A stretch of 64,000 bases of DNA. Origin: Acidobacteriota bacterium. Its GTDB lineage: Bacteria > Acidobacteriota > UBA6911 > RPQK01 > JAJDTT01. Location of the stretch: contig OZ253580.1 in the NCBI GenBank assembly GCA_965263035.1, positions 288,001 to 352,000 on the forward strand. The letters are read 5' to 3'. The notes under the pieces were generated by a model. It had not been told where the DNA came from and did no database searches. It saw only the letters and a list, made by a program, of their open reading frames with translations. The position numbers and the translations under genes are program-made. Positions 1 through 64,000 of the stretch are shown in pieces; positions within the stretch are counted from its first letter, which is position 1, and the number at the start of each line of letters is the position of its first letter.

Positions 1-576
1 TGTTTCCACATACTTACTGATCAGGTCCGATTCCAGGTTCAATCGATCTCCGACCGCCATCCTCCCGAAGTTCGTGACCGCCATGGTATGGGGGATGATT
101 GTGGCCTCAAAGCCCTTGGAATTCAACGCCGACAGCGTCAGGCTCACGCCGTTGACGGCGATGCTCCCCTTGAACGTGCAGTAGCGCAACACTTCCGCTG
201 GGGCTTCGATCCGGAAGATCCAGGAGTTCCCCTCGGGCCGCTTGGAGACCAGACGTCCGGGTGCGTCCACATGCCCCTGCACCAGATGTCCCCCCAGGAA
301 ATCGGAAAGCCTCGCCGCCGGCTCCAGGTTCAGTGGATCTCCGACTCGCCGGTCCGAAAGATTGGTGCGGAGAAGAGTTTCAGGCGTCGCCTCCACCTGG
401 AAGGTCGTCCCGGTCCTGCGGAACACCGTGAGACACACGCCGTCCACGCTGATGCTGTGGCCGATCTCCAACTCGCCGAGGAGCCCGGGGCTGCATTGCA
501 GGGTCAGCCGCGCGCCCCAGGGCCCCATTTCCTGCTCCCGGATGGGGGCCGTCTCCCTTACGATTCCGGTGAACAT
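1..576 (-). CDS. ribE: Riboflavin synthase alpha chain (3' end runs off the window)
   Basis: Manual translation from ATG at 576 gives MFTGIV...SISVDGVCLTV...LNLE...GGHLVQGHVD...KGSIAVNGVSLT...IPHT...LNLESDLISKYV, the riboflavin synthase motifs. Not in the ORF track because it is partial. Confidence 0.95.
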   Translation of the reverse strand, partial: MFTGIVRETAPIREQEMGPWGARLTLQCSPGLLGELEIGHSISVDGVCLTVFRRTGTTFQVEATPETLLRTNLSDRRVGDPLNLEPAARLSDFLGGHLVQGHVDAPGRLVSKRPEGNSWIFRIEAPAEVLRYCTFKGSIAVNGVSLTLSALNSKGFEATIIPHTMAVTNFGRMAVGDRLNLESDLISKYVET

Positions 577-693
577 TCGATTGCTATCCTCGCTTCGAGA
601 CGACCTCTCCGGTCAAATCGGTTGCCAGTTTACTACGACGCGGTGCAACAGCCGCAGGACCGGCGCTGTTTCTACGGCGCAGACTCCGAGCGG

Positions 694-1842
694 TCATTCG
701 TTCCGGAGTATCGATCTCAAAGATAGTTCCTCGATCATTTCGTGAAATCTGTCCAAGGCGGGCCGCAAGTCACTGTGCGGCAGGCCGAAACTCACCCGCA
801 CGAAGTGATCGATGGAAAAGTGATCCCCCGGTACGATCAGGACACTCTTTTCCAAGGCGAGTCGTTCCACCAGTTGAGTCGAGTTGATGTCGAAATGGTA
901 ACGAATGAAGGCGATCGCGCCAGCGTCCGGTGGCCTCAGGCTGAAGCTGCCCGGATGCAGATCCATCCAGCTTTGGAGTACTGGATAACCTCGACGGATG
1001 TAGGAACGAGTGCGGCGTAACAGCCAGGAGCGAACTTCGGGGGACAGAGCCAGGGCCGCCAGTTGGTTTGAGAGCATTGTCGCACTGATCGTCGTGTATT
1101 CATGGCGTGCCCAGATATCATCCACGATGCCGGCCGGCGCCGTTACCCAGCCGATCCTGAGGCCCGGTAGTCCGTAGGCCTTGCTCAGGCTCCCCGTTAC
1201 GAGGACCTTGTCGTACCGCCCATAAAAGGAAGGGGTCTCCTCGTCGGTGAGGCGCTCGGCCCCGGCATAGACTTCATCGGCGAGGATCCAGCTTCCGACC
1301 CGGTCAGCGATGTTGATGATGGCGTCCATCTCGGATTCGGAAAGAACGCACCCGGTCGGATTGTTGGGATTGCACACCGCTATCAGCCGGGTTCTGGCGG
1401 TCACCATTGACTCCAGTTCCGCCAGATCCGGCGTCCAGCCCGTTTCCTCCCGCAGATGAAAGGTCTTCAATGCAAGGCCATGGTTCTTGGCCAGTCCCCA
1501 GATCTGCATGTAATTCGGGAGCATTACAACGATCTCGTCACCGGCGGCCAGAAGGGTCTTCAGCACAAGGTAGTTGGCTTCAATCGCCCCGACCGTTACC
1601 AGGACGTTCTCCGGTGTTCCGCCTTGATAGAGCCGCGCGATGTTCTGCCGAAGCTTGGGTATCCCATTGGTGTGGGGGTAGTTCAGGTCGGTGTCCAGCA
1701 AGCTTTGCAGATAGCCGTTCTCCCGATCCACGAGTTCCCGGAGCAAGACCGGATGGACGCCGCTCTCGGAAAGATTGTATTTCACCTCCTTCTCGAGCCT
1801 GGAAAACATGCGTTCCATATGGAATGGCTGAAATACGTGCAT
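694..1842 (-). CDS. PLP-dependent aminotransferase class I/II
   Basis: NPNNPTG, DEVY and SLSKAYGLPGLRIGW (PLP lysine) motifs. Confidence 0.9.
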   Translation of the reverse strand: MHVFQPFHMERMFSRLEKEVKYNLSESGVHPVLLRELVDRENGYLQSLLDTDLNYPHTNGIPKLRQNIARLYQGGTPENVLVTVGAIEANYLVLKTLLAAGDEIVVMLPNYMQIWGLAKNHGLALKTFHLREETGWTPDLAELESMVTARTRLIAVCNPNNPTGCVLSESEMDAIINIADRVGSWILADEVYAGAERLTDEETPSFYGRYDKVLVTGSLSKAYGLPGLRIGWVTAPAGIVDDIWARHEYTTISATMLSNQLAALALSPEVRSWLLRRTRSYIRRGYPVLQSWMDLHPGSFSLRPPDAGAIAFIRYHFDINSTQLVERLALEKSVLIVPGDHFSIDHFVRVSFGLPHSDLRPALDRFHEMIEELSLRSILRNE

Positions 1843-2088
1843 GATTCCCGCTTCCTCTTACTCCTTTCTGTTCTTGCCTCGAACAGGTCAATTTTCCCCA
1901 AACATTTTTCCTGCGACGCAGGCTCTTAGGAGTCTGCGCGGTAGAAATGATCGTAGCGAGAAAGTGGGGAATCGAGGCCAGATTTTCTCGATTTGGAGGT
2001 GCATAGTTGTTCTATTCGCCGAGAAATCGGGGAAATATGGACCGATTCTACCGCTTTCGCAGTAGATCAATTTCTGCGGCGCAGGCTC

Positions 2089-2796
2089 CTAGCCTGCATT
2101 TCTCCGCTTGAGCCGGCGGACCTCCCAATCCGCAAGTTCCCGATATCGTCCCGGGGTCAGTCGTCCCAGCCTCAAGGGGCCGATTGCGACCCGTCTCAAC
2201 TTCATGATCAGGTGGCCGACGGCCTCGAACATGATCCGAAGCTGCCGATTCCTGCCCTGCACCAGAACCACCTCATACCAAGGGTTGTTCCCCGGCTCCA
2301 GCAAGCGGATCCGGCGGACCGCCATTCGTTTGCCTCCGGAACGAATCCCGCGTTGGAGGCGCCGAAGCGCGGCCGGCGAGGGACACCGCGCCACCTTGAC
2401 GTGGTAGACCTTCTCCAGGGTGCCGGCTCGGGTGATGGTCCGGACCAAGTCCCCGTCATTGGTGAGCAGCATCAGGCCCTCGCTCTGAAAGTCCAGCCGG
2501 CCCGCGGGAACCAACCGGACCCGGGAGGGGACCAGCTTGGTGACGACCGGCCGGCCACGGGGGTCGGAGACGGCGCTCAGAACGCCGCGCGGCTTGTTCA
2601 CGATGTAGTATTCGGTCCGCTCCGGGCGCAGAAGGACACCGTCGACCCGCACCTCGTCCCGGACCGGATCCGCCCGTGTTCCCACCCGGTCGACGACTTT
2701 CCCGTTGACTGTGACTCGGCCCTGGAGGATGAAGTCCTCGGACTTCCGCCGGGAAGCCAGGCCGGCATGAGCCATGATCTTCTGCAGTCGCCACAT
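2089..2796 (-). CDS. rluB: 23S rRNA pseudouridine synthase (RluB/RsuA family)
   Basis: N-terminal S4 domain (RLQKIMAHAGLASRR), catalytic GRLD motif, GRNRQLR; typical position after scpAB. Confidence 0.9.
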   Translation of the reverse strand: MWRLQKIMAHAGLASRRKSEDFILQGRVTVNGKVVDRVGTRADPVRDEVRVDGVLLRPERTEYYIVNKPRGVLSAVSDPRGRPVVTKLVPSRVRLVPAGRLDFQSEGLMLLTNDGDLVRTITRAGTLEKVYHVKVARCPSPAALRRLQRGIRSGGKRMAVRRIRLLEPGNNPWYEVVLVQGRNRQLRIMFEAVGHLIMKLRRVAIGPLRLGRLTPGRYRELADWEVRRLKRRNAG

Positions 2797-2850
2797 CGTT
2801 CTCTGAGAATCTTACGCGGCGTCACGACCTGACGCGAACCGAACTGGAAA

Positions 2851-2996
2851 GGAGGGGCGACTTCCAGTCGCCCCTCCTCTGCGCCCCCGTACGTCCATTA
2901 CGCCATGCCCCGTTCGGAGTTCGGCGGATGGAAACCGCCGCTCCCGTCCCTTTTATTCCGCGATTTCGCCGGACCCCGGCTGGTGGGGGAGCTTCT
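2851..2996. repeat. REP/REPIN-like element, subfamily A, copy 1
   Basis: Perfect hairpin ggaggggcgac-ttcca-gtcgcccctcc (2851-2877) and a second hairpin cggcggatggaaaccgccg; about 145 nt align in inverted orientation with 54929-55074. Confidence 0.85.
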
Positions 2997-3114
2997 ATTC
3001 AATTCCCGATTCCTGAAAAACGGTCAGATTTTACTATTCATAGCAAAACTCATGTCGAAATTTGCTATTGATAGAAAATACTCCCAGGTTGCCCCCAAGC
3101 GGTTGGGGGATTTT

Positions 3115-3648
3115 CTAACTGGAAAGAATCTCTTCGAACTCGGCGAGAGTCGGAAGCTCGTTCAGGTCATTGAGGCCGAAGTGGACCAGAAACTGCCGGC
3201 CGATCCCGTAGAGAATGGGGCGTCCCACCGTCTTCTTGCGGCCCTGAGCTTCGATGAGCTTCTTCTCCAGCAGGGTCCGTATCGTCGAGGTTCCTTTCAC
3301 GCCCCGGATTTCGGCGATCTCGGGCAGGGTCACCGGGTGCTTGTAGACAATGACCGCCAGCGTCTCGAGTGCGGCCAGCGAGAGTCGGGCCGATGGCCGG
3401 CTCTTCAGATATCGCCGGATGGTCTCGTGATGCCGGGCCTGGCTGTTCATCCGGTAGCCTCCGGCGACCTGCCGGATCTCCACCGAGTCCTGGACCGTGT
3501 TGAATTCTTCCGCCAACTCCTTCAGGAACCGAGCAAGGTCCTGGGAAGAAGTATCCGGAAAGACCTGGTGGAGCTGAAGGAGGGAGACAGGTTCCTTGGC
3601 GACGAAGAGTACGGCCAGGATCTGTGAAGCGAGCGGGTCCTTCAACAT
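3115..3648 (-). CDS. scpB: SMC-Scp complex subunit ScpB
   Basis: LSLAALETLAVIVYKHPVT...EIRGV...GRPILYG...FGL motifs. Confidence 0.95.
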   Translation of the reverse strand: MLKDPLASQILAVLFVAKEPVSLLQLHQVFPDTSSQDLARFLKELAEEFNTVQDSVEIRQVAGGYRMNSQARHHETIRRYLKSRPSARLSLAALETLAVIVYKHPVTLPEIAEIRGVKGTSTIRTLLEKKLIEAQGRKKTVGRPILYGIGRQFLVHFGLNDLNELPTLAEFEEILSS

Positions 3649-4355
3649 GCCACGATTCGAATGTCCTGAAACGCGCCTTTCTGGAAGAGGCGAATCTCAC
3701 CCAGACGAACCATCTCCAGGAGCGCCATGAGGGCGACCACCAGGTGGCGCCTGGAAATGCCCCGTTTGAAGAACAGGGAAAAGAAGAACTCTCCCTCCAA
3801 TTGAAGGAGCCGTCGAATCTCGTGGATCTTGCCTTCCAACGTCACCTCGTCTCGATCGATCTTCACCAGAATCCGGTCCTTGTACCGGTTCACGATCTGG
3901 TGAAACGCTCGGACCACGTCAAAGAGGTCGACCACGACCATCTCCTTCTCTTCCTCCTCGAACTCGTTCGCCCCTCGAGTCCAGGACGAGTGCTCCAGGA
4001 TCTCTCTTTCGTGGAGCAGGTGGGCCGCTTTCCTGAACTGCTCGTGCTGGAGCAGATCCCGGACCAGTTCCTCCCTGGGGTCTTCCTCCGGTTCCGGCTC
4101 GGACGAGTCGTCCTCAGGAAGGAGCATTCTGGACTTGATGTAGATCAGCGTGGCCGCCATGACCAGGTATTCACCGGCAACGGTCAGGTTCAGATTCCGC
4201 ATCAGTTGCAGGTAGTCGAGGTATTGCCGCGTCACCCGGGCGATGGGAATGTCCCGGATGTCCAATTCCTGGGTTCGGATCAGGTGGAGCAGCAGGTCCA
4301 GCGGGCCCTCGAAGACATCGAGCTGAACTTGGCACGTCTCGGATTCGGTCACCAT
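3642..4355 (-). CDS. scpA: Segregation/condensation protein A
   Basis: FEGPLDLLLHLI, YLVMAATLIYIKSRMLLP, ALLEMVR motifs. Confidence 0.95.
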   Translation of the reverse strand: MVTESETCQVQLDVFEGPLDLLLHLIRTQELDIRDIPIARVTRQYLDYLQLMRNLNLTVAGEYLVMAATLIYIKSRMLLPEDDSSEPEPEEDPREELVRDLLQHEQFRKAAHLLHEREILEHSSWTRGANEFEEEEKEMVVVDLFDVVRAFHQIVNRYKDRILVKIDRDEVTLEGKIHEIRRLLQLEGEFFFSLFFKRGISRRHLVVALMALLEMVRLGEIRLFQKGAFQDIRIVAC

Positions 4356-5383
4356 TTCGAACGCCGGTCATAATCTATCCTCATGGCCTGACGCACCTCG
4401 CCCAGAGTCTCCCGGGCACGGCCCCGGACCCGCCGGCTGCCCTCCACCAGAATCTCCTTCACTCTCTCCCGGTCTCCCTCCAAATCGAGCCGCTTCTGGT
4501 GCAAGGGCTCCACGACCGGGATCATTCCCTCCAGCAGCCGGCGCTTGCAGTCGATGCAACCGATCTTCGCCGTCCGGCAACCCTGGGCCGCCCACGCCTG
4601 CCCCTCGGGCGGCGTGAAGACCTTGTGGTGGTCGAAGACCGGACACACGTCCGGGTTTCCCGGGTCGGTCCGGCGCACCCGTGCCGGGTCGGTGACCATG
4701 GTCATGACCTTGCGGCGGATCTTGGCCGGATCTTCGGACATCTGGATCACGTTGCCGTAGCTCTTGCTCATCTTCCGGCCATCGGTGCCCGGTAGCCGCG
4801 GATTGGTGGTGAGCTTGGCCTGGGGCTCGGGAAAGACCCGGCCGAAGAAATGGTTGAAGCGCCGGGCGATCTCCCGCACCAACTCCAAGTGGGAAACCTG
4901 ATCCTCGCCCACGGGCACCACTTCCCCCTTGTAGATCAGGATGTCCGCCGCCTGCAGAACCGGATATCCCAGGAAGCCGTAGTTCGAGAGATCCTTCTCC
5001 CGGAGCTGCATGACCTGCTCCTTGTAGGTGGGGACCCGCTCCAGCCAGGGCACGGGAACCACCATGGACAAGAGCAGATGGAGCTCGGCATGCTCCGGCA
5101 CCAGAGACTGGATCATCAGGGCCGATTTTTCAGGATCGAGCCCGGCCGCGATCCAGTCGATGGCGATCTCGATCACGTTGTCCTGCACCGCGCGGGTATC
5201 CTGATACTCGGAGGTCAACGCGTGCCAATCCACGATCCCGTAGATGCAGTCGTACTCCTCCTGCATGCCGACCCAGTTGTCCAGGGCGCCGATGAGGTGC
5301 CCCAGATGCAACCGGCCCGTCGGCCTCATTCCGCTGAAAACCCGTTTCTTGGTCACGATTCCGGTCTCCCAATGAACTCGCAC
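4349..5383 (-). CDS. trpS: Tryptophan--tRNA ligase
   Basis: SGMRPTGRLHLGH (HIGH), YPVLQAADIL, VPVGEDQ, KMSKS; real start may be the GTG a few codons downstream. Confidence 0.97.
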   Translation of the reverse strand: MRVHWETGIVTKKRVFSGMRPTGRLHLGHLIGALDNWVGMQEEYDCIYGIVDWHALTSEYQDTRAVQDNVIEIAIDWIAAGLDPEKSALMIQSLVPEHAELHLLLSMVVPVPWLERVPTYKEQVMQLREKDLSNYGFLGYPVLQAADILIYKGEVVPVGEDQVSHLELVREIARRFNHFFGRVFPEPQAKLTTNPRLPGTDGRKMSKSYGNVIQMSEDPAKIRRKVMTMVTDPARVRRTDPGNPDVCPVFDHHKVFTPPEGQAWAAQGCRTAKIGCIDCKRRLLEGMIPVVEPLHQKRLDLEGDRERVKEILVEGSRRVRGRARETLGEVRQAMRIDYDRRSKW

Positions 5384-5469
5384 AGACTACCCGCCGCCAC
5401 TGCCGTCCTCCACATTCGAAAGCGACGCCCATGATTTACCAGATCCCCCCGTCTCGCAACCGGGCGCAC

Positions 5470-5613
5470 GAGGGGCGACCAGGAGTGGCGACTTTCTTGT
5501 CGCCTGCTCCGGACTGTACAGGGGGGACTAATCGTCCCCCCTTGCCCCCCCTGGTCGGCGACAAGAAAGTCGCCGCTCCACCCCCCAATCGGCGGCAAGA
5601 GAGTCGCCGCTCC
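5470..5613. repeat. REP/REPIN-like element, subfamily B, copy 1
   Basis: ggagtggcgactttcttgtcgcc ... gggggactaatcgtccccc ... ggcgacaagaaagtcgccgctcc ... ggcggcaagagagtcgccgctcc; same units at 23811/24470, 36422 and 59676. Confidence 0.85.
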
Positions 5614-5678
5614 GTGACCGCCGCTCTCATTTGTAGCTCCTCATACGCCGTTCCTCTCATTCGCTATAATAGCGCGCT

Positions 5679-6482
5679 GTGAGTGCCCTTCTTTTCAATA
5701 CCGCCTTTGCATTTTATGTGGCCGGACTCGGCATCAGCACGCTGGTCTTCTTCTCCAACAAGACGGCCCTCTTCCGGATTGCGGTCATTACGGTGGGAAT
5801 CGGCTTCGGGCTGCATTCCGGCTTCCTCATCGCTTCCGCCGTGGAGACGGCACGCTTCCCGCTCACCGGTCTTCGCGATTCGTTGGCGTTCTTCGCCTGG
5901 ACCGTCTCCCTTTGCTTTTTCGTTTCCTACGTCAGGTACCGGATCCGGGCCCTGAGCACTTTTCTGCTGCCGGCGGTGGCGGCACTGATGCTGGGAACGG
6001 TCTTTCTGAAGGCCTCCCCCATAACGCCCATGCTTCGCAGCGCCTGGCTCTACGTGCATACCCCGCTCATGTTTCTGGCCTACGGCATGTTTCTGGTCAC
6101 CTTCGTGGCGGGCGCCCTCTACGTGTTCCAGGAACGGGAGCTCAAGTACAAGAAACCCAAGACCTTCTACTACCAGCTCCCTTCCCTGACCACGCTGGAC
6201 GACCTTTTCCTGAAGTTCCTGGTGGCCGGCTTCTGCTTCATGACCGCCGGACTCCTGACCGGGATCGTCTGGGCCGAGCAGGACTGGGTCAACGGATGGC
6301 ACAAGGATCCCAAGGTCATTTCGGCCATGGTCACCTGGTGCATCTATCTGGCTCTGATCTACCTGCGGCTGACGGCGGGTTGGCGAGGAAAGAGAGCCGC
6401 GGTGGTGAGCATGGCCGGATTCCTGTGGGTGCTGTTCACCTATTTGGGCGCCAGCTACTTTGGAGGCCTACACCAGTTCTAG
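5679..6482 (+). CDS. ccsA: Cytochrome c biogenesis protein CcsA / HemX-like membrane protein
   Basis: Multi-TM protein with a WWD-type segment (GIVWAEQDWVNGWHKDPK), conserved His, GWRGKRAA; upstream of hemA. Confidence 0.85.
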   Translation: MSALLFNTAFAFYVAGLGISTLVFFSNKTALFRIAVITVGIGFGLHSGFLIASAVETARFPLTGLRDSLAFFAWTVSLCFFVSYVRYRIRALSTFLLPAVAALMLGTVFLKASPITPMLRSAWLYVHTPLMFLAYGMFLVTFVAGALYVFQERELKYKKPKTFYYQLPSLTTLDDLFLKFLVAGFCFMTAGLLTGIVWAEQDWVNGWHKDPKVISAMVTWCIYLALIYLRLTAGWRGKRAAVVSMAGFLWVLFTYLGASYFGGLHQF

Positions 6483-6515
6483 CCCCTCCAATTGCGGAGC
6501 GGAGAGATCTCGAAC

Positions 6516-7781
6516 ATGCATCCTGTGCTGGTCGGACTGAGCCACAAGACGGCTCCCATCGAGATTCGGGAACAGGTCGCCTTCCGCGAGGAAGCGGTCG
6601 CGTCCGCCCTGGCGACGTTGCGCCGGGAATACCAGCTACGGGAGAGCATGATCCTGTCGACCTGCAATCGGGTCGAGATTCTGGCCCAGGGTGGAGACGA
6701 CAAAGAGGCCATCCACGGCATCAAGGACTTCCTGCACCGCTACCACTCGCTGGAGCCCGATTCGCTGGAACATTACCTGTACGCCCTGAGAGAGCAGGAT
6801 GCAGTCGTGCACGTGTTCCGGGTGGCCAGCAGCCTCGACTCCATGATTCCGGGAGAGGCCCAGATCCTGGGACAGTTGAAACAGGCGTACGCCGTGTCGG
6901 GTCAGGCGGGAGCCGCGGGAACGGCGTTGAAAACCCTTCTTCCATCGTCGTTTCGGGTCGCCAAACGGGTCCGGACCGATACCGGAATCTCCCAATCCGC
7001 GGTCTCGGTGAGCTCCGTGGCGGTGGAACTGGCCCGAAAGATCTTCGGGAGTCTCAAGAGCAAGTCGGTTCTTCTCCTGGGGGCGGGCAAGATGGCCGAA
7101 CTGGCCACCCGCAGCCTGGTCCGCTCCGGGATCTCCCGGGTCTTCGTCGCCAGCCGGACCGAGGCCCGGTCCCGGCAACTGGCTTCCCTGTTCGGCGCGA
7201 CGTCCATTCCCATGGCGGACCTGGAGGAACGCCTCCCCGAATCGGACATCCTCCTGGTCTCCACCAGCTCCGACTCCTACGTCCTGGGACCTGAAGCCGT
7301 CGACACCGCGGTCCACCGGCGCAAGTACGCACCCTTGTTCATCATCGACATCGCGGTGCCCAGGAACGTGGACCCGCGGGTGAACCAGATCGAGAACGTC
7401 TTCCTTTACGACATCGATGATCTGCAGACGGTGATCGGCGCCAATCTGCGAGAACGCCGGCGCGAGGCCGAGTTGGCCGAGGAGATCGTCTTGCAGGAAT
7501 CCGAGCGCCACATGCAGCGCGTCGCCTCCATGAGCCTGGGGCCGCTCATCGCCGGCCTCCGTGGCCGCATCGAAGAGATCTGCCTGGCTCAACTGGAACC
7601 GAGCCGCCAGGGAATGACCGACGCCGATTCCGACCGGATGGAACAGATTCTTCGCCAGACGGCCCGCCGGATCGCGCACCCCATCATCATGGAGATCAAG
7701 GCGCCGGCCCAGGACCCGCAACGGCGATTGCACAACATCCAGATGATCAAGCAGGCATTCGGTCTGGACAAAGGGGAATGA
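6516..7781 (+). CDS. hemA: Glutamyl-tRNA reductase
   Basis: GLSHKTAP, STCNRVE, SLDSMIPGEAQILGQ, GAGKMA, DIAVPRNV; ATG at 6516 follows a GGAGAG RBS. Confidence 0.97.
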   Translation: MHPVLVGLSHKTAPIEIREQVAFREEAVASALATLRREYQLRESMILSTCNRVEILAQGGDDKEAIHGIKDFLHRYHSLEPDSLEHYLYALREQDAVVHVFRVASSLDSMIPGEAQILGQLKQAYAVSGQAGAAGTALKTLLPSSFRVAKRVRTDTGISQSAVSVSSVAVELARKIFGSLKSKSVLLLGAGKMAELATRSLVRSGISRVFVASRTEARSRQLASLFGATSIPMADLEERLPESDILLVSTSSDSYVLGPEAVDTAVHRRKYAPLFIIDIAVPRNVDPRVNQIENVFLYDIDDLQTVIGANLRERRREAELAEEIVLQESERHMQRVASMSLGPLIAGLRGRIEEICLAQLEPSRQGMTDADSDRMEQILRQTARRIAHPIIMEIKAPAQDPQRRLHNIQMIKQAFGLDKGE

Positions 7782-8716
7782 GACGAATCCGCGTGGGGTC
7801 GCGCGGCAGCCCCCTGGCGCTGCGGCAGGCCGAGATCGTCTGCCATGAGCTGGAGCGGCGCCACCCCGATGTCGAAACCGGGATCCGGGTGATCCGGACC
7901 AGCGGAGACCAGCCGCGGCCCGAACCGCAGTTTACGGGACTCTCGGTGAAGCGGATGTTCGTCAAGGAGATCGAGGACGCCCTTTTGAAGGAAGAGATCG
8001 ATCTGGCGATCCACAGCCTCAAGGACCTGCCCTCCGAGCTGCCTCATGGGCTCTGCCTGGCCGCCATTCCCGAACGCGAGGATCCGCGCGACGCATTGGT
8101 CTCGTCAGCCCGGATCGGATGCCCGGAGGAGATCCCACGGAACGGCCGGATCGGCACCAGCTCGCTTCGGCGGACCGTCCAGTTGAGGCTCCTGCGGCCC
8201 GATCTGGAGATTGTCCCGCTGCGGGGGAACGTGGGGACGCGAATCCGGAAGATGGAGGAGCAGCGCCTGGACGGGATCGTCCTGGCGGCGGCCGGTCTCA
8301 AGCGCCTCGGTCTGGAAGACCGGATCGCCTTCACCTTCTCTCAGGACGAGATGTTGTCCGCCATCGGTCAGGGCGCCCTGGCCGTGGAATGCCGGTGCGA
8401 CGACCGGCAGACCCGGGAGTTGCTGGCTTCCATCGACCATCCTCCAACCCGCGCCTGCACCGATGCCGAACGCCGGTTCCTGGAGCGGATGGGCGGAGGC
8501 TGCCAGGTCCCCATGGGGGCGTATGCTTCCCTCACGTCCGAGGGCGGCAAATTTCACGCCCTTCTGGCGAGCCCTTCCCGGTCCGTCAGCCTCCGTTACC
8601 GCAGCCACGGATCCGAAGAAGAGCTTTCGCAGATGGCCCTGGACGCCGCCGAGTCGATCCTCTCCCGGGGTGGCGACGAAATCCTGCGGGAACTGGAGGA
8701 AGGGGGCCCGGTGTGA
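7778..8716 (+). CDS. hemC: Hydroxymethylbilane synthase (porphobilinogen deaminase)
   Basis: GSRGSPLALRQ, HSLKDLP, GTSSLRR, RGNVGTR, GGCQVP. Confidence 0.97.
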   Translation: MRRIRVGSRGSPLALRQAEIVCHELERRHPDVETGIRVIRTSGDQPRPEPQFTGLSVKRMFVKEIEDALLKEEIDLAIHSLKDLPSELPHGLCLAAIPEREDPRDALVSSARIGCPEEIPRNGRIGTSSLRRTVQLRLLRPDLEIVPLRGNVGTRIRKMEEQRLDGIVLAAAGLKRLGLEDRIAFTFSQDEMLSAIGQGALAVECRCDDRQTRELLASIDHPPTRACTDAERRFLERMGGGCQVPMGAYASLTSEGGKFHALLASPSRSVSLRYRSHGSEEELSQMALDAAESILSRGGDEILRELEEGGPV

Positions 8717-9516
8717 GACCACCACTGGAAGGACGGAGGATCCTGGTGACCCGAAGCCGCAGCCAAGTGGGGGAGTTCTCCCGGCTTCTGCGGCACGCGG
8801 GAGCTGACGTGGTGGAGATCCCGGCCATCGAGATCGTCCCCCGGCCCCATCGGGAGCTTGATCCTTGCATCTCTCGGACCCACCGTTTCGACTGGCTCTT
8901 TTTCACCAGCGTCAACGGCGCGGAGATCTTCCTCTCGCGCGCCCGCGAGTTGGACTCGCCGTTGCCCGGGAAAGACGGCACGTCCCCCAGAATCTGCGCC
9001 ATCGGACCGGCCACGGCCCGGAGAGTGGAACAATTCGGCTGGGAGGTTCACCTGGTGCCGGAGCGTTACCAGGCAGAGGGTGTGCTGGAGGCGTTTCTGG
9101 AACGTCACTCGAACCGGATCGAAGGCCTGAGCATCCTGATTCCGAGAGCCAGCCAAGCCCGCTCCCTGTTGCCCCGGGAACTGAGCCGGCACGGCGCTCA
9201 CGTGGAAGTCGTTCCCGTCTACGACACGGTGGTCCCGGAAGAGAGTCGATTGGCGCTCAAGCAGGCCCTCGCCGCAGGCGCACCGGATCTCATCACCTTC
9301 ACCAGTTCCTCAACGGTTCGCCATCTGCTGAATCTGGCGAGGGACCCGGACCGAGTCCGGTCCGTTCCCTGCGCGGCAATCGGACCGATCACCGCGGCCA
9401 CGGCCCGCGAGCATGGATTCCAAGTGGCCGTTGAATCCCAGGAATCCACCATCCCGGGGCTTTTCGACACCATTTGCGGATATTGCGATTGGAAGGCTGA
9501 CCGGAGCAGACCTTGA
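8713..9516 (+). CDS. hemD: Uroporphyrinogen-III synthase
   Basis: GTG start overlaps the hemC stop (GTGA); RILVTR, FTSVNG, AIGPATA, FTSSSTV motifs. Confidence 0.93.
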   Translation: MRPPLEGRRILVTRSRSQVGEFSRLLRHAGADVVEIPAIEIVPRPHRELDPCISRTHRFDWLFFTSVNGAEIFLSRARELDSPLPGKDGTSPRICAIGPATARRVEQFGWEVHLVPERYQAEGVLEAFLERHSNRIEGLSILIPRASQARSLLPRELSRHGAHVEVVPVYDTVVPEESRLALKQALAAGAPDLITFTSSSTVRHLLNLARDPDRVRSVPCAAIGPITAATAREHGFQVAVESQESTIPGLFDTICGYCDWKADRSRP

Positions 9517-9734
9517 AGGAGTCCGCACTCGACCACATATCCGTCGACAGCTTTCCTGATGGCTTCGATTCGATGGTTCCAGTTGCGCTCACACGCGAAT
9601 CAGAATTCCGCGTCGCGGAACGAACAACATAGGCCCCCAGGGCCAACCGATATCGATCCTCTACGACAAATGGCGCGGACTGGTAAACTTCGAGAAACGT
9701 TGGAAACCGGGCCAACGCCCGAAGGAGATTCGTC

Positions 9735-9983
9735 ATGCAGACAGATGTGGTGCAAGGGCGCGTTTCCCCTCAAGAGCAATCATCGGGGACATCGTCCGAT
9801 CTGACCGATGAGGCTCGTTTGCGCACCGCGAGGTGGGCATTTCGGCGTTTCTATGGGCAGTGTTTCTGGTACCTGCGCGCTGACCTAGAAATAACGCTCG
9901 CAGACCTGCCAATGATTGTCGATGGTCTGAGAAAGAACGGCGGCCATTCCGGATTTCTGCTAGCCGCGAAGCTATGCCGCTAA
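9735..9983 (+). CDS. Small hypothetical protein, candidate antitoxin partner of the downstream nucleotidyltransferase
   Basis: 82 aa, AAGGAG RBS, overlaps the next gene by 10 nt. Confidence 0.6.
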   Translation: MQTDVVQGRVSPQEQSSGTSSDLTDEARLRTARWAFRRFYGQCFWYLRADLEITLADLPMIVDGLRKNGGHSGFLLAAKLCR

Positions 9984-10774
9984 CCTCTTCGCAAGCCGAA
10001 ATTCTGCGCCAGATCGCCGCCAATCGTAGTCCGGAAAGCTACGTTGCGGGCGCTACGGTCCTCCATCGAGATGCCGATTCGCCACGTTTCTCGGAAGATA
10101 TCGATCTATTCCACGACTTGGAAGACAGCATCGCCCAGAGCGCGGCGGCGGATGCTAAATCGCTTCGGCATGCTGGATACGCGTTCTCATGGATACTGCG
10201 CACCCCGACGTTCCAACGAGTTGTTGTAGAAATTGCGGATCAGCATCTGAAAATGGAATGGGCCTACGACAGCGCCTTCCGCTTTTTTCCGGTCCAAAAG
10301 GACGACCTCTGCGGTTATCGGCTACACGACGCCGACGCTGCGACCAACAAGGTCCTGGCCTTGGCGGGACGCAGTGAGATCCGTGACTTCGTGGATGTGT
10401 TGCACCTGCACGACACGTATCTTTCGCTCGGCGGTCTGGTATGGGCGGCCAGCGGCAAAGACCCCGGCTATACCCCGGAGTTTCTGCTGGATCAGATGGG
10501 ACGGCATGCCGCGTATCGACAGGTGGATCTCGATCGTCTCAGTTTGAGGGAACCGCTTGATCTCAGGATGCTTAAGCTGCGCTGGATTGTGGCGGTCGAT
10601 GCGGCCGCAGCGACCGTGAGCAAGCTCCCTCCTGAAGAGGTGGGCTGTCTCTATCTCGGACCGGATCTACGGCCTCGGACGCCTGATCCGAACTCGCCCG
10701 ACTTTCCCCGGCTGACACGCCACTACGGCCGCGTTCGCGGGGCTTGGCCGACCCTTTCGCCGTACCAAGGGTGA
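9974..10774 (+). CDS. AbiEii/AbiGii-like nucleotidyltransferase (type IV TA toxin-like)
   Basis: YVAGATVL, RFSEDIDLF, NKVLALAGR..RDFVD match the AbiEii NTase motifs. Confidence 0.75.
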   Translation: MPLTSSQAEILRQIAANRSPESYVAGATVLHRDADSPRFSEDIDLFHDLEDSIAQSAAADAKSLRHAGYAFSWILRTPTFQRVVVEIADQHLKMEWAYDSAFRFFPVQKDDLCGYRLHDADAATNKVLALAGRSEIRDFVDVLHLHDTYLSLGGLVWAASGKDPGYTPEFLLDQMGRHAAYRQVDLDRLSLREPLDLRMLKLRWIVAVDAAAATVSKLPPEEVGCLYLGPDLRPRTPDPNSPDFPRLTRHYGRVRGAWPTLSPYQG

Positions 10775-10793
10775 TGGCTCCCTTCGGAGGTAA

Positions 10794-10820
10794 GAGGACA
10801 CCCACAAGGGATGCCGCTAC
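10794..10820 (-). repeat. GTAG-type REP palindrome
   Basis: Minus strand reads GTAGcggcatcccttgtgggtgtcctc; related copy at 13923-13949 and a partial tail at 55077-55087. Confidence 0.6.
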
Positions 10821-10902
10821 GGATATCCGGGATTGTCCGACGTGATGCCTGCTGGTCCAAGGATTGAGGCTGGGCCGAAATCCACTGAAAAAGCCACCCC
10901 GC

Positions 10903-11748
10903 CTACCTCCTGAACCGGACGTTCAGCGTCAGCTCGCTGGCGACGATTTCCCCCTTGGAGATGGCCGGCAGGAAGCGCCACGAGTTCCGGATCGTATCGA
11001 GGGCCATCTGGTCCAGCTTCTCGTCGATGCCCTCGACCACTTCCAGATCATAGACACCTCCCCAGGGACTGACCATGATGCTTACGACCACCACCACTGG
11101 ATCTTTCAGGTGGGCGGCATGGCTGGGCAGTTGCGGTTCGGAGCCCTCCGCCAGAACGGTCGGAATGACCTCGGAGTCTGGAAAGTATCCGCGGAGCCGG
11201 GCGCCCACCTCCGACGCCTTGTGAAGAACGCCATACCCGCGGTTGAACCCGACGTCCCGCACCATGGCGGCCGAATTGGCCGCCTCCAGATCCAACTCGG
11301 ACACCATGGCGGCCAACTGGTCGAACTGTTCCTCGTTCAGGGGCTCCAGTTCCAGAATGCGCCCGCCCACCTTGAGGTAGCACTCTTCGGGAGGTGTCGC
11401 GAACTGATACCGCCCCGCGATGTTGTATCCCAGGAAGGAGCGGGGCTTGATCAGACCGCTCACCTGGTAGGCCTCTCTCGGGCTGGGCGGATCCTCCCGG
11501 ACGATCAGGTGTCCCCGGCCGGTTCGGCCACCGGCGTCCACCAGCACCAACTCGTGAGCCCGCACCGCTTCGAAGCTGTCTCCCAGGTTGATGAAATTGA
11601 GAATCGCCATCCCGGGGTCCAGCAACTCCACCGTCACGACACGTTGATCGGACAGATAGAGGAAGTATCGGGACCCCTCTGCAGCGATGGAACCTCCGGC
11701 GAGGGCCCAGACCATCAGTCCCAGAAACATTCCCGGCCTCTTCCACAT
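10903..11748 (-). CDS. Exported protein with a C-terminal TonB-like domain
   Basis: Signal peptide; C-terminus VVVSIMVSPWGGVYDLEVVEG..LDQMALDTIRNSWRFLPA...V....LNVRF resembles TonB_C. Confidence 0.7.
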   Translation of the reverse strand: MWKRPGMFLGLMVWALAGGSIAAEGSRYFLYLSDQRVVTVELLDPGMAILNFINLGDSFEAVRAHELVLVDAGGRTGRGHLIVREDPPSPREAYQVSGLIKPRSFLGYNIAGRYQFATPPEECYLKVGGRILELEPLNEEQFDQLAAMVSELDLEAANSAAMVRDVGFNRGYGVLHKASEVGARLRGYFPDSEVIPTVLAEGSEPQLPSHAAHLKDPVVVVVSIMVSPWGGVYDLEVVEGIDEKLDQMALDTIRNSWRFLPAISKGEIVASELTLNVRFRR

Positions 11749-11857
11749 ATGCCAGCTCTCCCTGATCCGGAATTCTAACCGGTAACCAAATCTCGCTGTC
11801 CCTGAACCCAATTCGCGGCCCCCTAGTCTAGATAGATGGAATCAGGAAGACGAAAGG

Positions 11858-13738
11858 TTGCGACAAATCTCGGGCACTCCAATTCCACTCCTTATCGCCA
11901 CTCTGCTCCTGACTTCCGCCTCCTGGGCATCCGAATCCACCGGGGAGCAACTGCTGTCGGTGGCGCCGGGTGGAACTCTCCAGGTCCACAACGACTTCGG
12001 GCGGACGTTCATCCGAGGATGGGACGGCGACCGGGTCAAGCTCCAGTTTCGGAAGATGGCTTCCGATCCGAATCGTTTGGACAAGATCACCCTCAAGACC
12101 CGGGAAGGCCCGGAACAGACCCGGATCTCGGTTCGATTTGACGATCACGTGTCCGAATCCGCCTACCTGGAGATTCATGCTCCACGCTCGCTCGGCATCC
12201 TGGTGTGGGGAACCCATAGTGCCATCGAACTCCACGGGTTGGAAGGTCCGGTGCAGGCCTGGACACTCTCCGGACTGCTGACCTCGGAGGACGTGACCTC
12301 TTCCGTATCTCTTCGCAGCCAGAGCGGCGACATCCTCTTTCGGACCCGAACCCAACCCCACGGCGACATCCGTCTGGAGTCGTTCGGGGGAAAAATTACC
12401 TGCCAACTGAGCCCGGATCTCGATCTCCGTGGATGGATCCGAGCCGGTGGCACCCTCTCCTGGAACGGGGAACTGGAGCTGCGGAACGGATCGCTGCAGA
12501 GGAACCTGGGGGTCGGAGGACCGCTTCTCTACGCCAGCAGTCTCAGCGGCAACGTGCTCTGTAAAATCTTCCGGCCCGACGGCATTCGTTCGCGGCCGGA
12601 AAGAGTCGACCGGGTGCCGGTCGAACGAGTGCTGCCCCCGGCCGGAGTCCAACCTATTTCCCATGTCCCGGAGGCGAAACAGGAACCGGACGTTCCGCCG
12701 CCGGTTCCGGAGAACGCGCCGACCCGCGTATTTTCCGAGAATGAGCGATCCGGCGGCCCGGAATCCGATCCGAAACCGGCTTCCGGTCCCGGGTACGCTC
12801 TCAAGGTCCTGGTGAACTGGGTCAACCTGAACGTCTCCGTTCGGGACCCGAGGAACAACCGGAGCGTCTCGAACCTGACCCGGGACGACTTCCTGGTCTA
12901 CGAGGATGACGTGCTCCAGACCGTCGAGAAGTTCGAACCCACCGAGGCTCCGTTTCGGGTGCTTCTGCTGCTGGACGTGAGCGGTAGCACCCGGCCCCAT
13001 CTGGACCTGCTCCGAAGGGCCTCGGCCGATTTCTCCCGCGAGATCAAGACCAACGACCAGATCGCGGTGGCCACCTTCAACTCCCGAAGTTGGCTGATTC
13101 TTCCCTTCACCAGCGATCGCGAGAAGGTCCGTACCGCCATCGACGGGATCTACTCCGGCGGCGGGACGGCGCTTTATGACGCCCTCATGGACTCGCTGAA
13201 CGAGTACTCGGACGAAAGCCACGCCCGCCAGGCAATCGTGGTCTTTACCGACGGCGTCGACAACCAGCTCACCGGAAACCACACCGAGGGTTCCCGCACC
13301 ACGTTCCCGCAATTGTTCGGAGAGATCCGGGATTCGGATTCCCTGATCTACCCCATCTTCCTGGACCACCGGAACAATGTGGGCCGAAGGCCGCGCGGAA
13401 TGGCGGGGGTCCTGCTCCAGAAGATTCCACGGGGCAGGCGTCCAGCCATCTCCATCAAGCAACAGGACCGGAACGTCTACCGCCAGGCACGAAGACAGCT
13501 GACGAGCATCGCCGACCAGACCGGCGCCCGATTCTACTCGCCCCGCCGGATCCAGGAGCTGTCTCCCATCTTTTCAGAGATCGCACACGATCTCCGGGTG
13601 CGCTATCTGCTGGCCTACACGGTCCCCCAGCCGCAACGGAACCGGTCCTGGCGCTCCATCCGGGTCGAGATCCGGGATCGTCCGGACCTGGTGACCCGCA
13701 CGCGACAAGGCTACTACTCAGGTTCGGGCTCGAACTGA
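11858..13738 (+). CDS. Secreted VWA-domain protein with N-terminal DUF4097-like beta repeats
   Basis: Signal peptide, adhesin-like beta repeats, Pro-rich linker, MIDAS DVSGS, GGTALYDA, FTDGVD; acidobacterial VWFA-related architecture. Confidence 0.85.
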   Translation: MRQISGTPIPLLIATLLLTSASWASESTGEQLLSVAPGGTLQVHNDFGRTFIRGWDGDRVKLQFRKMASDPNRLDKITLKTREGPEQTRISVRFDDHVSESAYLEIHAPRSLGILVWGTHSAIELHGLEGPVQAWTLSGLLTSEDVTSSVSLRSQSGDILFRTRTQPHGDIRLESFGGKITCQLSPDLDLRGWIRAGGTLSWNGELELRNGSLQRNLGVGGPLLYASSLSGNVLCKIFRPDGIRSRPERVDRVPVERVLPPAGVQPISHVPEAKQEPDVPPPVPENAPTRVFSENERSGGPESDPKPASGPGYALKVLVNWVNLNVSVRDPRNNRSVSNLTRDDFLVYEDDVLQTVEKFEPTEAPFRVLLLLDVSGSTRPHLDLLRRASADFSREIKTNDQIAVATFNSRSWLILPFTSDREKVRTAIDGIYSGGGTALYDALMDSLNEYSDESHARQAIVVFTDGVDNQLTGNHTEGSRTTFPQLFGEIRDSDSLIYPIFLDHRNNVGRRPRGMAGVLLQKIPRGRRPAISIKQQDRNVYRQARRQLTSIADQTGARFYSPRRIQELSPIFSEIAHDLRVRYLLAYTVPQPQRNRSWRSIRVEIRDRPDLVTRTRQGYYSGSGSN

Positions 13739-13922
13739 AGACCCTTGGTAGCAATCCCGGGTAGCGTCGGGCCGACGCGGCCGTTTATCTTTCGTCTGGA
13801 AGACGCGACGCCTGCGGTCGCCCCCGGGGGCGCCGCGAACGCTATCACCCGATCAAGCCGCCGATACTGGCACACGGGGTCCGGGCGCGGACTTCGGTGA
13901 GTCGCGAATGTTCGGAGATAAA

Positions 13923-14104
13923 GAGGGCACCCACGAGGGGTGCCCCTGCGGATTGCGGATGCGACCCGTCGTGATGGGTGATCGAAGAATTCGGCGGCAA
14001 TCGCGGAGGAATCGCCCGTGGATCAATGACAAAAGACAGGTGCAGGGGCTTTTCAGCCCTCGATTTCGGGGGGATCGGAGGGGGGGCAAGACTGTCCCCC
14101 CTCC
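13923..14104. repeat. Composite intergenic palindromes (GTAG-type REP plus a G/C hairpin)
   Basis: gagggcacccacgaggggtgcccctgc and ggagggggggcaagactgtcccccctcc between convergent genes. Confidence 0.55.
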
Positions 14105-14119
14105 AATTGTGCGGCGCCG

Positions 14120-15037
14120 TCAGGCGGCCGGTACCGTGAGATAGCCGGCGACCTGATTCCGGACGATACGCGTGATCACCACTTCGTAGGGCTTTTCGAC
14201 CCCCTCCACGAAGAAATAGACGGGCTCGTTGGCGTATTGGTGCTTCTTCCGGATCCGATTTCGTCCCACGTAGATGTCCAGATCGAACCGCTGCTTCCTG
14301 GCATTGGCGTCCCGCAGATTCAGGTGAACGTCGAAGACCTTGATGAACCCTCCCTTTTCCTGCAGCTCGAACTCGATCCTTTCCCGCTCCAGCGACCGGG
14401 AGAGCTGTGACAAGCGCTCGCCGGTGGCGTCCAGATCGCGGTCCAAACGGTCCAGCCTCCGCTTCGAATTGGCCAGGCCGGCCCGGTTGACGCCGGTGAT
14501 CTCCTTCAGATTGGTCAGACCGGACGAGACCTTGTCCACCTTCTTCCGGATGCCTTGGTTCTCTTTCCGGATCCCCTCGTTTTCCCCTTGGAGCTTCGTG
14601 ATCTCCTCCCGGTCCGCCTTGTTCACGGTCAGCGACTTCAGGCCCAGAGTCTGCTGCTCCTGCTCCGACTTCAGTCCCTGGAACAGATTCCGGTACTGAC
14701 TCAGTTCCTTATCCTGGGATTGGATGTGGCTCCCGCGCGTGGCGGCTCCCTCCTCCAGCGTTCGAATCTTTTCGCCGGAGCTCTCCAGGGTTCGTTTCAT
14801 CTGATCCAAGCGCATCTCGCTCTCGGTCAGGTCCCGGTTGAGACGCTGCATCTCCTGCTGCGTGTCCCAGAAGACGTACGCCCCCAGGCCCAGGCCAACG
14901 CCGACCATCATCCAGATCACCGCTCCGGCCAGGCGATCCGTCCGGGGTCGAGACGGAACCGGCTCCCGGTCGGGGTCTCCGCCCACCGCCGCCAGCAACG
15001 GATCCGCAAACTGTTTCCTATCATCCCATTTATCCAT
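14120..15037 (-). CDS. Membrane-anchored coiled-coil hypothetical protein
   Basis: One TM helix, long heptad-rich region, beta-rich C-terminal domain; GGAGG RBS. Confidence 0.75.
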   Translation of the reverse strand: MDKWDDRKQFADPLLAAVGGDPDREPVPSRPRTDRLAGAVIWMMVGVGLGLGAYVFWDTQQEMQRLNRDLTESEMRLDQMKRTLESSGEKIRTLEEGAATRGSHIQSQDKELSQYRNLFQGLKSEQEQQTLGLKSLTVNKADREEITKLQGENEGIRKENQGIRKKVDKVSSGLTNLKEITGVNRAGLANSKRRLDRLDRDLDATGERLSQLSRSLERERIEFELQEKGGFIKVFDVHLNLRDANARKQRFDLDIYVGRNRIRKKHQYANEPVYFFVEGVEKPYEVVITRIVRNQVAGYLTVPAA

Positions 15038-15247
15038 TTCGATCCTCCGTGAATACTGGTTGAGACCTCATCAGATCGACCTCGATCTGCATGTTTGGAT
15101 AGACGACGGCCGGTTCCGGAAGGTTCAGACGCGTGGAAATCGCCGTGTGCTCCTGTCTATATCCGAAAAGAGAGACGCCGGCGGGTTCGGATCGCGCGGC
15201 GACTCTCACGCCCGAATGACACCGACTTGTATAGAATAGATTCCCTG

Positions 15248-15663
15248 ATGTCGCGTGCCGCCGGAGTGATGATTCTCATGGGATTGGCCCTGCCCGGCTT
15301 CATCTTCTACAGCATCTTTTTCGCAGGACCGTCCACCCCCGGAATGTCGGAGGCGGTGGAAATCACCGAGCAGTTCGACCATCTGGCGGGCGGGGATTTC
15401 CGGGTCCTCAGCGTCCATTCCGCCGGTCCCACCGTCCAGGCCAGGATCGTGCTGGAGCCGTCCGCCGCCGATAACGGCGACATGCACCTGCGGGGCTTGA
15501 ACGCCCAGTACGACTTCCAGGCGGTTCTGGGCCGAGACCAGGATCTGGGGGTCGTGGTAGGTGAGACCGACGAAGCGGGAGTCTTCAGGCCCTTGGGCGT
15601 GATCTTCTATTCCGCGGCGACGGAGCAGTCCCACTTTCGCCGTGTCGCCGCCGGGCTCTCCGA

Positions 15664-15667
<4 letters not shown>
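15248..15667 (+). CDS. Membrane-anchored hypothetical protein
   Basis: ATG at 15248, N-terminal TM helix, stop overlaps the gcvT start (ATGA). Confidence 0.65.
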
Positions 15668-16746
<1,079 letters not shown>

Positions 16747-16845
16747 TCGATGTTGAATCCTCGGTCCCGGTTGGGTAAATAGGGAACGCCCCGAGGCGGG
16801 GAGGGCGCCCGGCGGGTCGGGTCCCAAAACCAGAGGGAGGCGAGG

Positions 16846-17241
16846 ATGACAATCCCGGAAGGGCTTCGATACACCAGAGAACATGAATGGGTCGAAATCC
16901 TGGATGAGAGCCGGGGCCGCGTCGGCATCACGCACCACGCCCAGGACGAACTGGGTGACGTGGTCTTCGTCGAACTTCCAGGCGTGGGAGACGAATTGGG
17001 CGGCGAGGATGTCTTCGGCACCGTGGAATCGGTCAAGGCCGTCTCCGATCTCTACAGCCCCGTCACCGGCAAGGTCATTCAGGTCAACGAGTCCTTGGAG
17101 GAGCAGCCGGAACTGGTCAACGAAGACCCCTACGGTCAAGGCTGGATGATCCAGGTGGAACTCGGCGACCTTGCTGAGCTGGATGGACTCATGTCCGCCG
17201 AGCAGTACGCCGCATACCTGGCTGAGGAATCCGGGCACTGA
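16846..17241 (+). CDS. gcvH: Glycine cleavage system H protein
   Basis: HEWV, GITHHAQDELGDVVFVELP, VESVKA lipoyl-lysine motif. Confidence 0.98.
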   Translation: MTIPEGLRYTREHEWVEILDESRGRVGITHHAQDELGDVVFVELPGVGDELGGEDVFGTVESVKAVSDLYSPVTGKVIQVNESLEEQPELVNEDPYGQGWMIQVELGDLAELDGLMSAEQYAAYLAEESGH

Positions 17242-17253
17242 TCCGGTTGGCCC

Positions 17254-18591
17254 ATGCGCTACATTTCCCTGACTCCGGAAGAAAGACAAATCATGCTCCA
17301 GGCCATCGGCGTGGAGAAGACGGACGACCTTTTCGAGTCCATTCCGGAGGGGGTTCGGTTGGGCCGTCCGCTGAACCTGGCGGAGCCTCTGTCCGAATCG
17401 TCGCTTCTGGCCGACTTCAAGGCCATGGCGCGAAAGAACGCCTGCGGCGAGGATTTCGCCTACTTTCTGGGCGCCGGCGCGCACCACCATTTCATCCCCT
17501 CCGTGATCGACACGCTGGTCTCGCGCTCCGAGTACTTCACGGCCTATACGCCCTACCAGCCGGAAGTCAGTCAGGGAACCCTCCAGGCCATCTTCGAATA
17601 CCAGACCCTCATCGCTCAGCTCACGGGGATGGAAGTGGCCAACGCCAGCCTCTACGACGGGGCCAGCGCCTTGGCCGAAGCGGTCATGATGGCGGCCCGG
17701 GTGACCCGCCGGACGCGGATCCTGGTTCCGGAGGCGCTCCATCCGAACTACCGGAGGGTCCTCGGCACCTATACGGGAAATCACCTCTCCGTGACCTCCG
17801 TCCCTGCCACCTCCGCCGGCTCCATGGATCCGGAGGTCGTGGACGCCCTCCTGGATGACCAGACGGCGGCCGTGGTGGTCCAGTCTCCCAACTTCTTCGG
17901 CGTCGTGGAGGAGATGGAAGAGTTGGGCCGGTTGGCTCACCGGCGCCGCGCTCTGCTGGTGGCCGTCACCACCGAGGCCCTCTCCCTCGGGCTGCTGAAG
18001 CCGCCGGGAGAGATGGGCGCCGACATCGTGGCCGGAGAGGGGCAGAGTCTGGGTCTTCCGCTGAGCTTCGGCGGGCCCTATCTCGGGCTGTTCGCCACCC
18101 GCGACCGCTACAAGCGGCAGCTGCCGGGCCGCCTCGTGGGCCAGACCGTGGACCGGAAAGATCGACGCGGTTTCGTCCTGACCCTCTCCACCCGGGAGCA
18201 GCACATCCGCCGCGAGAAGGCCACCTCGAACATCTGCACCAATCAGGGCCTCTGCGCCCTGGCCGTGGCCATCTTCCTGTCCACTCTGGGCAAGAACGGC
18301 ATTCGGGAACTGGCCGAACAGAACCTGAAGAAGGCCCATTACCTCAGGCGGAGGTTGGCCGACCGCCTCGTCTTCTCGGGTCCCGTCTTCAATGAAATGG
18401 TGCTGCGTGTGGACGATCCTGAGGGACTGAACCAGGAGCTTTACCGGGAAGGCATCATCGGGGGGCTGCCCCTGGGAACCTGGTTCCCCTCGCGCCGGGA
18501 CCAGCTGCTGGTCTGCGTCACCGACCAGAACACTCGCCGCCAGATCGACCGCTTCATCCACGTCCTGCAGCAAAGCCGGGTGACCGTATGA
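17254..18591 (+). CDS. gcvPA: Glycine dehydrogenase subunit 1
   Basis: YTPYQPEVSQG, NASLYDGASA, REQHIRREKATSNICTNQ. Confidence 0.97.
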   Translation: MRYISLTPEERQIMLQAIGVEKTDDLFESIPEGVRLGRPLNLAEPLSESSLLADFKAMARKNACGEDFAYFLGAGAHHHFIPSVIDTLVSRSEYFTAYTPYQPEVSQGTLQAIFEYQTLIAQLTGMEVANASLYDGASALAEAVMMAARVTRRTRILVPEALHPNYRRVLGTYTGNHLSVTSVPATSAGSMDPEVVDALLDDQTAAVVVQSPNFFGVVEEMEELGRLAHRRRALLVAVTTEALSLGLLKPPGEMGADIVAGEGQSLGLPLSFGGPYLGLFATRDRYKRQLPGRLVGQTVDRKDRRGFVLTLSTREQHIRREKATSNICTNQGLCALAVAIFLSTLGKNGIRELAEQNLKKAHYLRRRLADRLVFSGPVFNEMVLRVDDPEGLNQELYREGIIGGLPLGTWFPSRRDQLLVCVTDQNTRRQIDRFIHVLQQSRVTV

Positions 18592-20072
18592 GTCGAACCA
18601 GTCCGGTATACAACCTCAACGAGCCTCTCATCTTCGAACAGTCCTCCCCGGGCAAGTCCGCCTACAGTCTTCCTCCCCTGGACGTGGAGGACACGCCCAT
18701 CGAGGAAATTCTGGACCCGGGGCTGACCCGGGAGGAGGTTGCGGGCTTCCCGGAAGTGAGCGAGGTGGAGATCATCCGGCACTACACCCGCATGTCGACC
18801 TGGAACTATCACATCGACCTGGGGATGTATCCCCTGGGCTCCTGCACCATGAAGTACAACCCCCGGCTCAACGAGCGGACCGCTCGCATGCCGCGGATCG
18901 CCATGGTGCATCCCATGCAGGAGGACGCCCTGTCTCAGGGCAACCTGGAGCTCATCCACCGGCTCCAGGAGTGCCTGCAGGAACTCACCGGCCTGGACGC
19001 CGCCACCCTCCAGCCGGCGGCCGGGTCCCAGGGAGAAATGGTGGGGATCCTCATGGTGCGGTCACACCATGCGGCGCAAAAAAGACCTCGGCGCTACGTC
19101 CTGATCCCCGACTCGGCACACGGCACCAACCCGGCCAGCGCCGCCATCGCCGGGTACCAGGTGGTCTCGATTCCCTCCGATTCCTCCGGCAGGATCGACA
19201 CCCGGATCCTGCGGGAGCGCATGAACGAAGACGTGGCCTGCCTGATGTTGACCAATCCCAACACGCTGGGGATCTTCGAGAGCCAGATCGAGGAGATCAG
19301 CCGGATCGTCCACGGTCAGGGCGGGCTCATCTACATGGACGGGGCCAACTTCAACGCCCTCATGGGCTACGCGCGTCCGGGCGACATGGGGATCGACGTG
19401 CTCCACCTCAATCTGCACAAGACCTTCTCGACCCCCCACGGCGGCGGTGGACCCGGCTGCGGAGTGGTGGCCTGCCGTGAACTCCTGGCCCCCTATCTCC
19501 CCTCTCCCGTCATCGAAGCGTGCGGAGACGGTTTCCGGACCAACTCGGACCGGCCCCACTCCATCGGTCCGGTCCACGCCTTCTACGGCAACTTCGGCAT
19601 GATGGTGCGGGCTCTGACCTACATTCTCACCTGCGGCGGGAGCGGACTGAAGCAGCTCACCGAAACCGCCGTCCTCAACGCCAACTACATCCGCGTCCGG
19701 CTTCAGGAATACTTCCACCTTCCCTATCCGACCCCTTCCATGCACGAGGCGGTCTTCTCGGACAAGACCCTGGAGCCCTTCGGGGTCAAGACGCTGGACG
19801 TGGCCAAGCAGCTCATCGACGAGGGCTTCCATCCGCCGACGATCTACTTCCCTTTGATTGTCCGGGGTGCCATGATGATCGAGCCCACCGAAAGCGAGAG
19901 CAAGTCGGAACTTGACGCCTTCGTGGACGCCATGGTCCGGATCTACCATCGAGCCCGTGAGGGTGCCGAGTCCGCCCATGAGGCGCCCCGTCTGGCCAAA
20001 CGGACCCGGCTGGACGAGACCCGGGCCGCCCGCCGACCCGTGCTGAGGTGGAGTCCCGAGGAGGAAACCTGA
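18588..20072 (+). CDS. gcvPB: Glycine dehydrogenase subunit 2
   Basis: PLGSCTMKYNP, SAHGTNPASA, HLNLHKTFSTPHGGGGPG, MIEPTESE. Confidence 0.97.
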   Translation: MSRTSPVYNLNEPLIFEQSSPGKSAYSLPPLDVEDTPIEEILDPGLTREEVAGFPEVSEVEIIRHYTRMSTWNYHIDLGMYPLGSCTMKYNPRLNERTARMPRIAMVHPMQEDALSQGNLELIHRLQECLQELTGLDAATLQPAAGSQGEMVGILMVRSHHAAQKRPRRYVLIPDSAHGTNPASAAIAGYQVVSIPSDSSGRIDTRILRERMNEDVACLMLTNPNTLGIFESQIEEISRIVHGQGGLIYMDGANFNALMGYARPGDMGIDVLHLNLHKTFSTPHGGGGPGCGVVACRELLAPYLPSPVIEACGDGFRTNSDRPHSIGPVHAFYGNFGMMVRALTYILTCGGSGLKQLTETAVLNANYIRVRLQEYFHLPYPTPSMHEAVFSDKTLEPFGVKTLDVAKQLIDEGFHPPTIYFPLIVRGAMMIEPTESESKSELDAFVDAMVRIYHRAREGAESAHEAPRLAKRTRLDETRAARRPVLRWSPEEET

Positions 20073-20265
20073 CAGCCCGTGGTAAAGGTCGTCACGGCAT
20101 TCGACCGTCCCTGCATCGTGCGCGGACTGCGTTGCTATCGGCTCACATACTCCCCGTATGCTCCCTCATCGCGCCTGGTCCGGCGGGCGTAGGAACGGTC
20201 TCGGTGCTCGCGGGACTTTCACCACGGACTGTTAAGAGGAGGGCCGAGATCCGGAGGGTCTGGTC

Positions 20266-21261
20266 GTGAGGTTTCGGAGTGGAGTCGTCCTGTTCAGCGC
20301 CTGCTGCCTTCTGGCGATCCAATCCATCCGGTCCCAACCGTCCTCGGATTCCGTCCCCCCCGCATTTCGAGTCCGGGCCAGCTTCATCCGGGTTCCGGTC
20401 ACCGTCTTCGGGCCGACGGGGAAGCTCTTGACTCACCTGGAACGGGAACACTTCTCCCTGCTGGATGAGAACAGCCCCCGGGCCATCGAGAACTTCGTGC
20501 TGGACCAGGACCGCATCCACGTGGCTCTCCTGCTTGACGTGAGCGGCAGCGTCCGTAGCGAGTTGAAGCAGATCGCACAAGCGGCCCTCGACTTCGCCCG
20601 TGCCTTTCAGAAAAACGACCGGTTCTCCGTCATCACCTTTTCCGACAGCGTCCAGGTGCTCCAGGACTGGACTTCGAGCCTGAGGGCGATTCGCCGCGCC
20701 CTCAGGAAGCTGGAGCCGGGCTATCGGACCGCCATGTACGACGCTCTGTGGACCACCACCAACAAGCAACTGTCCCGGGTCAGCGGGAAGAAGGCCATCA
20801 TCCTGCTCACCGACGGCCTGGACAACGAGAGCAGTCAGAGCTACGACCAGATCGTCCAGCGCCTGATCGCTTCCAACGTCGCCCTCTACATCATCAGCAG
20901 GACGCGTCTGATCCGGGACGAAGTGGGCCGGAGCAATCGGGTGGAATTCCTGAACCGGGTGATGTCCGAGTTGGTGAACCCGGAGGAGGACTTCGTCGAA
21001 GCCTACTTCGAGCAGAAGGAGAAGGCCATGCTCCACCTGGCCGAGGCGACCGGGGGCCGGGCCCTCTTTCCCGAGAGGCTGGAGGAACTCACGGACAGGT
21101 ATTTGGAACTGGCCCGGGAGCTCAAGAGCCAGTACGTTCTCACCTTCCGCCCACCTCTCAGATCGGATCACAAGTTTCGGACCATCCGGGTCCAATGCAG
21201 CGAACCCACCGGCAAGATCCTCCACCGCCGCCAGTATTACTGGCCGAGTCCCCAGTTTTGA
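20266..21261 (+). CDS. Secreted VWA-domain protein (acidobacterial VWFA-related)
   Basis: Signal peptide, DVSGS MIDAS, TAMYDAL, LTDGLD, TGGRA, QYVLTF. Confidence 0.85.
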   Translation: MRFRSGVVLFSACCLLAIQSIRSQPSSDSVPPAFRVRASFIRVPVTVFGPTGKLLTHLEREHFSLLDENSPRAIENFVLDQDRIHVALLLDVSGSVRSELKQIAQAALDFARAFQKNDRFSVITFSDSVQVLQDWTSSLRAIRRALRKLEPGYRTAMYDALWTTTNKQLSRVSGKKAIILLTDGLDNESSQSYDQIVQRLIASNVALYIISRTRLIRDEVGRSNRVEFLNRVMSELVNPEEDFVEAYFEQKEKAMLHLAEATGGRALFPERLEELTDRYLELARELKSQYVLTFRPPLRSDHKFRTIRVQCSEPTGKILHRRQYYWPSPQF

Positions 21262-21266
21262 GGAAC

Positions 21267-21378
21267 GGAGCGGCGGTTTCCAACCGCCGATCTCCCAAGT
21301 GATCGAGGGGCGCAAGAATGCAGGGTGGAATGAGCCCGCGGGCCAACGCAGGAATGGGCGATTGGAAATCGCCCCTCC
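21267..21378. repeat. REP/REPIN-like element, subfamily A, copy 2
   Basis: ggagcggcggtttccaaccgccga ... gggcgattggaaatcgcccctcc as an inverted doublet. Confidence 0.8.
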
Positions 21379-21474
21379 TCGCAGTTTTCCCGCTCTTCGA
21401 CGTTAAAGAGTTTACTGGATGTTCCACTGGAAAAACTGGGCCGTTTCTGCCTCTTCAACCCCTGTCTCGTTCTG

Positions 21475-23805
21475 GTGCTCCTGGTGGGTGTGGTCCGCCT
21501 CCTGACCGAGGAGCAACAGCGTCCTCGACTCGCCGTTGATCGGAATCAGACCGTCGAGTTGGTGGGCCGGATCGATCACCCGCCTCTCGCGCTGAAGAGG
21601 GGGTTGTATCTGGAGATCACTCCCCTCTCGGTTCGGCAAGCGGGCCGCGATCTTTCCCTTCCCGGCAAGGTGGCTCTCTACGTCTACTCCCTTCCCGGAG
21701 GATCCGAGTCGGAGCCATTCCTCCGCTACGGCGAGAGACTGCGGGTCAGCGCCTTCCTGGAGGACCCGACCCACCACGGAATCCCGGGAGTGGACGACCT
21801 GCGCCTGCGCTTCTGGCATCGGGGAATCGTGGGAGTGGTGCGTCTCAAGTCGCACCTCCAGGTCCGGCGCCTGGGGCCGGATCCGGGATGGGATCCGCGA
21901 AGGCCGCTGTTCGCGTATGTCCGATCGTTCGAGCGCTTCTGCCGGCGGACCCTGAAGCCGGAGCAGGAGAATCTGGTCCTGAGCACCCTTCTGGGTCAGA
22001 CCCGCCGGCTCGAGGAGGTCGATCGCGTCAGCATCGAGAAGCTGGGAATCTTCCACCTCTTCGCCGTGTCCGGATTTCACGTCTCACTGGTCTACCTGTT
22101 TCTCCATCTCCTGTCCCGTCCCCTGGGGTTGGCCGGGCGCCTCCTGGCTCTGGCCGCCGTCTGGAGCTATGTCGTGGCCGTGGGAGCTCCCGTCTCCGCC
22201 ATCCGGGCCGGACTCATGGCCAGTTGGATCCATCTCCTCTTGTCGTTGGGCCTGAAGTCCCAGTTCCTCAACGGTCTCGGTGTGGCCGCCCTGATCACGT
22301 TGGGGTTCCGTCCCCAATCCCTTCATACGGCGAGCTTCCAATTCTCCTATCTGAGCCTCCTGGCCATTGGGCTCTGCGTCTTTCCGGTCCAGCCCTGGAT
22401 CCAGACCCTGCGGCGAACCGCATGCTCGGTTTTTTTGCCTCAAGTCCGGGTCGAGGCGACGACCCCGGGACGACTGGGACGGCGAATCCGATACCGTCTG
22501 GAGCATCTCCTGGAGCCGCTGCCCCGAACCCTGTCCCAATCCCTGGTTCCCGCGTTGAGCCGCGGCTCCGGATCGGTCCTTTCATTGGTCTCGTGCACGC
22601 TCTGCATCCAACTGTTCACGCTGCCTCTGGCCCTCTACTACTCCAACCTCTGGTGCTGGACCCATTGGCTGTCCAATCTGGTCCTGGTTCCCTGCTTCTC
22701 CCTCTTCCTGCTGGCCGCCTTTCTCCTGCTCATCACCTACTGGCTTCCCACCGGAGAGAGTCTCTCCGTGCTGGTGGGGACGGTGGCCGATCTGATCCGT
22801 ATGCTGATGGAACTGGTGCAGTGGATCGCCACCATTCAGTACGTGCCCCACCCCTCGACCGCCGAGCTGATCCTCTACTTCCTGCTTCTGGGACTGGGCC
22901 TGATCCTGGGCCGGAGGGCACTCCACCTCCTCTGGCTGGCGCCGGTGCTCCTCTTCCTGTCCGTCACCTGGGAGTCCGATTCGGCGACCGGACAGCTGGA
23001 GGTCACCCTGCTGGACGTGGGCCAGGGGGAGAGCATCCACATCTCCTATCCCGACGGATCCCACGCACTGGTGGATACCGGGGGCCGCTGGTCGTGGGAT
23101 GCGGAGCCCAGCCGCTTCGTCGGGCAAAGACTGGTGGGACGCTACCTCTGGCACCGGAGAATCCGGAACCTCTCCTACGTCCTCTTGACCCATCCCCATC
23201 AAGACCACGTGCAAGGTTACGAGTTCATCCGGCAGGCCTTCCCGGTGGGACAATTGATGGTTGCGGAACCTCCGGCCGGAGAGCTGCCGGAACAACGGCT
23301 GACCCTGAGCGACGGTCAGGCCTTTTTCCAGGGGGGAGTCGGGCATCGGGTGCTCCATCCACCCGGGAAGGGGGACCCGGTATGGAACTCCGCCGGCGCC
23401 AACAACAGGTCCGTGGTCCTGCTCCTCGTGTACGGGCGCTTCCGCATGCTGTTGACGGGAGACATCGACCGGAACATCGAGGGGAGATTGATCCCCAGGC
23501 TGGGACGGACGGCGGTCCTCAAGGTGGCACACCATGGGAGTGGCTCCAGCAGCTCTTCCCCGTTCCTTTCCCGGCTGCGGCCCCGGGTGGGCCTGATCTC
23601 GGCTGGACGCAAAAACCCCTTCGGTCATCCCTCCCAGGCCGCCCTGCACCGCCTCCGCCGGGCCGGAGCGCTCCCCCTCTCCACCAGCCAATGGGGGAGC
23701 CTGCGCGTGAAGACCGACGGACGAAGCTGGCGGGTCGCCCACTACCGGCGCCAGACCGATAGCTTTTGTCCCATCACCGGAGGATTTGTGGAAGAGGAGA
23801 ATTGA
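21475..23805 (+). CDS. comEC: DNA internalization competence protein ComEC/Rec2
   Basis: Competence domain (HLFAVSGFHV, SAIRAGLM, SFQFSY) plus MBL domain (DVGQGE, THPHQDH, LTGDI, VAHHGS, FGHP); start uncertain. Confidence 0.93.
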   Translation: MLLVGVVRLLTEEQQRPRLAVDRNQTVELVGRIDHPPLALKRGLYLEITPLSVRQAGRDLSLPGKVALYVYSLPGGSESEPFLRYGERLRVSAFLEDPTHHGIPGVDDLRLRFWHRGIVGVVRLKSHLQVRRLGPDPGWDPRRPLFAYVRSFERFCRRTLKPEQENLVLSTLLGQTRRLEEVDRVSIEKLGIFHLFAVSGFHVSLVYLFLHLLSRPLGLAGRLLALAAVWSYVVAVGAPVSAIRAGLMASWIHLLLSLGLKSQFLNGLGVAALITLGFRPQSLHTASFQFSYLSLLAIGLCVFPVQPWIQTLRRTACSVFLPQVRVEATTPGRLGRRIRYRLEHLLEPLPRTLSQSLVPALSRGSGSVLSLVSCTLCIQLFTLPLALYYSNLWCWTHWLSNLVLVPCFSLFLLAAFLLLITYWLPTGESLSVLVGTVADLIRMLMELVQWIATIQYVPHPSTAELILYFLLLGLGLILGRRALHLLWLAPVLLFLSVTWESDSATGQLEVTLLDVGQGESIHISYPDGSHALVDTGGRWSWDAEPSRFVGQRLVGRYLWHRRIRNLSYVLLTHPHQDHVQGYEFIRQAFPVGQLMVAEPPAGELPEQRLTLSDGQAFFQGGVGHRVLHPPGKGDPVWNSAGANNRSVVLLLVYGRFRMLLTGDIDRNIEGRLIPRLGRTAVLKVAHHGSGSSSSSPFLSRLRPRVGLISAGRKNPFGHPSQAALHRLRRAGALPLSTSQWGSLRVKTDGRSWRVAHYRRQTDSFCPITGGFVEEEN

Positions 23806-23810
23806 GGAGC

Positions 23811-23839
23811 GGAGCGGCGGCTTTCTTGCCGCCGATTGG
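23811..23839. repeat. REP subfamily B unit (3' exon side of the intron)
   Basis: ggagcggcggctttcttgccgccgattgg. Confidence 0.8.
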
Positions 23840-24469
23840 ATCGGGTCGAGTGCAGGGGATTGCGCCCCTGCACCCTCCCACACCACCGGACGTACCGTTT
23901 TCAGTATCCGGCGGTTGGAGTCACTCGAGGCTCTTTCGAGCCTCGTAAAGGGCCTTTCTTTCCGGTTTTCGCCGCCGCTGGGACTTGATCTCCGCCCTTC
24001 CGGCTTGACGGGTTCCACCCTTGGGCCTTCCGTGCCGGGTCCGAGGGGCCTCCCCCCGCCCCGTTTCCGGAGGTAGTTGCGATCCCGCTGACGAGTCCAC
24101 CATAGGGCCAGTCCGACTCCTTCGGTCCTTCGCTCCACCGGCATTATCCGGCTTCTTCGCTACTATGACCTCTGCTGACTTCTCAAAGGCTCTCACCCTT
24201 GAGATCTCCCCGAGTAAGGTGCTGCATCTTTCCCCCCGGGCCGCCCGGCTCTACCTGGTACGTCTGGATGGGGTTCGGGTTTCGCTGTTGCTCGCCAGCT
24301 CACCGCCCGCACCCGGCCTCGCTGCCGGTTCGTGTTCCTGCGGTCGTGGGTTTGCCTTCCGCTTCCTTCAGCTTCACCTCGCGGCTACGCCTTGCGGTTC
24401 GGCTAGGGTTGGTCCCATCACCTCCCTTGGGATCTTTCATCCCTTAGATACAGCCCATGTCGGGCGCAC
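23840..24469 (-). mobile_element. ORF-less class IIC group II intron (630 nt)
   Basis: Minus strand starts GTGCGCCCGACATGGG; has CCTTACTCGGGGAGATCT and AGAAGTCAGCAGAGGTCATAGTAG IIC motifs; DIV closed by GGAGTC/GACTCC; DV AACCGCCGGATACTGAAAACGGTACGTCCGGTGGT (CGC triad); DVI ends GACCCGAT; no RT ORF. Confidence 0.92.
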
Positions 24470-24530
24470 GAGCGGCGGCTTTCTTGCCGCCGATTCGGGG
24501 GGGCAGGGGGGGCTGGAAGCCCCCCCTCTA
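24470..24530. repeat. REP subfamily B unit (5' exon side of the intron)
   Basis: gagcggcggctttcttgccgccgatt followed by gggggggctggaagccccccc. Confidence 0.8.
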
Positions 24531-24597
24531 CACACCCCCCACACACCCTCAAATTCGTATACTAAGGCCTGATCGCGTTCACGAGACCCAAACCGCC

Positions 24598-25974
24598 GTG
24601 TCTCAGAAATCTCTCCTACAAAAAAACCACGCCCCATCCTACGCCACCTCTCGCAGGCTGGTGGACGCAGTCGGTTGTTGGTGCGCGTTAGGCTACGGGG
24701 CCCTCGCCTATCTGGCGCGACAGCCCGGTGAACCGGATCTGTCCATCTTCTTCGTCCTGGCGGCCTGGACCGGACTTCCGGTCTTCGGACTCTACTTCTA
24801 TTTTCGGCGGCGGGGCGAACCGTTTCCGATCGGGCGCATGTTCTTCTGGGCCGTGGTGTTCAGGGTCTTCGGCCTCGTCGGTGGACCCTTTTTCGAGGAC
24901 GACTTCTATCGTTACCTATGGGACGGCTACCGATTCGCCACGGCCGGAACGCCCTACGGCGCGGCGCCGGAGGCGTTCTTTCTGGACACGAACGTTCCGG
25001 CGGCGTTTCAACAATCGCTGGACAACATCAACAACCCCGACCTGCCGACCATCTACGGACCGACGACGCAGCTCCTCTTTCTGCTGGGCTACTGGCTGCA
25101 ACCGGGCAGCGTGACGGCACTGCAGTTGATCCTGATCCTGATCGACCTGGGTATGGTCTGGGTCCTGCTCCGTATGACGCCAGCCCGGAACGTCATGCTC
25201 TACGCGTGGTGTCCACTAGTGGTCAAGGAGATCGCCTTCACGGCCCATCCGGACGGCGCCGGAGCCTGCCTGCTCATGGCGGCGATCCTGCTCGTCCGAA
25301 ACCGGCGCCGGGGAAGCGCCGCCGTCTGCCTGGGGATGGCCGCCGGGGCCAAGATCTTCGCCTTGGTGCTGGCGCCGTTGGTGTTGCTGCGAGCTCGACC
25401 CCGCCACTGGTTGCTGTTCGGCGCTACACTCGCCGGGTTGTATGCTCCATTCGCCCTGATGGGCGGCACGAACCTCACCTCGTTGCAGGTTTTCGCACGG
25501 GAATGGGAGTTCAATTCCGCGGCCTTCGGCTTGCTGGGGACCCTGTTGCCACGGTTCGAGGCCCGGCTGATTCTGGGTCTGATGTTCGCCGTTTTCTGGC
25601 TGCGCCAGGCCGCCAGGTTTGCACGAGGCGGCCAACACGCCATCCCCCGGGGCGATTGGCTCTACGGAGGGTTGCTCGTGGTTTCCCCGGTGATCAATCC
25701 CTGGTATCTCCTCTGGTTGCTCCCGTTCGCGGCCATCTTCCCCAGCGCCTGGGCCTGGACGGCCTCGGGCGCCGTCCTGCTCAGCTACGTGATCGGAATC
25801 CACCTGGATGACTACACCTTGCAGGCCTACCAGCAGCCGACATGGATCCGATTCCTGGAATTCGGTTTGATCTTGCTGGCGCTGGCCGGCGACCTGATCC
25901 GGCGGCGGTCCACAAGCCTGGATGTCGGAACGGACCCCGGGCATAGCGCCCATATGCCATGTACGAGAACCTGA
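24598..25974 (+). CDS. Polytopic membrane glycosyltransferase (GT87/DUF2029-like, GT-C fold)
   Basis: EDDFYRYLWDG, INNPDLPTIYGP, YAWCPL..KE....H, WEFNS, PVINPWY; many TM helices; start inferred at GTG 24598. Confidence 0.75.
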   Translation: MSQKSLLQKNHAPSYATSRRLVDAVGCWCALGYGALAYLARQPGEPDLSIFFVLAAWTGLPVFGLYFYFRRRGEPFPIGRMFFWAVVFRVFGLVGGPFFEDDFYRYLWDGYRFATAGTPYGAAPEAFFLDTNVPAAFQQSLDNINNPDLPTIYGPTTQLLFLLGYWLQPGSVTALQLILILIDLGMVWVLLRMTPARNVMLYAWCPLVVKEIAFTAHPDGAGACLLMAAILLVRNRRRGSAAVCLGMAAGAKIFALVLAPLVLLRARPRHWLLFGATLAGLYAPFALMGGTNLTSLQVFAREWEFNSAAFGLLGTLLPRFEARLILGLMFAVFWLRQAARFARGGQHAIPRGDWLYGGLLVVSPVINPWYLLWLLPFAAIFPSAWAWTASGAVLLSYVIGIHLDDYTLQAYQQPTWIRFLEFGLILLALAGDLIRRRSTSLDVGTDPGHSAHMPCTRT

Positions 25975-26684
25975 CCGTCGGCGCCGTGATTCCGGCAAAC
26001 GACGAAGAACAAAACATCGGCGCCGTCGTCAGAGCACTGCTGGACCTGCGCACGGAGAGCGGGCTCCCACTGATCGACGATCTGGTGGTGTGCGACAACG
26101 CTTCGGCAGACGAAACGGCACAGCGGGCAAGGCAGGCCGGCGCGCGCGTGGCCAGGGAGCCGACGCCGGGTTACGGTAGGGCTTGCCTGACGGCCATCGC
26201 GGCCCTGCGACCGGTGGACGTGATCCTGTTCGTCGACGGCGATCAGGCCTTCGACGTCCGCCAGTCCTGTGATCTACTGGCGCCGATCGCAGCCGGCGCC
26301 GACCTGGTCATCGGGTCCCGGGTCCTGGGACGGATGGAGCCGGGCGCCCTGTCGGTGCCGCAGGTCGCCGGCAACCGCGTGGCGAGCCTGCTGATCCGGT
26401 TGCTGTGGAGAGCGAGGATCACCGATCTGGGTCCGTTCCGGGCCATTCGGGCAGACGCGCTGCGGCGCCTGGAGATGCGGGACACCGCCTACGGCTGGAC
26501 GGTGGAGATGCAGGTCAAGGCGATCCAGTCTAGAATGCGCATGGTCGAGACCCCGGTCGACACACGGCGCCGGCGCTTCGGAAAATCGAAGGTCGGGGGA
26601 ACCGTCAGAGGCGTCATCGGGGCCGGCGTCGGAATCCTTTCCATGATCTTCGGCCTTTGGATTCGCGGTTGGACGCCAGTTTAG
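25959..26684 (+). CDS. Glycosyltransferase family 2 (DPM-synthase-like)
   Basis: VIPANDEE, CDNASAD, GYGRAC, DGD, VIGSR, TDLGPFRAI. Confidence 0.9.
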   Translation: MYENLTVGAVIPANDEEQNIGAVVRALLDLRTESGLPLIDDLVVCDNASADETAQRARQAGARVAREPTPGYGRACLTAIAALRPVDVILFVDGDQAFDVRQSCDLLAPIAAGADLVIGSRVLGRMEPGALSVPQVAGNRVASLLIRLLWRARITDLGPFRAIRADALRRLEMRDTAYGWTVEMQVKAIQSRMRMVETPVDTRRRRFGKSKVGGTVRGVIGAGVGILSMIFGLWIRGWTPV

Positions 26685-26722
26685 ACGGCGCCCGTCCGCC
26701 ACGGCAAGGAGAACAAATCCCC

Positions 26723-27598
26723 ATGAGACGGATACGTTTACGGAACCCCATGGCTCCCTGGATGCTGTGCCGCCGCGTCGCCGCGGTTGTGATCGGTCTG
26801 ACCCTGATCAACGGCGCCGTGTCCGCGCAGAGCAAATCGAAGCCGATTCCGTTCTGGGACGCCAGTGACGAATCCAATACGTCCCAAATCGATCACAGTG
26901 CCTGGCAGGAGATCCTGGATACCTACCTCCAGACCCCCAGCTCGGGCATCAATCGATTCGACTACGCCGCCTTGAAGGCCAGCACCGAGGACACGGCCAA
27001 ACTGGCCGGATACCTGTCGTACCTGCAGGGCCTCGATCCCAGGACGAATTCCCGCCGGGAACAGAAGGCCTACTGGTTCAATCTCTACAATTCCCTGACC
27101 GTGCAGGTGGTGGTCGAAGCTTATCCCGTCGACTCGATCAAGAAGATCAGCAACAGCATGCTCGGCGGTTTGATTCCGGTCGGCCCCTGGGGCGACGTGC
27201 GGGCCATGGTCTGCGGCCAGGACCTGACCCTGGACAACATCGAACATGGCATCCTGCGGCCCATCTACCGCGATGCCCGGATTCACTATGGGGTGAACTG
27301 CGCTAGCCTCGGATGTCCGAATCTGATCGAGAAGGCCTTCAGCGCAGCAAATACGGAGACGTTGCTGGATGCTGGCGCCCGCGCCTATGTGAATCATTCC
27401 CGGGGCGTCGATTTCGTCGACGACGATTTCATCGTCATTTCCAGCATCTACACCTGGTTCTCGGAGGATTTCGGCGACACCGAGGAGAACGTGCTCAAAC
27501 ACTTGGCGCGTTATGCGGACGAGGAACTGGCGGAGCGCCTGAAGAAATTCGAGGGGGCAGTGGATTACGAATACGACTGGACGTTGAACCAGCCGTGA
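26723..27598 (+). CDS. DUF547 domain secreted protein
   Basis: AYWFNLYN, LTLDNIEHGILR, DARIHYGVNCASLGCP, SSIYTWF..DF, YEYDW.LN; AAGGAG RBS. Confidence 0.9.
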   Translation: MRRIRLRNPMAPWMLCRRVAAVVIGLTLINGAVSAQSKSKPIPFWDASDESNTSQIDHSAWQEILDTYLQTPSSGINRFDYAALKASTEDTAKLAGYLSYLQGLDPRTNSRREQKAYWFNLYNSLTVQVVVEAYPVDSIKKISNSMLGGLIPVGPWGDVRAMVCGQDLTLDNIEHGILRPIYRDARIHYGVNCASLGCPNLIEKAFSAANTETLLDAGARAYVNHSRGVDFVDDDFIVISSIYTWFSEDFGDTEENVLKHLARYADEELAERLKKFEGAVDYEYDWTLNQP

Positions 27599-27682
27599 AC
27601 GATGCCGGTCCGGGCCCAGGCAGCCCGCGGCGAAAGTCGTTACCACCTTCGTTGCGGGCCGCCGGCCCGATAGATCTTCGCT

Positions 27683-28558
27683 TTAGAACACTAGGTTGAG
27701 GGAGACGCCGATGACGTTGGAGACCGCCGTATTCCGCCCGGCGATCACCCTGCCGTACGAAGCTCCGATGTTGGCCCGGTCCGAAATGGCGATGCTCACC
27801 GAGGGACCGACAATATGGAAGTCTTCCTGCAGTTCGGGAAATACCATGGGAGAGAATCCCGGGCCTCCGATCTCTATACCGGACGTGGAATCCTCCATCT
27901 GATAGTTGAACGACACTCCGACCCGGCTTCCCACAACGACGCCGGCCGCCAGCCGGGCAAAGAGGTTGGGCGGGATGTCGTGGTCACTGGAGGTCCGGTT
28001 GCGGTAACCGAATTCTCCCGACACGGCAAAGCCGTTGTCGAGGTACTTGCCGATCAGCGCCGACACCTCGAAGCCGTTGCCCCCGTCTCCCAGAGAATTG
28101 ATGTAGCCGGTGTCATAGCCTCCGGCCACGATGACTCCGGCCCGAAAAGCGATGGTCGGCCCGTTGCTGACGACTTCGTCCAAGGCCCGCCACACCACGC
28201 CGGCATTGATGTCCGCCAAGCCGCTGATGCTGTCCTGGGACGGGGGCAGACCCGGCCCGGTGGCGTATGAGCTCTGGGCTCCGCCAAACCGGAAGTCCAG
28301 CGCCAAGGCATCGGTCAGACCATACGTTCCCTCCACCCAGACGGTCTTCTGGGAGAGATCGTGCCCCCCTCCGGGGGTCGGGCTCTTGGTAGTGCTGCGG
28401 AAGAACTCGGTGGCGTTCTGAGAAACGTAGGAAACTGTGAGAGAGCCTCCGCCGGGTGCGGGAAGCCAGGGCGAGCCGCCGGCGAACGCGGGTGACCCGT
28501 TGATTGCGATGGCCGCGGCAGCGGCCAAGACTAAGAGATGTTTTCGTTGCATTGCCAT
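27683..28558 (-). CDS. Probable outer-membrane beta-barrel protein
   Basis: Signal peptide, alternating amphipathic beta strands, C-terminal Phe. Confidence 0.7.
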   Translation of the reverse strand: MAMQRKHLLVLAAAAAIAINGSPAFAGGSPWLPAPGGGSLTVSYVSQNATEFFRSTTKSPTPGGGHDLSQKTVWVEGTYGLTDALALDFRFGGAQSSYATGPGLPPSQDSISGLADINAGVVWRALDEVVSNGPTIAFRAGVIVAGGYDTGYINSLGDGGNGFEVSALIGKYLDNGFAVSGEFGYRNRTSSDHDIPPNLFARLAAGVVVGSRVGVSFNYQMEDSTSGIEIGGPGFSPMVFPELQEDFHIVGPSVSIAISDRANIGASYGRVIAGRNTAVSNVIGVSLNLVF

Positions 28559-28611
28559 GTTCCTTGGTTAGGCTCGTTGATCGGAGCGGGTCAGCGTCGA
28601 GCTCGATGCCG

Positions 28612-28983
28612 TCACAGTTTGTAACGGCGCGTCAGGTAGTAGTGGACGAGTTCCTGTTCATCCACGCCGTCATCACACCCGACGGCCTCGAAACCCGGAC
28701 ACAGCACTTGGATGTTCCCATCGTCCGGCGTACCGGGCTTGTTCGCGGAGTCGCGGGCCTCGAAGCTGTTCTTCAAGTTCTGTGCGCGGGCCCGGTCGAG
28801 CTCCCCCTTCTGCAGCGGGCAGGACTTGCACGCCAACTTCTTGTAGGTGAGGGCCTTGCCCTTCGTGTATGCATCTCTGGGATTGATGCCCCGGCCAGCC
28901 GTAATGGAGCCGGACGCGGACAATGTGGCCGGCGCCAGCACACCAACCATGGCCACGACCAGTAAGCCGATCATCTTTTTCAT
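28612..28983 (-). CDS. Small secreted Cys-containing hypothetical protein
   Basis: GAGGAG RBS, signal peptide MKKMIGLLVV..., CKSC plus two more Cys. Confidence 0.7.
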   Translation of the reverse strand: MKKMIGLLVVAMVGVLAPATLSASGSITAGRGINPRDAYTKGKALTYKKLACKSCPLQKGELDRARAQNLKNSFEARDSANKPGTPDDGNIQVLCPGFEAVGCDDGVDEQELVHYYLTRRYKL

Positions 28984-29229
28984 CTGGTTTCTCCTCAATA
29001 AAGCGTCTTGGCCGATGGGGACCGCGACTCGTTTCTCAGCCTCGGAAACAAGTGATTTCGCATCGGCTCCTCCCCACCCTGCCGATGCGATATCAGTTTT
29101 TCAGATACTCATCGTAAACGATTATCGGTGTCGGTAATTGAAATATGTGAAACATAATCACGTGACAACACGATCAATCACCGGAATGGAGACCCGGTCG
29201 AATGTTTTGGCGACTATCGCAGTGGACCG

Positions 29230-29922
29230 TTACGGTGTTTCGCCCAATTGCATGGCGAGGAGGCCGAATTCGGGGATCCTTGCGGACTCTCTCAAATTGC
29301 GATGGAGGCAATTCTCCTCCATGCGTCGGAACAACTCCCGCGAGAGGTGCCTCTTGTAAATCTTCATCTCCTTCCTGACTTCGCTCCGGAGGCTCCGCAG
29401 CTGTTTCCGGTCCATCCCATCCCGGAGGACCTCCGCAACCAGGACCCCGATGTGGTTCAGATCCTGGTCGATCTGTTGCCCGTCGAGTTGTTCCCGAGCA
29501 CTGATTTCCTGCCTCAGGGACGACAACAGGCTCAAGGGCGCGTCGAAGTCTTCGGGACGTTCGCGGAGCGACGCCGTCAGTCGATCCACATGTTCGAGAA
29601 CGAGGGCGCCGTGCACTCCCCTGCCCTGCAAGTCATCCGGTTCACCCTCTTCATCTCCCGAGCCCACCATGGCCCGTTGATGCTCCTCGAAAGCCTGGGT
29701 CACGGCGGGATGGCAGTAGGAGAGACTTCTGGGCGAGGTCCTCCGCGACCGGGCGGTCTCGAAACTGCGGTCGATCCCTCGAATCACCACGTGTATGGGA
29801 ATCCCGCTGTTCTTCCACAATTCGATCAGACACCAATCCAGAGGGGGAACCAGCAGGTGCTTCTGCCGTCTCCGGATGAAGTGTTCCTCGACTTCCGTGA
29901 AGTAGTTGAAATAGTTATCCAA
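29230..29922 (-). CDS. Conserved hypothetical protein (DnaD-like helical N-terminus possible)
   Basis: NYFNYFTEVEEHF..RR...LDW.LIE.W...GIP...V.RGID..F; co-oriented after coaX. Confidence 0.65.
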   Translation of the reverse strand: MDNYFNYFTEVEEHFIRRRQKHLLVPPLDWCLIELWKNSGIPIHVVIRGIDRSFETARSRRTSPRSLSYCHPAVTQAFEEHQRAMVGSGDEEGEPDDLQGRGVHGALVLEHVDRLTASLRERPEDFDAPLSLLSSLRQEISAREQLDGQQIDQDLNHIGVLVAEVLRDGMDRKQLRSLRSEVRKEMKIYKRHLSRELFRRMEENCLHRNLRESARIPEFGLLAMQLGETP

Positions 29923-29976
29923 GACAGCCCTGCCGACGGTCCAGCGACCGCAGCCATTGACGGCGGCTCACCATTC

Positions 29977-30750
29977 TCAACCCGGGCTTCCGGACATGCG
30001 CTCGTGATAGATCCGGAGTCCGTACAAGGTCAGATTCTCCTCGATCAGGTCGATCCCCTCCGAGGCGCCGGCGATGAGGGGGGCCAGCCCTCCGGTAGCC
30101 ACGGTTCGGGCGCCAACCAACTCTTCCTTCATCCGTTTCAGGATTCCTTCCACCAGTCCCACGTAGCCATGGAAGAGGCCCGACTGGATGCTGCCGCTGG
30201 TGGAGGTTCCCACGACCTGCCCGGGGCGGGCAATCTCGATGCGCGGGAGCTTGGCCGTCCGGGCGAAGAGCGCTTCGGCCGAGATTCCGATCCCGGCGGC
30301 GATGACCCCGCCCACGTATTCCCCCCGGTCCGAGATGGCGTCGAAGGTGGTGGCGGTCCCGAAGTCGACGGCGATGGCCGGAGCGCCGACCAGATCCAGC
30401 GTGGCCAGCGAGTTGGCCACTCGATCGGCGCCCACGTCGGACTTTGGCTGATAACGGATGGGCAACAGGGATTGGCCCACGGGATCCACCATCAGGGGTT
30501 CACGGCCAATGTAACGGAGAGACAATTCCTTGAAACAGTCATTCAGCGGCGGAACCACACTGCAGACGGTGATGTCCTCCACCCGGTCCATCTGGACGCC
30601 CGCCATGCGGAAGAGATGGTCGCAGAGGGAGGCGTACTCGTCGACGGTCCGGTTCCTGCGGGTGGAGATCCGCCAGGAATGCTCCAGCGTCGTCCCGTGG
30701 AAGATTCCCAGGACGATGTTGGTGTTCCCGATGTCGATGACCAGCAACAT
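29977..30750 (-). CDS. coaX: Type III pantothenate kinase
   Basis: IDIGNTN, SVVP, GADR, DFGTATT, ATGG. Confidence 0.95.
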
Positions 30751-30798
30751 GGAGGGGGTTCCGTGGGTCGGGCCGGACCGGCTGACCGGCCACTCCCG

Positions 30799-32352
30799 TC
30801 AATGTCTGAAGTGCCGCATGCCCGTAAAGACCATGGCCATTCCGTGCTCGTCCGCCGCCTCGATCACCTCCGCGTCCCGGACCGATCCTCCGGGCTGGAT
30901 CACCGCCGTGATCCCACTCTCGGCCGCCTCGTCCAGCCCGTCGCGGAAGGGGAAGAAGGCATCGCTGGCCATGCTGGCGCCTGCGGTCGAGCGCTGGGCT
31001 TTCTGAGCCGCCAGCCGAACCGAATCGACCCGGCTCATCTGGCCCGCTCCGATTCCCACGGTCTGGCCGCCTTCGGCGAAAACGATGGCATTGGACTTCA
31101 CGTGTTTGGCCACGGCCCAGGCGAAGAGCAGGTCCTGGAGTTCACCCGGCTCCGGCGGCCTGCGAGTCACCACCTTCAGATCGTCTGCCGTGGCCCGGAC
31201 CAGGTCCGCATCCTGGAGCAGGCAGGCCCCCGAAATCATCTTGAGGTCGAAACTCGGGGAAGAACTCTCCGATGATTGCGGCTCGAGCCGCATCACCCGG
31301 AGATTCTTCTTCCTGGCAAAGATCTCCAGGGCTCCCTGCGCGTAGGCCGGCGCGATGATGGCTTCCACGAACAGCGTCCGGGTCGCCTCCGCCGTGGCCG
31401 CGTCCACGGGCCGGTTGAAGGCCAGGATGGAACCGAAGGCCGAAACCGGATCGCACTCCAACGCCTTGACGTAGGCTTCCCGGGGATCGGCTCCCACCGC
31501 GGCGCCGCACGGGTTGTTGTGCTTGATGATGATACAGCACGTTTCCTCGAACTCGGAGACCAGACCCCAAGCTGCGTCCAGGTCCAGGTAGTTGTTGAAG
31601 GAGAGCTGCTTTCCCTGGAGCTGAACCGCCCCCGCCAGACCCTGGGGCGGACCGGCCGCCGGCCGGTAGATAGCGGCCCGCTGATGTGGATTCTCGCCAT
31701 ATCGCAAGAGGTCCTGCCGATCCAGGGAGAGGGTCACGGTGGCCGGAATTTCGGCTTCCGACCCGCTCTGCTGCTCCAGATACTGAGAGATGGCCGTGTC
31801 GTATTGAGCCGTATGCCGGAAGGCCTTCCGGGCCAGGGCCAGGCGGGTGGCCTCGCGCGTCTGCCCCCCATTCTCGGCCAGCTCAGCCAGCACGGACGTG
31901 TAATCCGACGGGTCCACCACGACGGTGACGTGGGCACAGTTCTTGGCCGCCGCGCGGACCATGCAGGGCCCGCCGATGTCGATCTGCTCGATGGCGTCCT
32001 CCAGGGTCACCCCCTCGCGGCTCACCGTTTGCACGAATGGATAGAGGTTCACCACCACCAGTCCCAAGGGCTGGATCGCATGTCGGGTCAACACCTCACG
32101 ATGATGGGGCAAGTCGTGCCGGGCCAGGATGCCGGCGTGGATCCGGGGGTGCAGCGTCTTGACGCGGCCGTCCAGGATCTCGGGAAATCCCGTGTAATCG
32201 GATACCGGCGTCACCTCGACGCCCGACTCCCGCAAGGTCCGGGCCGTGCCCCCGGTGGACAGGCAGCGGATTCCCAGATCGTCGAGTCCCCGGGCCAGGT
32301 CCGCCAAGCCATCCTTGTTCGACACACTGATGAGAGCCCATTCGATCTTCAT
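30799..32352 (-). CDS. purH: Bifunctional AICAR transformylase/IMP cyclohydrolase
   Basis: [53 protein letters not shown]. Confidence 0.98.
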
Positions 32353-32413
32353 CGCATCTCCATGTAGGAAGATCATGTTAACAGTCCGTGGTGATAGCGG
32401 CATTCCCGTCTCC

Positions 32414-32442
32414 TCGTCAAATTCCGGTTTCTAATTCATAAT
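32414..32442 (+). promoter_or_regulatory. Putative sigma70 promoter of selA (leaderless-type)
   Basis: TCGTCA-17 nt-CATAAT ends 6 nt before the selA GTG; no SD. Confidence 0.45.
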
Positions 32443-32448
32443 GGCCGC

Positions 32449-33849
32449 GTGCCCACTGCCCACGAGACACTGCGCCGGATCCCTTCCGTGGACCTGATCC
32501 TGCGCGGGTCCTGCGCGGAATCCCTCTTGGACGAATATCCCCGGAATCTGGTGGTCGAGGAGGTCCGGCACGCCCTGGACCGGCTGCGGGAGTCGATACG
32601 CCGGAGCGACGACCCCGACCGGGCGCTGGAGTCGGGACTGGCAGCTCTGGAGCCGGAGTTGGGCGGGTCGCTCCGGAATCGCCTCCGCCCCTCCCTGCGT
32701 CCCGTGGTCAACGCCACCGGCATCATTCTCCACACCAACCTGGGCCGCGCCCCCTTGAACGAAGAAACGGCTCAAGTCATGAAGAGTCTCTCCCAGGGGT
32801 ACTCCAACCTGGAGTACGACCTCGATCGGGGAAAACGGGGGCACCGGGACCGGCACCTGGAGGAGCAGTTCCGGAGGCTGCTTCCCTGCGAAGCGGCCAC
32901 CGCGGTGAACAACAATGCGGCCGCTCTCTTCCTGGTCCTCAGCACCCTGGCCCGGGGCAGGAAGGTGCTGGTTTCCCGGGGCGAGCTCGTGGAAATCGGC
33001 GGATCCTTCCGCGTCCCCTCCATCCTGGAGCAGAGTGGAGCCTCGTTGAAGGAGGTGGGAACCACCAACCGAACCCGGATCGAGGACTATCGTGATGCCC
33101 TGGACGGGGACACGGCTCTCATTCTCAGAGTGCACCCCAGCAATTTCCGGGTCGTGGGATTCAGCCGCCGTCCCGCCCTCTCCGAGCTCGCCGCTTTGTC
33201 TCGGGAGGCTGGTATTCCCTTGCTCAAGGACGCCGGCAGCGGCTACCTCTTCCGGACCTCCCACCCGTCTCTGCGGTCCGAGCCCACGGTCGAAGAGATC
33301 CTGAAGGCGGGCGTGGACCTGGTCTGCTTCAGTGGGGACAAGCTCCTGGGAGGACCTCAGGCCGGCATCGTCCTGGGGAAGCGCTCGCTGATGGAGGCGG
33401 TCCGCAAGAATCCGCTGGCTCGGGTCTGCCGTCTGGACAAAGCCACCTTCGCCGGACTGGAACAGACGCTCTCCCTCTATGAGCAGGGCGTGTACCTGGA
33501 GAGACTTCCCGTCTACCGGATGCTCGGGACCTCCAGCGCCTCTCTGGAAGGCCGGGCCCGGCAGATCCGGAGGGGTCTGGACCCGGGAGCGTACCGGAGC
33601 CGGATCCTGGACGGTTTCTCCCTGGCTGGCGGCGGATCGGCCCCTGAGGAAACCATTCCCACCATCTTGTTGGCGCTCCGCCCCACGGCCTTTTCCTGCA
33701 ACGAGCTGGCCAGACGCCTCCGCCGTGGGTCCCGACCCGTGGTGGCCCGAATCGAGGACGATCGGGTCATCCTGGATCTGCGGACGGTGTTGTCCGAGGA
33801 AGACGAGGTTCTGGTCCAATCCCTGTCCCAGGCGGCGTCGGAAGACTGA
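32449..33849 (+). CDS. selA: L-seryl-tRNA(Sec) selenium transferase
   Basis: VNATGIILHTNLGRAP, YSNLEYDL, VNNNAAA, SRGELVEIGGSFR, FSGDKLLGGPQAG, GGGSAP. Confidence 0.95.
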   Translation: MPTAHETLRRIPSVDLILRGSCAESLLDEYPRNLVVEEVRHALDRLRESIRRSDDPDRALESGLAALEPELGGSLRNRLRPSLRPVVNATGIILHTNLGRAPLNEETAQVMKSLSQGYSNLEYDLDRGKRGHRDRHLEEQFRRLLPCEAATAVNNNAAALFLVLSTLARGRKVLVSRGELVEIGGSFRVPSILEQSGASLKEVGTTNRTRIEDYRDALDGDTALILRVHPSNFRVVGFSRRPALSELAALSREAGIPLLKDAGSGYLFRTSHPSLRSEPTVEEILKAGVDLVCFSGDKLLGGPQAGIVLGKRSLMEAVRKNPLARVCRLDKATFAGLEQTLSLYEQGVYLERLPVYRMLGTSSASLEGRARQIRRGLDPGAYRSRILDGFSLAGGGSAPEETIPTILLALRPTAFSCNELARRLRRGSRPVVARIEDDRVILDLRTVLSEEDEVLVQSLSQAASED

Positions 33850-33850
33850 C

Positions 33851-34678
33851 ATGGCCGAGAACCCCTTGGCTCCACCGCGGGACCGGCAGTTGCTGGAGTT
33901 TTTCTGCCGGCAGTACGGCCTGCGCCCCGGTGAGGATCGGCTCCACACCCTCGGGACCCTGGCCCGGAGCTTCTCCCAGCTGCCTTACGAGAACCTGACC
34001 AAGATCATCCGGAGCTCCCGGAACGGCAAAGGACCGGCCGCACGGCGCCTCCCCACCCAGGTCCTGACGGATCACCGGGATCTGGGAACCGGAGGGACCT
34101 GCTTTTCATTGACGGCGACCCTGCTCCATCTGGTCCGCAGCCTGGGTTTCAGGGCCCAACCGATCCTGGCGGACCGGCACTACGGATCGGACACCCATTC
34201 GGCACTCCTGGTCTGGATCCGGGGGCGCCCCCATCTGCTGGACCCCGGCTATCTGGTGGTCGAGCCGATTCCCTTGCAAGAGAGTCGCGAGGTGGAGGTC
34301 AAGACTCCTTTCAACCGTCTCCTCCTCTCCCCCGAGAGCCCGGAAAGAATGCGTCTCTACACCCGGCAACAGGGCGGGCGGAGTCATCGACTGACGTTCA
34401 AGACCTCGCCCGCCGATCCGGGGCAGTTCCTGAAGGCATGGGACGAATCCTTTTCCTGGGAAATGATGACCCATCCCCTGCTGACCCGGGTTCAAGCGGG
34501 GAAACAGATCTATCTCAACGGCCGGCGGTTGCAGACCCGATCCCACACCGAGGTCGTCCGGACAGAGTTGGACCTGGAGGAGCTCCATTTGCAGATCGCC
34601 GCGACCTTCGGAATCGCCGTGCCCGTGGTCCGCACGGCTCTTGCCATATTGGACGACGCCTCCCGTGGCTCGAATTGA
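33851..34678 (+). CDS. Arylamine N-acetyltransferase family protein
   Basis: PYENL, GGTCF (catalytic Cys), H..L.V, LLDPGY (Cys-His-Asp triad). Confidence 0.8.
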   Translation: MAENPLAPPRDRQLLEFFCRQYGLRPGEDRLHTLGTLARSFSQLPYENLTKIIRSSRNGKGPAARRLPTQVLTDHRDLGTGGTCFSLTATLLHLVRSLGFRAQPILADRHYGSDTHSALLVWIRGRPHLLDPGYLVVEPIPLQESREVEVKTPFNRLLLSPESPERMRLYTRQQGGRSHRLTFKTSPADPGQFLKAWDESFSWEMMTHPLLTRVQAGKQIYLNGRRLQTRSHTEVVRTELDLEELHLQIAATFGIAVPVVRTALAILDDASRGSN

Positions 34679-35201
34679 AGCGGTGGAGCCGGTCAAGCTC
34701 CTGGTGGCCCTCCTCTGGGCCGACGCCCGTTCCCGGGACCTGGCCTTGGAGCGTCTGGAGCTCCGGTGGGGCGCCATCGACTTCAGTGGAGCCGCCCGCC
34801 CGTTCGACGTCACCGACTACTACGAAAAAGAGATGGGACCGTCGCTGCGACGCCACCTCGTGAGCTTCTCCCGAATGATTCCGCCGGAATCCCTTCCGGA
34901 GGTGAAGCTGGCGTGCAACCGGATCGAGGAGCGGCTGGCCCGTCAGGGCCGGCGGAGGGTCAATCTGGACGCGGGTTACCTGGACCACAGCAAGGTGGTC
35001 CTGGCCAGCTTGAAGTTCGCCGGCCAGAAGATCCACCTGGGACAGGGCGTCTACGCCGACCTGATGAGCCGCTACCGGAAGGGCCGGTACCGGCCGCTGG
35101 AGTGGGCGTTCCCCGACTTTCGAGACGGGCGGTACGACGCGGACCTGGCACGGATCCGGGAACTGTACATGACCCGTCGCCGGACAAGGCGCTACGACTA
35201 G
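34665..35201 (+). CDS. DUF4416 family protein
   Basis: TDYYEKEMG, RRVNLDAGY, LAS.K, IHLGQGVYADL, W.FPD; start inferred. Confidence 0.8.
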   Translation: MARIEAVEPVKLLVALLWADARSRDLALERLELRWGAIDFSGAARPFDVTDYYEKEMGPSLRRHLVSFSRMIPPESLPEVKLACNRIEERLARQGRRRVNLDAGYLDHSKVVLASLKFAGQKIHLGQGVYADLMSRYRKGRYRPLEWAFPDFRDGRYDADLARIRELYMTRRRTRRYD

Positions 35202-36419
35202 TACCTATTAACACTTAAAGTTTCGGGTACAGGCTCTTCAGCTTGATCCGTGCATCCTCCGTCTTGAATTGCCAGTTGATCTCGGTTTGCCGTTGATTCC
35301 GATCGCCGACCCAAGCCTCGATCTCGCGTTGCATCTGGGCCAAGCTTGGAATGCGGCGGTCGAGGCATTGTCCGCACAGCGTGCTCAGTTCGATTTCCGC
35401 AATGTTGAGCCAGCTCCCGTGCTTCGGCGTGTAATGGATTTCGAGTCGTTCCGCCAGTTGGCGAGCGTGTCGGGGCTCGTAGGTCGCGTACAGCGATTCG
35501 ATTCCGTGCGTGTTCAGGTTGTCCATGACCAGGACCACCCGCTCGGCCTCCGGATATCGCCTCTCCAGCATGCCCTCAATCCAGCGGGCCCAATCCTGGC
35601 GCGTACGCCGCTCGCCCGCCTCCACATGGCTGCGGCCGGTCAGCGGCTCCACCTCCAGGAAGATCTGCGCGACCCCGTTGCGCACGTACTCGTGCTCGAT
35701 CCGCTCCGGCTGGCCCGGCTCCACGGGCAGCGGCTCCCGCACTTCGCCGATCAACTGCTTGTGGGTCTCATCCATGCAGACCACCGGCCGACGGGGATGG
35801 TAGGCACGGGCATAGACTTCCAAAACGTCCTCCATGCAGGCTACAAATGCGGCGCTGCCCCGCGGCGGGATCCGCCAATACTTCTTCCGATGAGGCTGCA
35901 GTTGGTTTTTTTTAGCGTCCGCTGCACCGTCATCACCGACACCCGCTCGACCCAGCCCAGTTCCACTACTTTCTCCGCCAGCAGGCGCAGGGTCCAGCGC
36001 TTCCGCCCCGGCGGGGCCTGGGAACAGGCCAAGGCGACCAAGCGAGCCTCGAACACACCGTCGAAGATGACTTCCCGCGGCGGCCGCACCCGCCGCTTGC
36101 GCTCCAAGGCGAACTCCAGACCCTGCTCCACAAACCGCCGTTTCAAGCGCTCGACCGTGCGGGTTGAGACGCCCAGCGCCTCGGCCACCCGGGCCACGGT
36201 CCATCCCGGCCCCTCCGACCCGCGGTCGCACAACAATAGAGCCCGTGCGTACAGGAACCGCTTGCCGGTGGTCTTGGTCGCGGCCCGGGTCAATGCCTTC
36301 AATTCCGAGCGCTCTTCCACAGTGAGCGTGACACGATAGCGTGGTGCCATGAGAACCCCTCCTTCCGAGTTCTCCAGCCTCCTACTATAGTATACGACCA
36401 ATTACATGTTATGGGGTAC
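35201..36419 (-). mobile_element. IS630-family insertion sequence
   Basis: Terminal IRs (ctag)tacctattaaca / (ctag)taccccataaca; TA duplicated within CTAG; two-ORF transposase. Confidence 0.92.
35215..36350 (-). CDS. IS630 transposase expressed by -1 frameshift (HTH ORF from 36350 plus DDE ORF ending 35215)
   Basis: HTH part (RARALL..D, WTLRLLA) joins the DDE part (MDE, MDNLNTH, TPKHGSWLNIAEIE) at an A8 run, 35906-35913. Confidence 0.88.
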
Positions 36420-36421
36420 TA

Positions 36422-36573
36422 GGAGGGGCGACATCCTTGTCGCCCACTGGGAGTGGCGGCTTTCTTGTCGCCTGCTCCTCTGTGTTGCTATGCGATTCGG
36501 TGACCGGAAAGTGTAGAGTGGGGACTCCGTCCCCCCTGCCCCCCTGGTCGGCGACTGGAAAGTCGCCGCTCCC
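36422..36573. repeat. REP/REPIN-like element, subfamily B, copy 3
   Basis: ggaggggcgacatccttgtcgccc, ggagtggcggctttcttgtcgcc ... ggcgactggaaagtcgccgctcc; directly abuts the IS630 end. Confidence 0.8.
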
Positions 36574-36587
36574 AGCGCGAACGGTTT

Positions 36588-37439
36588 ATGATGTCGCCAA
36601 TGCAAGCAACCAAACGCAGGCTCTCGCTGGCCGCCGGCCTTGTGCTCGCCGTCCAGCTCGCCGCGTGCGTGGGTGCCCCGCCTGGCGAAACGCCGCAGCC
36701 GCCCGCACCGGAGGCCGTCGCCGGCTGGCGGATGGTCGACCTCAGCCACGCCTACGGCGGCGGCACGCTCTACTGGCCGACCGACACCACCGGCTTCAGG
36801 CTCGATACGCTGGCCGAGGGCCAGACGCCGGGCGGCTACTTCTACGCCGCCAAGCAGTTCGCCACCGCCGAGCATGGCGGTACGCACCTGGATGCGCCCT
36901 TCCATTTCGCGCAAGGGGGCGCCACCGCCGAGTCGATTCCCCTGGAGCGGCTCATCCTGCCGGGCATCGTGCTGGACGTCAGCCAGTCGGCAGAGGCCGA
37001 TCCGGACTACCTGGTCACTCCCGATGACGTTCTGGCATGGGAGGAAACCCACGACCGCGTGCCGGCGGGATCGGCAGTGCTGATCAGGACCGGTTGGGCC
37101 GCCCGTTGGCCCGACGCGCTCGCCTACCTCGGCGATGACACACCGGGCGAGACCGGAAACCTGCACTTCCCCGGGATCGGTGAAGCGGCGGCGCGCCTGC
37201 TCGTGGAAGAGCGCGGCGTGGGGCTCCTGGGCATCGACACCGCCAGCGTCGACTACGGTCAGTCGACCGACTTCATCGTCCACCGGATCGGGGCCGCAGC
37301 CGATGTGCCCAACCTGGAGAACGTCGCCGACCTGTCGGCATTGCCACCGACCGGCTTTCTGCTCGCGGCGCTGCCGATGAAGATCGAAGGCGGCACCGGC
37401 GCCCCGGTGCGCATTGTCGCACTGATCCCGCCGCGTTGA
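36588..37439 (+). CDS. Cyclase family (kynurenine formamidase-like) metal hydrolase, probable lipoprotein
   Basis: EHGGTHLDAPFHF, IRTGW, HFPG, GIDTASVD, LENV, GAPVR; lipobox LAAC. Confidence 0.88.
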   Translation: MMSPMQATKRRLSLAAGLVLAVQLAACVGAPPGETPQPPAPEAVAGWRMVDLSHAYGGGTLYWPTDTTGFRLDTLAEGQTPGGYFYAAKQFATAEHGGTHLDAPFHFAQGGATAESIPLERLILPGIVLDVSQSAEADPDYLVTPDDVLAWEETHDRVPAGSAVLIRTGWAARWPDALAYLGDDTPGETGNLHFPGIGEAAARLLVEERGVGLLGIDTASVDYGQSTDFIVHRIGAAADVPNLENVADLSALPPTGFLLAALPMKIEGGTGAPVRIVALIPPR

Positions 37440-37519
37440 CTCGATGAGAGATGCGGGACAGACGCGGAGCCTCGCGGCAGGCTCAATAGACCATAATTCC
37501 CATGCAAAGGAGGACGCAC

Positions 37520-37903
37520 ATGAACGCACAACGCATCAATCCCCCGTCGTTGCCGACGCCGGCCGCCGCTTATTCTCAGGTGGTCCGGAAAGGATCGCTG
37601 GTCACCACGGCGGGAATGATCGCCTTCGACGCCGAGAGCAACCTGGTGGGAGAAGGCGACATCGGCGCCCAGACGCGGCAAACCCTCGACAACCTGCAGA
37701 CCGCCCTGGAAGCGGCCGACTCGTCGCTGGACGACGTGGTCAAGGTCACCGTCTTCCTGAGCGACATGGTCTACTACGAGGGCATGAACGCCGTCTTCAA
37801 CGAGTATTTTGACGGGCGCCCTCCCGCCCGCTCCACCGTCCAGTCGGGCCTGGTCCTTCCTTCGCTATTGGTTGAGATCGAGGCGATCGCCGTGGCGGAT
37901 TGA
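37520..37903 (+). CDS. RidA/YjgF family protein
   Basis: AYSQ, QTRQTLDN, VVKVTVFL, MNAVF..YF...PPARS, LVEIEAIA; AGGAGG RBS. Confidence 0.92.
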   Translation: MNAQRINPPSLPTPAAAYSQVVRKGSLVTTAGMIAFDAESNLVGEGDIGAQTRQTLDNLQTALEAADSSLDDVVKVTVFLSDMVYYEGMNAVFNEYFDGRPPARSTVQSGLVLPSLLVEIEAIAVAD

Positions 37904-37972
37904 GGTTGATTCGGTCGATCGGCCCCAACCTGAACTCATCCCCCCAGTCGTTCCACCGAGGCCGCCGACGTC

Positions 37973-38025
37973 TTGACATGCGCCATCGGGAACGGTAATA
38001 CCATAAATCCAGTCTGGTATTACCG
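37973..38025 (+). promoter_or_regulatory. TA promoter with an 11-bp inverted-repeat operator
   Basis: TTGACA at 37973; cggtaatacca (37993-38003) and tggtattaccg (38015-38025) cover the -10 region. Confidence 0.7.
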
Positions 38026-38034
38026 GAGGATGCG

Positions 38035-38274
38035 ATGAATACCGTTTCGTTGAAGGTGCCTGATCCGCTCGCCGCTGAATTGGCCGCGACGGCGCGGCGG
38101 AAGGGCATGAGCAAGTCCGCCCTGATTCGCGAGGCTCTGACCGCGTACCTGAGCAGGTTGGAGACCGATCGACCCGGGTCGGCTCTGTCGCGCGTGGCCG
38201 ATCTCGAGGGCATACTTTGCGGGCCCGAAGACCTGTCGGCGAACCAGGACTACCTGGAAGAATTCGGCCGATGA
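38035..38274 (+). CDS. vapB: Ribbon-helix-helix (CopG) antitoxin
   Basis: MNTVSLKVP..L...L...AR..GMSKSALIREAL; overlaps the PIN toxin gene. Confidence 0.85.
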   Translation: MNTVSLKVPDPLAAELAATARRKGMSKSALIREALTAYLSRLETDRPGSALSRVADLEGILCGPEDLSANQDYLEEFGR

Positions 38275-38690
38275 GAAAAGGAGTCATCCTGGACACGGGT
38301 CCGCTGGTGGCATTGTTGAACCGGCGCGACCGGCACCATCGCTGGGCGAAGGACCAATGGGCTGAGATCGCCCCGCCCCTGCTCACTTGTGAATCCGTCC
38401 TGGCGGAAGCTTGCTTTCTGGTCCAACCCTTCGCGGGTGGACAGATGGCCGTGCTGGAAATGGTCCGGCGCAGTGTCTTGGACCTGTCATTTCGCCTGGC
38501 CGAAGAAACCGCCGCCGTCTCCCGGTTGCTGAAGAAGTACCAGGACGCGCCCATGTCCCTCGCGGACGGCTGCCTTGTCCGAATGGCCGAACAGCATCCG
38601 GAGAGTGTCGTCTTCACTCTCGACAACGACTTCAAGATCTACCGCAAGTTTCGGCGGCAACGAATACCGACTCTGTCTCCAACCATTTGA
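38271..38690 (+). CDS. vapC: PIN-domain toxin (VapC-like)
   Basis: VILDTGPLVA, VLAE, MSLADGCL, FTLDNDF acidic PIN residues. Confidence 0.88.
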   Translation: MRKGVILDTGPLVALLNRRDRHHRWAKDQWAEIAPPLLTCESVLAEACFLVQPFAGGQMAVLEMVRRSVLDLSFRLAEETAAVSRLLKKYQDAPMSLADGCLVRMAEQHPESVVFTLDNDFKIYRKFRRQRIPTLSPTI

Positions 38691-38739
38691 GCACCATTCA
38701 CTGTCCTGAATTCGAGAGAATCCCCGGCGTTATCACGAC

Positions 38740-40293
38740 ATGAACCTGTTCGAGAGCAGCGGGGGGCTGGCGCCCATCGACTGGATCATCATCGTCCTCT
38801 ACGCCGCCGGTACCATCGCGTTGGGAAGCTACTACACCCGGCGGCAGACCAACCTGGAGGAGTACTTCACCGGTGGCGGCCGCATGAACCCCAAGCTGAT
38901 CGGGGTGTCTCTCATGGCCACCTCGCTCAGCACCATCGCCTATCTCGCCATTCCGGGTGAGGCCATCGCCAACGGACCGGTGGGGCTCGCCAACCAGCTC
39001 GCGCAGCCTTTCATCTTCCTGGTGGTCGGCTTCGTCTTCATTCCCTATTTCATGCGGAAACGGGTCATCAGCGCCTACGAGTTGCTGGAGGCTCGCCTGG
39101 GTCTGGGGATCCGGATGCTGGGCGCCGCCATGTTTCTCGTGTTCCGGTTGGTCTGGATGTCCCTCCTGATCTTTCTGGGCGCCAGGGCCCTGGCCATCAT
39201 GATGAGCCTGGACGCATCCTGGATTCCCTGGATCACCTTGATCACCGGAATGGTGGCCGTCACCTACACTTCCCTGGGAGGACTCCGAGCGGTGGTCATC
39301 ACCGACAGCTTTCAGACCGTCATGATGTTGGGAGGCGCGATCCTGGTCATCGGGCTGGTGACCTGGCGAGTGGGAGACTTCGGCTGGTTCCCCACCTCCT
39401 GGCAGCCTCACTGGGATGAGCAACCCCTGTTCAGCTTCGACCCTTCCGTCCGGTTGAGCATCCTGGGCACGGCGTTCTCCACCTTCGTCATGGCGACTTG
39501 CGGACTGGTGGGCGACCAGACCAAGATCCAACGCCTGATGGCCACCGTCGACGCCCGGGCCGCCCGGCAGGCCTACCTGGTCAACCAGATCGTGGGAGTG
39601 ACGGTGGTTCTGGTGCTCTGGGTGGTGGGGTTCTCGCTGATGGGCCTGCTCCAGAGCCATCCCGAACTCCTGCCCTCGGGGATCGACATGGTCCGCAACG
39701 GCGACAGCGTGTTCCCTTATTTCATCGCGCATCTGTTGCCGCCCGGGATCTCAGGACTGGTGGCCGCCGCCATGCTGGCCGCCGCCATGTCCAGCATCGA
39801 CTCGGGGGTCAACTCCATCACCGCCGTCGTCAACCGCGACTTTTTGGACCGGTTCGGCTGGCTCCCCTCCGATCCGCGGACCCAGGCACGCTGGGCCAAG
39901 ATCCTGGCCTTCGTCATCGGCGCCGTCGTGGTGGGGGGAAGCGCCTACATGGGGGCCGTCCCCGGCAACATCTTTGCGGTGAGCAAGAAGACCTCCGGAT
40001 TGCTGATGACCCCCTTGTTCGGACTCTTCTTCTTCGCTTTCTTCGTCCCCTTCGCCCGCCCCGCCGGCGTGGCCGCAGGCGCCGTCGCCGGCATGACCAC
40101 GGCGGTCCTCCTGGCCTACTCCGGACCCATCTTCGGCATGCACCCGGTGACGGGAGAGGACCCGGTGAGCTTTATCTGGATCGCCCCCGGGTCCCTGGTG
40201 GTGAACCTGGCCGTAGGACTCGCCGTCAGCTACCTTCTACACGTTCGCCAGATTCGGAGCCCGCGCCGGCCGGGCAATCGTTCCGGGCCGTGA
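38740..40293 (+). CDS. Sodium:solute symporter (SSS family)
   Basis: EYFTGG, SAYELLEARLG, YTSLGGLRAVVITD, AAAMSSIDSGVNS. Confidence 0.92.
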   Translation: MNLFESSGGLAPIDWIIIVLYAAGTIALGSYYTRRQTNLEEYFTGGGRMNPKLIGVSLMATSLSTIAYLAIPGEAIANGPVGLANQLAQPFIFLVVGFVFIPYFMRKRVISAYELLEARLGLGIRMLGAAMFLVFRLVWMSLLIFLGARALAIMMSLDASWIPWITLITGMVAVTYTSLGGLRAVVITDSFQTVMMLGGAILVIGLVTWRVGDFGWFPTSWQPHWDEQPLFSFDPSVRLSILGTAFSTFVMATCGLVGDQTKIQRLMATVDARAARQAYLVNQIVGVTVVLVLWVVGFSLMGLLQSHPELLPSGIDMVRNGDSVFPYFIAHLLPPGISGLVAAAMLAAAMSSIDSGVNSITAVVNRDFLDRFGWLPSDPRTQARWAKILAFVIGAVVVGGSAYMGAVPGNIFAVSKKTSGLLMTPLFGLFFFAFFVPFARPAGVAAGAVAGMTTAVLLAYSGPIFGMHPVTGEDPVSFIWIAPGSLVVNLAVGLAVSYLLHVRQIRSPRRPGNRSGP

Positions 40294-40331
40294 ATTCGCT
40301 ACGGTGGCAGGCAGTGCCCCCGTGCGGGGGC

Positions 40332-41954
40332 TCAGCTTCCCAATCGGAAGGAATAGAGCTTCGCGTTCCTGAGCAGGAAGCGGATCTGGATCTTCCGTTC
40401 CTTCAACGAGTTCAGATCCGGTTGACCCTCCCAGCTCATGGTGTGCGACAAGGCGTCGCTTCGGAGCGGTTCGCAGCGGGCGGCCTCGAAGCCGGGCAAG
40501 ACCGAGCCGTTTTCGTCCAGCAACTCGACCCGGACTTCGCCCTGGCCCCCCGGATGTTTCTTCCAGCGGTTCACCTCCCGCCTCCAGACGGAAGGGTCGG
40601 AGGCGTCGGCGTTGACCACGAGACTCCCTCCCCGGCACCAGAGGGTCCGGGTCACGACCTCTCCAGTATCGGCGCCGGCGTCCAGGGAGACGAAGCCGTC
40701 GCGCCGGGCCACCGCCAAGCCGCCCGCGCCGCCGTGCAGAGTCCAGGGCTGGGGCATCACTCCGTACCACCAGGCGGCTCCCTTATAATCGGACAGCGCC
40801 TCTTCGGTCCCCGGAGGCAGCGCTGCAGGCCGGTGGGCCAGGACCGACAGGTCTCCCGGCGTCAGCGAATGGGCCTCGTCCTGCCCCTTGTAGTAGACCC
40901 GGATCTCCTCCTCCAGAACCACCGGCGGGCCGTAGACGTAGATGCCGTGGGAATCGAACCGGTCGGGCATGCCGTAAGTGAGGACGGGATGCCTCTTCCC
41001 CACCCGCTGCCACTCGATCCCGTCCCGGCTGAAGGCCAGTTGGATGTCCACCATGAGGGAATTGGCGTGGTAGACGCTCAGGAACGCAAAGTAGACGCCC
41101 CGATCCTTGAAGACGGAGGCCGTGTAGAACTGGGTGTCCAGCGGATCCTGCTCATCGGGCGCCAGGACGACCTGTTTCTGGGGCAGGTCCCAACTCAGGA
41201 AGTCGGGACTGGTGGACCGGCCGATGACCCGGATGGTGACGTTCCCCATGGCCGCGATGGGAGGGGACGGCAGAGGCCGCAGGAAACCCACGTATTGCTG
41301 GATCCGGTCGTCCCAGATCACCTTCCCGTTGCCGACCTTCTGGTCGATGACGGGGTTCCCCTCGTACGGAGTCCAATGGAGACCGTCGGGGGAGAAGGCC
41401 ACGCCCATGCCCCGGGAGCGGTCCCCGATGCCGATGACCGCCTTGTAGCGCCTCTGGGGATCGGGATCCCGGAGATCGTAGAGGGAGGGCTCATGAACGA
41501 CGGCGTTGTTCTTCAGTCCGTGACCGGGCACCCGGATCAGGCCCAGTTCCGGTTTCTCCCAGACGATTCCGTCTTGCGAAACGGCATAGGCCCGGCCGGC
41601 GCGGGACCGGTCGACGCGCAGGTACTTCTCCCCCGGCTTCTGGTCCCGATCGACGTAGACGTACCACATCTTGTAGAGACGGTCTTTCCGGTCGAAGACG
41701 ACGAAATTGGGCTGAGTGTACTGTCCCTCCCAGGGCCGGTCCGGTCTCACAATGGGGTTCGCGGGATGCTTTTTCAGTGGATTCAGGCGCCGGGTCACCT
41801 GGCGCATCTCCCGGACCACGTGATCGTCCACGAAGAGCTGGAACTGATCGGAGATTTCCAAAGCCTCTTCAGGGGGCGCCCCACCGCCGCACGCGCCCAG
41901 GAGGACGGTAAGGAGGATCCAGGCTTTCCACTTCCCTTCCCGAGTCGTTCTCAC
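40332..41954 (-). CDS. Lipoprotein of the five-bladed beta-propeller glycoside hydrolase-like class (GH32/43/130 clan)
   Basis: Lipobox LGAC; FVDD, repeated S.DG..W boxes, RRDGFVSL, LVVNAD. Confidence 0.7.
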   Translation of the reverse strand: MRTTREGKWKAWILLTVLLGACGGGAPPEEALEISDQFQLFVDDHVVREMRQVTRRLNPLKKHPANPIVRPDRPWEGQYTQPNFVVFDRKDRLYKMWYVYVDRDQKPGEKYLRVDRSRAGRAYAVSQDGIVWEKPELGLIRVPGHGLKNNAVVHEPSLYDLRDPDPQRRYKAVIGIGDRSRGMGVAFSPDGLHWTPYEGNPVIDQKVGNGKVIWDDRIQQYVGFLRPLPSPPIAAMGNVTIRVIGRSTSPDFLSWDLPQKQVVLAPDEQDPLDTQFYTASVFKDRGVYFAFLSVYHANSLMVDIQLAFSRDGIEWQRVGKRHPVLTYGMPDRFDSHGIYVYGPPVVLEEEIRVYYKGQDEAHSLTPGDLSVLAHRPAALPPGTEEALSDYKGAAWWYGVMPQPWTLHGGAGGLAVARRDGFVSLDAGADTGEVVTRTLWCRGGSLVVNADASDPSVWRREVNRWKKHPGGQGEVRVELLDENGSVLPGFEAARCEPLRSDALSHTMSWEGQPDLNSLKERKIQIRFLLRNAKLYSFRLGS

Positions 41955-41984
41955 GGCAGCTCCTTGGAAACGACGCCCTGTGCG

Positions 41985-43478
41985 TCAGGCCAGTATGGGG
42001 CGAACCACCCGGGCGGGGTCGACTCCGGTCAGGCGATTATCCAACCCCTGGTAGCGAAAGGTGAAGCGGTCGTGGTCGATGCCGAAGAGCGAAAGGATGG
42101 TGGCCTGGAAGTCGCGCACATGGACCGGGTCGCGCACGATGTTGTACGCGAAGTCGTCGGTCTCGCCGTGGACGACGCCTCCCCGGATTCCGCCCCCGGC
42201 CATCCAGAGGCTGAAACAGCGGGGATGGTGATCCCGCCCGTAGGTCGTTTCGGTGAGCTTGCCCTGGCAGTAGGCGGTGCGGCCGAACTCTCCGCCCCAG
42301 ATCACCAGGGTGTCCTCCAGGAGCCCCCGCTGCTTCAAGTCCTGGACCAGCCCCCAGCAGCCCTGGTCCACGTCCTTGCACTGGCTGGGAAGGACTTGGG
42401 GCACCTCGCGGTGCACGTCCCATCCCCGATGGTAGATCTGGACGAAGCGGACGTTGCGCTCGGCCAGACGGCGGGCCATCAGGCAACTGTAGGCAAAGGT
42501 GCCGGGGACCTTGGCGTCTTCTCCGTAGAGGCGATAGGTGCTCTCCGGTTCCTTGGAAAGGTCGGTCAGCTCCGGGACCGAGCTCTGCATCCGGAACGCC
42601 ATCTCGTATTGCTCGATCCGGGACAGGGTCTCCGGATCACCGATCTGCTGGTGCTGCAGCCGGTTCATCTCGGCCAGAGAGTCCAGCATCCGGCGGCGAA
42701 TCCGGCTGGGCACGCCGTCAGGATTGTTCACGTACAGCACCGGGTCGCCGGTGGACCTCAGGGAGACCCCGGCGAACCTCGAGGAGAGGAAGCCGGAAGT
42801 CCAAAGCTTGGCCGAGATGGCCTGCACGTTGGCCTTGGGGTGGCTGTGGGAGGCGTTGAGGACCACGAAGGTGGGCAGGTCCCGATTCATGCTGCCCAGT
42901 CCGTAGGCCAGCCAGGAGCCGATGCAGGGCCGTCCCGCCACTTCGCGCCCCGTCTGGATGAAGGTGATGGCCGGCTCGTGATTGATGGCTTCCGTGTGCA
43001 TGGACCGGATGATGGCCAGATCGTCCGCCATGCTGGCCGTGTAAGGAAGAAGCTCCGAGATCCAAGCCCCGCTCTGACCGTGCTGCTGGAACTTGAAGGC
43101 CGACGGAACGATGGGAAACCGCTCCTGTCCCGAGGTCATGGTGGTCAACCGCTGCCCCTTTCGAATCGAGTCGGGCAGGTCCTTGTCCAGCCACTTCTCC
43201 AACTCCGGCTTGTAGTCGAAGGTCTCCATCTGGGGCGGGGCCCCCACCATGTGCAGGTAGATGGCCCGCTTGGCCTGGGGAGCGAAGTGGGGCAGATAGG
43301 GAAGTCCACCCGTCTGATCCAGGGCCGTGGCGCCGGCGGCCGTGGCGTCCTCCCCCAGCAGAGTGGCCAGGGCAGCCAGTCCGAGACCCCGGGCTCCTCG
43401 GGCGAAGAGTTGACGGCGGGTCTCGATTCGAACCGCTTCCTCGGAAAGAATGCCGGGAGGAGTCCAATAGCAGGTCAT
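41985..43478 (-). CDS. DUF1501 domain protein
   Basis: Tat-like [39 protein letters not shown]; ATG overlaps the upstream stop. Confidence 0.9.
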
Positions 43479-46400
43479 TTGTTCAACACCTCGTCCAGAT
43501 TCATGAGCTGATTGGCCACCATGGTCCAAGCGGCGAACTCGGCCTTGGGCAGGCTCCCGTCGGCTTCGGAATCGCCGACCGAGAGAGCCTTCTCGGCCTG
43601 ATCGGGGTGGCTCCCGTAGTAGCTCAGGTAATCCCGGTAGGCCTTCCCGGCCACCTCTTGTTCCGGTCCATGGAGGGAACGCGCCAGGAGGTGGGAGGCC
43701 AGGAAATCGAGCCGCCGATCCGGACCCGGCGCCGCCTGCATGGCCCGCTGGGCCAAGTGGCGGGCGGCTTCGAAAAACTGGGTCCCGTTGAGCGTCAGCA
43801 GAGCCTGCAAGGGCGTGTTGGTGCGCTCGCGCCGAACCGTGCATTCCTCCCTTGTGGGAGCGTTGAAGACCATCAGTTGAGGCGGAGGCGCGGCCCGCTT
43901 CCAGAAGGTGTAGAGGCTCCTCCGGTAAATGTCAGATCCCGAGTCCTGCTTGTAAAAGCGGGTGTTGCTCCCATCCATGGCCACCGCTTCCCACAGTCCC
44001 TCCGGTTGATAGGTCTTGACGCTGGGTCCGCCGATTCGGCGTTCCAGCAGGCCGCTGGCAGCCAGGACATAGTCCCGCACCATCTCCCCGTCCAACCGAA
44101 AGCGGGGCCCCCGGGAGAAGAGGCGATTTCCCGGATCCTTCTTGATCTTCTCGTCGGTCGCCCGGGCCGACTGCCGGTAGGTGGCCGAATCCAGCATCAG
44201 GCGGAAGAGATGCTTCACGTCCCATCCCGAATCCCGAAACTCCACCGCCAGCCAGTCCAGAAGCTGCGGGTGCGTGGGCGCTTCCCCCTGGGACCCGAAA
44301 TCTTCCGAGGTCCGTACCAGGCCGATCCCGAAGACCTCCTGCCAGAAGCGGTTGACCATGACCCGGCTGGTGAGGGGGTTGTCGTCGTCCACCAGCCATT
44401 GGGCCAACCCCAGCCGATTCCGCGGCAGGTCAGGATCCATGGCGGGCAGGACGCCCGGGGTGGCCGGCCGCACCTCCTCGCCTCTCTGGTCGTACATCCC
44501 CCGGCGGAGAATGTGGGCCATGGGATCGCTGTCCGGGTTCTCCCGCATCACGTGAGTCAGACTGCTCCGGCGAAGGATCGCCCGGCGCTCGTCCTGAAGC
44601 GATTTCAAGTCCCGAGCCGCCTGCCCGAACGCGGCGTTCCGGCGAACCAGAAAATAGGCCCGTAGGGCCTCCCGGTCTCCGGAATCCAACTCCTCCCGAT
44701 CCCGTTTCCGAACGGCGGCCAGCGTATCCCAACGCGCCAACAGCCGGGCTTCCGACTCATCTACCGCCCGGTCCAGAATCTTGAACTGGCGGACCGAACC
44801 GTTCAGAAAGTCGTACTTGCCGGCGGACGGCCGGTCGCCGGCGCCGAGCACCAAAGGCTTGCTGTTCCGGATCGATCCCTCCAGGACCCGGATGGCCCGG
44901 CCGAAGCTCTGGGTGGGGACGACAGCACCGTCGAGGTAGAGGTTCATGCCTGTGCGCTGGCGCAGGCCGTCGTAGGTGACGATCAGGTTGTGCCACTGAT
45001 CCGGCGCCAACTTGTTCTCCTCGACGCCGCGGACCCCCATGTTGCGGCCATCCTTAACCTGCAGGTTCAGCAACGGCCGTTCGCCGACGATCTCAATACT
45101 CCAGCCGCGGTTGTCTTCGTCCGGATCGACCTGCCGGGCAAGGATCATTCGGGAGCCCCCCTTCCGAAACCGGAAGGTCACTGAAACGGTAAAGGGACGG
45201 TCCGCTTCGAGGCCCGGGGAATCCTGGATCTCCACGAAGGAGTCTTCGGGCAACTCCAGGGAGGGGATGGGACCGGACCGGTCGACCCGGGTGGATCCGG
45301 ACAACACCAGTTCTCGTTTCTCCGACCCGACGCGGAGGTGTGGTTCCTCTCCCAGTTCCAGGGAGAAGGTCTGGGAGTCGTCGAAATCATCCAGGTTCAG
45401 ACCGAGGCGCGAGTCCGAGTCCAACCAGAGGAGGAACTCGTTCTCCGCAGCCCGCTCGACCTCGTCCCGCCTGTCCCTGGCGGCCGGCTCCTCCTGCTTC
45501 AATTGATCCCATCGCAGAGTGTCGCTTATGGCCGGGACGATCATCACGGGAGGCGGGTCGAAGACATTTCCGTCCAGAGGTTTCTGGGTCGTATTGCGGA
45601 AGAAGGCGGCCAACGAATAGAAGTCCTTCTGGGTGATGGGATCGAACTTGTGGTCGTGGCAGGTGGCGCACCCGACCGTCAGACCCAGCCAGACCGTTCC
45701 CGTGGTGTCCACGCGGTCCTTGGCATACATGACCTCCACTTCGTCTTTGATGACGCCCCCTTCGTTGGTGGTGATGTTGCAACGATGGAAGCCGGTGGCG
45801 ACGAGTTGCTCCGGCGTCGGGTCGGGCAACAGGTCGCCGGCCAACTGGTCCACCGTGAACTGGTCGAAGGGCAGGTTCCGGTTGAAGGCCCGGATGACCC
45901 AATCCCGGTAGGCCCACATCTCACGGTAGTTGTCGATGTGCAGGCCGTGGGTGTCCCCGTAGCGGGCCGCATCGAGCCAATAGCGCCCCCGGTGCTCCCC
46001 GTAAGCCTGGGACCGCATCCGTCCCGAGATCCACTTGGCGTAGGCATCCGGAGAGGCATCCGCCACGAACTTCGCCACTTCCTCCGGATTGGGGGGCAAA
46101 CCGGTGAGATCCAGGGAAACCCTCCGGGCCAACGTGCGGCGGTCCGCCTCCGCCGCCGGCGTCAATCCCTCCTTCTTGAGACGGGCCAGGACGAAGCGGT
46201 CGATGGGATTGCGAACCCACTCCGGGGTCTGGACCTGGGGCGGACGGGGCCGGGTCAGGGGCGCGAAGGACCAGTGCTCCTCCCACGGCGCCCCCGCCTC
46301 GATCCAGCGCCGCACCACCTGGATCTGATCCTCCGTCAGCTCCTTGTGGGCGTATTTGGGCGGCATCCGCAGGGCGGCATCCGCATGGGTGATGCGTTGG

Positions 46401-46729
46401 TAGATGAGGCTCGACTCCGGGTCCCCCGGCGTGACCGGCGACCCGGTCGGCCGCTTGGAGAAGACTCCGTCTTCCAGGTCCAGCCTCAAATCCGCCAGCC
46501 GGGCCTTGGGGTCCGGGCCGTGGCACTCGAAACAGGCGTCGGAAAGGATGGGGCGCACCTGCGACTGAAAGTCCACGGCCGCCTCGTCCGCAGTCGAGCC
46601 CGCCACGGGGGGCGCGCTCAACACCGCAACACCGGTGAGAACCGCCACAATAACCGCTGGAATCCGTCTGAAACCCAAACCTACAGGCAAGATAGTGCCT
46701 ATTCTACACCGTTCCTCTACTTGTCTCAT
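43475..46729 (-). CDS. Planctomycete cytochrome C / DUF1549 / LamG / DUF1553 (PSD1) protein
   Basis: CFECH and [11 protein letters not shown] heme motifs, [14 protein letters not shown]; start moved to 46729 because 46758+ is IS DNA. Confidence 0.9.
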
Positions 46730-46810
46730 ATCCCTTGGTAGTGACCGCTGGCTAGGACTGCCCTTTACCCACATATTGCACAGGGCACATTAGCCTGGGT
46801 CTGGTTTCAT

Positions 46811-47674
46811 TCATGTTTCTTCTCGTAGAGCGAAGCCCAGACACATGCCGTAGAGCGTGACGTAACCCTGCCACAGCAGTTGATGCCCGGGTGGGGAGTC
46901 GTGTTTACGAGCCAGATATCCTCCCAGGCGGGCCAGCACGAGCACGGCCGCCCCCAGGTCTTCCGGCGGTGGGTATCGTCGCGACGCGGCAAACGCCCCC
47001 AGGACCCGGATTTCCAGATCGGAAAACAACAATTGCGCCGGCAGGTCCGGGTCCTCTCGCCCCAGCAGCGTCATCAGCATGATCCGCCAGGCAATGACGG
47101 CGTGCATGGCGATGGCCCGTTTCAGACGTTCGGCGGTTTGGTGCTGGAGCTGTTGTACCCGGCATCCGGTCTTGAGCACCCGGAAATAATCCTCCACCCG
47201 CCAGCGCAGCGCATACCATCTCAGCAGTTGCTGCGCCGTCTCGACATCGGTCACCGGCAGGGTGGTGAGCAGGAACCATTCCAGGCGCTTCCCCTGCGCC
47301 GGCGGCGCGACCTCCCGCGCGTGCACCACCGACAGTCTCAGCGAAGGGATGCCGGTTGGGTTCCCGCGCGGCGCCGGAATCGTCAGGGTCTCGTAGCGCA
47401 GTTCCATCCGTGCCACCCGCGCCAGCCGCCGCGGGCGGGCCGCCTGCTTGCTGGCCTTGATCCGCGCACTCTGACGCTTCACCTCCAGCAGCATCCGGGC
47501 CCGCACCGGCGCCGATCGCAGGCGCCCGAACAGCTTCCGCTTCTGCTCCGGGTCCGGATCCGCGCTTTTCCCGGCCGCCTTCGCCCGGGTCTTCCGCTTC
47601 AGCACCCGATCCTGCTTCGCACGCACCAGCAACTCCACCTCCGGAGACGCTCGTTGCTCGGCGAACAGTGCGAA
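46811..47674 (-). pseudogene. C-terminal half of the IS4 (Tn5-like) transposase
   Basis: WFLLTT, Y..RW.VE.YFRVLKTGC (YREK motif), LGGYL.RK.D.PPG. Confidence 0.88.
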
Positions 47675-48247
47675 AAATGAAGGTGTCCCGTTTTCGTGGA
47701 CGGTTTATTAGTGCGGTTTACGTTGGTCTAGGTTGTAATACTCCTTCTGTCGTTGGGGAGCAAGACTTCCTCCCGCTGAATGTCAATGGCCATAGAAAAT
47801 GTCAGGGTGTTGACCATTGACAGAGCGTTCTTTCTTCTGTGGGGGGACTGATGGAGGCGTCAGCAAAAGGGCTCACGTTGTGGGAAATCTCTGATTTTCC
47901 ACAATGGGATACCGCGTAACGAGGGGGCCTCGGCGCTCTCTTTCCAGGGATTTAAGAGTGGTGTGTATCTCTTTGCATCCGGGGGTCTCAGGGGGGCAGC
48001 GCCCCCCTGCCCTCTTCAATCGTGTCGCGCGCGACGCTTGGTGCGACGGTGATGGTGCTGGTTTCGTGGTCGAGCAGCGCGAAAACGAACCGGTTCGTGA
48101 GGCGGCGTCAGTCCTTCTGAGCCTCCCGGCCCGCAGGACCGGCATTGGAGGCAGGAAAGACGACCCCAGCAGGTCATCACTGCACTCGGCGAGAGCACGA
48201 ATCGGGGATCTCGTCGTCCGGATCGAGTTTCGACGACGGCGTGGGTC

Positions 48248-49153
48248 CTACGCTGCCTGCTGCTCGTAGCGGACCGGCGACTCGTAGCCCAGCGCCGAGT
48301 GTCGGCGCCGCCGGTTGTAGAATCCCTCAATGAAGTCGAAGACGGCCCGCCTCGCCTGATTCGGATTCCGGAACTGGTGACAGTCCAGCAACTCGCACTC
48401 TAGCGTCGCGAAGAAGCTCTCGCACATCGCGTTGTCGTAAGCGTCCCCCACCGAGCCCATCGACGGCCGCACCCCGGCCTCCCGGCATCTCTTCCCGAAG
48501 GCAGTCGAGGTGTACTGCGCCCCCTGGTCCGAGTGGTGGATCACCTGCTTCGGCTGCCGCCGTATCACCGCCATGGCGAGCGCCTTTTCGACCAGTTCGG
48601 AGCGCAGATGGGTCTCCATCGCCCAGCCCACAACCAAGCGGCTCCAGGCGTCCAGGACCACGGCCACGTACAACCAGCCCGCCTTCGTGCGGACATACGT
48701 CAGGTCCGCCACCCAGAGCTGATCCGGTCCCTCAGCCGCGAAGTTCCGGTTCACCAGGTCCGGCGCGGGACGGGCGTCCCGGTCCCTCCGGGTGAGCCCG
48801 GCCTTCCGGTGCCTCCGGCTCGCCCCCTGAATCCCGGCTTCCCGCATCAATCGACCGACACGCTTCGGGCTCGTCCGTTCCCCTCGAGCTCTCAGTTCGG
48901 CATGCAGACGAGGCCGACCGTAAACTCTCCGGTTCTCGTTCCAGATCTGCACGATCTTTTCCCGAAGCGCCTGGTCCTGGCGAGCTCGATTCGAGGGCAG
49001 ACGTTTCAACCAGGCGTAGTACCCACTGGGGGAAAGACCCAACACGCGGCACATCACCCGAATCGGAAACTGGGCCCGGTGCGCCTTTACGAACTCGAAT
49101 CCTTTCCGGGGATCGAGTCGCTCTCCCGGGCGAACCAAGCCGCGGCTTTTTTT
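48248..49153 (-). CDS. IS3 transposase OrfB (DDE integrase core), reached by -1 frameshift
   Basis: WVADLTY, HHSDQGAQY, DNAMCESFF, YNRRRRHSALG; slippery A7G at 49146-49153. Confidence 0.9.
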   Translation of the reverse strand, partial: KKSRGLVRPGERLDPRKGFEFVKAHRAQFPIRVMCRVLGLSPSGYYAWLKRLPSNRARQDQALREKIVQIWNENRRVYGRPRLHAELRARGERTSPKRVGRLMREAGIQGASRRHRKAGLTRRDRDARPAPDLVNRNFAAEGPDQLWVADLTYVRTKAGWLYVAVVLDAWSRLVVGWAMETHLRSELVEKALAMAVIRRQPKQVIHHSDQGAQYTSTAFGKRCREAGVRPSMGSVGDAYDNAMCESFFATLECELLDCHQFRNPNQARRAVFDFIEGFYNRRRRHSALGYESPVRYEQQAA

Positions 49154-49401
49154 AGGATGTCCCGCTCCATCCGCAGGCGCTTGATCTCCCGCCTCGCCTG
49201 GCGCAACTCCTGGCGCTCGAACGTCGTCAACCCGTCGCTCCGGTGCCCCTCGTCCAGATCGGCCTGCTTGACCCACTTCCGGATCGCCGAAGCCGAGGGC
49301 TCGAACTCCCGCGCCAGTGCCTCCGGCGATCGCCCCGAGCGCACCAGCCCTACGATCTCCCGCCGGAACTCCGGCGGATACCGTCTCTGCTTTCTTGCCA
49401 T
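49087..49401 (-). CDS. IS3 transposase OrfA
   Basis: RRYPPEFRREIV, HTH, leucine zipper, ERDILKKAAAWF. Confidence 0.9.
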   Translation of the reverse strand: MARKQRRYPPEFRREIVGLVRSGRSPEALAREFEPSASAIRKWVKQADLDEGHRSDGLTTFERQELRQARREIKRLRMERDILKKAAAWFARESDSIPGKDSSS

Positions 49402-49459
49402 CGTGGATCCCTCCTTACTCCCCTACTTTGGAAGTGTCCACGAAAGCGGGTCAACTCCA

Positions 49460-50947
49460 AAAATCCGCCTCCCGGTCCACCACGCTGACCACCCGCACCC
49501 CGTCGAGGGACCGCGACACCTCGGCGCAGTCCCGAAGTCCCTCGATCCAGCGATACGTCTTCTTCTTTTTCCGCGTGGCCGCCGGTCCCGGCTTCGGCGC
49601 GTCCAGCTTCGCCCGCAACACCCCCAGCGGCAGCCCCGTCTCACTCACCACCAGCGTCGCGTGCAGATGCAGTCCCCGCGCCGTCGCTCCCGTCTGGTTG
49701 CGCCCGATCACCCCCAGTCCCTCACACCGGCCGTGCCGCGTGAAGTTCAGATCGCTCCCGTCCTGGATACACAGCACCGTCCGCTGCCCCTGCATCCGCT
49801 GCCGGGTCCGCTCCCGGTGCGGGGCCAGGATGTTGGACACCGTCACCGCCGAGGCTTCCGGCTGGTCGATCAGCCGGTAGTATCCCTTGACCGCCGCCGG
49901 ATCCCCCCGCGCCACTCCCGTGAACGCCCGCCCCGGCTCCTGCGCCTGTCGGTGCGCACTCTCCACCAGTCGCCGACTCAAGCGCCGGTCTCCCAGCGGC
50001 GCCTCACCCAACTCCTGCTGAGCCCAGCCCGCTCCCTCCAGTCCCTCGCCCTCCGACATCGGTTCCACTCCCCGCCTCGGCGCCGGTCCCACTCCCAACC
50101 GCCGACGCCAATCCCGGCACAACTCATACCCATAGATCGCCTTGCTCGTCTCCGCACCCCGGTGCGCCCGATCTTGCCGGCCTCGACCCTGCGTCTGCCC
50201 CAGAACCCTCCAGTTCGTGGCGCGCAAACTGGCCCCATCGTGGCGAGCCGTCTCCACGAAGGTCTCCACCAGCCAGGGACGGTAGCCGTAGCGCGCCTGG
50301 AACTCCGGACCCAGCCGCCGCAACACCTCCCCCAGCACCCGGGAGGCCAGATTACGACACCTCACTGACGGACGGATCAGAAACCGGCTCAGCCCCACCA
50401 CCCGGTGCAGGTGCGCCCGGCGTTGTTCCTCATCCCATCCGATCCAGCGGTCCCGGTCCCGCAACCGCAACGCCGCCGCCCCGAACCCCAAGCCCCCCAG
50501 CCAGCCGTGGGCCGAGCCCACCAGATAGCGTAGTTGAGCACCCACCAACGGCCCCGCGCCCCGTGGATGCTCTCGCGCCATCAACTCGTTCCAGAGCGCT
50601 CGTTGCGGACCCGTCTCCACCAGAATCAACTCCAGCTCCCGCACGCCGTCCACCGTCTCGGGCACCCCGACCGGCTCCGGCACCGCACGGCCCAGTCCTC
50701 GGGGCCCGCAATGTTTCACCCGCCGTCGCGGCGTCGGCAGACGAATCCGTCCGCGCGCCTCCAACTCCCGGAGCGCCTTCAGGCAGCCGCTCCGTTGCGC
50801 CCGCCCTCGGGCATCGTGAAATCCAAACTCCGAGCAGACCCGGTCCGCCAGCGCCGTCCGGTGGGCGAACTTCTCCCGCCTCATCACGGCGTGCAAACGA
50901 TCCAACTCTCGGCTCAAGGTGCGCTTGATCTGGTTCTGAACTACCAT
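49460..50947 (-). pseudogene. N-terminal half of the DUF4338(DruA-like)-IS4 transposase
   Basis: GAQLRYL, RDRWIGW, RFLI.P...C.NLAS, ETFV, NW..LG.T.GRGRQD, then Tn5-like LGD.RL..RL, IQDGS, DREADF. Confidence 0.88.
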
Positions 50948-51217
50948 ATCGTGAAGACTACGACAGGCATTCTTGTTTGTTCAGCACTATTTGTGGGTAT
51001 AGGGCAGGGCGAGCCCGCCGAGTGGTGACGCACTCGACAGGCTCTGAGCTAACTCGTCCTATGCCGGAGGAAGAGCCAGCCTAATATCTATTCTACCTTG
51101 AATGGCTCCCCTGGCTTCAGTCCGGCATAGGACCCCTTACCCAAGTCAGGATCTTCTGACTGTGGAGGATGACGTCCTGCACTTTGCACCAGCGACGCCG
51201 TTGGCTGGCAGAATGAC

Positions 51218-51255
51218 TGGAGTTGACCCGCTTTCGTGGACACATCCAAAGTAGG
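51218..51255 (+). mobile_element. Solo left end of the IS3 element
   Basis: TGGAGTTGACCCGCTTTCGTGGACACATCCAAAGTAGG matches the end at 49459 with one mismatch; no transposase follows. Confidence 0.8.
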
Positions 51256-51484
51256 ATGGTGAGGCGTCAGCACGATCTCTACGAGTGTTCCCTCAAGGTC
51301 CCGAGACTTTCTCTTGTATTCCACAACTTGACCAGTTTGTGAACTTTTTCTCGACCAAGGAACTATAGGTGTGCGCGGCGAGGCGTCGCCAGCGCCATCC
51401 TGACAGGGCTTACAACCGAGCGACGAGTACGACGTTCAACTGATGCGAGGCTCGAGTCCGGGACCGTCGGTGCTGGCTGCTGTA

Positions 51485-52777
51485 TCAATCCACAACCAGG
51501 TCCCATCCGAAACCCGGCCGATCTGAGGGTCGCATGTAGATTCCCTCGGGGCCGCGGCTGATGTTGTTCTCTTCCTCGAATCGCTGGTAGACCTCATCAG
51601 GGCCACCGGGTGGGGGCAGGAACATCTCGCACCAGGGGCTGTTGGGCGTGGCCATGATGTAGTGGGGACCACCTCCACGCCAGCCACCGTGAGGAATAAC
51701 GGGAATGTCGTGGGTCGCAGCCAGGGCTCCGATTCGACGCAATTCGGTCAGCCCCCCACACCAGTTCATATCCGGCTGCCAGATGTCGGCCCCCTGGCAT
51801 TCCAGAAGCAATTGGAAGCCGTAGCGTGTGTACTCGTGTTCCCCGGTGGCCATCCGTGTCGAGCTGATTTGAGCATTGAGGCGTCCAAAGCCAGCGTAGT
51901 TGTCGGGTGGCAAGCACTCCTCCATCCAATACACACGGTAGGGCTCCAGGGCTTCGGCGAATTCGAGCGTGTAACGTTCGGTGAGGGCCATCCAGCAGTC
52001 GAGCATGATCTCGCCACTGGGTCCCAGGAGCTTGCGCGTCCGCTCTACCAACTCCACGTTCTTCTTCATTCCCTGAAGGCCGTCCGCCGGCCCGTAGGGG
52101 ACCGCGAGCTTGAGCTTGGTGTAACCAAACTCGATGTGCTGTTCCAGATCGTTACCGGTGCAATAACTCGGAATGCGTGACTTGGTTTCTCCTCCCAGGA
52201 GTTGGTACACGGGCATCTTCAGGGCGTTACCGACGAGGTCCCAAAGGGCGTTGTCTACCGCGCTGATGGCGTGCACCACCATTCCCTTGCGACCGTAGTA
52301 GAGCGTCGAGCGCCACATGATGTCCCAAAGTCGCTCCAGGTTGAACGGATCTTCGTCGATCAGTAGTTGAGCCAGGTGTTTCTCAATCACAAAACCCGCA
52401 CCTGGCCCCCCATAACCAATCCCTCGAACTCCCTTGTCCGTCGTGATTTCTACTGCCGACGGCCCCAGGTCTGGGGCCATGAACAATGATCGACGAGCCT
52501 TGTATTCAGGATAGATAGACATCGGATTCGCCACTTCGACGTTACCTGTCGACCAGGAGCCGGGAGTTGGTTTGTAGGTGGGCAGCGGTCGTCTTGGCCT
52601 GGGGTCAACCATACGGACACCGGTGATCTTCAGCTTGCTTCGTTCCTCGGAGAACGGCGGCGAAGGAGTAGTTGGCATGACGCCTTCCTTTTTCTGGGCC
52701 CAGAGCGCGGCAGTGCTGATCGAACTCATCAAGCCTGCCTGTAAGAAATTGCGGCGATCCATCAGGTGGCGATCCAT
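51485..52777 (-). CDS. Mandelate racemase/enolase-superfamily acid-sugar dehydratase (RhmD-like) with a Tat-type leader
   Basis: MDRRNFLQAG, ANPMSIYPEYK, AISAVDNALWDL, MLDCWM, WMEE, TGEHEYT, QPD..WCGG. Confidence 0.85.
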   Translation of the reverse strand: MDRHLMDRRNFLQAGLMSSISTAALWAQKKEGVMPTTPSPPFSEERSKLKITGVRMVDPRPRRPLPTYKPTPGSWSTGNVEVANPMSIYPEYKARRSLFMAPDLGPSAVEITTDKGVRGIGYGGPGAGFVIEKHLAQLLIDEDPFNLERLWDIMWRSTLYYGRKGMVVHAISAVDNALWDLVGNALKMPVYQLLGGETKSRIPSYCTGNDLEQHIEFGYTKLKLAVPYGPADGLQGMKKNVELVERTRKLLGPSGEIMLDCWMALTERYTLEFAEALEPYRVYWMEECLPPDNYAGFGRLNAQISSTRMATGEHEYTRYGFQLLLECQGADIWQPDMNWCGGLTELRRIGALAATHDIPVIPHGGWRGGGPHYIMATPNSPWCEMFLPPPGGPDEVYQRFEEENNISRGPEGIYMRPSDRPGFGWDLVVD

Positions 52778-52876
52778 CAGGTATAGAAACGGGAAATTGT
52801 CGTTTGCAGCTGGATGTTAAATGGCTATCGAGTCAGGAGTCAACGCGATCGGCGCTGTTGGGGATCGGGTCCGGCG

Positions 52877-53020
52877 ACAGGGGTCGGGAAGTACGGTTAC
52901 CCGGCTCCCCTCCCTCCGAACCGCACGTGCGGTTCTCCCGCATACGGCTCTCCAGTCAGTAGGTTCCTGTGGATTGGACGAAACGAAGATATGCCCACGC
53001 TCGACATAATTCTGCGCCAA
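52877..53020 (-). mobile_element. 3' remnant (DV-DVI) of a non-IIC group II intron
   Basis: Minus strand GAGAGCCGTATGCGGGAGAACCGCACGTGCGGTTCGGAGGGAGGGG is a canonical DV with AGC triad; degenerate DVI ...CCGACCCCTGT; no RT or 5' domains seen. Confidence 0.8.
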
Positions 53021-53302
53021 CCGGGGTTTGACCCTTCCTCACACACACAAGGTGACTGTCCCCTTCTCAAGCAAGGAAATCAGACTGGTCCGATAAGTAA
53101 TCTCATCGGGTCAGGAAATATGGGGAATTGCCGGAACTTTCGGACGACGGGCGCAACATTGAGACCAGGAGCGGATCTTTCGGAGAAGGGTGGAAAGTTC
53201 GGATGAGGGGCTAGTTGTCCGAAAGGGCCGCGTCCAGCCACAGCCAATGGGGGCATCTTCGACTATCACGGGAACGTGCGGTAGATTGGGAATTGTTGAA
53301 TC

Positions 53303-53557
53303 ATGATTGAATACCCCGTGTTGATGGATGGTAAGGCGGGGGCGTACGGGGTTTCGTTTCCAGATCTGCCGGGGATCGTCGCCATGGGAGTGACCAAGGA
53401 CGAGGCCCTGCTACAGGCAGAACGGGCGCTTAGAGACTGCGCGATCGAAACCGAACGAGCCTGCGAGGACAGGGAACCACCGAGTGCGCTCGAACAGATC
53501 GAAATCCCGCCCGGGCACACTCTCGTTTCCGTATTACTGCCATCAACAACACCGTAA
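53303..53557 (+). CDS. hicB: HicB-like antitoxin (solo, N-terminal domain only)
   Basis: YPV......YGVSFPDLPGIVAMG.T.DEAL..A..AL....PPS. Confidence 0.75.
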   Translation: MIEYPVLMDGKAGAYGVSFPDLPGIVAMGVTKDEALLQAERALRDCAIETERACEDREPPSALEQIEIPPGHTLVSVLLPSTTP

Positions 53558-53598
53558 GAGACGCTGCGATGGACCGTACCCGGCACGACGGTTGATCA

Positions 53599-54774
53599 GT
53601 GATGGAGGCAACGCGTTTGAACCCAACAAGGACCCTTATGGCGCTTTTCCAAAGGCGACTCTTGCCGGTTGCCGTACTGCTCGCCGCTGCCGGACTGATT
53701 TGGGCTCCTATGACCGGTGGCGCCGGTCATGCCATTCCCGACATCTCGGGAAAGATCCTGACGGTGAGGGGACCCGTCGATCCAGCCGAGGTGGGCCCCA
53801 CCATCATGCACGAGCACGTCCTGCTCGACTATCGCGGAAAACCCAAGGAGGGGCTCACTGCCACTGAAGCGGCGTACTACAAAGAACCGGTTTCCCTCCG
53901 GAATCTGAGCCGGCTCCGCTCCTGGATCTCGCCCAACGAAGACAACATGTTGCTGGGCGACGTGGACGTGGCCATCCGCGAAGTCCTGGAGTTCAAGCGC
54001 TGGGGGGGCAGCGGGATCGTGGACTGCACCAGCATCGGACTGGGGCGCGACCCTACGGGTCTGCTCCAGGTCTCCAACGCCACCGGACTCCACATCGTCA
54101 TGGGTGCCGGTTGGTACATCCACTCATTCCACCCAGCGGACATGGGTTCCCGGACGTTGGAGGAACTGACCGAGATCATCATCAAGGACATCACCGTCGG
54201 AGCCGAGGGCACGGCGGTCCGGTCCGGCATCATCGGTGAAGTGGGCGTGGGAACGGCACTCAATCCGAATGAGCTCAAGAGCACCCGTGCCGCCGCCCGC
54301 GCCAGCCGGGCCACCGGAGCCGCCATTTCCTTTCACCATGCCGGCCGCGGCGAGGGGAAATTCACCGTCCTGGACATGGTGGAGGCGGAGGGCGCCGATC
54401 TGAACCGGGTCATCATCGGACACTCCAACCACATCGCCACCCAGATCCCCTACATGAGACGGCTTCTGGAGCGGGGCGTCTACATCCAATTCGACCTTAT
54501 GGGCGAGGTAATTCCCCGGCTGGGCCGGGTCCACGACTACGACACGGTCCGGTCCATCGTCCAACTGATCCGGGATGGATACGCGGACCGGCTGCTCCTC
54601 TCGCAGGACGTCTGCACCAAGACCATGATGAAGACCTACGGCGGCATGGGGTTTTCCTTCGTGATGGAGTTCGTCCTGCCCGAGCTGAGGCGTCTGGGGG
54701 CTCCGGAGGAGGCCCTCCATCAGATCATGGTGGAGAACCCGCGCCGGGTTCTGACCTTCGCCAAGCCGGGATAG
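53599..54774 (+). CDS. Phosphotriesterase-family metal hydrolase with a signal peptide
   Basis: TIMHEHV, GLGRD, GIIGEVG, IIGH, LLLSQD, ENPRRVL; start may be 53638. Confidence 0.88.
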   Translation: MMEATRLNPTRTLMALFQRRLLPVAVLLAAAGLIWAPMTGGAGHAIPDISGKILTVRGPVDPAEVGPTIMHEHVLLDYRGKPKEGLTATEAAYYKEPVSLRNLSRLRSWISPNEDNMLLGDVDVAIREVLEFKRWGGSGIVDCTSIGLGRDPTGLLQVSNATGLHIVMGAGWYIHSFHPADMGSRTLEELTEIIIKDITVGAEGTAVRSGIIGEVGVGTALNPNELKSTRAAARASRATGAAISFHHAGRGEGKFTVLDMVEAEGADLNRVIIGHSNHIATQIPYMRRLLERGVYIQFDLMGEVIPRLGRVHDYDTVRSIVQLIRDGYADRLLLSQDVCTKTMMKTYGGMGFSFVMEFVLPELRRLGAPEEALHQIMVENPRRVLTFAKPG

Positions 54775-54928
54775 TGTTCGTTCGACGCCGGCGTCGGCTT
54801 TCCCACCGTCGACAATCAATTCACCGGCGATGCCCCAGACCCGGCGCTCTCGAAGTAGGCCACTCTCAACCCTGAAACGAGCCACTATGCACTGAAGGCG
54901 GACCTGTCTATCGATAGGTCCCCTCTTG

Positions 54929-55074
54929 GAAGCTCTTCCACCGGTCGGGGCTCGGCGAAATCCCGGAAGAAATGGGATGGGGGCGGCGGTTTCCAACCGC
55001 CGAACTCCGGACGGAGCATGGGGCAATGAACGTACGGAGAAACGGAGGAATGGGCGACTGGAAATCGCCCCTCC
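54929..55074. repeat. REP/REPIN-like element, subfamily A, copy 3
   Basis: ggcggcggtttccaaccgccga ... gggcgactggaaatcgcccctcc; inverted homolog of 2851-2996. Confidence 0.85.
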
Positions 55075-55112
55075 AAGGCACCCCTACATTCTTCTCAGAA
55101 GCAGGTTTTCGG

Positions 55113-55955
55113 TCAGGGTGTGTGCGCATCAAGGAATGCACGGAGATGGTTCGTCAGGATCTCCGGCTGGTCGATTGGAATCAGGGTCCAGCTGTCGTCG
55201 ACCCACACCAACTGCGAGTTCTCGAAATGCTCGGACAGTCGTTGGGCGTGGGCGGGCGGCATCAGCTTGTCCTCACGTGCCCAGACGATGAGGACCGGCC
55301 CGCGGAACGAGCGCTGTTGCTCGGCCCACTCGAGGAGCACCCTTTTCTTCGGTACGTTTCGAAGGTACTTGTTCAGGTCACGACGAACCTTCCGGTTGTG
55401 GCGCGCAGGATGAATCCAGCCCATAAAGATGTCGTTGGGTACCCGCCTCTTCGACACGGTGCCGAAAGTCAGAGGAAGATGCCGGATCCAGCGAGGCCGC
55501 AATAATTGGACCGACATGAAGGTGCCGCCTGGCAGGAACGCGTTGAGGCAGAGCAGCCGGCCGGGGAGGCCGGGCGGGTAGTTATCGAAGGCTTCGCAGG
55601 AGACGAGGACCAGATTTGCGACACGATCGGACCCTCCGGGGCTGATGACGAGTTGCGCGCCGCCCCAGTCGTTGCAAACGAGTGTGACGTTGTATAGGTC
55701 GAGTTCCACGAGGAATTCGGCAATCATGGTCGCGATCGATTCGAGGGAAAGGTCAGAATCATCGGGCATCGGCGACTGGTGCGCGCCGAAAGGCAGCAGC
55801 GGGACGATGCAACGGTAGCGATCTCGTAGACCGTCGACCACCTCGTCCCACAAGCTTTGGTTCATGAGCACCCCATGCAGCAACACAACGACCGGTCCGT
55901 CGCCACCGGTGTCCGCGTACCTGAAGCCGGCCGTAGTTGGTCGGTCGATTTGCAT
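55113..55955 (-). CDS. Alpha/beta hydrolase (epoxide hydrolase/dehalogenase-like)
   Basis: LLHG, NDWGG nucleophile elbow. Confidence 0.85.
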   Translation of the reverse strand: MQIDRPTTAGFRYADTGGDGPVVVLLHGVLMNQSLWDEVVDGLRDRYRCIVPLLPFGAHQSPMPDDSDLSLESIATMIAEFLVELDLYNVTLVCNDWGGAQLVISPGGSDRVANLVLVSCEAFDNYPPGLPGRLLCLNAFLPGGTFMSVQLLRPRWIRHLPLTFGTVSKRRVPNDIFMGWIHPARHNRKVRRDLNKYLRNVPKKRVLLEWAEQQRSFRGPVLIVWAREDKLMPPAHAQRLSEHFENSQLVWVDDSWTLIPIDQPEILTNHLRAFLDAHTP

Positions 55956-56058
55956 CTGGAGACCCCGTTTTCGGTGTGTGACGAGACAGGCTTCTTCTCG
56001 AAGCCGTGTCGGGTAGACCTCGGCATCCCATCTGGCGGAGCGTCACCGGGGACGGTCC

Positions 56059-57405
56059 TTACTGCTTGATGACGGTGCCGTCCCGTCTCCGAATCACCCC
56101 CCAGCCGCCGTTGTACTCCTTTCTCTCTCCCGACTCGAAGCTTCCGAAGGGGTACTTGCGCGCCGCCGCTTCGTCCACCTCGATGCCCCAGCCGGGTTTC
56201 TCGCTGGCGAACAGGTAGCCGTTGCGGTATTCGGGGCAGCCCTGGAACACCTCAAGTTCGCGCTCCGAGAACCCGGAGAACTCCTGGATGCCGAAGTTGT
56301 GACAGGCCAGATCCAGGGCGACGTTGGCGGCATGCCCGATCGGTGAGACGTCGCCGGGACCGTGCCAAGCGGTGCGCACGCCGAAGAGCTCTCCCAGGGC
56401 CGCGATCTTACGGCAGGGGGTCAGCCCGCCCGCTTGGGAGATGTGGATGCGGATGTAGTCGAAGAGCCTTTCCGAAATGAGGGGGATCCACTCGTGGGGG
56501 CTGTTGAAGAGCTCTCCCATGGCCATGGGGGTCGTCGAGTGGTTCCGGATCAAGCGGAAGTAGGCGATGTCCTCGGGAGAGAGGGGGTCCTCCAGAAAGA
56601 AGAGGCGAAACTGCTCCACGTCCTTGCAGAGTTGGAGCGCCTGGGTGGGGGTGATCCGCTCGTGCACGTCGTGGAGCAGTTCCACCTCGTCCCCCAGTTG
56701 TTTGCGGCACTCCTCGAACAGGGCCAGGATCCGGCGTATATACGGGGCCGGTTCGAAGACCGGATCCTGATGCAGCTTTTCCGCCGAGCGGCCTCCGCCG
56801 CCGCCTCCGTAGCCTGACATCCCCGGCACACCCACCTGCACCCGGACGTGGCGGACGCCATCCTCCATATAGGACCGGGCCATTTCGATGACCTGGCCGA
56901 TCTCGGCTCCGCTGGCATGCCGGTAACAGTCGGCTGCTTCCCGGCATTTCCCACCCAGAAGCTGATAGACCGGCAGCCCGGCCTGGCGCCCCTTGATGTC
57001 CCAGAGGGCCATGTCCACTCCACTGAGGGCATTGTTCAGGACCGGACCGTTCCGCCAGTAGGAGCTGTTGTAGCAGGCCTGCCACGTGTCATCGATCCGA
57101 TCGGCCGGCTTGCCCACCAGAAACGGCTTCAGGTAATTCTCCACCGCCGGAACCACCAGGTCGGCCCGCTGCGTGAAGGTGGCGCATCCGTAGCCGTAGA
57201 GGCCATCCTGATCGGTGAGGACCTTCACCACCACCAGACGCAGACCTCTCGGAGCGGTGGCGATGACCTGGATGTCCCGGATCCGGGGAGAAGGCATGCC
57301 CCGGGTCCTTTTCTCCACCAGCGCCCGGGCGCCGAGTTCCTTCGAGGACACGACGCCGGAGAGAGCGCCGGCAGCCAAGCCGCCCAGAAGTCCACGTCTG
57401 TGCAT
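56059..57405 (-). CDS. Mandelate racemase family dehydratase (ManD/RspA-like) with a Tat-like leader
   Basis: MHRRGLLGG, GCATFTQR, YWRNGP, LHDVHE, FLED, MGE, AWHGPGDVSP. Confidence 0.88.
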   Translation of the reverse strand: MHRRGLLGGLAAGALSGVVSSKELGARALVEKRTRGMPSPRIRDIQVIATAPRGLRLVVVKVLTDQDGLYGYGCATFTQRADLVVPAVENYLKPFLVGKPADRIDDTWQACYNSSYWRNGPVLNNALSGVDMALWDIKGRQAGLPVYQLLGGKCREAADCYRHASGAEIGQVIEMARSYMEDGVRHVRVQVGVPGMSGYGGGGGGRSAEKLHQDPVFEPAPYIRRILALFEECRKQLGDEVELLHDVHERITPTQALQLCKDVEQFRLFFLEDPLSPEDIAYFRLIRNHSTTPMAMGELFNSPHEWIPLISERLFDYIRIHISQAGGLTPCRKIAALGELFGVRTAWHGPGDVSPIGHAANVALDLACHNFGIQEFSGFSERELEVFQGCPEYRNGYLFASEKPGWGIEVDEAAARKYPFGSFESGERKEYNGGWGVIRRRDGTVIKQ

Positions 57406-57506
57406 TTTTCTTCTCCTCCCCATCAAATTGAGAATCCTGCGCTCTGCCGGTTCACCCGCCATAGTAGACTGGGCCGGATCACCAGATAAGCCGAAGCGAG
57501 CGACGC

Positions 57507-58469
57507 ATGAATACTCTGACCCGACGCCGCTGGATGTCCGGCTTGGCCCTGGCCGCGGCCGTCGGACAAGGAGGCCGGGCCGCACCATCCGGACCCGCCA
57601 TCGTCGACGCCAATGCCCACGTCTGGTCCCCCGACTTCCAAAAGTATCCTCTGGCGCCGGGACTGACCAGAGAGGACCTCTGGTTTCCCAGCTTCACGGT
57701 CGAGGAACTGGTCCAGCGGGGAAGCCGAGCCGGGGTGACCCGCTACAACCTGATTCAGATGACCTGTTACGGCCTCGACCACAGCTACATCCTCGACGCC
57801 ATCGCCGACGCGCCTGACCGGTTCGTCGGCACCGGAATCGTTCCCGCCTTCAGCGACGTTTCCCTTCCCGGTCCCGACCGGACCATGACGGCCCTGGCCC
57901 GCGGCGGCATCTACGCGTTCCGGATCCGGGGACGGTCGACGCGTCCGGACCTGGGAAACAGGGAACGCTGGATGGATCACCCGGGCTTCGACCAGATGTT
58001 CGCCGCCGGAGCCCGGCACGACCTCTGCCTGAGCTTCCTCATGACTCCGGCGGACCTGCCCGAGTTGGACCGCATGTGCCGTCGCTTCCCCGAAACTCCT
58101 GTGATCATCGACCACTTTTGCCTGATCGGCAAGCAGTCCGAATCGGTGGAGAAGCAGACCCGGGCCCTGTGCCGCATGGCGCGACACCCCCGGGTGATGC
58201 TCAAGCTGGGCGCGTTCTACGCCCTGGGCAAGAAGAAACCGCCCTATCGGGACATGTTGCCGCTGATTCGCCGCCTGGTGGATGCGTTCGGCCCCGACCG
58301 GTGCATGTGGGAAAGCGACGCCCCGTTGCAGACCAGGAACGGCCACACTTTCGAGGCTGCCGTCGCCGTGATCCGGGATCATGCCGATTTCCTTTCCGCC
58401 TCGGACAAGCAGCAAATCCTGGCAGGAACGGCCGAGAAGCTGTTCTTCCGGCGCGGTCCGCCGGCGTGA
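57507..58469 (+). CDS. Amidohydrolase_2 family protein (lactonase-like) with a Tat-like leader
   Basis: TRRRWMSG leader, DANAHVW, IIDH, KLG, MWESDAP. Confidence 0.85.
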   Translation: MNTLTRRRWMSGLALAAAVGQGGRAAPSGPAIVDANAHVWSPDFQKYPLAPGLTREDLWFPSFTVEELVQRGSRAGVTRYNLIQMTCYGLDHSYILDAIADAPDRFVGTGIVPAFSDVSLPGPDRTMTALARGGIYAFRIRGRSTRPDLGNRERWMDHPGFDQMFAAGARHDLCLSFLMTPADLPELDRMCRRFPETPVIIDHFCLIGKQSESVEKQTRALCRMARHPRVMLKLGAFYALGKKKPPYRDMLPLIRRLVDAFGPDRCMWESDAPLQTRNGHTFEAAVAVIRDHADFLSASDKQQILAGTAEKLFFRRGPPA

Positions 58470-58583
58470 ACCTGCGACCGGGAAAACTTGGGACCGGGGA
58501 TCACCGCTCTCCCCATCCAGGCCGACGGCAGTAGCAGTCGGCGACCGGGGGCTCTAGAATGAAGCCCCAAGAGGAGTACTTCC

Positions 58584-59669
58584 ATGGAACTGGGATTTTT
58601 CACCATGCCTCTGCATCCGCCGGGGTCGGACTTCACTGAGACCCTGGACAGCGATCTGGAGCAGATCGTCACCCTGGACCAGCTGGGTTTCCAGGAGGCT
58701 TGGCTCGGCGAGCACTTCACCAGCGTCTGGGAGAACATACCCGCTCCCGACCTGCTCCTGGCCAGCGCCATTCCCCAGACCGAGCAGATCATCCTGGGCA
58801 CCGGTGTTACCTGCATGCCCAACCACAACCCCTTCGTCATCGCCAGCCGCATCGCCCAGCTGGATCACATGTGCCGCGGCAGATTCCATTGGGGCGTCGG
58901 ATCGGGCGGTTTTCCCGGCGACTTCGAGGTCTTCGGTTTCGATCCCAAGACCGGAGAGCAGAGAGGAATGACCCGCGACGCGGTCGACCTGGTGCTCCAG
59001 CTCTGGGAAGATCCGCGCCCCGGCCTGTACGAACACAAGCACTGGCGTTTCACCGTGCCGGAGCCCCAATCGGACATCGGTCTCCGGTTCCACCTGCAGC
59101 CCTACCAAAAACCTCACCCGCCCATCGGAGTTGCCGGCGTGTCGGTCAAATCCGGAACTCTGGTGCGGGCCGGAGAGCGGGGTTGGATTCCCATGAGCAT
59201 CAACATCGTGCCGACCCGGATTCTCCAGAGTCACTGGGAAGCGGTTCTGGAAGGAGCCGCCCGGACCGGACGGACTCCTGACAGGACCCAGTGGCGCGTG
59301 GCCCGAAACGTGTTCGTTGCGGATACGACGCAGGAAGCCAGAAGGTGCGTCCTGGAAGGGACCATGGCCCGAGACTTCGAGGACTATTTCCTTCGCCTGC
59401 TGCCCAAGTGCAAGATGCTCGACCTGATGAAGACCGATCCCGAGATGCCCGATTCGGAGGTGACCCCGGAATATCTGCTGGACAATCTTTGGCTCGTGGG
59501 CAGCCCTGACGACGTCGCCGGGAAGCTCCAACGGCTTCAGGCCGACTTGGGCGGCTTCGGGGTCCTCCTGGTCCTGGGTCACGAATGGGACCCGAAGGAT
59601 CGTTGGGTCGAGTCCATGAGGCTCCTGAAGGAGGAGGTCTTGCCCCGGGTCAACGGAGTTGGGGGGTGA
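58584..59669 (+). CDS. LLM-class flavin-dependent monooxygenase
   Basis: WLGEHF, IAQLDH..RGR, PYQKPHPP, VGSPDDV. Confidence 0.9.
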   Translation: MELGFFTMPLHPPGSDFTETLDSDLEQIVTLDQLGFQEAWLGEHFTSVWENIPAPDLLLASAIPQTEQIILGTGVTCMPNHNPFVIASRIAQLDHMCRGRFHWGVGSGGFPGDFEVFGFDPKTGEQRGMTRDAVDLVLQLWEDPRPGLYEHKHWRFTVPEPQSDIGLRFHLQPYQKPHPPIGVAGVSVKSGTLVRAGERGWIPMSINIVPTRILQSHWEAVLEGAARTGRTPDRTQWRVARNVFVADTTQEARRCVLEGTMARDFEDYFLRLLPKCKMLDLMKTDPEMPDSEVTPEYLLDNLWLVGSPDDVAGKLQRLQADLGGFGVLLVLGHEWDPKDRWVESMRLLKEEVLPRVNGVGG

Positions 59670-59675
59670 GAAATA

Positions 59676-59801
59676 GGAGCGGCGGCTTTCTTGCCGCCGA
59701 TTCAGGGGGGTTATGGGGGACGGTAAGTCCCCCCTCTTCAGTCGGCAGCAGGCGACAAGAAAGTCGCCCCTCCCAGCGGGCGACGAGAAAGTCGCTCCTC
59801 C
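59676..59801. repeat. REP/REPIN-like element, subfamily B, copy 4
   Basis: ggagcggcggctttcttgccgccga ... gggggacggtaagtccccc ... ggcgacaagaaagtcgcccctcc. Confidence 0.85.
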
Positions 59802-59845
59802 CGCGATGAGGTGAGCGGGTTGGAGGGTAGAGAGGAGTCAGGATC

Positions 59846-60103
59846 ATGGCAAGGTTCACGCTGAAAGATCTCGGGAAGCACGAAGAAGGCATCCTGGACT
59901 CCATCGACCTGCCGGAGCGGGACGCGCGGCGTTTCATGGAGCTGGGCTTCCTCCCTGGCTCCGTGGTTTCGGCCGCCGGACGTTCGCCGTTCGGCGACCC
60001 GCGGGTGTACCGGGTGGACGGCTCGGAAGTCGCCTTGCGCCGGGAGACGGCGGCCCGCCTGATTCTTCGCAAACCCGGTTCGCCCGGCCGGAAAGACTCA
60101 TGA
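59846..60103 (+). CDS. feoA: Ferrous iron transport protein A
   Basis: RFMELGFLPG, PFGDP, VALRR..A. Confidence 0.93.
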   Translation: MARFTLKDLGKHEEGILDSIDLPERDARRFMELGFLPGSVVSAAGRSPFGDPRVYRVDGSEVALRRETAARLILRKPGSPGRKDS

Positions 60104-61989
60104 GCCACAGCCATGGGGCCGGCGCGGCCGTCCCCGTTTCGAAGGCCCGGCCTGGAGACTCCACCCGCTTGCGCACCGTCGCCGTCGTGGGCCCGCCCAA
60201 TACCGGGAAGTCGACTCTTTTCAACCGGTTGACCGGGCTCCGCCAGCGCGTGGCCAACTATCCCGGCGTCACGGTGGAGAAACGGATCGGGCGTGCCCGC
60301 CTCCCTGGAAAGACCGAAGTCCACCTGATCGATCTGCCCGGCATCTACAGCCTCGAGCCCCGGTCGGAAGACGAGCGAGTGGCCCGGGACGTCCTCACCG
60401 GACGAATGCCGGGCGTCTCCAGTCCGGACGCCGTCATTCTGATCCTCGACTCCACCAATCTGGGGCGCCATCTCGGATTTGCCGCTCCCATCCTCAGCCT
60501 GGGAATCCCGACCCTGGTGGTCCTGAACATGGCCGATTCCCTCCGGAGCCGCGGCGGAGGTCTCGACCTGGACACGGTGGCGCAACAGATCGGGGCGCCC
60601 GTCGCCTTGGTCAGTGCCCGGACCGGAGAGGGGACCGAGGCGATCCGGGAGTTCCTGGTGGGCGCCCTGGCCGTCCCTACCCCCTTGGAACTGCCGGTGA
60701 TTCAGGATGTTCGCCGTTGCCGGGAGTGGTCGGCGCAGATCGGCGATGCAGCGGAATACCGTCCCCCGGCTCCACCCCTCTGGACGCGGCGCCTCGACGC
60801 CGTGCTGCTCCATCCGGTGGCGGGTCTCCTCATCTTCGTAGCGGTGGTGGTCGCCGTCTTCCAGACGGTTTTCACCATTGCCATTCCCCTCATGGATGCC
60901 ACCGGCGCCATGGTCTCCACCTCGGGAGAGTGGGTCCACGCCTTGTTGCCCGACTCCTGGTTCCGCAGTCTCCTGATCGAAGGGGTCTGGGGAGGAGTGG
61001 GATCGGTGGTGATCTTTCTGCCCCAGATCCTGTTGCTGTTCCTCTTTATCGGCGTGCTGGAGGACTCGGGCTACATGGCTCGAGCGGCGCTCATCGCCGA
61101 CCGGACTATGGCCCGGGTGGGCCTCCAGGGGAAGTCCTTCATTCCCCTGCTCTCGGCCTACGCCTGTGCCGTCCCGGCCATCCTGGCCACCCGGACCATC
61201 GAGAACAAACGGGACCGGATCGCCACCATCATGATCGCGCCCTTCATGACCTGCTCGGCCCGGTTGCCGGTCTATACGCTGGTGATCGCCGCCTTCATTC
61301 CGGAACGCCCCGTCCTGGGCGGATTTCTGGGCACCCGGGCGGCGACCATGCTGGGATTGTACCTGCTCGGATTCCTGGCGGCTATCCTGACCGCGTGGGC
61401 GCTCAAGTCGTCGATCCTTCGGGGAACGGGAGCTCCCTTCTCCCTGGAGATGCCTCCTTACCGGCTTCCCGGCATCCAGTCGCTGTTGCTTCGCCTCGTG
61501 GACCGCGCCAAGATCTTCCTGCGGCGCGCCGGCACCATCATTCTGGCGACGACCATCGTCCTGTGGTTTCTAGCCAGTCTCCCGCGCCAGAATGGAGAAG
61601 CCCCCCCGATTTCCGAAAGCGTCATCGGGACCGTGGGGCGGACCATCGAACCGGTCATCGAGCCCCTTGGATTCGATTGGAAGATCGGCATCGGACTCAT
61701 CACCTCCCTGGCCGCCCGAGAAGTGATCGTGGGAACGCTGGGGACCATCTACGGGATGGAAGCGGACGAAGGCTCCCGGGATCTGCAACAGGCTCTCAGG
61801 GGCGACCTGGATCTGGGCGGCGCCGTGGCGCTTCTGGTCTTCTTCGCCTTCGCCATGCAGTGCATGTCCACGGTGGCGGTGGTGCGGAGGGAGACGGCCG
61901 GGTGGCGCTGGCCGGTGGCGCAGTTCGCCTACATGACGCTGCTGGCCTATGTCTCGGCCTATCTGGCCAACCAGATCATCGGGCCGTGA
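60100..61989 (+). CDS. feoB: Ferrous iron transport protein B
   Basis: GPPNTGKS, VANYPGVTVE, DLPG, NMAD, EDSGYMAR, PFMTCSARLPVY. Confidence 0.96.
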   Translation: MSHSHGAGAAVPVSKARPGDSTRLRTVAVVGPPNTGKSTLFNRLTGLRQRVANYPGVTVEKRIGRARLPGKTEVHLIDLPGIYSLEPRSEDERVARDVLTGRMPGVSSPDAVILILDSTNLGRHLGFAAPILSLGIPTLVVLNMADSLRSRGGGLDLDTVAQQIGAPVALVSARTGEGTEAIREFLVGALAVPTPLELPVIQDVRRCREWSAQIGDAAEYRPPAPPLWTRRLDAVLLHPVAGLLIFVAVVVAVFQTVFTIAIPLMDATGAMVSTSGEWVHALLPDSWFRSLLIEGVWGGVGSVVIFLPQILLLFLFIGVLEDSGYMARAALIADRTMARVGLQGKSFIPLLSAYACAVPAILATRTIENKRDRIATIMIAPFMTCSARLPVYTLVIAAFIPERPVLGGFLGTRAATMLGLYLLGFLAAILTAWALKSSILRGTGAPFSLEMPPYRLPGIQSLLLRLVDRAKIFLRRAGTIILATTIVLWFLASLPRQNGEAPPISESVIGTVGRTIEPVIEPLGFDWKIGIGLITSLAAREVIVGTLGTIYGMEADEGSRDLQQALRGDLDLGGAVALLVFFAFAMQCMSTVAVVRRETAGWRWPVAQFAYMTLLAYVSAYLANQIIGP

Positions 61990-62007
61990 GCTCCCGGAAC
62001 GGGTCGC

Positions 62008-63399
62008 TCATCCGATGGCGTCCTGAATCCCTCTCAAGGACGCATTGAAGGCGGGCACGCTGACGCTCAGGACGTCATATTCGGTGAGACGGGCCACCAC
62101 CAGATCTCGCGACGGAATCACCAGCGTGTTCTGGCCTCCGGCCCCGGCGGCATAGAAAGCATCGGCGGGGGCGTCCCAGACTCCGGTCGTATTGAGCCAC
62201 CACATGGCGCCATAACGCGATTCGCTCGGTTCCCCCTCCTCGTTGAACCACGCCGGCGCCGGGGTGCGGACGAACTCCACGAAATCTTCGGGCAGCAGCC
62301 GCTCCCCCTGCCAGACGCCCTCTTGCAGATACAGCAGCCCGATCCGGGCCCAGTCCCGGACCGTCCCGTACTCATAGCCGGAGAGGATGAAGTTGCCGTA
62401 GGGGTCCGTGTCCAGCACCATCCTGCGGATCCCGATCCGGTCGAAGAGGGATCGCTGCGGGAAGGTGTGGTATTGCTCTCCCCGTTGCTCCACAGCCCGG
62501 CGGACCAGGTAGCCCAGAGTCAGGGGATCGCAGTTGCGGTACCGTCCGACGGTGCCGGGAGGAAAGCGAAGCCGGCGCGAGACGGCGTACTGGAAGACGT
62601 CCAGAGCGCAGGGATAGACATAGTAGTGATCCGGGTAGGCCGTGGAGATCCGGTAGGTTCCCTGCGGTGTCTGCTCCATCACTTCGTAAAGCGTGAAATC
62701 GAGTCCGCTGGACATGCGAAACAGGTCCTCCATCCGGATCCGGCGCCGTGGATCGTCCGGCGTCTGCCACTCGGGCACCGGCGCCGGGCCGGTCATCTTC
62801 AGCCGCCCCTGCTGAATCAGGCGTCCCGCCAGCGTGCCGGTCAGGCTCTTGCCCATGGACCAACTCTCCAGCAGCGTGTCCTTGCGGATCTCCGGCGCAT
62901 AGCGCTCGGCGACGAGACGGCCCTTGTAGACCACCGCCATGGAGGTGGTCCGGGCCGGCGGTTGGAAGGCGAGTTCGACCGCCGCCCGCAGCCGCTCCTC
63001 ATCCACTTCGGGTGGGAGGGGATCCTCAGGGATGAGGTCCCCCATGGGCCAGGGCTGGGTATCGGCCGGGGGCAGAGCGGTCCGCACCGGAACCGGATCG
63101 AAGTAGATTCCGTCGTGGTCCCGGGGATGAACGATGCATCCCTGGTCGCCGTAGAAACCGGCGGTGCGCCGGTAGCCACCGGGGAGGGTCGCGTGAACCC
63201 GCTTTCGGTCATAGTCGATGACGTCGTCGAGGTGCTCCAGGTCCGACTCGGGCAGTTTCAGCAGGTCCACGGCCACGTTTCGGCTGTGCCTTCGCGCCGC
63301 TTCCTCCCCGGTTCCGGTGACGAACACGGCCGAGCAGAGGAGCTTCGCGTACCCGGCCAGACCGAGGTCGCTGGGGTCCTGATCCTTGGCTTCCTTCAT
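62008..63399 (-). CDS. Serine hydrolase (class C beta-lactamase / NylB-like)
   Basis: SWSMGKS (SxxK), MSSGL, DWARIGLLYLQ. Confidence 0.85.
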   Translation of the reverse strand: MKEAKDQDPSDLGLAGYAKLLCSAVFVTGTGEEAARRHSRNVAVDLLKLPESDLEHLDDVIDYDRKRVHATLPGGYRRTAGFYGDQGCIVHPRDHDGIYFDPVPVRTALPPADTQPWPMGDLIPEDPLPPEVDEERLRAAVELAFQPPARTTSMAVVYKGRLVAERYAPEIRKDTLLESWSMGKSLTGTLAGRLIQQGRLKMTGPAPVPEWQTPDDPRRRIRMEDLFRMSSGLDFTLYEVMEQTPQGTYRISTAYPDHYYVYPCALDVFQYAVSRRLRFPPGTVGRYRNCDPLTLGYLVRRAVEQRGEQYHTFPQRSLFDRIGIRRMVLDTDPYGNFILSGYEYGTVRDWARIGLLYLQEGVWQGERLLPEDFVEFVRTPAPAWFNEEGEPSESRYGAMWWLNTTGVWDAPADAFYAAGAGGQNTLVIPSRDLVVARLTEYDVLSVSVPAFNASLRGIQDAIG

Positions 63400-63509
63400 G
63401 GGGGTACTATACGAGCCTGGGGCAAGAGCCGCCCCTGCCCTGCGACGAAATGCCGCCCGATGGAGGGAGGGCGCCCGGCCGCGATGCGCGACCGGGCGTG
63501 TCTTTCAGT

Positions 63510-63746
63510 TCACTTCAGGTCGGCGATGGAGGCGCCGAAATTGATGTGATACGGTTTGCCGTCCACGACGAACGCGGGGACCGACGCAACGCCGGCCGCT
63601 TCGGCCTCGGCGATGCGGTCGGGCGTTTCACCCAGGTGAACAACTTCCACAGAGTAGTCCTGAGGGTTGAGCGCCTGCGCGAACTGGGTCTCGGCATCGA
63701 CGCAGACCGGACAGCCGGCGTGGTAGAAGGTGGCCTGTCTTGACAT
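63510..63746 (-). CDS. Small thioredoxin-family protein
   Basis: FYHAGCPVC, SVPA, HINFGA; AAGGAG RBS. Confidence 0.85.
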   Translation of the reverse strand: MSRQATFYHAGCPVCVDAETQFAQALNPQDYSVEVVHLGETPDRIAEAEAAGVASVPAFVVDGKPYHINFGASIADLK

Positions 63747-63785
63747 GGTTGAGTCTCCTTTCCGGTTGATGGTTGGTTCTCGGAA

Positions 63786-64000
63786 TCAGTTTTCGCTCGC
63801 CTCCTCGGGGTGAGTGGCCCGCTGCTCCAAGGGCTTCACCGCCAGGAATCGTTGCCAACGCTGCTTTCTCACCGACTCGTCGGCCGGTATGTGGTCGCCG
63901 CAGTCGACGCGCAGAGACACGGAACCGAACGGCGCGTCCACGAATTCACAGTGATGCGGCCGGACCGCATCCGAATGGACGTAGGGTCGGAAGAAGCGGC
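63786..64000 (-). CDS. C-terminus of a probable MarR-family regulator with a Cys/His metal-binding tail (partial)
   Basis: Manual translation RFFRPYVHSDAVRPHHCEFVDAPFGSVSLRVDCGDH...; only the tail is visible, so MarR is inferred from family resemblance. Confidence 0.55.
   Translation of the reverse strand, partial: RFFRPYVHSDAVRPHHCEFVDAPFGSVSLRVDCGDHIPADESVRKQRWQRFLAVKPLEQRATHPEEASEN

What the first reader, a model, noticed from the sequence alone, without database searches (positions are those of the whole stretch)
23840..24469. ORF-less group IIC intron inserted precisely at a REP hairpin: candidate non-autonomous retroelement that targets REP repeats
Seen in sequence: on the minus strand a 630-nt element has the IIC 5' end (GTGCGCCCGACATGGG), conserved DI-DIII motifs, a DIV closed by GGAGTC/GACTCC with no RT ORF but a clean GAAA-capped hairpin (CGAGGCTC-GAAA-GAGCCTCG, 23926-23945), a DV with the CGC triad and a DVI ending CCCGAT. 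The 5' exon ends GGCGGCAAGAAAGCCGCC-GCTC, a REP-B hairpin plus 4 nt. The 3' exon starts with the REP's last C and a second REP unit, so removing the intron restores a tandem REP like the one at 5556-5613. Established: IIC introns insert just downstream of stem-loops such as terminators and attC sites and need an RT/maturase. Inference: this is a streamlined ribozyme mobilised in trans that uses a dispersed REP family as a safe intergenic landing pad.
Basis: partly seen in the sequence, partly recalled or inferred. Interest (0 to 1): 0.85.

Follow-up and report, generated by a model that had tools for sequence, protein, structure and literature searches.

The report
RT-less group II intron colonising REP hairpins
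A 630-base self-splicing-type intron that has lost its own reverse transcriptase has spread to about two dozen places in this bacterial genome, always landing just after a small repeated hairpin, which makes it a clear natural example of a parasitic ribozyme that borrows an enzyme from a few complete relatives.

Summary
Window 23840-24469 (-) is an ORF-less class C group II intron with all six domains (Rfam hits; fold).

- **Copies.** The 6.2-Mb genome has 24: 19 intact ORF-less, 3 ORF-less broken by insertion sequences, and 2 of 1848 nt encoding an identical intact RT/maturase without an endonuclease domain.
- **Target.** All 24 follow a hairpin plus GCTC; 23 of 24 3' exons start with C. GCTC pairs with a GAGC loop in domain I. 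In congeners the loop is GAGG and the exon ends CCTC.
- **REP family.** The hairpin is a true REP: 170 exact copies and RAYT-like genes. Only GCTC-tailed hairpins are occupied: 17 of 92 against 0 of 78.
- **Strand bias.** Occupied sites face the replication fork in 14 of 17 cases, empty ones in 19 of 75. That fits endonuclease-independent retrohoming.
- **Empty site.** The orthologous site is empty in five congeners.

Trans-mobilisation is inferred, not shown; RNA data were inconclusive. The closest precedent is the ORF-less introns of Thermosynechococcus. A second ORF-less family sits in the REP loop on the other strand.

The parts
23840..24469 (-). Complete ORF-less class C group II intron, 630 nt (family A). 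It is one of 19 intact ORF-less copies in the genome.
   Evidence: Rfam hits. Ends are identical in 24 genomic copies. Fold and consensus structure.
24208..24469 (-). Domain I (intron about 1-262), including the 5' GUGCG.
   Evidence: MFE and RNAalifold structures. RF02001 covers intron 82-249 at 81.4 bits.
24290..24293 (-). EBS1 = GAGC, in the loop GCGAGCAA closed by GCUG/CAGC. It pairs with IBS1 GCUC of the 5' exon.
   Evidence: Covariation. GAGC goes with GCTC in G000 (24 of 24) and G004. GAGG goes with CCTC in G001, G003 (6 of 6) and G008.
24124..24207 (-). Domains II (intron 263-294) and III (intron 300-346).
   Evidence: RF01998 at 47.2 bits. Helices 15-18 are 99.5-100% paired.
23917..24120 (-). 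Domain IV without an ORF. It is closed by GGAGUC/GACUCC. It keeps about 170 nt of the 5' part of the parental DIV and the last bases of the RT ORF including its stop.
   Evidence: Alignment with the RT-bearing copies and with ORF-less copies of congeners. It is the most variable domain: pi 0.0355 against 0.0127 and 0.0159 elsewhere.
23926..23945 (-). Deletion scar: a perfect hairpin CGAGGCUC-GAAA-GAGCCUCG that replaces 1238 nt of RT ORF.
   Evidence: The 19 intact G000 ORF-less copies show the identical junction in the alignment. The 3 IS-broken copies align without a gap across it. The parental stem flanks the ORF.
23882..23915 (-). Domain V: a 9-bp helix with a CGC triad, an AC bulge, a 4-bp helix and an AAAA loop.
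   Evidence: RF00029 at 39.4 bits. All 14 pairs are invariant in 22 sequences (helix 32).
23842..23880 (-). Domain VI with a bulged A (window 23846) 7 nt from the 3' splice site.
   Evidence: Structures. Five pairs vary only by G-U-compatible changes and are 100% paired (helix 33).
24470..24491 (-). 5' exon target: REP hairpin GGCGGCAAGAAAGCCGCC (24474-24491) plus IBS1 GCTC (24470-24473).
   Evidence: All 24 copies are preceded by a hairpin directly followed by GCTC. The genome has 170 exact hairpins, 92 with a GCTC tail, of which 17 are occupied.
24492..24545 (-). Upstream half of a composite repeat: GTGTAGAG, a G/C-rich hairpin and a C-run. This composite often precedes the REP hairpin.
   Evidence: A related composite has 25 exact cores in the genome, 9 followed by the intron and 16 empty.
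23811..23839 (-). 3' exon: C (IBS3 candidate, 23839), then a second REP hairpin (23816-23833) plus GCTC-C. This second unit is an unoccupied target.
   Evidence: The 3' exon starts with C in 23 of 24 copies. All 75 empty GCTC sites are followed by C.

Best explanation
The element is a non-autonomous class C (IIC) group II intron: a complete ribozyme whose reverse-transcriptase/maturase ORF in domain IV has been deleted and capped by a tetraloop hairpin.

**Likely cycle**
1. ORF-less copies are transcribed by read-through from neighbouring genes (inferred).
2. The RT/maturase made by the two 1848-nt family members binds them in trans and helps them splice (inferred, by analogy with Thermosynechococcus).
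3. The RNP recognises a DNA stem-loop followed by GCTC (IBS1, paired with EBS1 GAGC) and C. It does so where the target strand is single-stranded as lagging-strand template at a replication fork.
4. The RNA reverse-splices in. Because the RT has no endonuclease domain, a nascent lagging strand primes cDNA synthesis.

The abundant target is a REP family maintained by RAYT-type transposases. Insertions therefore land almost always in intergenic repeats, at low cost to the host.

**Shown here:** the anatomy, the copy number, the target rule, EBS1/IBS1 covariation, the strand bias, the empty orthologous site, and the presence of an intact cognate RT.

**Inferred:** transcription, splicing, and which RT does the work.
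For: **Ribozyme identity and integrity**
- Rfam D1-D4 and DV/DVI hits.
- 190 consensus pairs, with 98.9% of 3230 cells paired.
- 7 pairs carry compensatory changes. 0 of 500 shuffles reached that number, and slid controls gave 0-4.
- The catalytic domains are about 3 times less variable than DIV.

**Family**
- 24 copies share identical ends: 19 intact ORF-less (95-100% identical, ten of them at least 99.5%), 3 ORF-less copies broken by IS elements, and 2 RT-bearing.
- All 22 ORF-less copies have the same deletion form.

**RT**
- Both 1848-nt copies encode the same open 466-codon frame, with RVT_1 at 3e-38, GIIM at 4e-7 and YADD, and no other domain.
- The best solved relative is GsI-IIC RT at E 3.7e-134.

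**Target rule**
- 24 of 24 copies follow a hairpin plus GCTC, and 23 of 24 have C at +1.
- Among the 170 exact REP hairpins, 17 of 92 with a GCTC tail are occupied, against 0 of 78 with other tails (p 1.4e-5).
- One copy sits after a non-REP hairpin plus GCTC inside a gene. The rule is therefore structure plus IBS1, not the REP sequence as such.

**EBS1/IBS1 covariation across species**
- In G003, 62 GCTC-tailed hairpins of this REP exist. Yet its 6 introns with EBS1 GAGG all sit at CCTC sites.

**Replication-coupled insertion**
- 20 of 24 copies are co-directional with the fork (p 0.0015).
- Occupied exact REP-GCTC sites are co-directional in 14 of 17 cases, empty ones in 19 of 75 (Fisher p 2e-5).

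**Insertion polymorphism**
- The orthologous ComEC-downstream site lacks the intron in 5 of 5 congeners examined.

**Precedent**
- The 17 ORF-less introns of T. elongatus derive from one deletion and are mobilised by IEPs of related introns (PMC2882425, passages read).
Against: - No direct evidence of transcription, splicing or mobility. In two metatranscriptome runs no clean ligated-exon joint was seen; the one joint across the intron carried 31 foreign letters.
- The resident RT-bearing copies are not the immediate parents. In the tree the G000 ORF-less copies group with ORF-less copies of G001 and G008 (SH-aLRT 100), apart from all RT-bearing copies. The 5' part of DIV, where maturases usually bind, differs most between the two forms: overall identity over intron 1-517 is 91-92%.
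- By a crude ORF-based call, only 11 of 24 copies are co-oriented with the upstream gene. A source of sense transcripts is therefore not obvious. The window copy is antisense to both neighbours.
- One intact-length copy has a mutated 5' end, GTACGCCCGG, and three are IS-broken. Part of the family is dead.
- 4 of 24 copies have the disfavoured orientation.
Confidence: 0.8

Rival explanations
1. The copies are immobile relics. One ancient ORF-less intron was carried around passively with the REP or composite repeat, by RAYT-mediated REP spread, recombination or segmental duplication. It did not move by reverse splicing.
For: - REPs are themselves dynamic. The orthologous intergenic region holds 0 to 4 REP units in different congeners.
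- 9 copies share a roughly 70-nt composite repeat upstream.
- RAYT-like genes are present.
Against: - Similarity between copies stops exactly at the intron ends on the 3' side, and at the REP or composite on the 5' side.
- 16 of 25 composite cores and 75 of 92 REP-GCTC sites are empty, with an intact GCTC|C junction.
- Occupied and empty sites have opposite replication-strand bias. Passive co-spread would not produce that.
- EBS1 covaries with the exon tail across species.
- One copy lies at a non-REP hairpin inside a gene.
Confidence: 0.04
2. The ORF-less RNAs are active but do not depend on the cognate RT of the two full copies. Either another RT in the genome (family D, 33% identical) mobilises them, or they act protein-free as DNA-cleaving or self-integrating ribozymes like the described ORF-less IIC 'HYER' RNAs.
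For: - ORF-less IIC introns that hydrolyse ssDNA have been described (passage in 10.1101/2024.08.31.610620 read; the original Science paper is not held and is recalled only).
- The ORF-less lineage persists in G001, where no cognate RT was found with this query; the best hit was 36% identical.
- A second ORF-less family (B) has 7 copies in G000, three of them at least 99% identical, with no cognate RT in the genome; the best tblastn hit was 36%.
- The ORF-less lineage is phylogenetically separate from the RT-bearing copies.
Against: - The large expansion (22 copies) is seen in G000, where an intact cognate RT co-resides. G001, without it, has a single copy.
- DI-DIII and DV-DVI of the ORF-less and RT-bearing copies are nearly identical, as expected if one protein serves both.
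- DNA copies require reverse transcription by some RT.
- The replication-strand bias is the signature of RT-dependent, endonuclease-independent retrohoming.
Confidence: 0.1
3. The element has been domesticated. Its RNA or its insertion serves the host or the REP/RAYT system, for example by processing REP-containing transcripts or blocking REP hairpins, and it is kept by selection rather than spread as a parasite.
For: - Strong conservation of the catalytic domains relative to DIV.
- Persistence of the ORF-less lineage across three species.
- Summed contig depth over the intron in two RNA libraries is 50-400 times that of the flanks, against about 20-50 times in presumptive DNA runs. This is a weak measure.
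Against: - Copies differ in location between species, and the orthologous site is empty in 5 of 5 congeners.
- Three copies are IS-disrupted and one has a damaged 5' end.
- One copy disrupts a dehydrogenase-like gene.
- Conservation is equally explained by recent copying from a functional master.
Confidence: 0.04

Closest known systems
ORF-less TeI3 introns of Thermosynechococcus elongatus, mobilised in trans by IEPs of related TeI4 introns (Mohr, Ghanem, Lambowitz 2010, PMC2882425; passages read)
   Same: - A family of ORF-less copies sharing one deletion in DIV, with ORF remnants on both sides.
- ORF-less copies outnumber RT-bearing ones.
- Good EBS/IBS pairing at the insertion sites.
- Mostly intergenic insertion.
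- Related intact RT genes in the same genome.
   Different: - Those introns are a different structural class, with long EBS1/EBS2 pairing. They diversified their targets through EBS changes, and some IEPs carry an En domain.
- Here the intron is class C. It has a single target rule (hairpin plus 4 nt), the target is a pre-existing dispersed REP family, the ratio is 22 to 2, and mobility is untested.
Class C (IIC) group II introns that insert after intrinsic terminators or into integron attC sites (for example B.h.I1, GsI-IIC, S.ma.I2). The target rule is recalled. The Monachello 2016 abstract (PMC4748821) and the Leon 2010 abstract (PMC3001079) were seen in the listing.
   Same: - RT without an En domain, closest to GsI-IIC RT.
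- Small ribozyme of about 426 nt outside DIV.
- Insertion directly 3' of a DNA stem-loop with a 4-nt IBS1.
- CGC triad in DV.
   Different: - The stem-loop is a REP hairpin without a U-tract, not a terminator or attC.
- By a crude call, only 11 of 24 copies are co-oriented with the upstream gene.
- Most copies have no ORF.
HYER RNAs: ORF-less class IIC introns reported to hydrolyse ssDNA. A passage in 10.1101/2024.08.31.610620 was read. The original paper is not held and is recalled only.
   Same: Compact ORF-less IIC ribozymes occurring naturally in bacterial genomes.
   Different: No activity is known for this element. Here an intact cognate RT is present and the insertion pattern points to retrohoming. 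I could not see whether the HYER paper describes REP targets or copy-number bursts.
REP-targeting mobile elements: IS elements that insert in REPs, and the Pseudomonas putida KT2440 group II intron listed as REP-associated in 2 of 9 copies (Tobes and Pareja 2006, PMC1525189; table passage read)
   Same: A dispersed REP family serves as an insertion site for other mobile elements, including a group II intron.
   Different: In P. putida only 2 of 9 intron copies were REP-associated and no rule was given in the passage seen. Here 23 of 24 copies sit at one fixed position of REP-type hairpins, with base-pairing covariation and strand selection.

Membership tests
Group II intron ribozyme | Six-domain secondary structure with conserved 5' GUGYG, a DV helix with catalytic triad and 2-nt bulge, and DVI with a bulged A near a 3' AY | tested here: met
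   Rfam RF02001 at 81.4 bits, RF01998 at 47.2 bits, and RF00029 at 39.4 bits (cut-off 40). The MFE and consensus folds give DI-DVI. 98.9% of cells are paired.
Group II intron ribozyme | Self-splicing or protein-assisted splicing activity | not testable with these tools
   No clean ligated-exon joint was seen in two RNA runs kept as contigs. RT-PCR or an in vitro assay is needed.
Class C (IIC) group II intron | Intron-encoded RT of the class C lineage, lacking DNA-binding and endonuclease domains | tested here: met
   This was tested for the 2 RT-bearing family members. Only RVT_1 and GIIM were found. The best PDB matches are GsI-IIC RT at 3.7e-134 and a group IIC RT (7uim) at 2.7e-102. No formal RT phylogeny was made.
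Class C (IIC) group II intron | Insertion immediately downstream of a DNA stem-loop, with a short (3-4 nt) IBS1 and a single-base IBS3 | tested here: met
   24 of 24 copies follow a hairpin plus GCTC, and 23 of 24 have C at +1. EBS1/IBS1 covary. The EBS3 nucleotide was not located.
Class C (IIC) group II intron | No EBS2/IBS2 pairing; small domain I | not tested
   The ribozyme outside DIV is about 426 nt, consistent with class C sizes as recalled. Absence of EBS2 was not examined systematically.
Non-autonomous (ORF-less, trans-mobilised) group II intron | ORF deleted from DIV with recognisable remnants, and the ribozyme otherwise intact | tested here: met
   Alignment with the RT-bearing copies: 1238 nt are replaced by a GAAA-capped stem. 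The structure is conserved.
Non-autonomous (ORF-less, trans-mobilised) group II intron | A related intact RT/maturase gene in the same genome | tested here: met
   Two copies have an identical open frame, at C1:529488-531335 and C1:2572796-2574643.
Non-autonomous (ORF-less, trans-mobilised) group II intron | Demonstrated mobilisation by the RT supplied in trans | not testable with these tools
   The evidence is indirect only: a burst of 10 near-identical copies, strand bias and an empty orthologous site.
REP (repetitive extragenic palindromic) element / REPtron | Short imperfect palindrome, many dispersed and mostly extragenic copies, often in tandem or clustered | tested here: met
   There are 170 exact copies of the 18-nt hairpin plus variants. 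Tandem units occur at window 5556-5613 and flanking the intron. The family is present in all 5 congeners searched. The extragenic location was not surveyed genome-wide.
REP (repetitive extragenic palindromic) element / REPtron | Associated RAYT (Y1/HUH transposase) gene flanked by the REPs | tested here: met
   There are two Y1_Tnp matches over the cut-off. One is flanked on both sides by REP-variant hairpin pairs, but its frame is split in two. The other is an open 238-aa frame with REPs on one side.

The most novel reading that the evidence does not exclude
In this genus the REP hairpins may be a shared safe harbour that sustains long-lived lineages of RT-less group II ribozymes, which persist and even burst without a cognate RT in the cell.

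- Family A survives as an ORF-less lineage across at least three species, one of which has no cognate RT.
- Family B has 7 copies in this genome, three of them nearly identical, inserted in the REP loop on the opposite strand. Its own RT is found only in other species.

If these RNAs are mobilised by non-cognate RTs, or integrate with little protein help at single-stranded REP hairpins, RT-less ribozymes would behave as a self-standing class of bacterial mobile element. The two families would partition the two strands of one repeat.
Probability: 0.15. Interest if true: 0.85.

Novelty: new variant of a known kind. Interest (0 to 1): 0.64.

Why it matters
[quoted passage not shown] The one well-studied proliferating case is a cyanobacterial non-class-C family.

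This locus belongs to a class C family in which RT-less copies outnumber RT-bearing ones 11 to 1. The target rule can be read directly from 24 insertions and 75 empty sites. The replication-strand signature of endonuclease-independent retrohoming shows up inside a single genome.

The family offers three things:
- a natural, countable system for studying how a ribozyme parasitises both an RT and a second repeat family (REP/RAYT);
- a test of how IIC introns read DNA hairpins;
- compact (630 nt), evidently well-folding IIC ribozymes with a simple 4-nt guide, of the kind now being explored as DNA-targeting RNAs.

The second family in the REP loop raises a further question: whether ORF-less introns can outlive their own RT.

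Tried and rejected
**RNA evidence**
- Four runs kept as contigs were laid on window 22900-25400.
- No contig joins 23839 to 24470 cleanly. The single 'skips 635' joint in one RNA run carries 31 other letters between its sides and has a 24-letter side, so it comes from another REP locus.
- No empty-allele contig was seen in the two presumptive DNA runs.
- Summed contig depth over the intron greatly exceeds the flanks in all four runs. With 24 copies, other organisms' introns (a spike over the conserved DIII motif) and contig-level depth, this says nothing firm about expression.

**Metagenome scan**
- The scan for the 21-nt deletion junction gave one locus (L147). It shares only those 21 bases with the element, so it is a chance match.

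**EBS1 and the host's REP tail**
- I considered that EBS1 tracks the dominant REP tail of each host genome.
- Counts of GCTC against CCTC tails for this hairpin are: G001 14/0, G003 62/29, G004 9/1, G008 25/1, G002 19/8.
- These do not fit, because the GAGG introns live in genomes where GCTC tails dominate. I rejected the idea.

**Family D as parent of family B**
- blastn with word size 7 found only 10-20-nt matches, so this was rejected.

**Gene-orientation analysis**
- It used stop-to-stop ORFs filtered by GC3 and is only rough.

**Window 52877-52952**
- The RF00029 hit (52 bits) has no D1-D4 match and no RT ORF within 3 kb. I take it as an isolated 3' fragment and did not pursue it.

**Tools and papers not available**
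- Simon et al. 2008 (PMC2525955) is not held.
- Supplementary files were not opened. Supplements of PMC8919778 and PMC2882425 may list comparable ORF-less expansions that I could not see.
- Not-in-print statements rest on the searches only.
Full report
**1. What is at the coordinates**

Read on the minus strand, window 24469 to 23840 starts GTGCGCCCGACATGGG and ends CCCGAT.
- Rfam places two group II D1-D4 models on it: RF02001 at 81.4 bits against a cut-off of 32, and RF01998 at 47.2 bits against 35.
- With the permissive threshold, the DV/DVI model RF00029 scores 39.4 bits, just under its cut-off of 40, at E 5e-6.
- No ORF with RT character lies inside it.

The minimum-free-energy fold (-270.6 kcal/mol) and the RNAalifold consensus of 22 related sequences give the canonical layout:
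- DI: about 1-262
- DII: 263-294
- DIII: 300-346
- DIV: 350-553, 204 nt, closed by GGAGUC/GACUCC
- DV: 555-588, with a 9-bp helix carrying a CGC triad, an AC bulge, a 4-bp helix and an AAAA loop
- DVI: 590-628, with a bulged A 7 nt from the 3' end

On that alignment 190 pairs are predicted and 98.9% of 3230 cells form standard pairs. Seven pairs carry changes on both sides; none of 500 shuffles reached that number, and slid controls gave 0-4. The structure was derived from these same sequences, which inflates the paired percentage. Even so, variation in stems is overwhelmingly G-U-compatible, and DV is invariant.

**2. It is one of a large family**

BLAST of the 630 nt against the organism's own 6,198,070-base single-contig genome (GC 62%) finds 24 elements with the same first and last bases.
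- 19 are intact ORF-less copies of 630-632 nt, 95-100% identical to the window copy. Ten are at least 99.5% identical.
- 3 are ORF-less copies interrupted by insertion sequences. Two carry a 1782-bp IS3-like element that has about ten copies in the genome. One carries a 4.7-kb insert with a serine-recombinase ORF and IS21-like ORFs.
- 2 are 1848-nt copies (C1:529488-531335 and C1:2572796-2574643, both minus strand). In these, intron positions 518-539 are replaced by 1238 nt.

Both long copies carry the same open 466-codon frame, with YADD, RVT_1 (3e-38) and GIIM (4e-7), and nothing else. Its best solved relative is the GsI-IIC RT (E 3.7e-134, query residues 56-451). The next is another group IIC RT (7uim). 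The protein therefore probably starts at the Met at codon 58 (MEQVV).

tblastn with this RT finds only three things elsewhere in the genome: those two genes, a second intron family with a 33%-identical RT, and a 30-aa relic.

**3. How the ORF was lost**

In the RT-bearing copies the ORF sits in the loop of a DIV stem. All 22 ORF-less copies of this genome have the same junction, a perfect CGAGGCUC-GAAA-GAGCCUCG hairpin at window 23926-23945.

Congeners carry related ORF-less forms with longer remnants.
- G003 (657 nt) keeps an in-frame stub: the first four codons joined to the last eight and the stop.
- G001 (648 nt) and G008 (650 nt) are intermediate.

A maximum-likelihood tree (31 rows, 630 of 1916 columns kept, quick search with SH-aLRT only, rooted on a same-order intron with a long branch) shows the following.
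- The 19 G000 ORF-less copies group with the G001 and G008 ORF-less copies in one clade (support 100).
- That clade is separate from all RT-bearing copies of G000, G003 and G004.
- The G003 ORF-less copy sits among the RT-bearing ones.

So there were at least two independent ORF losses. The lineage in this window is older than the species and is not a fresh derivative of the two resident full-length copies. Within G000 there is an older, more diverged set of nine copies and a young cluster of ten. That pattern fits successive master copies.

**4. The target**

All 24 copies are preceded by a hairpin whose 3' arm is directly followed by GCTC. 23 of 24 are followed by C.
- In 17 copies the hairpin is exactly GGCGRCAAGAAAGYCGCC.
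- Most of the rest are variants, such as GGGGGTTGCAAACCCCC and GGGGACAAGGATGTCCCC.
- One is an unrelated 7-bp hairpin (GGCCATC...GATGGCC) inside the 3' part of a zinc-dehydrogenase-like ORF, on its antisense strand. This is an ectopic and presumably damaging insertion.

The exact 18-nt hairpin occurs 170 times in the genome. 92 copies are followed by GCTC, 33 by CCTC and 45 by other tails. The intron occupies 17 of the 92 and none of the other 78 (Fisher p 1.4e-5). All 75 empty GCTC sites continue with C.

The tetranucleotide is complementary to GAGC in the loop GCGAGCAA of a DI hairpin (window 24290-24293), the usual place of EBS1.
- In G000 (24 of 24) and G004 the pair is GAGC with GCTC.
- In G001, G003 (5 RT-bearing copies plus 1 ORF-less) and G008, the loop reads GAGG and the 5' exon ends CCTC.
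- G003 contains 62 GCTC-tailed copies of this same hairpin, yet its six GAGG introns all sit at CCTC sites.

This is direct covariation evidence for EBS1/IBS1 pairing and for insertion by reverse splicing.

**5. The hairpin family is a real REP**
- It is dispersed, often tandem (window 5556-5613; both sides of the intron), and present throughout the genus.
- Its number at an orthologous site varies from 0 to 4 between species.
- Two Y1_Tnp (RAYT-type) matches exceed the Pfam cut-off. One is flanked on both sides by pairs of REP-variant hairpins, though its frame is split. The other is an open 238-aa frame with HUH and Tyr motifs next to REPs.
- About a third of the intron copies lie after a longer composite repeat (GTGTAGAGT, a GGGGACTCCGTCCCC hairpin, a C-run, then the REP). 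That composite has 25 exact cores, 16 of them without an intron. The intron is therefore a guest of the repeat, not part of it.

**6. Signature of the mobility mechanism**

Cumulative GC skew puts the origin near 2.86 Mb and the terminus near 5.84 Mb.
- 20 of 24 family A copies have their sense strand co-directional with fork movement, that is, on the lagging-strand template (binomial p 0.0015).
- The REP itself has the opposite bias. Of the exact REP-GCTC sites, 14 of 17 occupied ones are co-directional, against 19 of 75 empty ones (Fisher p 2e-5).
- So 14 of the 33 favourably oriented exact sites are already filled.

This is what endonuclease-independent retrohoming predicts, priming from nascent lagging strands and/or using single-stranded hairpins at the fork. 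Miura et al. 2022 report a lagging-strand bias for bacterial-C introns (PMC8919778, passage read). Passive spread with the repeat is hard to reconcile with it.

**7. Insertion polymorphism**

The window copy lies between the 3' end of a ComEC-like gene and the next gene, antisense to both. In all five congeners examined (G001-G005) the two genes are adjacent, with 21-242 nt between them and no intron.

**8. Selection on the ribozyme**

Among the 19 intact G000 copies, nucleotide diversity is 0.0127 in DI-DIII, 0.0159 in DV-DVI and 0.0355 in DIV. With the three congeners added, the figures are 0.022, 0.022 and 0.077. Between ORF-less and RT-bearing copies of G000, DI-DIII differ at only a handful of positions. 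Nearly all of the 8-9% divergence lies in DIV.

**9. What is not shown**

Transcription, splicing and trans-mobilisation are inferred.
- RNA runs exist only as assembled contigs of metatranscriptomes. They show no clean ligated-exon joint, and their depth cannot be interpreted.
- By a crude call, only 11 of 24 copies are co-oriented with the upstream gene.
- The 5' part of DIV, the usual maturase-binding region, is where the ORF-less and RT-bearing forms differ most.
- The expansion does coincide with the presence of the cognate RT. G000 has 22 ORF-less copies and 2 RT genes. G001 has one ORF-less copy and no cognate RT found with this query (best hit 36% identical).

**10. Comparison with what is known**
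- The closest precedent is the T. elongatus family. Its 17 ORF-less introns derive from one DIVb deletion, outnumber the ORF-containing ones, and are mobilised in trans by 'driver' IEPs (PMC2882425).
- Reviews state that ORF-less introns are rare in bacteria and usually co-reside with related introns whose IEP may act in trans (PMC4424553).
- Class C introns are known to insert after terminator stem-loops and attC sites (abstracts seen; otherwise recalled).
- ORF-less IIC RNAs have been described as DNA-hydrolysing 'HYERs' (passage; the original paper is recalled).
- REPs are known targets of IS elements. A P. putida group II intron is listed as REP-associated in 2 of 9 copies (PMC1525189).
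- My five literature searches turned up no report of a class C ORF-less burst aimed at one fixed position of a REP family. Nor did they turn up two intron families sharing one REP. Subscription papers and supplements were not visible.
- I therefore rate it a new variant of a known kind.

**11. Host**

A same-order genome (G031) carries a related RT-bearing intron on a contig whose public title reads Acidobacteriota bacterium MAG. The host is thus probably an acidobacterium. Related RTs (47-68% identical) occur widely in Acidobacteriota, Verrucomicrobiota, Alicyclobacillus, Burkholderia and others.

**12. A second family, noticed in passing**

Seven ORF-less copies of 642-643 nt belong to a different group II intron (family B: RF02005 at 165 bits, an AGC triad in DV, and RF00029 at 36.9 bits).
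- They are inserted inside the loop of the same REP on the opposite strand: GGAG(C/G)GGCGRCT | intron | TTCTTGYCGCC.
- A 6-nt candidate EBS1, AGUCGC, is complementary to the 5' exon end.
- All seven are co-directional with replication.
- RT-bearing versions exist in G002, G004, G005 and G007.
- The G002 RT has no homologue above 36% identity in G000, so the family is an orphan here. Even so, three of its copies are at least 99% identical.

Noticed in passing
L025:749-1390 (= G000 C1:3066875-3067516, +). Six more copies lie at C1:2436403-2437044(-), 6114886-6115527(-), 3743283-3743925(+), 3351629-3352271(+), 2482159-2482801(-) and 680748-681390(-).: This is a second ORF-less group II intron family (B, 642-643 nt, RF02005 at 165 bits, AGC triad). 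It is inserted inside the loop of the same REP hairpin on the opposite strand. All 7 copies are co-directional with replication. Its cognate RT is found only in congeners (G002, G004, G005, G007), and the best homologue in this genome is 36% identical. One copy ends 111 nt upstream of an IS-broken family A copy.
   Followed up: partly
window 52877-52952 (-): An isolated DV/DVI match (RF00029, 52 bits). No D1-D4 match and no RT ORF lie within 3 kb upstream. It is probably a 3' fragment of yet another group II intron.
   Followed up: partly
G000 C1:436206-436835 (-): The one family A copy at a non-REP site. It is inserted antisense in the 3' part of a zinc-dependent dehydrogenase-like ORF (about 48 codons from its end), after a 7-bp hairpin plus GCTC. 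It is presumably a gene-disrupting retrotransposition.
   Followed up: yes
G000 C1:3478135-3478365 (+) and C1:2482924-2483100 (-): Two RAYT-like Y1 transposase genes. The first is split into two frames and flanked on both sides by REP-variant hairpin pairs. The second is an open 238-aa frame next to REPs and a family B intron.
   Followed up: partly
window 47678-49459 (= G000 C1:335678-337459): A 1782-bp IS3-family insertion sequence, 97.8% identical to the copies that interrupt two family A introns. The genome has about ten copies.
   Followed up: no
G000 C1: about 983.5, 5056.9, 5538.7 and 5843.3 kb: A third group II intron family (D, about 2 kb) with a 438-codon RT frame 33% identical to the family A RT. 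Three copies are full-length and one is interrupted. Its DV scores only 31 bits with RF00029.
   Followed up: partly
G003 C1:1491484-1491789, C1:113377-113720 and C1:139469-139630: Long head-to-tail arrays of the REP hairpin with a 28-nt period (up to about ten units) in a congener. GCTC-tailed and CCTC-tailed units sit in separate arrays.
   Followed up: no
G000 C1:56917-56967 and C1:1998664-1998753: Small relics of family A: a 51-nt 5' fragment (94% identical) and a 30-codon fragment of the RT C-terminus (87% identical). They point to older, decayed insertions.
   Followed up: no
G009, G011 and G012 (same family, other genus): Many hits of about 40 nt (11-14 scored per genome) to intron positions 305-346, the conserved DIII / start-of-DIV motif. 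This suggests large populations of other group II introns in those 8-9-Mb genomes.
   Followed up: no
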